Shown here: positions 1 through 32,213 of the stretch, piece after piece | How the letters are laid out: each line of letters starts with the position of its first letter | Position numbering within the stretch: the first letter of the stretch is position 1 | Source: a virus | Lineage: Duplodnaviria > Caudoviricetes | Virus record (IMG/VR): IMGVR_UViG_3300011403_000027 | Location: 1-32,213 of that record | Reading direction: 5' to 3' (one strand) | Length of the DNA stretch: 32,213 nt | The notes under the pieces: generated by a model | The model's input: only the letters and a program-made list of their open reading frames with translations | Told to the model about the DNA's origin: nothing | Database searches by the model: none | Program-made: the position numbers and the translations under genes

Positions 1-99
1 CTGGGCGAGGCCGTGGAGGACGGCTACGTCCCGCCGCCCATGCAGGCCCGGTGGGCGGAGATGTACGAGGAGCGGCGCCGCGCCGTCCGAACGGTTTAG
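1..99 (+). CDS. 3' end of a hypothetical protein (truncated by window)
   Basis: Frame 1 reads LGEAVEDGYVPPPMQARWAEMYEERRRAVRTV* with GC-rich third positions; TAG at 97-99. Confidence 0.6.
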   Translation: MGEAVEDGYVPPPMQARWAEMYEERRRAVRTV

Positions 100-130
100 C
101 TTAAAACGCGTAATCAAAAACGGTCACCAG
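86..130 (+). repeat. Junction element A (most degenerate copy)
   Basis: TCCGAA CGGT TTAG CTTAAAACGCG TAATCAAAAACGGTCACCAG. TTAR and AAACG are in register with the other copies; it overlaps the stop at 97-99. Confidence 0.4.
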
Positions 131-138
131 AGAGCGCC

Positions 139-408
139 ATGAACACCAGGAAGCAGCACAACGGGATGGCGCGGGAGGCGCGGTTGCGTACCCTCTCGCC
201 GCAGTGGGGCGCCTGCGCGGTCTGCGCGGCGCCGCTCATCTTCGGGAACATCGAGGGCTGCTGCGGGGAGCGGTGCCACCGAAAGGCGCAGCGGGTGCGC
301 TCGGCGGCCCAGCGGGCGCTCGCGCTGAACGACCAGGCGGACGGCTCCTTCCCGGTCGGCGCCGAGCAGGGGGCGCCGCGGCTCCGTCCGGGTGAGGGCG
401 AGGGGTGA
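139..408 (+). CDS. Small Cys-rich hypothetical protein
   Basis: CAVC...CCGERC; ATG follows junction element A. Confidence 0.55.
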   Translation: MNTRKQHNGMAREARLRTLSPQWGACAVCAAPLIFGNIEGCCGERCHRKAQRVRSAAQRALALNDQADGSFPVGAEQGAPRLRPGEGEG

Positions 409-610
409 CCGGGTGTGGCCCGGTGGGCTCTACGGGGCGCCGGCCGATGCGCCGGTCACGTTCGCCCTGGCGGACGACGGGACGTGGGCGGTGACGCTGG
501 ACCCGCCATGGAAGGACGACGGCCTCGACATTGGCCGGTTCCGCACGCTCGAGGAGGCGGTCGCCTTCGTCTACGGGCCGCCAGTCGTGCAGCTCGCCCT
601 GACCCTGTGA
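392..610 (+). CDS. Hypothetical protein ending QLALTL
   Basis: High GC3, globular-looking sequence; stop falls within junction element B. Confidence 0.65.
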   Translation: MRARGDRVWPGGLYGAPADAPVTFALADDGTWAVTLDPPWKDDGLDIGRFRTLEEAVAFVYGPPVVQLALTL

Positions 611-648
611 GCGTTAATCCGCCCTAACTCACAAGAAACGAGGTTCCA
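604..648 (+). repeat. Junction element B
   Basis: CCTGTG AGCG TTAA TCCGCCCTAAC TCACAAGAAACGAGGTTCCA. The last 20 nt are 18/20 identical to copy F. Confidence 0.85.
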
Positions 649-650
649 CG

Positions 651-896
651 ATGACCGAGGAGCAGCTCGACGACATCCGCGAGGGAGCCCGGTCCATCCT
701 CGACGGTCACGACACGGACGCGGACGTGATCCGCCTCGCGCAAGACCTGTGCGACCTGGTGGACGAGGCGAAGCGCCGGGGCGCGGTCATCACCCAGATG
801 CAGCAGGCCATCGACTACGACGGCGACACCGTGCCGGAGGATGAAGAGGCCGAGCGGCGGCAGATGCTCGGCACCTACCTCCGCGACCACGCCTAG
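651..896 (+). CDS. Hypothetical acidic helical protein
   Basis: 81 aa, high GC3; ATG begins 3 nt after the end of element B. Confidence 0.75.
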   Translation: MTEEQLDDIREGARSILDGHDTDADVIRLAQDLCDLVDEAKRRGAVITQMQQAIDYDGDTVPEDEEAERRQMLGTYLRDHA

Positions 897-930
897 CGCC
901 TTAGCGTGAGCATCGTAATGCGAGGTTCCA
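886..930 (+). repeat. Junction element C
   Basis: ACCACG CCTA GCGC CTTAGCGTGAG CATCGTAATGCGAGGTTCCA. CACG and CGAGGTTCCA are in exact register with the other copies. Confidence 0.7.
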
Positions 931-931
931 G

Positions 932-1147
932 ATGGACAAGCCGAGCTGGTGCCAGGGGGCCGGCGAGCGGTGCCCCCATCCGGTCGCTTGGCGGTTGGAG
1001 CAGACCGACCACGGCCGGCGCACGGTGACCTACATCGAGCTATGCGCCGGGCACACCGAGGCGCTCCGCGCCGAGCCGACGTTCGCCGTGCTCCTGCGCG
1101 ATGGCGTCGTCCGCGCCCTGCCGGTCACGAGTGTTAACTCGCACTAG
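932..1147 (+). CDS. Small hypothetical protein, possible Zn-binding (C-x6-C ... C-x2-H)
   Basis: CQGAGERC...LCAGH; flanked by elements C and D. Confidence 0.7.
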   Translation: MDKPSWCQGAGERCPHPVAWRLEQTDHGRRTVTYIELCAGHTEALRAEPTFAVLLRDGVVRALPVTSVNSH

Positions 1148-1168
1148 GACGCATGAAACCGTATTTTG
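1124..1168 (+). repeat. Junction element D
   Basis: GTCACG AGTG TTAA CTCGCACTAGG ACGCATGAAACCGTATTTTG. Contains the upstream stop and the methyltransferase ATG. Confidence 0.8.
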
Positions 1169-1872
1169 AGGACGGCGGGATCACCGTCTACAACGCCGAC
1201 TGTCGGGACGTGCTGTCCGGCATTGCGACGGCCGACGTGGCGCTGGTGCTGACTGACCCGCCCTACGGCGTTAACGTGCGGACGGATCGACACACCGCCG
1301 GACGGGGTCGCGCCCGGCCGCGTCCCGGCGCTGGGGCCGCGAGCGCCAACGACTTCCCCCCGGTCTACGGTGACGACGCGCCCTTCGACCCGGCGCCGCT
1401 GCTGCGCTTCAAGCGGGTGGTGCTCTTCGGGGGGAACCACTACGCCGACCGGCTCCCGCCGTCCGCGTCGTGGCTGGTCTGGGACAAGGTGGACGGACTG
1501 ACGAGTAAGCGCGGCGTCGGGTTCAACGACAACGCCGACGGGGAGCTGGCCTGGACGAGCCTGGGCGGCCCGGTGCGCATCTACGCGCACCGCTGGATGG
1601 GGCTGGTGAAGGACAGCGAGCGCCGGGAGCGCCGGCTGCACCCCACCCAGAAGCCCGTCTCGCTTATGGCCCAGATCATCGGCCAGCACACGAAGCCGGG
1701 GGACCTGGTGCTCGACCCCTACGCGGGCAGCGGCCCGGTGGTGCGGGCGTGCCGCGACCTCGGCCGGCGGTGCATCGCCGTGGAGATCGTGGAGGCGTAC
1801 TGTGCGGTTATCGTCGAGCGGCTGCGCCAACTCGCCCTGCCGCTCGACCACGCACGCCCACTCGCACGATGA
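1153..1872 (+). CDS. DNA N6-adenine/N4-cytosine methyltransferase (beta class, orphan)
   Basis: Catalytic DPPY precedes HPTQKP and the SAM-binding DPYAGSG motif; no adjacent restriction nuclease. Confidence 0.93.
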   Translation: MKPYFEDGGITVYNADCRDVLSGIATADVALVLTDPPYGVNVRTDRHTAGRGRARPRPGAGAASANDFPPVYGDDAPFDPAPLLRFKRVVLFGGNHYADRLPPSASWLVWDKVDGLTSKRGVGFNDNADGELAWTSLGGPVRIYAHRWMGLVKDSERRERRLHPTQKPVSLMAQIIGQHTKPGDLVLDPYAGSGPVVRACRDLGRRCIAVEIVEAYCAVIVERLRQLALPLDHARPLAR

Positions 1873-1891
1873 AGCATGAAAGGAGGTTCCG
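1847..1891 (+). repeat. Junction element E
   Basis: ACCACG CACG CCCA CTCGCACGATG AAGCATGAAAGGAGGTTCCG. Positions 1860-1881 are 19/22 identical to 1137-1158 in element D. Confidence 0.8.
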
Positions 1892-1893
1892 CG

Positions 1894-2190
1894 ATGGATC
1901 TCTGGTATCGGCTCAAGGGCAGGGCGCCGGTGCTCGATCCTACCCACCAGCTCCAGCCCATCGACGAGCGCCGCATCGCCCGGACGGCGATTACGCCTGA
2001 GGTGTATGTCTCCACGGTCTTCCTGGGCCTCGACCACCGCTACACCCCGGAGGGGCCGCCGATCCTCTTCGAGACGCTGGTATTCGGGCTCAGTGCGGAC
2101 GGCGACGAACCGCAAGAGCGGTACACCACCTACGAGGCGGCCGAGGCGGGGCACGCCCGGTGGGTCGAGTGGGCGCGTCACGCATCTTAA
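1894..2190 (+). CDS. Phage hypothetical protein (VSTVFLGLDH...PILFET motif)
   Basis: Motif recognised from phage accessory regions; AGGAGG precedes the ATG at 1894. Confidence 0.8.
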   Translation: MDLWYRLKGRAPVLDPTHQLQPIDERRIARTAITPEVYVSTVFLGLDHRYTPEGPPILFETLVFGLSADGDEPQERYTTYEAAEAGHARWVEWARHAS

Positions 2191-2221
2191 CGGCACTTCT
2201 GTCGCAAGAAACGGGGTTCCA
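2177..2221 (+). repeat. Junction element F
   Basis: GTCACG CATC TTAA CGGCACTTCTG TCGCAAGAAACGGGGTTCCA. The TTAA supplies the upstream TAA stop. Confidence 0.85.
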
Positions 2222-2222
2222 G

Positions 2223-3011
2223 GTGCGACGCATCGTCTCAGTGAGCGGCGGGATGCAGTCGGCCATCTGCGCCGACCGGGTCATCGAACGCTACGGCGCC
2301 GCCAGCGTCACCGCCTGGTTCGCGGACACGCTGGTCGAAGACGTCGACCTGTACCGCTTCCTGGACGACCTGGAGCGGCGCTGGGGGCTGACCATCACCC
2401 GGCACACGGAGGGGCGGACGCCGCTCCAGGTCGCCGAGGACGAGCACGTCATCCCCAACCAGAAGATCGCCCCCTGCACCCACCGGCTGAAGATCGAGCC
2501 CTTTTTGGCGTACCTCAAGGCGTGCCCCAAACCGGCGACCGTCTACCTGGGGATGGCGTTCTGGGAGCAGCACCGGATGGACGCGCCCCGGAAGCGGTAC
2601 GAGGCGGTCGACGGCGTGGCGGTGGACTACCCATCCCTCTGGAAGCCGGTCGACTACCGCCCCCCCGACGAGGTGCTCCGCTCCTGGGGGATCGCCGTGC
2701 CCCGCGCCTACCTCGAAGGGGCGTCACACAACAACTGCGGCGCGGCGTGCGTGAAGCAGGGCAAGGGCGACTGGCTACGCCTGCTGCGCTGGAAGCCCGA
2801 CCTGTTCCGCCAGTACGAGGAGTGGGAGACGGGGATGCGGGCCAAGGGGCCGCCGTGGGACGGCTACGCCTTCTGCCGGGACGAGCGGGGCGGGGTGGTG
2901 CGCCCGGTGACGCTGCGGGAGCTGCGCGAGACCAGCCAGGCCAGCCCGCAGCTCCGGCTCGACCTGCCCATGCTGGACGACGCCGAGGGGTGTCTCCAGT
3001 GCTCGATCTGA
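2223..3011 (+). CDS. PAPS-reductase-like PP-loop (adenine nucleotide alpha-hydrolase) protein
   Basis: N-terminal IVSVSGGMQS, FADT..ED.DLYRFL, Cys cluster HNNCGAACVK, C-terminal CLQC. GTG at 2223 follows element F. Confidence 0.8.
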   Translation: MRRIVSVSGGMQSAICADRVIERYGAASVTAWFADTLVEDVDLYRFLDDLERRWGLTITRHTEGRTPLQVAEDEHVIPNQKIAPCTHRLKIEPFLAYLKACPKPATVYLGMAFWEQHRMDAPRKRYEAVDGVAVDYPSLWKPVDYRPPDEVLRSWGIAVPRAYLEGASHNNCGAACVKQGKGDWLRLLRWKPDLFRQYEEWETGMRAKGPPWDGYAFCRDERGGVVRPVTLRELRETSQASPQLRLDLPMLDDAEGCLQCSI

Positions 3012-3053
3012 AACGCTGTTTTTTGTGATCTAACAGCGCTTAACGCTCGTGAC
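3009..3053 (-). repeat. Junction element G (inverted copy between convergent stop codons)
   Basis: Reverse complement reads GTCACG AGCG TTAA GCGCTGTTAGA TCACAAAAAACAGCGTTTCA. The first 14 nt are 13/14 identical to D; internal dyad CGCTGTT-N11-AACAGCG. Confidence 0.8.
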
Positions 3054-3264
3054 CCCGAGACGGGGCGAGCGCGGCCACGGCGGCGCGGCGGGAGTGGACG
3101 CCGAGCTTCCGGTAGACGCCCTCGACGTGCGTCTTGACTGTCTCCTCGGAGACGCCCAGCGTGCGGGCGAGGTCCCGGCGCCGGTCGCCCCGGAGGAGGC
3201 CGGCCGCCACCGCGGCCTCACGCGGGGTGAAGGGGCGACGGCCGTTCAGCCGGCGGCGCCCCAC
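3040..3264 (-). CDS. Stand-alone LuxR/GerE-type HTH protein
   Basis: FTPRE...LARTLGVSEETVKTHVEGVYRKLGVHSR matches the LuxR C-terminal HTH pattern. Confidence 0.88.
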   Translation of the reverse strand: MGRRRLNGRRPFTPREAAVAAGLLRGDRRRDLARTLGVSEETVKTHVEGVYRKLGVHSRRAAVAALAPSRGHER

Positions 3265-3469
3265 CGGTCGCCTCCGCGCACGTCGCCCGGTGCGCCCGGA
3301 ACGTCCGCCACGTCGTGCTGCGGTGGCCGCAGGCCGTGCAGGTCAGGTGGCGGAGCCGGAGCGGCCCCGTCCTGGCCCACACCCCCGTCGAGAAGTGGTC
3401 GTCCGAAACGATCCGCCCCGCCGCCGCCGGGTGTCCAGGGCGAACGGCGCTCGGCCGCGTACCGCTCAC
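3218..3469 (-). CDS. Possible C2HC zinc-finger protein (start uncertain)
   Basis: CTAC-x12-H-x3-C; high GC3 only from about 3410 downward; overlaps both neighbours. Confidence 0.4.
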   Translation of the reverse strand: MSGTRPSAVRPGHPAAAGRIVSDDHFSTGVWARTGPLRLRHLTCTACGHRSTTWRTFRAHRATCAEATGGAPPAERPSPLHPA

Positions 3470-3575
3470 GGTCGCGCTCCCGCTGGCACGCCCGGCAGAC
3501 CCGGCCCCGCCCGTCTGCCCGGAGGGCGGTGTTCGCCGCGTCGAAGGGGTGCCCGTTGACGCAGTGGCTTTTCAA
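3246..3575 (-). CDS. Small protein with HNH-associated Zn module (HCxNGH...CRAC)
   Basis: KSHCVNGHPFDAANT...GRVCRACQR resembles the Cys/His module attached to many phage HNH proteins. The distal half has poor GC3. Confidence 0.55.
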   Translation of the reverse strand: MKSHCVNGHPFDAANTALRADGRGRVCRACQRERDRERYAAERRSPWTPGGGGADRFGRPLLDGGVGQDGAAPAPPPDLHGLRPPQHDVADVPGAPGDVRGGDRWGAAG

Positions 3576-3588
3576 CCCCCTCGCCCGC

Positions 3589-3741
3589 TCACGACGCGAA
3601 GAGCCACGCCACCGCGAAGAAAAAGAGCCCGGCGTTCGTGAGCGAGAACCGCGGGGGCGCCGGCGGCGACCAGAGCGCCGCGACGGCGAAGATGACCGCG
3701 GAAATTAGGACGCAGATGAGCCTCGGCCCGACGGCGATCAT
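3589..3741 (-). CDS. Two-TM small membrane protein, holin candidate (50 aa, not in ORF track)
   Basis: MIAVGPRLICVLISAVIFAVAALWSPPAPPRFSLTNAGLFFFAVAWLFAS; AGGAGG SD; directly downstream of the endolysin. Confidence 0.7.
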   Translation of the reverse strand: MIAVGPRLICVLISAVIFAVAALWSPPAPPRFSLTNAGLFFFAVAWLFAS

Positions 3742-3753
3742 GTCCTGCTCCTC

Positions 3754-4659
3754 CTACCCGTTCCAGCTCACGGCGCCGTCCGTGGCCTTCCAGACGCAAA
3801 CTCCCTGTTCGAACTCCTGCCAGACCCCGTCCTCGATCGTGTGCTCTTCCCCGCGCGGGCGGCCCCGGTAGACGCCCCGGTGCAGCTCGTCGCACCAGGC
3901 GGTGGCGGTGGCGCTCTCCGGGTTGTACGGGACGCCGGCTTGCTGGTACAGATCGGCCAGCACCCAGCCCTTGAGCTGCCAGTCCTGCAGCACCGCCATC
4001 ACGACCTCCTCCGGTGCGCCCTGCACCTTCGCGCTCGCCGCGTGCCACCAGTCCAGCGGCCGGTAGTAGGCCGCCTCCACCTGCGCCCGCGACCACTGGT
4101 AGGGCCACTGCCAGAAGCCCTGGGCCGGCGGCCCCTTCAACAGTTCGAGGTGTAAATGCGCGCAGGCCCAGCCGCCGCTGCGCCCGACCCAGCCGAGGCG
4201 CTCGCCCGGGGCCACCCGCTGGCCGACCCGCACCGCGATCGCCTGGAGGTGGTCGACGTGCAGCCAGGTCGGTCCCGGGGCCACCTCGTCCGTCAGCTCG
4301 AGCCAGACGTGGTTCCCTTCCCCGCGCCGGGAGCCGTCCCAGGGCAGCGCCGCGCGCACCACGCCGGCCAGCGGGGCGACCGCGTCCAGCCCCTCGTCGG
4401 CGTTGCAGCCCCCCGTGCCGGCGCCGCCGTTCAAATCCGCCCCTGGGTGGAGCGTCTGCGGCACCCCGGCGGCATCCCGGTCGGTGGCGTCGAGCCAGCC
4501 GAAGCCCCCCCGGAGGACGTCCGGGGGCGTCAGGCCCGCCATCGGGGCGTACAGGCGCTCACCGACGGAGAGGAGGCGCTCCCGGCCGGTGGGGGCGCCC
4601 TCGCCGATGCGCAGCCCGTGCTGCCCCGGCTGGGGGGTGGGGGCCGGCCGGGCGGTCAC
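3754..4659 (-). CDS. Endolysin, M23 family peptidase with C-terminal putative wall-binding domain
   Basis: HPGAD (HxxxD) and AHLH (HxH) Zn ligands; C-terminal WQEFEQGVCVW resembles LGFP-like repeats. Confidence 0.88.
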   Translation of the reverse strand: MTARPAPTPQPGQHGLRIGEGAPTGRERLLSVGERLYAPMAGLTPPDVLRGGFGWLDATDRDAAGVPQTLHPGADLNGGAGTGGCNADEGLDAVAPLAGVVRAALPWDGSRRGEGNHVWLELTDEVAPGPTWLHVDHLQAIAVRVGQRVAPGERLGWVGRSGGWACAHLHLELLKGPPAQGFWQWPYQWSRAQVEAAYYRPLDWWHAASAKVQGAPEEVVMAVLQDWQLKGWVLADLYQQAGVPYNPESATATAWCDELHRGVYRGRPRGEEHTIEDGVWQEFEQGVCVWKATDGAVSWNG

Positions 4660-4844
4660 GGCGCGTCGCTCCGGTGGGCGCCGTCCTCGAGCGCGCGGGC
4701 CAGGGCCTCGATCAAGCGCCGGTTCTCCTCCAGCAGGGCCTGCGTCGTCGCCCGGCAGCTGCGCACCGCAACGAACCAGCCCAGCAGGGCGATCGCGATC
4801 GCGGCGGTGTCCCCGGCGAGCTGGAGCAGCAACTGGGGCGTCAT
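4656..4844 (-). CDS. Single-TM plus coiled-coil protein, holin-like
   Basis: MTPQLLLQLAGDTAAIAIALLGWFVAV followed by LLEENRRLIEALARAL; GTGA-coupled to the endolysin. Confidence 0.65.
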   Translation of the reverse strand: MTPQLLLQLAGDTAAIAIALLGWFVAVRSCRATTQALLEENRRLIEALARALEDGAHRSDAP

Positions 4845-4855
4845 CGCTCCGCCCC

Positions 4856-5605
4856 TTACGCCCCGAAGAGCGTCCACCGCGTGCCGGCGTCGAATTGCGC
4901 CGCCTGGTTGGTGAAGACGGTCAGGCTGGTAATCGCGCCGGTCCCCCGGCGGTAGCCCCCGCCCGTGTAGCCGGTGCGGCTGTTCTCGTCCTCCCCGTGC
5001 AGGATGGCCTGGAAGACGCAGCCGGTGCGGAAGGCGGTGCCGGCGAAGTTGGGGAAGTCGGCGCGGTAGTGGGTGGCGGCGCCCGCCGGGGCGTCCTCGC
5101 TGGCGCAGTAGCCGAGCTGGACGCCGACGTCGCTGGTGCTCTGGGCGGCCGCGTGGACCGAGTTGTAGTAGTCGTGGGCGTGCCACCCCCAGCAGTAGAA
5201 GGGGCTCGGCAGGGAGCCCGCGCCGTCGATGGGGTCGTCGTTGTAGCTCACCCACACGTTGTGCGCGTAGACCGTGCCGGTGGTCGGCGGCTTCAGCCGG
5301 GCGCGGGCCTGCCCCACCAGCAGCAGGTACGTCGCGTCCGGGGCGGCGTCCGCGATCGTGCCGCTCGCCGGCAGGCGCAGCGACTGGGTCTGCGCGCCCC
5401 CGGCGACCACGCGGTCGGCGATCGTGATCAGGCCCCCGGCGCCGCCGGTCGCGCGGTGGTAGAGCGCGTAGTGGTCGCGCAGCAGCCCGCCCGCCTGCGC
5501 GACGGCCTCCGCGACGGCCCGGTCCTGCAGCGCCTTGAGCGCGGCCGGGAGCTGCGCGAACGGCGCCGCCAGGTCGTCGGCGTCCAGCGCGCCCGAGTCG
5601 GCCAT
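4856..5605 (-). CDS. Minor tail / putative receptor-binding protein
   Basis: Last gene of the tail module; helical N-terminus then a beta-rich domain ending AITSLTVF...FDAGTRWTLFG. Confidence 0.6.
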   Translation of the reverse strand: MADSGALDADDLAAPFAQLPAALKALQDRAVAEAVAQAGGLLRDHYALYHRATGGAGGLITIADRVVAGGAQTQSLRLPASGTIADAAPDATYLLLVGQARARLKPPTTGTVYAHNVWVSYNDDPIDGAGSLPSPFYCWGWHAHDYYNSVHAAAQSTSDVGVQLGYCASEDAPAGAATHYRADFPNFAGTAFRTGCVFQAILHGEDENSRTGYTGGGYRRGTGAITSLTVFTNQAAQFDAGTRWTLFGA

Positions 5606-5606
5606 C

Positions 5607-6812
5607 CTAGGCCGCGTCCCGCCGCGCGACGCTCAGCGTCTGCGTCCACCGGCCCCGGTCGAACTCCCAGCTCAGGTGCTCGAGCCAGAAGGTGCCGTCG
5701 AGCTGGAGCGACTCCGGGGCGAGCACGTAGACGGTGTGGCCCGGCTCGAGCCGGTCGCCCCGGTAGGTGGGGAGCGTCGCCCGGGTGATGGTCGTGTTCA
5801 GGATGTCCAGTCGGTACTCGGCCTGCTGCTGGCAGGAGCGGCCCGGCCCCGACGTCGTCCCCGTCGCCCGCTCGAGGAGCAGGCTCTGGGTGCGCTCGGT
5901 CAGGCTCGCCTGCCCCGGCGGCAGGAGGGTGTTCGCCCCGGTCGCGGTGTACGTGTACGAGCTCTGCTCCGACCCCTCGGGGAACCACCCGTCGACCGTG
6001 GCCCGGTTGGCGACGTGCTCCCGGTCGTCGAGCACGCTGTCGGCCCCCTCGAGGAGGTCCAGCCCCTGGACGAAGTCGGCGAACGTACTCTCCTCCTCCG
6101 GGATGGCCGTGACGTGCGTGCGGTAGATCTGGCCGTCGATGCCCTCGTACGTCCGGAAGGCGCCCCGCTGGCCGCTGACGGTCAGCGTGGAGACTTCGTC
6201 GATCCGCTCGATCGCGGCGAGCGCGGTCTCGCCCTCCTTCCAGACGAACGGGTTGAGCTTCTTGTCCGCGTCGTAGGCGATCGTGCCCCACAGCGCCCCC
6301 GTCCCGCCGATGTTGGCGGCGGTGTAGGGCACCCCCGCCTGGGTGAGGATGAGCTTGACGATCGCCTCGTCGGTGCGCCCCGCGCCGGCGTTGCTCAGGT
6401 CGGTGCCCCCGGCCTCGAGGTTGCGATACCAGACCGCCCGGTAGAGCCGCCCGCGCAGCTCCCAGGTCGCCTCCGCGGGGCTCCCGGCGCGCGTCTTGTT
6501 GACGAAGTAGCCAAAGAAGCGGGTGTACTTCTCGGCCTCGCCGGGGCCGACCCGGATCTCCACCAGATCCCACGGCGCCGGCTCCGGCTGCGTCCCGTAG
6601 AGCCCCTCCGGGTCGGCGGCGAGCCGGACGCTGGCCCGCGCCGTGCGCTGGTCGAAGCCGAACTCCGCGCGGGCGGAGGCCACGAGCGTGTGCTGGGCGT
6701 CGTCGTCGCCGACGTACACCTCCAGCACCGGGGACTGGTCGATGTGGCCGGGGACGGTGCGCGGCGCCAGGACCGCCGCCAGGGCGAGGCTGGGCGGGCG
6801 TGCGGTGGTCAC
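5607..6812 (-). CDS. Tail tip / baseplate hub (Tal-like) protein
   Basis: Position after the Dit-like gene, 401 aa; C-terminal RLEPGHTVYV...FWLEHLSW pattern typical of hub proteins. Confidence 0.65.
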   Translation of the reverse strand: MTTARPPSLALAAVLAPRTVPGHIDQSPVLEVYVGDDDAQHTLVASARAEFGFDQRTARASVRLAADPEGLYGTQPEPAPWDLVEIRVGPGEAEKYTRFFGYFVNKTRAGSPAEATWELRGRLYRAVWYRNLEAGGTDLSNAGAGRTDEAIVKLILTQAGVPYTAANIGGTGALWGTIAYDADKKLNPFVWKEGETALAAIERIDEVSTLTVSGQRGAFRTYEGIDGQIYRTHVTAIPEEESTFADFVQGLDLLEGADSVLDDREHVANRATVDGWFPEGSEQSSYTYTATGANTLLPPGQASLTERTQSLLLERATGTTSGPGRSCQQQAEYRLDILNTTITRATLPTYRGDRLEPGHTVYVLAPESLQLDGTFWLEHLSWEFDRGRWTQTLSVARRDAA

Positions 6813-6827
6813 TCCTGCTCCCTCCTC

Positions 6828-7166
6828 CTACGCGGTGACGATGAACTCGAGCCGGAGCCGGCGGTGCTCCGGATCCCACCAGTTGACCTCCGAGGCGTCC
6901 CGCAGGATGGCCGTGTGGGTGCCGCCCCAGTAGGTCAGCGTCCCCGAGGCGCCCAGGCCCCCGACGAGGTCGTCGACCTGGGCCTGCGTCGCGCAGTAGG
7001 CGTCGAGCCGCAGATGCGGGAGGCCGACCCCCGTGCGCTGGGTGACGACCGTGTTGCCCCACGGGACGCGCAGCTCGTGCACCTCCGCCTCCTGGCGGTA
7101 CTCGCGGCCGTCGAGCAGGGCGTCGAACTCGGCCGTCGTGGCGCCGTACTCGAAGCTATCCGGCAT
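6828..7166 (-). CDS. Distal tail (Dit-like) protein
   Basis: 112-aa beta-rich protein, the first minus-strand gene after the tape measure. Confidence 0.55.
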   Translation of the reverse strand: MPDSFEYGATTAEFDALLDGREYRQEAEVHELRVPWGNTVVTQRTGVGLPHLRLDAYCATQAQVDDLVGGLGASGTLTYWGGTHTAILRDASEVNWWDPEHRRLRLEFIVTA

Positions 7167-7186
7167 CGTTCGCCCCCGCTAGGACG

Positions 7187-7241
7187 GGTAACGGCCCCGT
7201 ACGCATCGGTAACGGCGCCGTACGGCGCGCCCCGATACGCT
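7187..7241 (+). promoter_or_regulatory. Tandem 17-bp direct repeats plus -10 box for the moron-like gene
   Basis: GGTAACGGCSCCGTACG at 7187-7203 and 7208-7224 (21-bp period); TACGCT at 7236-7241, 7 nt before the ATG. Confidence 0.5.
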
Positions 7242-7248
7242 CGAGGGG

Positions 7249-7512
7249 ATGGAACCATGGATGCTGGCCCTCGGGGACTGGGCGATGCGGATCGCCTTCG
7301 TGGTAATCGTGCTGGCGCTCGGGGCGTTCTTCGCCGTGCGGGCGGCGCTCTTGTGGTATTGGCGGGTCGACGAGCAGCGTGCGGTGCTGCGCGAGATCCG
7401 CGACGAGCTGCGGGCCGCCCGGCCGGCGGCGGCCGCCGTGGCGAGCCCAGCGGCCACGCCCGCACCGGACGCGGTGGCCGACCGGCTGCGCCGCGCCGTC
7501 CCGGCGCCCTAG
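7249..7512 (+). CDS. Moron-like membrane protein inserted antisense in the tail operon
   Basis: Hydrophobic segment IAFVVIVLALGAFFAVRAALLWYW followed by a coiled coil; fills the gap between tape measure and Dit. Confidence 0.75.
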   Translation: MEPWMLALGDWAMRIAFVVIVLALGAFFAVRAALLWYWRVDEQRAVLREIRDELRAARPAAAAVASPAATPAPDAVADRLRRAVPAP

Positions 7513-7526
7513 CCCGCACGCGCCGC

Positions 7527-9134
7527 TCACGGCACCACCCCGGCGAGGGCCATCGGGGGCGCCGGTTCCGCCTGCTCGGCCGCGGCCGTGACGGCGTCCG
7601 CCACGGCCTGCGCCAGGGCGAGCACGTCGGCCGTATTGCTCGCGTTGATCGGCCCGTTGAAGGCGATGTTGATGGCCGCCCCGGCCGCCCGCGCCAGCGG
7701 GTTGCCGGCGTTGGCGGCGGCCCCCGGCAAGGCGGCCCGCTGCGCCGCGATCGCGTCCGCCGCCGGCTGGAGCGCGGCCCCGATCACCGGCAGGCCGGCG
7801 AGGTGGGTGATCATGTCCTCGATCTTCGCCATCGTCGCGTCGAGCGTCGCGAAGACGACGACTCGGATCGCCTCGATGGCGGCCGCGACTCGCCCGACCA
7901 TCTTCGGGATTTCGTCGACGATCCAGTCGCGCCAGTCCTCGAACTTCGCCTTGACGGCGTCGACGGCCACCGGGGCGCCGGTCTCGAGCCAGCCGGCGAA
8001 CTCCTGCAACTTCGCCGCGCCGAGCTCGATCCAGCCCGGGAGCCGCTCGGCGAGCCACGCGAACGCCTGCGGCAGCTTCGCCGCCGCGAAGTTGGCGAGG
8101 GTCTGGATCGTCGTGATGAGGTCGTTGAAGGACTGCGCCGTCTTCGGCCCGAACACCTGGCCGAGGATGACCTGGAGGGCGACGAGCCCGGCCTGAAACA
8201 GGTTCAGCCCGTGCGCCTTGGCGATGTTGCCCACCATGACCAGGAACGTCCCGAAGGGCTGCACGAGCGAGGCGATCCCCGACTTGACGCGCTGCACGAA
8301 GTCGGTGAACGCCGGCGTCTGCAGGAAGTCGGCGAGGTCGACGGCGAGGCTGCGGATCAGGTCGAAGAGGGGGAAGAACGCCTCCGCCAGCCCGAAGCCG
8401 ACCGCGTCCTTGATGTTGGAGACGGCGCCCTCGAACGTCCGGGACTGCTTCTGCATCAGCCCGCCGAAGTTGGCCTGCGCGAAGGTCTTGAACGCGGCCA
8501 GGAAGACGTCGGACTTGACCTTGCCGGCGGAGACCAGCTTCTGCGTCTCCTCGGTCGACTTCCCGAGGTGCGTGGCCAGCAACTGGAGCCCGGGGATGCC
8601 GGCCTCGGTGAGCTGGAGCAGCTCGTCGCCCTGGACCTTGCCCTTGGCCTGGATCTGCCCGATCGCGGTCACCAGCCGGGAGAGCCCGCCCCCGCCCAGG
8701 TTCAGCCCGGCGGCGGCGTCCCCCAGGTTGGTCATGAGGGGGATGACGTCGCCCACCTTGAAGCCGAAGGCGAGCAGGCGCTGCTGCGCCTCCAGGAGCT
8801 GGGGGAGCTCGAACGGCGTCGCCTGGGCGAACTGCTTCAAGCGGTTGAGCTGGTCGCCGGCCGCCTTGCTCGAGCCGAGCATGGTCTCGAGCGCGATCTG
8901 GCTGCCCTCGAGGGTGGAGTTCATGCCGAAGACGGCGTCGGTCACGCCGCCCACGACGCCGGCGACGGCGTTCATCCCGACCATCCCGCCGACGAAGCCG
9001 AGCGCGGTCGACGCCGCGTTCGACAGGAAGCTGCCGGTGCCGGAGACGGCCTTGTTGACCCGGTTCAGGCCGGAGAGCGCCGCCGCGACGTCGCTGGTCA
9101 CCCGGACCTGGAGCTCGGCGGCCGTGACGGCCAT
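7527..9134 (-). CDS. Tape measure protein
   Basis: ATPFELPQL...QIQAKGKVQGDELLQLTEAGIP tape-measure domain; Ala/Gly-rich helical repeats; 535 aa. Confidence 0.93.
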   Translation of the reverse strand: MAVTAAELQVRVTSDVAAALSGLNRVNKAVSGTGSFLSNAASTALGFVGGMVGMNAVAGVVGGVTDAVFGMNSTLEGSQIALETMLGSSKAAGDQLNRLKQFAQATPFELPQLLEAQQRLLAFGFKVGDVIPLMTNLGDAAAGLNLGGGGLSRLVTAIGQIQAKGKVQGDELLQLTEAGIPGLQLLATHLGKSTEETQKLVSAGKVKSDVFLAAFKTFAQANFGGLMQKQSRTFEGAVSNIKDAVGFGLAEAFFPLFDLIRSLAVDLADFLQTPAFTDFVQRVKSGIASLVQPFGTFLVMVGNIAKAHGLNLFQAGLVALQVILGQVFGPKTAQSFNDLITTIQTLANFAAAKLPQAFAWLAERLPGWIELGAAKLQEFAGWLETGAPVAVDAVKAKFEDWRDWIVDEIPKMVGRVAAAIEAIRVVVFATLDATMAKIEDMITHLAGLPVIGAALQPAADAIAAQRAALPGAAANAGNPLARAAGAAINIAFNGPINASNTADVLALAQAVADAVTAAAEQAEPAPPMALAGVVP

Positions 9135-9371
9135 CTAGCGGCCCCCGGCGCCCGGGGTGCGCCGCGCCGGCGCGCGCTGGGCGTCTCCCGCTCGGGTGCG
9201 GGCGCGGTGGGCCTGCCAGCGCTCCTCGCGCTGGCGCCACGCCAGGAAGCGCCCCCACTCGAGGTACTCGGCGGCGCTCATCCGGCCGCGCAGCTCGCCC
9301 ACGGTCATGTGCAGGCGCTCCGCCAGGCCGTACTCGAAGGCGAGGTCACCGTCCAGCGTCCGCGGGCTGAA
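9135..9371 (-). CDS. gpT-like extension of the tail assembly chaperone (reached by frameshift)
   Basis: LAERLHMTVGELRGRMSAAEYLEW resembles lambda gpT-like motifs. It lies in the +1 frame relative to 9346-9735 and its stop abuts the tape-measure ATG. Confidence 0.75.
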   Translation of the reverse strand, partial: FSPRTLDGDLAFEYGLAERLHMTVGELRGRMSAAEYLEWGRFLAWRQREERWQAHRARTRAGDAQRAPARRTPGAGGR

Positions 9372-9735
9372 AGGCGGCGGCGCTGGTCGCCTGCGCCTCC
9401 GCGGAGAGCCCGGAGAGGGCCATGATCGCCGCCGTGAGGGCCTCCGCGACGGCCGGATCGAGCGCCGCGAAGAGGGCCTCCGCGTCCGCCAGCGTGGGCG
9501 CCGCCGGCGCCACGAGGCAGTGCACCCAGGTCAGCAGCTCGGCCTTCTCCATGTCCTGCGCCGGCGTGCCGACGGCCGCGTCGCGGTTGATCTGGTGCTG
9601 CGCGTGCCGGGACAGCGCACGGATCCGGACGCGGACGCCGGGCGCCGGCTCGACGTCGCGCTCGGCCAGCGGCGCCGCCGCGCGGAGCTGCTCGAGACTG
9701 GCGTAGCCGTTCGCCCCGGGCGGGGAGCCGTTCAT
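9346..9735 (-). CDS. Tail assembly chaperone (gpG-like)
   Basis: Between tail tube and tape measure; VRIRALS...AIMALSGL pattern. Confidence 0.8.
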   Translation of the reverse strand: MNGSPPGANGYASLEQLRAAAPLAERDVEPAPGVRVRIRALSRHAQHQINRDAAVGTPAQDMEKAELLTWVHCLVAPAAPTLADAEALFAALDPAVAEALTAAIMALSGLSAEAQATSAAAFQPADAGR

Positions 9736-9742
9736 CGCCGGC

Positions 9743-10174
9743 TCAGGCCTGGGCCGTCGTCACGAGCGGGCCGGAGACGCTGAAGTCGGCGGTGCCGCGG
9801 GCGGCGTCGCCGTCGGCGTCCGTCTCGGCCTCCACGCTCGACCAGTAGACGTCGCACGTGATCTCCGCGAGGCCCGTCCCGACGCCCTCGGGCCGGTACT
9901 GGATCGCGCAGGGGACGACCGAGGCGCCCTGGTCGATGTGGGCGCGCAGGGCGGCCCAGAGCGTCGAGTCGTACCAGAACTCGATCGAGCCGGAGCTCTC
10001 CGCCGGCCCCACGACCGAGGCGCTGGGGTTGCCCCCGCCCCGGGCGAGGAAGGTCGGTTCGCGCTCGGTGGTGAACGTGACCGAGGAGATGAACTCCGAG
10101 AAGTCGGTCAGCGTGCCGCCGGCCGTGGCGTCCAGGGAGAACTCGAAGACGTTGGGGGGGACCGGGAAAGCCAT
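9743..10174 (-). CDS. Major tail (tube) protein
   Basis: 143 aa, acidic and beta-rich, ends TADFSVSGPL; canonical position. Confidence 0.8.
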   Translation of the reverse strand: MAFPVPPNVFEFSLDATAGGTLTDFSEFISSVTFTTEREPTFLARGGGNPSASVVGPAESSGSIEFWYDSTLWAALRAHIDQGASVVPCAIQYRPEGVGTGLAEITCDVYWSSVEAETDADGDAARGTADFSVSGPLVTTAQA

Positions 10175-10186
10175 GCTCGCTACTCC

Positions 10187-10618
10187 TTACGCCGGCGTCG
10201 CCTGGGTCAAGAACTCGAAGAACGCGCCCCGGTGGTTCAGCCGGCGCCCCTGGGGGAACTCCACCAGCGAGAACATCCCCTGCCGGCGGCACATCAGGAT
10301 GCTCCCGCTCGGCGGCCCCGCGATGGCGCCCGTCGAGCGGTCGAGCAGGGTGTCGATCCGGTCGGCGGCCGCATAGCCCACCGCCAGATCCTCGCCCTCG
10401 AAGATGGTGCGGATCAGGTAGACCACCCGGGCCGCCGTGCGCCGGTTGTTGCCGGCCAGGTCGTCCGTCGCCGTCGAGAGGGTGACCAGCCCCAGCGGGT
10501 GGGCGGCGCCCTGCGGCGGGGCGCCCATGAAGAGGCGCCCGTCCCACACCGCCTCGAGCGCGCCGTCCGCGCTCAGGGTGTCGTAGATGTAGGTCTCCGT
10601 CACGTCGAGCTCGAACAT
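10187..10618 (-). CDS. Tail terminator / completion protein
   Basis: IYDTLSADGAL...GRLFMGAPPQGAAHP pattern; canonical position. Confidence 0.7.
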   Translation of the reverse strand: MFELDVTETYIYDTLSADGALEAVWDGRLFMGAPPQGAAHPLGLVTLSTATDDLAGNNRRTAARVVYLIRTIFEGEDLAVGYAAADRIDTLLDRSTGAIAGPPSGSILMCRRQGMFSLVEFPQGRRLNHRGAFFEFLTQATPA

Positions 10619-10628
10619 CGTCCGCCCA

Positions 10629-11006
10629 CTACTTCAGCTTCCGAAGCGCGACGACGGTGCGCTGCTGGTACGGGGGCCACTCGGCCGCCGCCGCCGGGGC
10701 CATGAAGGGCCGGGGCGGGATGAACGCGCCCGAGCGCCAGTGGTGGAAGCCGTACTCCTGGAACACGGCGTAGTCCAGCGGGGAGTAGACGACGAAGGCG
10801 TCGCTGAACTTCCCGCCGGCGCTGCGGTCCTGCTCGACCGCGATGCTGCGCCGCAGGGCGCCGGTGTCGACCGGCGCAAACCCCCGCGCCCGGGCGGCGA
10901 CGGCGTCGGCGCTCCGGTGGGCGCTCTGGCGCACGGCGCCGGGCAGCTCCCCGGCGATCGCCGGCAGCCGGTTGTTGCGCAGGACGACGGACAGCGCCCG
11001 GGGCAT
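10629..11006 (-). CDS. HK97 gp10-like neck/tail-completion protein
   Basis: APVDTGALRRSI, YAVFQEYG and PRPFMAPA motifs; ATG at 11006. Confidence 0.88.
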   Translation of the reverse strand: MPRALSVVLRNNRLPAIAGELPGAVRQSAHRSADAVAARARGFAPVDTGALRRSIAVEQDRSAGGKFSDAFVVYSPLDYAVFQEYGFHHWRSGAFIPPRPFMAPAAAAEWPPYQQRTVVALRKLK

Positions 11007-11007
11007 C

Positions 11008-11307
11008 CTAGCGGCCTCCGCCCCCGCTGCGCGTGCGGAACGCGCTCGGGAACGCCGGGTAGAACGTGCCGCCGCCGGCGGCCAAGGGGGCAGCACCGGC
11101 CGGCGGTGGCGCGTCCGCGAGCGCCGGCGACGAGACCAGCGCCCCGACGTCGGCGCAGACCGTCTCGAGCAGCGCGCGCAGTCCCCGGACCTCCGACCGC
11201 AGCGCGGCCAGGTCGCCGTGCTGCGCGGCGATCCGGCCCTCGAGGAGCACCAGCGCGCGGAGCACGGCGACCGTCGGCTCGGCCGTCCCCTCGGGCGCGG
11301 CGCTCAC
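11008..11307 (-). CDS. Hypothetical coiled-coil protein
   Basis: GTGA-coupled to the upstream gene; heptads LAALRSEVRGLRALL. Confidence 0.55.
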   Translation of the reverse strand: MSAAPEGTAEPTVAVLRALVLLEGRIAAQHGDLAALRSEVRGLRALLETVCADVGALVSSPALADAPPPAGAAPLAAGGGTFYPAFPSAFRTRSGGGGR

Positions 11308-11696
11308 GTGTCCGCCTCCAGCTCGGCGCACAGGATGGTCAACTGCACGTCCTCGGTGCGCCGCTTGAAGGTGCTGGTCACCTCCCACAGCGCGCCGGCC
11401 TCGTTCCCGGACAGGATCTGGATCCGGTCGGTGGCCTCGACGTCCGTCGCCAGCGGGACGTAGACGAAGGCGGCGACCATGGACGCGATCCCGCCCCCGT
11501 AGGCGCGCTCCTGCGGGGGCTGCCAGCCCGGCGCCACCCGGCAGGGCACCGTCGCCTGGACGGTGTAGTCGACGTCCAAGCCACCGGAGGGGCCGCGCCC
11601 GGCCAGCACCCGCCGGAGGATGGCGCACGAGTCGCTCATCGCGCCCTCGGCCACGGCGGTCAGGTGGGCCAGCGCCGGCGCCGGCAGGACGGGCAT
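11304..11696 (-). CDS. Head-closure / stopper protein
   Basis: MSDSCAILR...VPCRV...VPLATDVEATDRI...WEV pattern; ATG at 11696. Confidence 0.72.
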   Translation of the reverse strand: MPVLPAPALAHLTAVAEGAMSDSCAILRRVLAGRGPSGGLDVDYTVQATVPCRVAPGWQPPQERAYGGGIASMVAAFVYVPLATDVEATDRIQILSGNEAGALWEVTSTFKRRTEDVQLTILCAELEADT

Positions 11697-11733
11697 CAGC
11701 GGCGCCTCCGGGGCGGGGCGTTCCACCAGTCGG

Positions 11734-12423
11734 TCATGCGAACACCACCCGGCGCAGCCCGGCCAGCGGCGCGAGCGCCTCGTCGGGGACGCCCAGCACG
11801 CCGGCCGTGGCCGCCGCCGCCACCGAGCCCGCCGGCGCCGCCCCGTAGGAGACGCTGACGTCGCCGACCTTGTAGCTGGTAGCACCCCCGCTGGTCGACG
11901 CTGCAACGCCGTCCAGCGCCGGGCGCATCCACGCCGCGCACAACTTGGTCGCCGCCAGCTCCACCCGCGGATCGACCGGGACGGCGGGCGTGTAGTCGAC
12001 CAGCAGCAGCCACCCGCCGTAGCCGTTCGGCACGGTGAGCAGGCCGGCGGTGGCGTCCAGCAGCTCGTACTGCGTCCCCGCGGTCAGCGCCTGGGGCACG
12101 GAGGCCGGGGCGGTGGTGCGCACCGCGACGGCGGTCACGGCGGCCACCGGGCGCACGCGCAGCCGGATCGCCAGCGGCGGATACCAGGACAGGTCGTACA
12201 CGACGTCCACGGCGCCGGCGCCGCGCGGCCAGGTGGGCGCCGTCAGCTCGTGGGCCTCGCCGGCGATCGGGACGGTGACGCCCCACGTCCGGCGGGTGTA
12301 GCCGTCGATCCATGCCTCCGCCACCGGGAGTAGCAGGGAGCACTCGGCCCGCTGGGCGTCCGTAAACGTCCGGCCCGTGTGGTGCTCCACCCGCTCGACG
12401 GAGGTGTAGCCCTTGATCGTCAC
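11734..12423 (-). CDS. Head-tail adaptor (connector) protein
   Basis: YTSVERV...AEAWIDGYTRRTW...VELAATKLCA...SYKVGDVSVSY pattern. Confidence 0.8.
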   Translation of the reverse strand: MTIKGYTSVERVEHHTGRTFTDAQRAECSLLLPVAEAWIDGYTRRTWGVTVPIAGEAHELTAPTWPRGAGAVDVVYDLSWYPPLAIRLRVRPVAAVTAVAVRTTAPASVPQALTAGTQYELLDATAGLLTVPNGYGGWLLLVDYTPAVPVDPRVELAATKLCAAWMRPALDGVAASTSGGATSYKVGDVSVSYGAAPAGSVAAAATAGVLGVPDEALAPLAGLRRVVFA

Positions 12424-12427
12424 GGGC

Positions 12428-12700
12428 CTACGCGCCGTCCTTCTTGGTGGCGCTCCGGCCCGCCGCCTTATCCTCCGGCGGCCCGGCGTCCGACTTGCCC
12501 TTCGGCGCGTCCTTCCCCGCCTCGGGGTCGGGGAGGTCGCGGAGCTTGTAGCGCTTGACGTCCTCCTCGGGCACCTCGGCGCCCGCCCCGGCCAGCAGGA
12601 AGCCCGCCTCCGGATCCCCCTCTTCGACCACCCGCTCTTTGTCCCGGGACAGGTACAGGCGGCGCGGCGCGCGGTAGAGCCCCTGGTTGCTCATCCTCAT
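12428..12700 (-). CDS. Small hypothetical head-region protein
   Basis: 90 aa with a low-complexity charged tail; typical position after capsid genes. Confidence 0.7.
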   Translation of the reverse strand: MRMSNQGLYRAPRRLYLSRDKERVVEEGDPEAGFLLAGAGAEVPEEDVKRYKLRDLPDPEAGKDAPKGKSDAGPPEDKAAGRSATKKDGA

Positions 12701-12705
12701 TCGCC

Positions 12706-13242
12706 TCAGGTCTGCGACCCCACCACCGTCCAGGTTGGGCTCCCGGGCGTGGTCGAGGTGTTGGTGTACATGATCCCGGTGGCGGTGTTGACCAGGAGGG
12801 AGCCGGTCGCGGCGCCCCGGTAGCCGGCGTCCACCCCCGGCGTGGTCTCCGCCACCGCCAGCGTGGGGCTCGTGCCCGTCATGGCGTTGCTGGCGACGGC
12901 GATCGTCGAGACCGCCTTGCGCGCAAGGGCGCCGCCGAAGGTGACGGTGATCGTCCCGATGCCGGCCGTCATGGTGCCGACCGCCGTGGTGACGTTGCCC
13001 GTCCCGATGCTGGGGAGGGCCTCGAGCGCGGCGTCGATGTTGGCGACGAGGGTGGCGTTGACGTTTACCCAGGTGATCGCCGCCGTCGTCAGGCCCTCGA
13101 ACTTGAGCGCGAAGGTGCCCCCGGTGGGGGTGCCCCCGAAGGTCAGGGTTTGCACCTCGGAGGTGCCGGCGCCGGGGACGCCGCTGAAGGCGATCGGCCC
13201 CAGGCCGCCCTCGATCACGTTGCCGCCGGTGATGATGGGCAT
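12706..13242 (-). CDS. Virion structural protein (capsid decoration / head-fibre-like)
   Basis: EVQTLTF...GGTFAL...AALEALPSIGTGNV...ITVTF beta module seen in phage structural proteins; TAATG-coupled start at 13242. Confidence 0.65.
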   Translation of the reverse strand: MPIITGGNVIEGGLGPIAFSGVPGAGTSEVQTLTFGGTPTGGTFALKFEGLTTAAITWVNVNATLVANIDAALEALPSIGTGNVTTAVGTMTAGIGTITVTFGGALARKAVSTIAVASNAMTGTSPTLAVAETTPGVDAGYRGAATGSLLVNTATGIMYTNTSTTPGSPTWTVVGSQT

Positions 13243-13607
13243 TAGCTGTTCTCCTTGCGGGCCTTGATCGTGAGCGTGCCCCCGGTGACGCCCGGCAGGC
13301 AGACCGCCCGCAGGTAGGCGGTCGAGCTGTCCTGGAGCATCATCGAGAGCGCGATCGGTTTGACGAGCTGGCCCAGCGCGATCGTGAAGTCGAGTTTCCG
13401 GCTGAGGTCGCCCATCCGCGAGAGCGCCAGGTCGAACCACGTCGTCCCGTCGATCGAGCCCTCGAAACCCAGGTTGCCGGTGCAGCCCTGGGCGTCGACG
13501 ACCACGACCAGCCGGTTGTAGGGGATCAGGCTCACCGTCGGGTACGACCCCGCCACGGGCGACCCCTGCGCCACGACCTCGAACGCGCTGTTATCGGAGT
13601 ACGGCAC
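13242..13607 (-). CDS. Hypothetical beta-sandwich protein after the capsid gene
   Basis: FEGSIDGTTWFDL...YLRA pattern; high GC3. Confidence 0.65.
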   Translation of the reverse strand: MPYSDNSAFEVVAQGSPVAGSYPTVSLIPYNRLVVVVDAQGCTGNLGFEGSIDGTTWFDLALSRMGDLSRKLDFTIALGQLVKPIALSMMLQDSSTAYLRAVCLPGVTGGTLTIKARKENS

Positions 13608-13610
13608 GTC

Positions 13611-13652
13611 AGTTATTTCCCCGTTCGGCGCCGGCCGAGCGAGTTATTACCC
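13611..13652 (-). promoter_or_regulatory. Hairpin flanked by 11-nt direct repeats immediately after the capsid stop
   Basis: mRNA reads GGGUAAUAACU-CGCUCGGC CGGC GCCGAACG-GGGAAAUAACU. Confidence 0.45.
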
Positions 13653-14954
13653 TCAAATGCCCGTAACCGAGGCGAACGCGGCGGGCCGGTAGACGGCCAG
13701 CGCCAGCCGCTCCTCGGCCAAAATGGCGACCTTGTTCTCGACGAAGTAGGAGGCGTGCTCGGTCGACAGGGTGACCGTGATGCCCTCCCGGCGCAGGACC
13801 TCGGCGTACGGCCGGAAGGCGCCCACGAGGCCGGTGCCCTGCGTGATGTTGGTCGTCTGGCGCACCTGGAGGCCCCAGATGCGGTCCGGCCCCTCGTCGC
13901 TCGGGTTGCCCCAGATGTAGATCCCGTCCGTTGTGCGAAGCAGCTTGATGTCCGTCCAGTCCGCCGGGTGGACGATAAACGCGGTCGGCTCGGCGAAGCC
14001 GGCCCCGGCCGACCCGCGCACGAGCTGCATCGCCTTGTACACCGCGTCGGGCGTCGGGTCGGCGCCCTTGGCCTGGGTCTGGATGCCCGAGCGGTTGAGG
14101 ATCCCGCGCAGGTTGGGGGCCACGCCGTCGCCGGTCAGCACCTGCTGCTCCTCGCGCCGGCGGACGTTGGAGGCCATCCGCCCGCGGAGCTGGCTCTCCA
14201 GGAACGGGACGTCGTCCAGGGCCTCCTTGGTGGCCGGGATCCACGTGGCGATCTTCCGCACCGGCTCCGTCCGCAGGGTGAAGCCCTCGGCGCTCTCCGG
14301 CTTCGCCACGCCCTCCGCCACCTCAACGGCGGCGTTGGTGACCGTGGTCTCCTCGTAGTACTCGACGCTGGTGCCGCTGGTCTCGCCCTGGAGCATCAGG
14401 TCGACGGTGGTGCGCTCGTCGTAGGCGAGGTCGACGAGGCCCCGGCGGCTGGCCTGGGGCGAGATGTCGGTGAGCGTGACCAGCGTCTTGAAGTCGAGCG
14501 TCGGGATCTCGAACTCGACCTGCCCGCGGTTGGCCCCGCGGAACGCCTGGTAGCCCTTGTGCTCGAGCAGGTACTGGCGCAGCCCCTTGCGGGCCAGGGT
14601 GTCCCGCGGCGAGAGCGACCCGTTCGCCGTCCACCCGGCCCCGTTGGCGGCGCCGTTTGTCCCGTTCGGGTGCACGACGCCGTTCACCGGCTCGGTCAGC
14701 CGCCGCACCTCGAGCGCGTTGTTCTGGGAGATGAGCGCGAGGTTGTGCAGGCGGTCGAACTCGGCCCCCAGCTCCTCGAGCTCCTGGTTGCGGCGCTTGA
14801 TCTCCCCGGCCTTGTAGGCGGTGTCCCCGTCGATGGCGGTGACCCGGGAGAGGTCGAGGTCCGGCCCCGCCTCTTCGAAGACGCGGTGCAACTGCTCCCG
14901 CTTGGCGGCCAGCTCCTCGCGGACCTCGGCGAACGACTTCCCAGACGAAGGCAT
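13653..14954 (-). CDS. Major capsid protein, HK97 fold with N-terminal delta domain
   Basis: VAEGVAKPES, VRKIATWIPATKEALDD, VHPADW...DGIYIW, ENKVAILAEERLALAVYRPAAF. Confidence 0.96.
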   Translation of the reverse strand: MPSSGKSFAEVREELAAKREQLHRVFEEAGPDLDLSRVTAIDGDTAYKAGEIKRRNQELEELGAEFDRLHNLALISQNNALEVRRLTEPVNGVVHPNGTNGAANGAGWTANGSLSPRDTLARKGLRQYLLEHKGYQAFRGANRGQVEFEIPTLDFKTLVTLTDISPQASRRGLVDLAYDERTTVDLMLQGETSGTSVEYYEETTVTNAAVEVAEGVAKPESAEGFTLRTEPVRKIATWIPATKEALDDVPFLESQLRGRMASNVRRREEQQVLTGDGVAPNLRGILNRSGIQTQAKGADPTPDAVYKAMQLVRGSAGAGFAEPTAFIVHPADWTDIKLLRTTDGIYIWGNPSDEGPDRIWGLQVRQTTNITQGTGLVGAFRPYAEVLRREGITVTLSTEHASYFVENKVAILAEERLALAVYRPAAFASVTGI

Positions 14955-14966
14955 CCCGTTTTCTCC

Positions 14967-15917
14967 TCAGGCTCCGGCGGTGCCGGGCGCGGCGCTATCC
15001 AGCTCGGTGAAGCGCTCCGCCAGGGCGGCGAACCGCTCCCGGAGCGCGTGCGGGGCCAGCCCGTCGGGGTCGGCGGCCCGGGCCAGGGCCGTGTCCAGCC
15101 GGGCGCGCGCCACCGCCAGCCGGCGCAGCAGGCCCCCGGCGCCGCCCAGGCCGGCCACCTCGGCCAGCGGCGCGGCGGCCACCCGCTCGGCGTACCCGTC
15201 GAGCACCGCGCCCAGGCGCTCCCCGGCCGCCTCCAGGCCGTCCGCGGCGAGCGCGTCGGCCTCCGCGTCCCCCGGCTCCCCGAGCAACTCCCGGAGGGTG
15301 TCCATGGCGGCGCGGATGCGGGCCTCGCTGGCGGCGGAGAGGCGCCGCCCGGCCTTCGCGTCGACCTCGGCGAACGCGGCGTCCACGTCGAACACCTGGG
15401 CGGCGGGGATGGCCCCGGCTTGAGGCGCCGTCTTCGCGGCCAGGACGCCGGCGCTGGCCAGCGCGGGGACGGTGACGAGCGAGGTCTCGAAGAGCTCGAT
15501 CCGGGTGAGGACGCGGCCCTTCTCGGTGCGGTCGAACTCGAGCGGCAGGTAGCCGATCGACAGGCCCATGAACTTGCCCCGGGCCAGCCGCTCCGCCGTC
15601 CGGGTGCGCGCGATCTGGCTCTGCGCGTCGCTGTGGAACTCCGCCTCGAGGAAGAGCCCCCGGCCGTCCTCGTGCGCCGCCTTGACGGTGGCGACCGGGT
15701 TGTCCCAGGCGTGGCCCCAGGCGATGAAGCCGCGCTCGACGAACTGCGCCAGCGTCTGGGCGTAGGCGCCCTTGGCGACGATGTCGCCCTCGCTGTCGAG
15801 CTCGCCGAAGACGGAGCCGTAGCCGGTGAAGCCGCCGGCGCCGCCGTCCAGCACCTTCAGGTCGGCCAGCGGCCGGACCTTGGTCTCCTTGGCGAGCGCA
15901 GAACCGTTGGGCAGCAA
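14967..15917 (-). CDS. HK97-family prohead protease with C-terminal helical extension
   Basis: FTGYGSVFGELDSEGD, WGH, GLSIGY and FETSLVTVPA motifs; TTG start. Confidence 0.93.
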   Translation of the reverse strand: MLPNGSALAKETKVRPLADLKVLDGGAGGFTGYGSVFGELDSEGDIVAKGAYAQTLAQFVERGFIAWGHAWDNPVATVKAAHEDGRGLFLEAEFHSDAQSQIARTRTAERLARGKFMGLSIGYLPLEFDRTEKGRVLTRIELFETSLVTVPALASAGVLAAKTAPQAGAIPAAQVFDVDAAFAEVDAKAGRRLSAASEARIRAAMDTLRELLGEPGDAEADALAADGLEAAGERLGAVLDGYAERVAAAPLAEVAGLGGAGGLLRRLAVARARLDTALARAADPDGLAPHALRERFAALAERFTELDSAAPGTAGA

Positions 15918-15920
15918 AAC

Positions 15921-15951
15921 GGGCCTCCATCCGGCTTAGCCGGAGAGGCCC
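15921..15951 (-). promoter_or_regulatory. Stem-loop sequestering the protease Shine-Dalgarno
   Basis: mRNA reads GGGCCUC-U-CCGGC UAA GCCGG-AUG-GAGGCCC-GUU-UUG; the GAGG of GGAGG is paired. Confidence 0.65.
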
Positions 15952-16042
15952 ATTAGGGAGCGGTGCCACAGGGGCGCGCGGGGCCGCGCGGGGACTATTC
16001 GGGGCGAGGGGGCGCTACGCCGTCCAGTCTACACCATCCGCC

Positions 16043-16231
16043 CTACGGCGGACTGCTCGAGGTCTTCCGGCAGAAGGCGCATTTGATCGACCAGGGCCGC
16101 GCCGCCTGCCAGGCGAGCGGGCGGTTGCAGTTCCAGCAGCGCGGCGCGTGGTCGATCACCACCTCGCCGGCGGCGGGGCGGCGCTCCGTCTTCGTCTCGA
16201 GCCGGGGGCGGTCGCGGGCGCTCGTGCTCAT
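16043..16231 (-). CDS. Com-like zinc-ribbon protein
   Basis: RCWNCNRPLA...IKCAFCRK resembles the Mu Com four-Cys pattern; ATGA-coupled start at 16231. Confidence 0.7.
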   Translation of the reverse strand: MSTSARDRPRLETKTERRPAAGEVVIDHAPRCWNCNRPLAWQAARPWSIKCAFCRKTSSSPP

Positions 16232-16599
16232 TCCAGCCACACCACCGTCCGCTCATGACGGATCCGCACGGCGCTCTCTGCGCTGGTCGCCCCCTGCACG
16301 AAGAACACGCCCCCCATGTCCTCCGTGATCGGCTGGCCCTCCCCATCGTGAAGCTCGAGCGTGCCCTCGGGGAAGCCGTCCTCCGCGTCGACCGTATACG
16401 CCAGAACGGCGCGCGTCCCGTCCGCACAGGCGAGTGCCAAGTTGACGCCGGCGTACGCCTGCCCATCGGCCGCTTCGCGGTAGTGGAAGACTTCCACGCG
16501 CTCGATGCGCGCCCCGACGACGTGGCGCTCAAACAACTCGGCGCGCCGTCGGATATACGCTCGGTACGGCGCGAGCGAGGCGCGCTCATCCGTACTCAT
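16228..16599 (-). CDS. Hypothetical protein (123 aa)
   Basis: ATGA overlaps at both ends (portal stop and Com-like start). Confidence 0.65.
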   Translation of the reverse strand: MSTDERASLAPYRAYIRRRAELFERHVVGARIERVEVFHYREAADGQAYAGVNLALACADGTRAVLAYTVDAEDGFPEGTLELHDGEGQPITEDMGGVFFVQGATSAESAVRIRHERTVVWLE

Positions 16600-18074
16600 C
16601 GCCCCAAGGCCAGCGTCTTCGTGTGCCCGTTCGTCCGCGCGGCCGCCGCCGGGACGGGGGACCCCTCGTCGTCCTCCGACGCTTCGCCGGGGACGGGGGC
16701 CGGGAGCAGCGGTGGGGGCTCCGGGATGAGGTTCCCCGGCTCGGTCGGGGTGATCGTCGCCGGCAGGTAGTAGACGTCGCCCTCGGGGGCCGGGTCGGCG
16801 CCGAGCTGCGCCCGCGCCTCGTTGAGCGTCAGCACGCCCGCCAGGAGGTCGGCCCGCGCCCGCTCGTGCAGCGCGTTCTGGTCCTCCTGGAGCACCCGCA
16901 CCTGGGAGAGGTCGAAGCCGATCCGCAGCCGGGCCGGGTCGCCGAAGTCGGGCACGAGCTGGACGCCCAGGTCGGCGGCCAGCGCCCGTTGCATCGGCAC
17001 GAGCAGCGACTCGTAGAGGTCTTCGCGCGCCTCGGCCATGTTCGAGTAGGTCGACCGGGCGAGGCCGGCGCCCAGGCCGACGACCACCGCCGGCGTCCCG
17101 AAGACGGCGCTGATCCGCTCCTCGGTGATCTGGCGGAGCTCCCGGAGCACCATCTGCTGCGGGTTGAAGGCGAGCACGCTCACGTTCGTCCGGCTGGTCA
17201 TCACCAGCGGCTCGCCCAGCCGGTCGCCGCCGAAGCGCTGCTGGAAGTCGGCCTTGATCAGCGCCGCCTCCTCCTGGGTCACCTCCGAGTCGTCGCCGGG
17301 GGAGAGCACCACGCCGGGGACGCCCAGGTTGCGCAGCAGCGAGGCGGTCCAGTTGGCGGCGGCGTTGTCCGTGGCGATCTCCCGGAACAGGGAGGCCAGC
17401 GGCGAGAGGCCCTTGCGGACGTTCTCCGGGTCGAGTCCGTCCCGGAAGTGGACGACCTCGTCGGGCCGCAGCCGGTACTCCCGGCCGCCCACCCGGTACT
17501 CGTAGTGAGAGATGAACGTCGTGCCGGCGCCGTCCGAGTCGGTCTCCGGCCACTTCGGCTCGAGCAGCGTCGAGGGCACCCACCACAGCTCGACCGTGCG
17601 CTCGGCCCGGGAGCGCGCCTTGATCCAGTAGGCGTTGCCCGTCAGGACGTAGTCGCCGAGCGTCCCGGCCCAGAGCGCCAGCCCGGAGTAGAACGGGTTG
17701 GGCCGCTCGAGCAGCGTCTGGAGCGCGTGGTCGGGCTGCGGCGCCCACTGCGGCGTCGCGGCCGGCCCCATCCCCGGCCCGGTCTCCCGGGCGTAGACGG
17801 TCGCCGGCGCCTCCGGAAACGTCCTGACGATTTTACGGATGCAACTCGCCACGATCGCGTTGCCCCGGCCGTCGCCGACCTCGGCGCCGTAGTCGCGCCG
17901 GGTGGCGCCCTGGGCGCCGCTCCACCACCACGAGTGGGGGCGCCCGGTGGAGAACCGCATCACGAATTGCTTGTACGCCCGGAGCACCGGGAGCGACGCC
18001 CGGCGCCAGGTGCGCTGGAGCTGCCAGGACAGCGGCGCCGCCTCGGTCCTCGGCGGCTGCGGGACGGTGGTCAT
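16596..18074 (-). CDS. Portal protein, HK97 family
   Basis: LLERPNPF, GNAYW, EVVHFR...GLSPL, PGVVL motifs; ATG at 18074 just after the TerL stop. Confidence 0.95.
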   Translation of the reverse strand: MTTVPQPPRTEAAPLSWQLQRTWRRASLPVLRAYKQFVMRFSTGRPHSWWWSGAQGATRRDYGAEVGDGRGNAIVASCIRKIVRTFPEAPATVYARETGPGMGPAATPQWAPQPDHALQTLLERPNPFYSGLALWAGTLGDYVLTGNAYWIKARSRAERTVELWWVPSTLLEPKWPETDSDGAGTTFISHYEYRVGGREYRLRPDEVVHFRDGLDPENVRKGLSPLASLFREIATDNAAANWTASLLRNLGVPGVVLSPGDDSEVTQEEAALIKADFQQRFGGDRLGEPLVMTSRTNVSVLAFNPQQMVLRELRQITEERISAVFGTPAVVVGLGAGLARSTYSNMAEAREDLYESLLVPMQRALAADLGVQLVPDFGDPARLRIGFDLSQVRVLQEDQNALHERARADLLAGVLTLNEARAQLGADPAPEGDVYYLPATITPTEPGNLIPEPPPLLPAPVPGEASEDDEGSPVPAAAARTNGHTKTLALGR

Positions 18075-18076
18075 GC

Positions 18077-19273
18077 TCACGCGGCGACTCCCCACTTCTT
18101 CGGCCGCAGCCCCAGGAGCTGGCAGGCCCCGGAGACGGCGTCGACCTGGTCGTCGTGGCGCCCCTGCGGGAACGCCTCCGCCTCGGCCAGGAACTCGGCG
18201 TTCCAGGCGCCCCGCACGAGGGCCACCTTGCCCGCCTCGGCGCGGGCGATCCACGGCTGCGCCCGGGCCAGCTTGTCCCGGTCGACCCCCACCGCCCGGA
18301 CGGCCGCGCCCAGCGCCGCCGGATCGCGGAGGACGTCCTGCACCGCCGCGAGCTGGAACCCGGCCTGCTCGATCCCCACCCGGACGCCGGGCTCCGCGGC
18401 GAGCGTCTGGAGGATGATCCGGCGGGCGTCCGGCCACTCCCAGCGCCCCCGGATGAGGTCGGCGAGGTAGAGCGTGCCGTCGGCGCCGAGCGCGGCCCGC
18501 ACCCCGACGGTGTAGTCGGCCGCGTCCTTGGTCGACGCGGCCAGATCCCAGTACCGCCCCCAGCGCAGCCCCTCCGGGGCGTGCGCCACCACCGCGAACC
18601 ACTCCCGCTTGAGCACGCCGGCGCCCAGCGTGACGAACTCGCCGGCCAGCTCCTGGCGGGCGAACTCGCTGCCGTACTGGGCGCGGAGCGCGTCGACGAA
18701 CGCCGGCTCGAGGAACGGGTTCGCCGCCGTGTGGCCCCGGAACAGGGCGGTATCGGCGCTCGCGTTGGTCACGAACACGTCGTAGAGCCAGTTCATGCCG
18801 GCGGGGGTGGTGGTGACCCAGCAGCGCCCGGCGAGCCCGTGCTGGCGGAGCCGGCCGATCACCACCGGCCACGTCCCCTCGGGGCAGAGCGCGGCTTCGT
18901 CCATCCAGGCCCAGGCGCAGTTCGGCCCCCGCAGCCGGTCGGGGTCGTCGGCGCTGCGGAAGAGCACCTCGTGGCCCGTCCGCAGCACGAGCCGCATCTC
19001 GCTCTTGTAGGCGGCGGCCAGGGCCGGCGCCCAGACCTCGAGCGCCGTGCGCCACGTCGCGTCGCGGAGCATGGGGTACGTCGGGGAGACGACCAGGCCG
19101 AGCGTCGGCGGCCCGGCGAATTCCTGCACGAAGGCCTTCGCCGCCCCGGCGAACGTCTTGCCGGAGCCGACGCCGGCGACGAAGGCGGCGTAGCGGTGCC
19201 CGTCCTGCACGAACGCCGCCTGCGTCCGGGACAGGGTCAGCCGGGCGCTAGCCGACCGGGCGGTCGTCGACAA
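18077..19273 (-). CDS. terL: Terminase large subunit
   Basis: Walker A AGVGSGKT, Walker B WMDEA, TTTP coupling motif, nuclease YWDLA and HDDQVDA. Confidence 0.96.
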   Translation of the reverse strand: MSTTARSASARLTLSRTQAAFVQDGHRYAAFVAGVGSGKTFAGAAKAFVQEFAGPPTLGLVVSPTYPMLRDATWRTALEVWAPALAAAYKSEMRLVLRTGHEVLFRSADDPDRLRGPNCAWAWMDEAALCPEGTWPVVIGRLRQHGLAGRCWVTTTPAGMNWLYDVFVTNASADTALFRGHTAANPFLEPAFVDALRAQYGSEFARQELAGEFVTLGAGVLKREWFAVVAHAPEGLRWGRYWDLAASTKDAADYTVGVRAALGADGTLYLADLIRGRWEWPDARRIILQTLAAEPGVRVGIEQAGFQLAAVQDVLRDPAALGAAVRAVGVDRDKLARAQPWIARAEAGKVALVRGAWNAEFLAEAEAFPQGRHDDQVDAVSGACQLLGLRPKKWGVAA

Positions 19274-19619
19274 CGGCCACCTCCAGGCGCAGCGGGATGG
19301 GCGCGCCCTCGGGGCCGCTGACCTCGTGGCGCAGCGGCGGGGCGTACCCCCGCTCGCGGCCCAGCGTGGTCAGCACGAAGGCCACCGCGGGCCACTCGCC
19401 GGCCTCCACCTTCTGGGCGAGCTGCCCCTCGGCGACATCGACCAGCACCGCCCGACCCTCCTCGGCGGCGGCGCGCACGCTCTCGTAGCGTTTGACGTAG
19501 TTCGCCACGGTCTCGCGGTGGCACCCGACCTGGTCGGCGGCCGCCGAGTAGATGCCCCGGGTCCGGCGGAGGGCGTCGGCCACAACGGCCGCGCTGAACT
19601 GCGGCGGCTTCGTGATCAT
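19248..19619 (-). CDS. terS: Terminase small subunit
   Basis: N-terminal HTH (AAADQVGCHRETV), helical core, C-terminal EVSGPEGAPI; directly upstream of TerL. Confidence 0.85.
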   Translation of the reverse strand: MITKPPQFSAAVVADALRRTRGIYSAAADQVGCHRETVANYVKRYESVRAAAEEGRAVLVDVAEGQLAQKVEAGEWPAVAFVLTTLGRERGYAPPLRHEVSGPEGAPIPLRLEVAVVDDRPVG

Positions 19620-19634
19620 CCCGGCGCCACCCCT

Positions 19635-19654
19635 GAAGATCGTCGACGATCTTC
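19635..19654. repeat. Perfect 20-bp palindrome upstream of terS
   Basis: GAAGATCGTC|GACGATCTTC. Confidence 0.85.
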
Positions 19655-19659
19655 GGCGC

Positions 19660-20010
19660 TCACGCCGGGGGCTCCTCGACGACCAGCTCCCAGCCGTCGG
19701 CGGCGGTGGGCTCGACCGCCTCCAGCGAACACGCCCAGCGGCCGGACTCGCCCGCGCCAGGCACCACGTCGACGTACAGCCGGCCGACCTCCTCGAGCGT
19801 CAGCGTCCCCAGCGTCCCGGCGTCCGGGTAGCCGTACGTCCCGCTGGTGCGGAAGCCGGGCGCGTCCGGGTCGGGCCGCCACAGCGTGAGCGTCGCGCTC
19901 GCCGGGGTCGTCGGGGCGCCGGCGGCGTCGGCGATCGCCGTGCGGTCGCTCTCCGTGTGGTTGCCCAGGCGGACGGTCTGGCCGATCGGGAACGGCCCCA
20001 GCAGTGCCAT
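19660..20010 (-). CDS. Hypothetical Ig-like structural protein
   Basis: 116 aa, beta-rich (ATLTLWRPD...GRLYVDV...GRW); ATG at 20010. Confidence 0.6.
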   Translation of the reverse strand: MALLGPFPIGQTVRLGNHTESDRTAIADAAGAPTTPASATLTLWRPDPDAPGFRTSGTYGYPDAGTLGTLTLEEVGRLYVDVVPGAGESGRWACSLEAVEPTAADGWELVVEEPPA

Positions 20011-20011
20011 G

Positions 20012-20338
20012 TCAGCGACTCCCTCCCCCGCCTCCCCCGGTGAGCGCCCCGACCCGCGACGCGCCCCCGGCCACGGCCCCCGCCCGCCCGGCACCGCCGC
20101 CCACCAGCGTCCCCGCCGGTGAGGCGCCCCCGCGGAGCGCCCCCGACCGCCGGCCGCCGCCGCCGACCAGCACCCCGACCGCCGAGGCGCCGCCGACGAC
20201 GGTGCCGCGCGCCGCCGGGGGCGTGGTCGTGTACAGCAGCTCCTCCCAGGTCAGCCCGAGGGCGTGCAGCTCCTCCCAGGTCAGGCCGGAGTCGGCCATC
20301 CCCTGCCAGGAGCCGTAGCGCAGCCACGGCCCGCTCAT
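20012..20338 (-). CDS. Gly-rich repeat protein with duplicated LTWEEL
   Basis: ATGA-coupled start; repeated G-x-L/V-x-GG units. Confidence 0.6.
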   Translation of the reverse strand: MSGPWLRYGSWQGMADSGLTWEELHALGLTWEELLYTTTPPAARGTVVGGASAVGVLVGGGGRRSGALRGGASPAGTLVGGGAGRAGAVAGGASRVGALTGGGGGGSR

Positions 20339-20562
20339 CCGGAGGGCGTCCCGTCGGCGGTGCGGACGACGGCGGCGTCCTGGGTGCGGAACGTCCAGGC
20401 CCGGTCGGTGATCCACGTCGGCGCCCCGTGGGCGGTGGTGAAGCCGAGCCACCACGCCTCCCCGAGCTGGGTGCGCAGGGCCAGCTCGAGCAGGTAGCGC
20501 ACCGCCGCCCCGGGGAGCACCAGCTTCTCCGGCTCGTGGGTCGGCGGCGCCCGGTCGTCCAT
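20335..20562 (-). CDS. Hypothetical protein (75 aa)
   Basis: TGATG-coupled to the fibre gene and ATGA-coupled to the next gene. Confidence 0.6.
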   Translation of the reverse strand: MDDRAPPTHEPEKLVLPGAAVRYLLELALRTQLGEAWWLGFTTAHGAPTWITDRAWTFRTQDAAVVRTADGTPSG

Positions 20563-22451
20563 CAGGTGGCCCAGAACGCCAAGCGCCGCGCCGTCCCGTT
20601 GATGGTCACCGTCAGGTACCCAGCGGGGACGCCCGGCAAGGCGCTGGCGGCGCCGGCGGTGGCGCTCGTGGTCAGGGCGCCACTCCCGACGGTCAGGGCG
20701 AGGTGGTCGCTGCTGTTCATGCCCAGGGCCAGGTCGGCCCCGTCGGCGGCGTCCCGCCACTTGATGGCCCCGGCCGCGTCGTTGGGCAGCCGGATGGCCC
20801 CGCCGGCCGCCGGCGTGGAGCTGGTCAGCGTCGACCGGACGGCGCCGTCGATCCCCCAGCCGGTGCCCGTGGTGGTGGTGGGGTAGGTGCCCGCGCTGCC
20901 GGAGCCCCCCTGGACGTGGGTGACGTAGGTGAGCCCGGCGTCCGGTACCGGGGTGTAGGCGAGGCGCCCCTGGTTCTGGGAGGTCGAGGCCGAGAACGTG
21001 AGGGCGTAGGTGCGCCCGCTCACCATGAGGGGCTGGGTGCCGGCGGGCAGGCGCTGCTCCTTCCAGCCCACGGCGGTGTCGGCGAAGCCGGTCAGGGCGG
21101 ACGTGCTCCACACCGGCGCCGCCGTGTTCGTCGTGTCCCAGAGGCGCACCGAGGACGGGGCGCCCGAGCCGGTGGCCACCCGGTACCACCGCACGGCGAC
21201 CAGGTAGGCCCCGGGGCTCGGGGTGAAGCGCACCCCGTACTCGCGGCCGCTCAGGGTCTGCTGCCCGTCCGACGAGAAGGCCGGGGAGCTGGCCCCCACG
21301 ACCCGGGCGTCGGTCACCGCCGTGGCCGGGCTGGTGACCACGAGGGCGCCCCCGCTGTCGACGGCGGCGCCCTGCGCGGCGATCGTCCCCGTCATCGTCC
21401 CGCCGGTGGTGGGAAGTCCCGACCCGCCCCCGGCCGCCGCGGCCCACTTGACCCCCAGGCTCTGGGCGCTGTCCGCGGTGAGGACGTGCCCGTCGGTGCC
21501 CAGGGCGAGCCGGCCGATCGTGTCCGCGGCGCTCGCGGCGAACAGGTCGCCCTTGGCGTCGGCGAGCGGATCGGCGGCGAGCCCCGTGGCGACGGTCCGG
21601 GTGGCGAAGGTCTCCCAGGCGCTGCCGGTGTCGCGGTAGACGAGGTCGGTGTTCGTCCCCAGATAGAGGCGCCCGGCCGTCCCGAAGGCGGGCCGGGCGG
21701 CGAGCGTGCCCGACATGATGACGCCGCTGCCGAGGACGGTCTCCTGGTGCAGCTTGCTCTCCGCGGCGGTGGTGATGAAGCTCGCGTTGGCCGGGGCGCC
21801 CGACCCGCCGCCGCCCCCGCCGGTGCTCAGCGTGGGCACCTCGTAGATCGACCCGTCCTCGCTGCGGTAGTAGAGGGTGGAGACGCCGCTGCCGTTGTCT
21901 TTCGAGTAGAGCCGGATGCGGTTGGCCGCCGGCGTGGCGGCGTCGGCGCCGAGGTTGACGTACTGGGAGAAGCCGTCGTGCTCGTCGTTGGACAGGACGC
22001 CGGAGCCGTCCGCGGTGGTGTGGTCGTGCGCCCGGGCGCTGAGCTGGAGGTAGCGCGCGTCGCCGGCGGCCTGGGTCAGGGCGCCCACGTCGGCCGCGTC
22101 CAGGACGACCGCCCCCGTCTCCCCGTTGACCGAGACGACGGGCGCCGCACCGCCGGTGGTGTCCGTCGAGTAGAGCCCGTCGGGGCGCAGCTCGAGCGCG
22201 TTCCCGGCGTCGGCGCTGACCCGCGTGGCCAGCACGAACGCATCGGGCGTGGGCTCCGTCACGCCGATCCCGGCGTCGCCGGTCAGGCTGACGTCGACCG
22301 CGTCCACCGCGTCCACCAGGTCCGCGTAGACCGACTGGACGGTCGACTCGACGGCCAGCAGCGCCTCGTCGATATCCCGCCAGTCGTTGGGGGCATCCCC
22401 CTCGAGCAGGGGCCACGCGTACACCGGGCTGGTGGGCGGGTACTCGGTCAT
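20562..22451 (-). CDS. Fibre / adhesin-like virion protein with DUF4082-like domain
   Basis: VVSVNGETGAVVLDAADVGA and KGDL...RLALGTDGHVLTAD fibre repeats; EYGVRF...VRWY...GW...GRTY domain. Confidence 0.8.
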   Translation of the reverse strand: MTEYPPTSPVYAWPLLEGDAPNDWRDIDEALLAVESTVQSVYADLVDAVDAVDVSLTGDAGIGVTEPTPDAFVLATRVSADAGNALELRPDGLYSTDTTGGAAPVVSVNGETGAVVLDAADVGALTQAAGDARYLQLSARAHDHTTADGSGVLSNDEHDGFSQYVNLGADAATPAANRIRLYSKDNGSGVSTLYYRSEDGSIYEVPTLSTGGGGGGSGAPANASFITTAAESKLHQETVLGSGVIMSGTLAARPAFGTAGRLYLGTNTDLVYRDTGSAWETFATRTVATGLAADPLADAKGDLFAASAADTIGRLALGTDGHVLTADSAQSLGVKWAAAAGGGSGLPTTGGTMTGTIAAQGAAVDSGGALVVTSPATAVTDARVVGASSPAFSSDGQQTLSGREYGVRFTPSPGAYLVAVRWYRVATGSGAPSSVRLWDTTNTAAPVWSTSALTGFADTAVGWKEQRLPAGTQPLMVSGRTYALTFSASTSQNQGRLAYTPVPDAGLTYVTHVQGGSGSAGTYPTTTTGTGWGIDGAVRSTLTSSTPAAGGAIRLPNDAAGAIKWRDAADGADLALGMNSSDHLALTVGSGALTTSATAGAASALPGVPAGYLTVTINGTARRLAFWAT

Positions 22452-22462
22452 GCGCTGCGCTC

Positions 22463-22483
22463 AGTGTACGCTACCCATAGCGT
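22463..22483 (-). promoter_or_regulatory. Candidate late promoter: -10 TACACT with abutting inverted repeat
   Basis: Minus strand ACGCTA-TGGG-TAGCGT overlaps TACACT by one base; 11 nt to the ATG of the first structural gene. Confidence 0.45.
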
Positions 22484-22911
22484 CACCGGCCGCGCTCCGT
22501 CTCCCGCAGGAACTCGCGCAACCGGCGGAGGCAGGCCATGTCCCGGCGCGGACCGCTGCGCAGGATCTCGACGATGTCGGGCGCGTCGGACGGCACCCAC
22601 CAGTACGCCTCCTGCTCCGCGGTCAGCAGGTCGAGCAGCCAATCGGCCTGCCCCCGGATGCGGCGCAGCCCCCGGCCGCTGCGCACCGTCTTCCCGAGGG
22701 TGGGCGACTTCCCCTCCCGCTTCAGCTCGGCGAAGAGCGTCCGCCCCTGCCGCGGATTGACCATCGTGAGATCGGGGTAGCCGGCGTCCGAGCCGAGGGC
22801 GAAGCGCGTGTGGTGGACGGCGTAGCCGAGGAGGCGCGCCGTCCGCATCACGAAGCCCTGCAAGTCCGCCTCCGTCCAGGCCAGGTTGAACGCCACGGCG
22901 TCCGCGATCAT
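22483..22911 (-). CDS. VRR-NUC family PD-(D/E)XK nuclease
   Basis: TEADLQ...GYPDL...FAELK...Q..WL. Confidence 0.88.
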   Translation of the reverse strand: MIADAVAFNLAWTEADLQGFVMRTARLLGYAVHHTRFALGSDAGYPDLTMVNPRQGRTLFAELKREGKSPTLGKTVRSGRGLRRIRGQADWLLDLLTAEQEAYWWVPSDAPDIVEILRSGPRRDMACLRRLREFLRETERGR

Positions 22912-23177
22912 TCCGACTCGTCCTCGGTCAGTAACCGGTGGGCCGCCGCGAGCCCCACCGGCCCCAAGACGCCCTTCGCTTCCTCGAGGAGCCGCCGGCG
23001 GGTCTTCAGTTCCTGCGCCGCCGCCAGGATCTCGGCCGGCGACGTTTTCCGCTTCGGGAACCCCAGCGCGAGCAGCAGCTCGGCAGCGGCGTCGAAGTGG
23101 CCCCAAAGGTAGCCCCGCCAGAAGTCGGCGGCCGCCTCGTGGTCGTGGAGCCGGTGGCGACCCGCCGGAACGGTCAC
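22908..23177 (-). CDS. Hypothetical protein
   Basis: GTGA/ATGA coupling at both ends; high GC3. Confidence 0.6.
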   Translation of the reverse strand: MTVPAGRHRLHDHEAAADFWRGYLWGHFDAAAELLLALGFPKRKTSPAEILAAAQELKTRRRLLEEAKGVLGPVGLAAAHRLLTEDESE

Positions 23178-23410
23178 GCGGCCACCTCCTCGGGCTCCGC
23201 GGGGAGCAGCGGGAGCTGGTAGGCCGGCTGGCGGTCGACGGCGAGCAGCAGGCGGATCACGGCGTCGCCGGTCAGCGTACACCCCTCGGGGCACCGCAGC
23301 GGCTCGTCGACGAACACGCTCCGCCGCGGGTACACCCCGTCCTGCCACTCGATGAGGTGGACGTCCACCGTCGCCAGCAGGCAGCGGGGGCACCGGACGG
23401 CGCGGGTCAC
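23174..23410 (-). CDS. Small Zn-ribbon protein
   Basis: CPRC...CPEGC; coupled at both ends. Confidence 0.6.
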   Translation of the reverse strand: MTRAVRCPRCLLATVDVHLIEWQDGVYPRRSVFVDEPLRCPEGCTLTGDAVIRLLLAVDRQPAYQLPLLPAEPEEVAA

Positions 23411-23763
23411 CCGTTTTCCCACGGGTCGGCCTCCGTCCGGGCGGCGCCGGGCCGGGTCAGGCGGTACGTCTCCGGGCCGGTGCGCTCGAGCTGCCCGGCG
23501 ACGCGCAGCTCGGCCAGGGCGAGGAGCAGACTCGACGGCGGCCAGGGCTTCCAGGCGAGGAGCAGCGCCCGCAGCTCCACGTCCGGGGACGTCCGCGCCC
23601 GCTGCTCCAGCAGCTCGAGCAGGAAGGCCGCCGAGGGGCTGGTGAGCGAGTAGCCGAGGGGCGGCCGGCTGGCCCACCGCTCGCGGCGCTCGACCTCCCG
23701 CCGGGCGCGCTGCGTCGCCGCCGCCCGGAGCCCGCGCTCCCGGTGGGTCGGGTCCGGGGGCAC
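23407..23763 (-). CDS. Hypothetical protein, possible winged helix
   Basis: LALAELRVAGQLER...YRLT wing-like ending; GTG at 23763. Confidence 0.5.
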   Translation of the reverse strand: MPPDPTHRERGLRAAATQRARREVERRERWASRPPLGYSLTSPSAAFLLELLEQRARTSPDVELRALLLAWKPWPPSSLLLALAELRVAGQLERTGPETYRLTRPGAARTEADPWENG

Positions 23764-23765
23764 GG

Positions 23766-24158
23766 CTAACACCGCCCGCCCCAGTGGGAGAGGCCGCCCT
23801 GTGAACGGAGGGGGTGGGCGATCGCCCACGCGGCGACGTGGGCGGCGCTCCAGGCGTCGTAGACGCTCGCCCCGCCGTACCCGGCCTGCCGGCTCATCCA
23901 CGCCCAGGTGCGCGGCATGAACTGCATCAGCCCGGCGGCGCCGCTGCCCTGCCGGTTGTCCTGCCAGGGCTGGTAGCGGCTCTCCCGCCACGCCAGGTTC
24001 CGCAGGCAGCCCAGGCTGACCCCGTACTCGGCCGAGGCGTGCTCGAGGGCGTAGGCGACGTCCGGCGACTGGGCGCTGCCGTCGGCGCAGCTCAGGGTGA
24101 GGTAGGAGGCCAGGGCGGCGCCGGCGAGGAAGCCCCAGCCCCACGATCGCCAGCTCAC
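23766..24158 (-). CDS. Exported lytic transglycosylase (SLT-like)
   Basis: Hydrophobic N-terminus; catalytic RES and GAAGLMQFMPRTW motifs. Confidence 0.88.
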   Translation of the reverse strand: MSWRSWGWGFLAGAALASYLTLSCADGSAQSPDVAYALEHASAEYGVSLGCLRNLAWRESRYQPWQDNRQGSGAAGLMQFMPRTWAWMSRQAGYGGASVYDAWSAAHVAAWAIAHPLRSQGGLSHWGGRC

Positions 24159-24562
24159 GACGCCGCCTCCTCGCCGGCGTCGCGCAAGACGCCGGCGGCC
24201 CAGCGGGCCAGCACCGGATGGGGACTCCGGCGGCGGCGCTCCGCCTCCGCGATGCTCGAGCGGGACAGGCTCAGCTGCACCGCCAGGTCGCGCTGGGTGA
24301 CCCCTTTGTAGCGGCGCGCCCGGAGCACGTCCGCCGGCGCCACGGACGGCGCCGCGTCCCGTTCCCGCTGCGCCGCGTGGCGCTCGAGGCCCTGCCGGCG
24401 GTCGTAGTCGGCCAGCAGCCCCAGCTTGAGCGCCCGCGCCCGGCGCCGCAGGTCGCGCGCCTGGGCCTCCGCGCCCGCCGCCTGCTGCTCCACCGCGGTC
24501 AGCGCGGCCACCGTCTGGACGCGCACGATGCGCAGCCCGTCCCGGACGTAGCGGATGGTCAC
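24155..24562 (-). CDS. Coiled-coil plus XRE-type HTH protein
   Basis: LRARRYKGVTQRDLAVQLSLSRSSIAEAE. Confidence 0.8.
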   Translation of the reverse strand: MTIRYVRDGLRIVRVQTVAALTAVEQQAAGAEAQARDLRRRARALKLGLLADYDRRQGLERHAAQRERDAAPSVAPADVLRARRYKGVTQRDLAVQLSLSRSSIAEAERRRRSPHPVLARWAAGVLRDAGEEAAS

Positions 24563-24738
24563 GACGCGATCCGCTGGGCCGCCGCCGCCGCCGCCGGCTT
24601 CTTCGTCCACCGCTTCGCGTCCGGACAGGTGCCGAAGTGGGACGTCTCCGTCCCGGCGTCGTAGGGGCACCGCTTCCCGGCGGGGGTCAGGCGCCACTCG
24701 ATCGCGGCGCCGCAGCTCCGGCAGTACTGGATCGTCAT
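24559..24738 (-). CDS. Small Zn-binding phage protein
   Basis: CRSCGAAIEW..T..GK..P.D...SHFGTCP motif; AGGAGG SD. Confidence 0.8.
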   Translation of the reverse strand: MTIQYCRSCGAAIEWRLTPAGKRCPYDAGTETSHFGTCPDAKRWTKKPAAAAAAQRIAS

Positions 24739-24751
24739 CCGTTCCCTCCTG

Positions 24752-25510
24752 TCATGCGTGTCGTCGGACCGGGGCCGCACCCCGCAGCCGGGCCGGCAGC
24801 GCCGCCCGGATACGCTCCCGCTCGGCGTCCGACCGCTGCGCCTCCTCGGCGCTCCACTGCGGCAGCGCCGCCTCCGGGTTCGGGTTGCGCTGGTACGCCG
24901 CCGGCGGCGTCCAGGTGTTCCCGACCTGGACGCCCCGGCCCGAGAAGCCGGGGAGCTGGATCGGCCCCGCCGCCGTCGCCAGGTCGGCCAGCCGGCGCGC
25001 CTCGGCCCGCTTGCAACTGTTCCGGTGGAAGCCGAGGCTGTTCACCCGCTTCCGGTTCTCGGGCCGGTCGAGCCAGTCGAGGCCGTCGGCGATCTCCTCC
25101 TCGACGTCGAGCTGCGGGAAGTCCCGGATGAGCTTCTCGAGCCGCGCCTGATCGTGCTTGTAGCCGCGGCCGAACGCCTGCAAGACCGCAGCGAGTCGCC
25201 TCGCCGCCGCCGCTGCAATTTCCGGCGGCGGCGGCGGCTCTCCCGTAGGGAGAGCCGGGAGAGGGGGTGCAGGGGGAGAGGGGTTCGCGTTACCGGCGTC
25301 CGCCTTCTCTGGTGGGGGTGTAACGCGCACGGCCGTTTCGGTAACGCGCACAGCGCCGTGCGTAACGCGCACAGGTAACGCGCACGCCGCCGCCTGAACG
25401 AGCTCCTTGTCCCGCGCCCGCTTGCGCCGCTGGCGCTCGGCGCCGTTGACCCGCCCCCGCTCGAGCCGCGCGAGCAGGGCCTCCGGCGTCCAGTCCCGGC
25501 GCGCCGGCAT
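24752..25510 (-). CDS. Replication initiator / replisome-organiser-like protein
   Basis: AERQRRKRAR linker, VRVT repeats encoded by iteron-like DNA, C-terminal FPQLDVEEEI...WL domain. Confidence 0.65.
   Translation of the reverse strand: MPARRDWTPEALLARLERGRVNGAERQRRKRARDKELVQAAACALPVRVTHGAVRVTETAVRVTPPPEKADAGNANPSPPAPPLPALPTGEPPPPPEIAAAAARRLAAVLQAFGRGYKHDQARLEKLIRDFPQLDVEEEIADGLDWLDRPENRKRVNSLGFHRNSCKRAEARRLADLATAAGPIQLPGFSGRGVQVGNTWTPPAAYQRNPNPEAALPQWSAEEAQRSDAERERIRAALPARLRGAAPVRRHA
25286..25385. repeat. Iteron-like repeats, candidate replication origin
   Basis: GTAACGCGCAC at 25320, 25341, 25362 and 25375; inverted partial copy CGCGTTAC at 25286-25293. Confidence 0.8.
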
Positions 25511-26094
25511 CAGCCGGTCACCTCGGCCGCCGTGGCGACCTCGCGGATGGAGTCGGCGACCCACGGGACGGGCAGCTTCCCCCGGCCGACGAGGCGCCAG
25601 TGGGCGTCCGCCAGGTTCAGGTTCCCGCCGTACCCGTCGTCCTCCCCCGGGATGCCGGCGGCGTAGAAGGCGTCCAGCTCCGTCGCCAGCGTCTGGTCGT
25701 GCTCCGGGTCGTAGAGGTAGACGGTGCGGAGGCCCCGGCGCGCCGCCCAGGCCAGCACCCGGGCGTTGAGGCCCCAGGCCCCGATGGCGTGGCGCCGGAA
25801 GCGGGGGTAGGCGTAGCAGTGGAGCACCCAGGCCCCCCGGAAGCCGACGCATTTGGCGCACGGCTGATCCTTGCCCTTCGCGTTCCGGACGACGAGGTTG
25901 GTGGCCCGCGCCGGGCTCCCGCTGCGGGGCGGGCGCACCACGGCGATCGGCTGGGGGGTGGCCCGCTCGAACAGGGGTCGGCCCCGGCCCGCTGAGTCCC
26001 GGCGCGCCGGCCGGCCCTCGGCGACCGGCAGCGGGGGCGGCGGGAAGGCGAGCCCCTCGAGGGGGAGGGCGAGCTGCGCGTCGGGGGCGCGCAT
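25510..26094 (-). CDS. Phage hypothetical protein
   Basis: TGATG-coupled at both ends; AWGLNARVL...VYLYDPE...F...G core. Confidence 0.7.
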   Translation of the reverse strand: MRAPDAQLALPLEGLAFPPPPLPVAEGRPARRDSAGRGRPLFERATPQPIAVVRPPRSGSPARATNLVVRNAKGKDQPCAKCVGFRGAWVLHCYAYPRFRRHAIGAWGLNARVLAWAARRGLRTVYLYDPEHDQTLATELDAFYAAGIPGEDDGYGGNLNLADAHWRLVGRGKLPVPWVADSIREVATAAEVTG

Positions 26095-26249
26095 CACCGG
26101 CCCACCTCGCGGTCGCGCGCTTGCTCCCGCTGGCGCTCCGCCTCGAGCCCGTCGGCGTACAGGACGGAGCCGAGCAGCCCGATCGCGATCAGCACCAGGC
26201 AGACGACGGCGCCGGCCAGGATCAGGCCGGCCAGGGTGTCGTCGCTCAT
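26094..26249 (-). CDS. Small single-TM protein (51 aa, not in ORF track)
   Basis: MSDDTLAGLILAGAVVCLVLIAIGLLGSVLY...; coupled at both ends. Confidence 0.65.
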   Translation of the reverse strand: MSDDTLAGLILAGAVVCLVLIAIGLLGSVLYADGLEAERQREQARDREVGR

Positions 26250-26473
26250 GCGGCGCCCCGCGGCGGCCGGCCGGTCACGTCCCGGCGGCGCCAGACGTCG
26301 AGGCCGCCGGCGTGGAGCTGCGCCTCCAGCCCGTCGGCCGTCTGGCCCCCGCAGTAGGCGCAGTCCTGCCGCGCCGCCTGCCGCCGGAAGCGCTCGAGCA
26401 CCTCCGGGTGGCCCTCGGGGTAGCGGACGGACACCTCCGCCCCGCAGCGATAGCGCACCTCCGCCCGCAGCAT
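26246..26473 (-). CDS. Small Cys-containing hypothetical protein
   Basis: YRCG...CAYC; AGGAGG SD before the ATG at 26473. Confidence 0.6.
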   Translation of the reverse strand: MLRAEVRYRCGAEVSVRYPEGHPEVLERFRRQAARQDCAYCGGQTADGLEAQLHAGGLDVWRRRDVTGRPPRGAA

Positions 26474-26528
26474 CACGTCGCCTCCTTGCGGCGCGCGCGG
26501 CGCCGCCCCGTCCGCACGATCGCCGTGC

Positions 26529-26708
26529 TCACGCCGCCGCGGTGCGCTGCCGGCGCCGCCGGAGCCGCCGCGCCCCCTCGAGGAGCAGCCGCGCCAGCTC
26601 GGCCCGCGCGGCGGCCTCGACCTCCCCCTCCCGGCGTCCGCCTGGGCGCTCAACCGGCGCCACCTCAACGGGCGCGGGGTCGTCGCTGAATGGGCGTGCT
26701 ACCGCCAT
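26529..26708 (-). CDS. Hypothetical protein (59 aa, not in ORF track)
   Basis: Strong AGGAGGT SD; MAVARPF...LARLLLEGARRLRRRR. Confidence 0.6.
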   Translation of the reverse strand: MAVARPFSDDPAPVEVAPVERPGGRREGEVEAAARAELARLLLEGARRLRRRRQRTAAA

Positions 26709-26758
26709 CCCCTACCTCCTGGGGTTGTGCTACGAACGGGTGCGCGAGCGGGCCGCGA

Positions 26759-27175
26759 CTACGTGCGGCCGCGCCGGGCCTCGGCCGCCTCGGCGCGGCG
26801 GGCGTCTTCTTGGACGACGGCGTTGATCGTCGGCGTCCACTCCGGGTGCTCGGCCCGCAGGTTCAGGCGGAACAGCGGCGTCAGCTTTCCGCTCCCCTGC
26901 ATGAACCGCGAGACGGTCCAGCGGCTGACGCCGTAGTGCGCGCCGTACTGCTCCTGCGTCATCCCGAGCAGGTTCTGCTCCGCCCGCAGGAGCCCGGCGA
27001 GCGCCGAGCGGCCGGGGCGGTCGGGGAACTCCGGTCTGGGCACGGCGCGCACCCGCTGGCGCTGCACGGCTCGCGTTCCCCCTCCGACTTCCGGCGTGCG
27101 CTGCTCGGCGTAGGGGGCGGACGCCCCCGGTGCGAAGTGCGGGACGCTGGGCGCCCCCGCCAGTGCTGCCGCCAT
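26759..27175 (-). CDS. Cro-like XRE HTH regulator (start uncertain)
   Basis: LGMTQEQYGAHYGVSRWTVSRFMQG; first gene of the leftward early operon, divergent from the repressor-like gene. Confidence 0.75.
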   Translation of the reverse strand: MAAALAGAPSVPHFAPGASAPYAEQRTPEVGGGTRAVQRQRVRAVPRPEFPDRPGRSALAGLLRAEQNLLGMTQEQYGAHYGVSRWTVSRFMQGSGKLTPLFRLNLRAEHPEWTPTINAVVQEDARRAEAAEARRGRT

Positions 27176-27352
27176 CCGTGACCCCCGTCGGTCGCGTCGT
27201 GCCCCGCCCGCGTCCCTCCGCGGCCGGTGCCGGTCCCTCGCGGACGCGCCCTCTGCGCCCGCCCCGCTGCCGGTGTGCCGGTCCCTCCACCCCCCCCCCG
27301 CGGGCCGTCGCTCCGGTGCGAGCACGGCGTCAGCGGCGGGGGCGCTCGGCGG

Positions 27353-27382
27353 AGATTACGGCACGGTTCCGGAGTCGGTCAA
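27353..27382 (-). promoter_or_regulatory. Leftward sigma70-type promoter
   Basis: Minus strand TTGACC-N18-TAATCT. Confidence 0.55.
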
Positions 27383-27418
27383 GGCGTATCCGGCGCGCTA
27401 GCCGTGTCTTGTAGACGG

Positions 27419-27436
27419 TTGTGACGGCGCTCACAA
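27419..27436. promoter_or_regulatory. CRP-family consensus site
   Basis: TTGTGA-CGGCGC-TCACAA, a perfect TGTGA-N6-TCACA. Confidence 0.65.
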
Positions 27437-27535
27437 GCGCGGCTCTCTGGTACGGCACGCCGAACGCGCAAAAGCGGCACGTTAATGGAGCCAGAAGTGC
27501 TACACGCGCGTTGCACGGAATGAGCGATCAGGACG

Positions 27536-28129
27536 ATGGAGCCGAACGGGTGCGACCCGACCGATCCGAGCGAGACGGCCCCCGCGGCGACGCCAGGGCG
27601 GCTCCCGGCGACGCTCTACGAGCGGTGGCGGACGGCGCTCCACATCGACGGGGTCGCCTACGGCAAGCGCGTCCACGCGCTGCGCGAGGCGAAGGGGTGG
27701 ACGCTCAAGGACCTCCACGACCGGACGGGCGTCCCCATCTCCACCCTCTCCGAGCTGGAGAACGGCCTCTCCCACCGCCCGAAGCAGGCGCTGAACATGA
27801 CGCTCGCGCAATGCTTCGGGTATGAGCACCCCGGCGCGCTCCTCGGCCTGGAGGAGACGCCCCACCCGCCGGGGACGCACCCGAACGGGCCGCGGCGGGC
27901 GGTGCCGCCGCCGGAGCCGGTGCCGGGTCTCGCGACCGAGGCGGAGCGGCTCCTCACCGGCCTGCTGCGCGGGCTCTGGACGGCCCAGGACGAGCGGGGC
28001 GACCGCCGCGGGCGCGTCACCCGCCTGGTGACGCTGACGGTCGGCCTCGCCGAGCTGGCCGAGGACCCACCGGCCCCGCCGCCCGCCTCACGCGGGGACG
28101 AGGAGGGCGCTGAGCTGGCGCAAGAGTGA
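27536..28129 (+). CDS. Repressor-like XRE HTH protein
   Basis: YGKRVHALREAKGWTLKDLHDRTGVPISTLSELENG; no S24 peptidase domain evident. Confidence 0.85.
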   Translation: MEPNGCDPTDPSETAPAATPGRLPATLYERWRTALHIDGVAYGKRVHALREAKGWTLKDLHDRTGVPISTLSELENGLSHRPKQALNMTLAQCFGYEHPGALLGLEETPHPPGTHPNGPRRAVPPPEPVPGLATEAERLLTGLLRGLWTAQDERGDRRGRVTRLVTLTVGLAELAEDPPAPPPASRGDEEGAELAQE

Positions 28130-29848
28130 AGCGTCGTAGCGGAAGCGAGCGCCACAGATAGGTGCCGCTACGACGGATGACGCCGCCCGCGCCGGCCACT
28201 CCACCACCAGGGGCGCGATCCGCCCCGCCGCCACCTGCGCCGGCGGGGGCACCCGCACCGTCGCCCCGTTCCCGGGCACCGCCGTCCCGTCCCCGAAGCG
28301 GGGCACGAAGCGGTCGATCCACCAGCGCCGGGCGCCGGCCCGCCCCGCGGCGGCGACGGTCACCTCGCGGAACGCCAGCGCGTAGGCCCGGAGTTGCTGG
28401 TCGGGGTCGAGCGCGTCGAACGCCTCGAGCGGCGCCGCCCGCAGCAGGCGCAGATCGGCGGCCAGCTCGACGTCCGCCTCGCGCTGCGCCCGCTCCCGCG
28501 CGACCGTCTGCTCGAGGCCCGCGATCTCCACCTCCGCCTCCGCGATGATGTCCTCCATCGTCGCGCTGGGGCGCTCGAAGTTGCGCCGGCCGGCCTCCCT
28601 GGCGCGCTCCCGGAGGAACAGCAGCCGGCGCTCGCCGTCGGACGGGGCGTGCTCGCGGTGCTGGCGCTCGAGCTCCGCGGCGACGGCCTGCCCGTCGAGC
28701 AAGACGCGCTCAAGCTCCGTGCGGAGGAGGGCGCCCGCGGCGCGGTCGGTGATCCGCAGGGGCGCGGGGCAGCCCGCGTTGGCGACGCGCCGGCAGCGGT
28801 ACGTCCCGGCGCCGCACCCGATCAGGAAGTCCCCGCACCAGGCGCAGCGCAGGAGGCCGCCGAGCGGGTGGGGGTGGCGCCGCTCGCGGGTGCGGAGCGC
28901 GCGGGGGTTCTCGAACTTCTCGCGCCACGCCATCACTTTGCTCCGGCTCCAGTAGGCGAGATCGGGGCGGTGGTGCTTGAACTGGAGGAAGCCTCCCTTG
29001 CCGTCGCTGGCGAACTTCCGCCAGACGGCGCTCCGCTTCGGGCCGAGGCCCTCCCCGAACGACCACTCCCCGTAGTAGATCGGGCGGTAGAGGATGCCCC
29101 GGATGGTCTGCTTCGTCCAGGCGGTGGAGACGTGCGCCTCGCCCTTCGGCCGCTTCGCGTTGCCGGGGCCGTTGCCCCGGAAGGGCGGCCGCCGGACGCC
29201 GTCGCGGGTGAGGCGGGCGATGATCTGGCCGTACGATGCGCACTCGTCGTAGGCGCGCTCCAGCGCCGCGATGATCCCGGCGTGGTCGGGGTGCTTCCGG
29301 GGGAGCTTGTCGAACTTGTCGACGCGCTCGGTCGGAACGCGCTCGGTGTAGTAGCCGATCGGCGGACGCTGGAACATGACGCCCTTGCCGACCGTGCGGA
29401 AGACGCCATCCCAGAAGGTGTTGCGGGTCGAGCGCCAGTCGATCCCGGCGATCAGGCACTCGACCTGGAACTGGAGCAGGTCGCCGTCGATCGTCAGGTC
29501 GTAGTACCGCTCCGACGTCGCGAAGAGGCCCCCGGCGTCGACGATGCGCTTCGCGATCGTGGCGCCGTCGATCCCGAACTCGTCGCGGGTTAACCGCTTG
29601 ACGTCGTAGGCGGCGACCCCCTTCAGCTCGCCCCGGTCGAGGAGGTCGAGCATCTGCGTCGATACCTTCCGGAGCGCCAGGTGGGCGCCGGACGTGCCCT
29701 GCTCGTCGAACAGGCGCACCGTGTGCCCCTCGGCCCGCAGTTTGTCGGCCAGCGCGATCTGCGAGATCGAGCGGGCGTTGCCGATCTGGCGGTCGGTGGA
29801 GTTGCGGATCAGCAAGCCGATCGGCCGCGGGTCGCCGTCAGCGACCAT
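28088..29848 (-). CDS. int: Large serine recombinase (integrase)
   Basis: Catalytic IRNST, DVKRLTR, recombinase domain (PIGY...W...TIRGIL.RPIYYG), Zn ribbon CAWC...YRC...C, coiled coil. Confidence 0.93.
   Translation of the reverse strand: MVADGDPRPIGLLIRNSTDRQIGNARSISQIALADKLRAEGHTVRLFDEQGTSGAHLALRKVSTQMLDLLDRGELKGVAAYDVKRLTRDEFGIDGATIAKRIVDAGGLFATSERYYDLTIDGDLLQFQVECLIAGIDWRSTRNTFWDGVFRTVGKGVMFQRPPIGYYTERVPTERVDKFDKLPRKHPDHAGIIAALERAYDECASYGQIIARLTRDGVRRPPFRGNGPGNAKRPKGEAHVSTAWTKQTIRGILYRPIYYGEWSFGEGLGPKRSAVWRKFASDGKGGFLQFKHHRPDLAYWSRSKVMAWREKFENPRALRTRERRHPHPLGGLLRCAWCGDFLIGCGAGTYRCRRVANAGCPAPLRITDRAAGALLRTELERVLLDGQAVAAELERQHREHAPSDGERRLLFLRERAREAGRRNFERPSATMEDIIAEAEVEIAGLEQTVARERAQREADVELAADLRLLRAAPLEAFDALDPDQQLRAYALAFREVTVAAAGRAGARRWWIDRFVPRFGDGTAVPGNGATVRVPPPAQVAAGRIAPLVVEWPARAASSVVAAPICGARFRYDASLLRQLSALLVPA
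28132..28175. other. Candidate attP site
   Basis: Perfect 11-bp inverted repeat CGTCGTAGCGG-N22-CCGCTACGACG at the integrase 3' end; central dinucleotide at 28153-28154. Confidence 0.5.
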
Positions 29849-30161
29849 CGGTGTCGTCGTCGAACCCAGGCAGGGGGCGCCGCGACCCGATGCCGGCCTC
29901 GCCCTCCGCGGCGCCCCGCGGCGGTTGGTGCCTGACCCAGTACTTCGCGCTCTCCCAGCAGTCGGCCCACTCGCCGCACTGGTAGATCTCCCCGCGCTGG
30001 TTCAGGGCCACCCACTGGCCGCGCCAGAAGTGCGCCCCGCGGTACAACCGGCTCCGGCCGGACAACTGCACCAGCGTCCAATCAGCCCTCCGGGTGAGGG
30101 ACGGAGGCGCGCCAGCGTCGTCGGCGGCGTCCACGGGGGGCGGGGGCAGTTCACCGGCCAT
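29838..30161 (-). CDS. Hypothetical Trp-rich protein
   Basis: 11-nt overlaps with both neighbours. Confidence 0.6.
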   Translation of the reverse strand: MAGELPPPPVDAADDAGAPPSLTRRADWTLVQLSGRSRLYRGAHFWRGQWVALNQRGEIYQCGEWADCWESAKYWVRHQPPRGAAEGEAGIGSRRPLPGFDDDTDGR

Positions 30162-30540
30162 CGGTATCCTCCGTCTTTTGCTCCTGGCGGCGGCTGACCG
30201 CTGCGGCCTCGCGAAGCCCCGCCGTCACCAGGAAGTTACTCAGGGAGCGGTTTACGGCTGCTGCCGCGCGCCGGATAACCGCTTCGTGCTCCGGCGGTAT
30301 CCGGAGCGTCGTCGTTACGGACGCCGCGCGCGGTGACGGCGTTCGCGTATGGCGGCGCCGGTGGCAGCCGTCGCAGATCGCGACGACTGACAGCCAGTGC
30401 TCCGGCGCATAGCCGAGGTGATGGTGATAGACCGTGCCGAGGCGCTCGCAGTCGACGCACGGGAGCGTACTCGGGGCGGAAAGCCGTCCCGCGAGGATCG
30501 CGCCCCGAACCGCTGCGTGGGCGCGGGGATCAGCGGCCAT
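30151..30540 (-). CDS. HNH-like Zn domain fused to a ribbon-helix-helix (DUF1778/TacA-like) domain
   Basis: CVDC...HHHLGY...CDGCH followed by TTTLRIPPEHEAVIRRAAAAVNRSLSNFL. Confidence 0.65.
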   Translation of the reverse strand: MAADPRAHAAVRGAILAGRLSAPSTLPCVDCERLGTVYHHHLGYAPEHWLSVVAICDGCHRRRHTRTPSPRAASVTTTLRIPPEHEAVIRRAAAAVNRSLSNFLVTAGLREAAAVSRRQEQKTEDTDGR

Positions 30541-30739
30541 CGCCGGCCTGGAGCCGCTGCGCGACGGCCGCCAGCATCCACTCCCGGAACGTCTGGTCGC
30601 GCAGCGCCGCGTCCGCCTTCGCCCGGCGGATGAGCTGCTCCTCTTCGGGGTAGACCTCGACGCTCATCCGGAGCGGTGGGACGTCGCGGGGGCCGCGTCG
30701 CTTCCTCGGCATCTCCGGGACTCTACACAAATCTGCCAT
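30530..30739 (-). CDS. Small ribbon-helix-helix-like regulator
   Basis: RMSVEV...LIRRAKADAALRDQTFREWMLAAV. Confidence 0.7.
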   Translation of the reverse strand: MADLCRVPEMPRKRRGPRDVPPLRMSVEVYPEEEQLIRRAKADAALRDQTFREWMLAAVAQRLQAGDGR

Positions 30740-30762
30740 GTTCGTCGCGTTCTCCTGCCCTC

Positions 30763-30797
30763 AGTATACTACACAAGTGTCGAAAGTGTGATATACT
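30763..30797. promoter_or_regulatory. Divergent back-to-back promoters in one dyad
   Basis: AGTATA-CT-ACAC-N11-GTGT-GA-TATACT gives a TATACT -10 on each strand. The + copy has a TGn extension and lies 6 nt before ATG 30804. Confidence 0.75.
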
Positions 30798-30803
30798 AGA
30801 AGC

Positions 30804-30962
30804 ATGAACACGAGCGAGCGGACGGAGCCGGGCGCGGGGGTCGCGTGCCGGCTGACCATCGGGGGCCAGGTGATCGAGTTCACGCTCGCGGGGCCGCTGG
30901 TGGCGATGGCCCCGGCGGGTGAGAAGCTGGCGAAGAAGACCAGCAAGCGGGGGAGCAAGTGA
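30804..30962 (+). CDS. Hypothetical protein (52 aa, probably leaderless; not in ORF track)
   Basis: MNTSERTEPG...KRGSK*; TGATG-coupled to the next gene. Confidence 0.65.
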   Translation: MNTSERTEPGAGVACRLTIGGQVIEFTLAGPLVAMAPAGEKLAKKTSKRGSK

Positions 30963-31264
30963 TGACCGGGACGGACGCGCGGGAGTTGGGCGCGGTGAAG
31001 AAGGCGCAGCGCCTGGGCCTCGCGGCTCGGGTGCGGCGCGTGCGGCTGGGGGTGTACCTCGTCCCGTCGACGAGCGACCTCCCCCTGACCTACTCGGTGA
31101 CCGGGATCGGCCCCCGGCTGGCGGACTACCGCTGCGTCTGCCCGGCGGCGTCCTACGGCAACGTCTGCGCCCACGTCGCGGCCGTCGCCCTGCGGCGGGT
31201 GCAGGAGCAGGCCCTGAGTGATCGGCGGAAGCAGCTCGCGCGGCGAGCGGAGAAGGTGGCGTAA
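30962..31264 (+). CDS. SWIM zinc-finger protein
   Basis: YLVPS...YSV...CVC-x8-CAH (CxC...CxH). Confidence 0.85.
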   Translation: MTGTDARELGAVKKAQRLGLAARVRRVRLGVYLVPSTSDLPLTYSVTGIGPRLADYRCVCPAASYGNVCAHVAAVALRRVQEQALSDRRKQLARRAEKVA

Positions 31265-31479
31265 TGGAGACGGTGAAGCACTTCGAGGGGCTGCTCGCGG
31301 ACGAGCAGCAGAACGCCGCGGCGCTGGCGCGGTGCGTCCGCGAGCACGCGGAGGCGTGGCGCGAGCAGCCCGACGCGCTCCGGACGGCGGCGCAGAGCTA
31401 CGGTCGGGCGGTCGGGCGGGTCGCCGAGCTCGAGGCGATCGTCGGCGGGCTCCGCCGGCGCGCGCAGGAGGTGGCGTGA
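31264..31479 (+). CDS. Hypothetical coiled-coil protein
   Basis: Coupled at both ends (TAATG, TGATG). Confidence 0.7.
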   Translation: METVKHFEGLLADEQQNAAALARCVREHAEAWREQPDALRTAAQSYGRAVGRVAELEAIVGGLRRRAQEVA

Positions 31480-32141
31480 TGGCGGCCGAGGCGGTGGACG
31501 TCGACTACGGGCGCATCCGGCGCTGGGTAATCAAGCGGGAGGGCAAGGACTACGTCCAGTACGCCGGCCTCCTCGATTTGCTGCACCAGGAGAGCAAGGG
31601 CGACTTCGCGATCGCCACCCGGCTCGAGCAGGCGCCGACGGAGGCGAACGGCGGGCTCGCCGTCGTCTCCGCGACGGTGACGATGGGCGAGCGCACCGCG
31701 TCCGGTCTCGGCGACGCCTCGGAGGCGAGCGTTAACCGGATGATGGCACCGCACCTGATCCGGCTGGCGGAGACGCGGGCGAAGGGGCGCGCCTTGCGGG
31801 ATCTCTTGAATATCGGCCTCGTGACCGTCGACGAGCTGGGGCCGGGCGCCGCCGACGAGGCCCCGGCGCGGTCGGGCTCCGGCGCGGCGCCGCGGCGGGT
31901 TGCGCCGCCGGCCCGGGCGACGGAGGATACGATCGACATCAACGGGACGACCTACACCCGCGACGAGGTGCTCGCGGTCATGGCCGGCCGGATGAAGCTG
32001 CTCGCGGAGCAGGGGCGGCCGGTGCCCCCCGTGGGAGAGCCCGGCGGCCCGCCCCCGACCACGGCGCCGCTGCCGGAGCTGGTGAAGTACAGCGCCGACC
32101 TCCGGCGCCAGGCCGAGCCCCGCGCGGTCGCCGGGAAGTAG
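31479..32141 (+). CDS. Putative single-strand annealing protein (Rad52/Sak/Red-beta-like)
   Basis: GKDYV.YAGLL...GDAS...AETRAKGRALR...IG...DEL core followed by a low-complexity linker; SD AGGAGGT. Confidence 0.65.
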   Translation: MAAEAVDVDYGRIRRWVIKREGKDYVQYAGLLDLLHQESKGDFAIATRLEQAPTEANGGLAVVSATVTMGERTASGLGDASEASVNRMMAPHLIRLAETRAKGRALRDLLNIGLVTVDELGPGAADEAPARSGSGAAPRRVAPPARATEDTIDINGTTYTRDEVLAVMAGRMKLLAEQGRPVPPVGEPGGPPPTTAPLPELVKYSADLRRQAEPRAVAGK

Positions 32142-32143
32142 CC

Positions 32144-32213
32144 ATGGCGGGGGGCAAGACGGGCCGGCCGACCATCCACCGGGAGCGGCGGGAACTGGCG
32201 CCCGACCAGGAAG
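32144..32213 (+). CDS. 5' end of a hypothetical protein (truncated)
   Basis: ATG begins 3 nt after the upstream stop; MAGGKTGRPTIHRERRELAPDQE is open to the window end. Confidence 0.5.
   Translation, partial: MAGGKTGRPTIHRERRELAPDQE

Follow-up and report, generated by a model that had tools for sequence, protein, structure and literature searches.

Phage genome mosaicism is usually ascribed to illegitimate or homology-driven recombination. In integrons, units of one or two unrelated genes lie in direct orientation, the upstream stop codon is contained in the site, and the attC core motif reads RYYYAAC...GTTRRRY. The pdif modules of Acinetobacter plasmids are small accessory modules bounded by XerC/XerD sites, each made of two arms around a 6-bp spacer with inner TAA/TTA triplets; the spacers form a limited GC-rich set, exchange is governed by spacer identity, and single modules are replaced between matching spacer pairs (PMC13141974). 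A 6-bp centre defines the cuts in tyrosine-recombinase sites, serine recombinases cut 2 bp apart, and one-sided Xer reactions needing little spacer homology are known (PMC5357621). Phages also harbour repeated intergenic elements. In the ESAS/SAS of cluster K mycobacteriophages, an imperfect inverted repeat (17-bp arms, variable 4-13 bp spacer), kept with its gene family, lies directly 5' of a start-associated block, and in that account the function itself is not demonstrated (PMC3203893). The PeSLs of T4-type phages are cassettes of about 100 bp running from the upstream stop to the RBS and start, with a sigma-70 promoter and a stem-loop terminator; they mark shuffling points in hypervariable regions, promote shuffling by recombination, and form mini-circles (PMC2839356). 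The SPBRE of the Bacillus phage SPbeta, a temperate phage with a serine integrase, is a 15-bp intergenic operator bound, without recombination, by the phage-encoded tyrosine-recombinase-fold repressor MrpR (PMC10516654). No description of sites such as those reported below was found for phages in the literature searched.

The DNA analysed, hereafter the window, is a 32,213-nucleotide stretch of a tailed phage (Caudoviricetes; IMG/VR record IMGVR_UViG_3300011403_000027). Its first 3 kb contain an array of accessory genes (Table 1) separated by a 30-bp dyad, G-N5-TAA/N6/YTA-N5-C; an RBS-like block and then a start codon usually come next. Arm symmetry was maximal with a 6-bp centre (mean 5.6 of 12, versus 2.0-3.8 for spacers of 3-5 and 7-10 bp), which is the geometry of tyrosine-recombinase sites and supports a recombinase reading. 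A preliminary description of this DNA had proposed seven in-register copies. Those at 604, 1124, 1847, 2177 and, inverted, 3053 (sites B, D, E, F and G) were upheld, with leave-one-out profile scores of 26.6-36.7 bits, outscored by none of 64,338 non-training positions and equalled by none of 20,000 own-letter shuffles for each copy; once the 3' RBS-like block was left out, the score was equalled in 0-1 of 20,000 shuffles, the profile thus performing better than shuffles even without its RBS part. The copies at 86 (A) and 886 (C) did not stand in the register first proposed: A (p = 0.26) was beaten by 86 non-training positions with the genome background and 2214 with the uniform one, and C by 6 and 74, respectively. 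Re-registering on the TAA rendered A weakly significant (Table 1) and left C non-significant (p = 0.077). The TTAA core attributed to the element was absent at its position in A, C and E, while the copies do contain the stop codons and encode the C-termini (DHA, DHARPLAR, RHAS and GHER) as described. By profile, B, D, E and F point the same way, and only G and one site of phage L259 score as inverted. Dyad symmetry about the 6-bp centre and the large serine recombinase had both been overlooked initially.

Table 1. Junction sites, intervening genes and context genes, in window coordinates.
Feature	Position	Strand	Remarks
Site A, re-registered	93..122	+	dyad, spacer 105-110; weak, p = 0.011
Two small ORFs between A and B	139..610	+	139-408 and 392-610; no Pfam/PHROG match
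Site B	604..650	+	dyad 606-635, spacer TCCGCC (618-623), then RBS-like block, start codon 651
81-aa orphan ORF	651..896	+	
Site C	897..934	+	18-bp TTA-N12-TAA unit 901-918, spacer TGCGAG (919-924), RBS-like block
71-aa ORF	932..1147	+	no family match
Site D	1124..1168	+	dyad 1126-1155, spacer CTCGCA (1138-1143)
N6/N4 DNA methyltransferase	1153..1872	+	PF01555, 9e-22
Site E	1847..1893	+	second CTCGCA spacer (1861-1866)
98-aa ORF	1894..2190	+	no family match
Site F	2177..2222	+	spacer CGGCAC (2191-2196)
PAPS-reductase-family ORF	2223..3011	+	phrog_424, 8e-36; PF01507 below cut-off
Site G, array-terminal	3009..3053	-	dyad 3022-3051, spacer 3034-3039
LuxR/GerE-type HTH gene	3040..3264	-	stop codon within site G
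Large serine recombinase	28088..29848	-	context; not common to all site carriers
Sak/Rad52-fold single-strand annealing protein	31479..32141	+	context; heads operon entering the array on the circular map

The copies differ in the parts they retain. Site C is without a right arm, carries a spacer that is the reverse complement of that of D and E, and is identical at 34 of 38 bp to a junction of phage L013. The right arm of site D supplies the start codon of the methyltransferase, and site E has lost both inner triplets, TAA and YTA, and kept the RBS-like block; where a spacer or near-spacer is repeated in one genome (D/E, 13a/13b, 13w/13c), the inner triplets are decayed in one of the copies. 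Site G lies where the gene array meets the convergent late operon, and the array of phage L080 ends with the same spacer. Site A, by eye, looks like the array-terminal sites of L013 and G010. No conserved hairpin was found, five of the six copies B-G folding no better than shuffles and only G folding better (z = -2.7). An Rfam search gave no match for the element, and neither a sigma-70 promoter nor a terminator was found in positions 1-4000. Readings as sigma-70, sigma-54, LexA-box or boxA elements were not consistent across copies in a by-eye comparison, the last three motifs being used in their generally known form. Across the remainder of the window the spacer-masked profile reached at most 5.1, so the element is confined to positions 1-3053, as had been claimed from its absence at other junctions. 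The element was not among the 20 largest repeat families returned by a generic finder.

When the profile trained on the window copies, with the 6-bp spacer masked, was used as a search model, 11 sites were recovered in four other phages, and 9 of these blind-found sites had, on one strand or the other, a spacer identical to one in the window (8 of 10 with the module shared by L080 and L259 counted once), against a mean of 0.35 and a maximum of 5 in 20,000 column shuffles. Arm hexamers matched in only 0-2 of the 11, and arm likeness was much the same in same-spacer and different-spacer pairs (4.75 versus 4.41 and 5.33 versus 5.41 of 9). Of 162 between-phage pairs, 20 had the same spacer, against 0.6 expected; of 48 within-phage pairs, 1 did. 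Both counts come from a set partly picked by eye. With almost no spacer repeated in the same genome, the pattern points to genome-to-genome exchange and away from excision, and the integron-like array of equivalent excisable cassettes suggested earlier was not borne out. The order of shared spacers was concordant in 15 comparisons and discordant in 4 (p = 0.034); it is not strict, CGGCAC and CTCGCA being found in either order.

Wider searches recovered few carriers. Annotated phages gave no match; 9 loci from a pattern scan of viral contigs were all negative for the site by profile, and a scan of metagenome contigs returned 15, of which 2 were this phage and the other 13 scored 13.0 or less. 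A further pattern scan gave 11 loci, with true sites only in the L012/L013 and L080 records. A search with Sak as sole query yielded no relatives among viruses. Among 52 Sak-related viral loci, sites lay within the flanks in L012/L013 only, those of G010 falling outside the flanks; two Sak-bearing relatives were without a site, and 80 Sak-related genome loci contained no clear site by profile (best 21.6, L140); the site in L135 was recognised by eye. A holin-like alignment yielded three weak genome matches, all without sites, one of them in the unpublished G347.

The claim that the sites bound exchangeable accessory modules was supported by the relatives, in which other genes lie between them: the same spacer pairs flank segments of unlike length, with no common DNA beyond the sites in three of four slots. 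Because the phages draw on one small set of 6-base centres and the intervening genes are mostly different, the sites are likely to be labelled crossover points. The soil contig X21 (record 14) contains the B-ORF-C stretch 609-918 with other neighbours on either side, and its breakpoint falls exactly after the TAA (918), joining one left arm to a different spacer; the X20/X21 evidence comes from one study, at a contig depth of 2.6-4.4. In the module shared by L259 and L080, the left-edge breakpoint lies just before TTA and the right end coincides with the outer margin of the left arm and not with the core. Both mapped core breakpoints (X21 and L259) unite unlike spacers and are therefore not the one-step product of a strict spacer-matched exchange. 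The 2188-2222 segment of site F is identical over 35 bp, starting at the TAA, to an L080 site with different flanking genes on either side; as the twins agree in spacer, right arm and RBS block but are followed by different genes, start codons are also points of swapping. The breakpoint of a gene chimeric between L013 and G010 lies outside any site. Two mapped breakpoints coincide with a spacer edge; some others are found at the edge of the element or outside it. Excised or skipped forms and mini-circles were absent from low-cover contigs of 6 small-share runs. The joints listed were discounted as noise: their sides measured 21-24 nt and no joint coincided with a site.

No tyrosine recombinase is encoded in the window, in agreement with the preliminary description, and PF00589 proteins were found in 0 of 5 carriers and relatives tested, a search that a very diverged fold would escape. 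The integrase type varies by carrier: serine in G000, G006 and G007, tyrosine in G460 (a phage-type gene about 1.1 kb past its array), and none detected in G010, which is complete and has neither family; G460 is without a serine recombinase. No window protein matched all five other carriers (E 1e-6), hence no common repressor was seen. The Sak-like protein has phage 80a Sak among its top matches (E 2e-4, TM about 0.3), no match in a PDB sequence search, and only hypothetical clusters in the Atlas. The phage annealase had been suggested as a possible catalyst; since G460 lacks this Sak family, it is not the only engine. As for hosts, model R1 found no chromosomal site in a set of 5 genomes or in any of 98 candidate genomes, the dyad pattern occurred in 13 of 251, below its control (about 30 matches), and matches to the 3' block occurred in 9 of 401 genomes, against 1 in the control, none with a dyad. 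A generic dif pattern was present in 71 of 98 genomes (dif sites or promoter boxes), with no likeness to the phage arms.

The reading towards which we lean is a spacer-matched, tyrosine-recombinase-type exchange of modules between phages, catalysed in trans by a putative enzyme that is probably host-made. The junctions would be two-armed crossover sites, with a 6-bp centre from a small variant set common to several phages, and recombination would proceed best between sites of matching spacers, so that two co-resident phage genomes could swap DNA between the same spacer pair via two crossovers. A module would rarely be excised because the spacers in one genome differ, arm decay may silence duplicate spacers within a genome, and the RBS-like block would give the incoming gene its translation start. 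Some unlike-spacer joins and some start-codon swaps would need additional half-site or homology-driven events. More tentatively, otherwise unrelated small temperate phages of one soil/sediment host group might share a common 6-bp spacer address code, with which a host or helper tyrosine recombinase would swap accessory genes slot by slot and spare self-deletion, amounting to a natural recombinase-mediated cassette exchange. As in pdif, there are two arms, a 6-bp spacer, inner TAA/TTA triplets, small accessory modules between sites and a limited GC-rich spacer set, and the replacement of single pdif modules is the behaviour to which the phage sites are likened (PMC13141974). Unlike the plasmid-borne pdif, they occur in tailed phages with degenerate arms, show no C/D-D/C alternation, are mostly co-oriented with the genes, and are coupled to an RBS-like block, often overlapping coding ends. 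The XerD arm of pdif (PMC13141974, Table 1) or of the suggested Frankia dif (PMC3025954) was found by eye in 0 of 21 right arms. The sites are neither canonical dif, as given in the same Table 1, nor attC, having no core pair, as originally stated.

The main alternative, although rather unlikely, is that the element is a regulatory cassette comparable to ESAS/SAS, SPBRE and PeSL, an operator-like dyad with a translation-start block, and that genes are shuffled at it solely through Sak-type annealases using the repeats as short homologies, by homologous recombination. The dyad immediately 5' of the RBS-like block and start reproduces the ESAS layout, but an ESAS has a spacer of variable length and remains with its gene family (PMC3203893); in the present sites the 6-bp spacer length does not vary, the same spacer variants recur in several phages, and the genes are replaced. 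Like PeSLs, the sites are repeated intergenic cassettes from the upstream stop to the RBS and start and coincide with shuffling points; the promoter and terminator of PeSLs (PMC2839356) were not found here, nor was a conserved hairpin. Stretches of 17-27 bp of the 3' block recur unchanged in one phage and from phage to phage, the gene switch falls right at the start codon, and G010 contains a second start-associated repeat in 8 copies, all of which suit a regulatory cassette; an operator, however, should keep its arms and free its spacer, and the opposite is observed. With SPBRE the sites share a repeated intergenic position in a temperate phage with a serine integrase, and MrpR illustrates how a recombinase fold may bind such a repeat without recombining (PMC10516654), but PF00589 was not detected in the five carriers and relatives tested, and no repressor is common to all carriers. 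A Sak-fold protein does head the operon, although G460 lacks this Sak family.

An integron-like array, in which equivalent sites would let single cassettes with their own spacer excise as circles and reinsert by one-strand exchange after the TAA, is improbable. One or two unrelated genes per unit, the upstream stop in the site and the mostly direct orientation recall integron cassettes, and the X21 breakpoint, the TAA start of the F/L080 identity and the known one-sided Xer reactions agree with such an exchange. Unlike in integrons, no RYYYAAC...GTTRRRY pair lies at attC distance (40-160 nt), the bottom-strand hairpin is missing in five of the six copies B-G, and there is no IntI; the same spacer and right arm stand before different genes, spacer order is partly conserved, and low-cover contigs contained no excised or skipped form. 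A role as attachment or secondary sites of the phage's own large serine recombinase, or of a tyrosine integrase from a co-resident phage such as G460, is highly improbable: the convergent junction at G might be an attP place, and the G460 integrase lies close to its array, but G010 has neither integrase family, G460 has no serine recombinase, and, as serine recombinases cut 2 bp apart, the conserved 6-bp centre would go unexplained.

Should an enzyme work these sites by spacer matching, programmed joints would give phages of unlike backbone and integrase type access to one common, ordered pool of accessory genes. The long-standing question of whether module boundaries are programmed could then be put to a direct test on a 30-bp site with five spacer variants, and genome engineering might gain a naturally occurring series of recombination sites that are mutually incompatible.

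The window phage is a tailed phage (74% GC, 32,213-nt record) whose terminase, portal, capsid, tape-measure and M23 lysin genes lie on the minus strand. In a 32,802-nt metagenome contig of this phage, the end of the window is linked to its start by 466 nt, which makes a circular map of about 32.7 kb likely. On such a map, positions 1-3011 converge on the end of the late operon and would form the 3' part of a plus-strand operon whose first gene encodes a predicted Sak/Rad52-fold annealase (modest TM scores). Among named genomes, Chloroflexota and Rubrobacteraceae assemblies hold the best relatives of this annealase. A large serine recombinase is encoded and, as in the preliminary description, no Pfam tyrosine recombinase was found in the phage. 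The 3' ends of the serine recombinase ORF and a convergent repressor ORF overlap at 28088-28129; two neighbouring genes downstream of Sak start with a near-duplicate 32-bp stretch and have similar N-termini (32145-32213, and 4460-4491 of locus L067 in another record). QLALxL occurs close to the C-termini of accessory proteins (592-607 and 1828-1845), presumably resembling a beta-clamp-binding motif.

Seven copies of a junction element (A to G) had been proposed in this region. Leave-one-out scans with shuffles placed B, D, E, F and G far above chance, even without the RBS-like 3' block, while A and C failed in the proposed register; re-registered, A was weak (p = 0.011) and C not significant (p = 0.077), C having 34 of 38 bp in common with a junction of another phage. 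Window-wide scans confined the element to the 1-3053 region, in keeping with its reported absence from junctions elsewhere. No sigma-70 promoter or terminator was found in the array region, nor any Rfam match for the element or hairpin common to its copies.

Across 21 sites in five records, symmetry is maximal at a 6-bp centre (the spacer) and the core is G-N5-TAA-(N6)-YTA-N5-C, with the spacer in brackets. With one mismatch allowed, a scan of the window with this pattern matched both strands at B, D, F and G, and one strand only at two further places. On the 3' side there is usually a block that closes with an RBS-like word and a start codon; at sites of the D type, the start codon is part of the right arm. 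An 18-bp TTA-N12-TAA unit, which can be read as a pair of abutting arms, is present at some junctions. Such units, each followed by a spacer, occur at 901-918 and in loci L013, L080 (two), L259 (two) and L135, often with TGCGCA at the centre and preceded in five of seven by six bases ending in CA; they may be empty modules or a site for another factor. The C spacer (919-924) and the D/E spacer (1138-1143) are reverse complements, and one L259 site with the same spacer (L259:7450-7455) scores in inverted orientation; the segment between C and D might therefore invert.

Beyond the window, the site is present in phage records G006 (L013 and the near-identical L012), G007 (L080, with L260), G010 and G460, and one site in L135 was recognised by eye; it was not found in the annealase-bearing relatives G008 and G009 or in locus L199. 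The arrays of the window, L013, L080, G010 and L135 have in common only the sites and one half-gene (L013/G010). G010 also has a well-formed site beyond its accessory genes, on the upstream side of the terminase region, whose spacer is unique (L190:7016-7062, plus strand). L190:1541-6563 holds a second start-associated repeat, GAACGTGCGATG, with eight copies at gene starts, accompanied by a 53-bp repeat pair (87% identity); this second repeat was not seen in the remaining loci that were compared. From L135:11575 onward, just past the lysin's last codons, phage similarity gives way to unrelated-looking sequence; this junction could mark either the edge of a prophage or an assembly chimera, and the genome label may not name the host.

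A spacer-masked profile built from the five confirmed window copies detected 11 clear sites in the four other phages, leaving out a twelfth match (18.8 bits) that is an off-register reading of the G010 terminal site. The spacer was identical to a window spacer, in either orientation, at nine of these 11 (column-shuffle mean, 0.35), one base off at one and new at one, while arm hexamers matched at 0-2 of 11. Since two of the nine sit in one shared module, the independent count is 8 of 10. Arm likeness was about equal for same-spacer and different-spacer pairs. Within genomes, 1 of 48 spacer pairs was identical; wherever a genome repeats a spacer, the arms of one copy are decayed. The order of shared spacers was partly kept (15 concordant vs 4 discordant, p = 0.034, with L259 included; 9 vs 2, p = 0.06, without it).

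Segments enclosed by the same two spacers in different sequences; terminal sites were chosen by eye
Spacer pair	Length	Length in compared sequence	Remark
CGGCAC to CAGCGC	843 bp (window)	438 bp (L080)	different segments
CGGCAC to CTCGCA	567 bp (L013)	315 bp (G010)	different segments
TCCGCC to CGGCAC	893 bp (L080)	301 bp (X21)	different segments
CTCGCA to CGCATA	1028 bp (L013)	446 bp (G010)	different segments

Whether breakpoints in relatives fall inside the element was a proposed check, and they do so only in part. A 409-nt contig from soil run X21 (depth 4.4) is 97% identical to window 609-918 and is flanked there by 61 and 38 unlike letters; on the left a canonical left arm follows different upstream sequence, and on the right the break falls directly after TAA, followed by the commonest spacer. 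Data from run X20, which belongs to the same study, agree with this contig; there, site F, from TAA onward, lies inside a 988-nt contig that is otherwise unmatched. Site F also has 35 bp identical to an L080 site flanked on both sides by other genes. G460 and G007 share a 929-bp module at 93% identity and little else in the loci compared; its left edge is just ahead of the TTA of an 18-bp unit, and its right edge coincides with the outer boundary of the left arm that follows. Elsewhere, a gene that is chimeric between L013 and G010 contains a breakpoint. Both core breakpoints (X21 and the left edge in G460/G007) join unlike spacers, and genes also switch at the start codon; these joins and switches, with the within-gene break, count against a simple exchange model.

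The reading we lean towards, at somewhat better than even odds, is that a tyrosine recombinase acting in trans would exchange modules between sites with matching spacers. The 6-bp centre is kept while both arms vary, as would be predicted for such exchange (PMC5357621; PMC13141974); an operator would predict the reverse. This pattern tells against a regulatory cassette whose genes are shuffled by the annealase, a less probable alternative that nonetheless explains the RBS block and the start-codon switches well; recombinase exchange and such shuffling may both be at work. Integron-like excision, which is improbable, and action of the phage's own integrase on the sites, more doubtful still, fit worse than either.

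Integrases differ among carriers: serine in G000, G006 and G007, tyrosine in G460, and none detected in the complete G010. No window protein matched all five other carriers in the stretches compared, and G460 is without this Sak family; any factor common to all carriers is therefore probably external. No chromosomal counterpart of the site was found in candidate host genomes, a negative that carries little weight for the true host. In several genomes of one class (G062, G066, G067, G068), a pattern shaped like dif has 3-14 matches each, partly arranged as palindromic pairs; these matches could be several dif-like sites or a family of operators.

The site is, as first described, neither attC nor canonical dif: it has no attC core pair or conserved hairpin, is without the conserved XerD arm of dif modules (arms as given in PMC13141974 and PMC3025954) and is without their C/D-D/C alternation of orientation. 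Its likeness to dif modules would lie in the mode of working. It also differs from ESAS (PMC3203893), PeSL (PMC2839356) and SPBRE (PMC10516654). Full-text literature searches, mostly without subscription journals or bioRxiv supplements, found no description of phage cassette sites that are matched by spacer or resemble dif. The contribution of this window is the spacer test with a masked profile and the identical spacers across small phages with different integrases.
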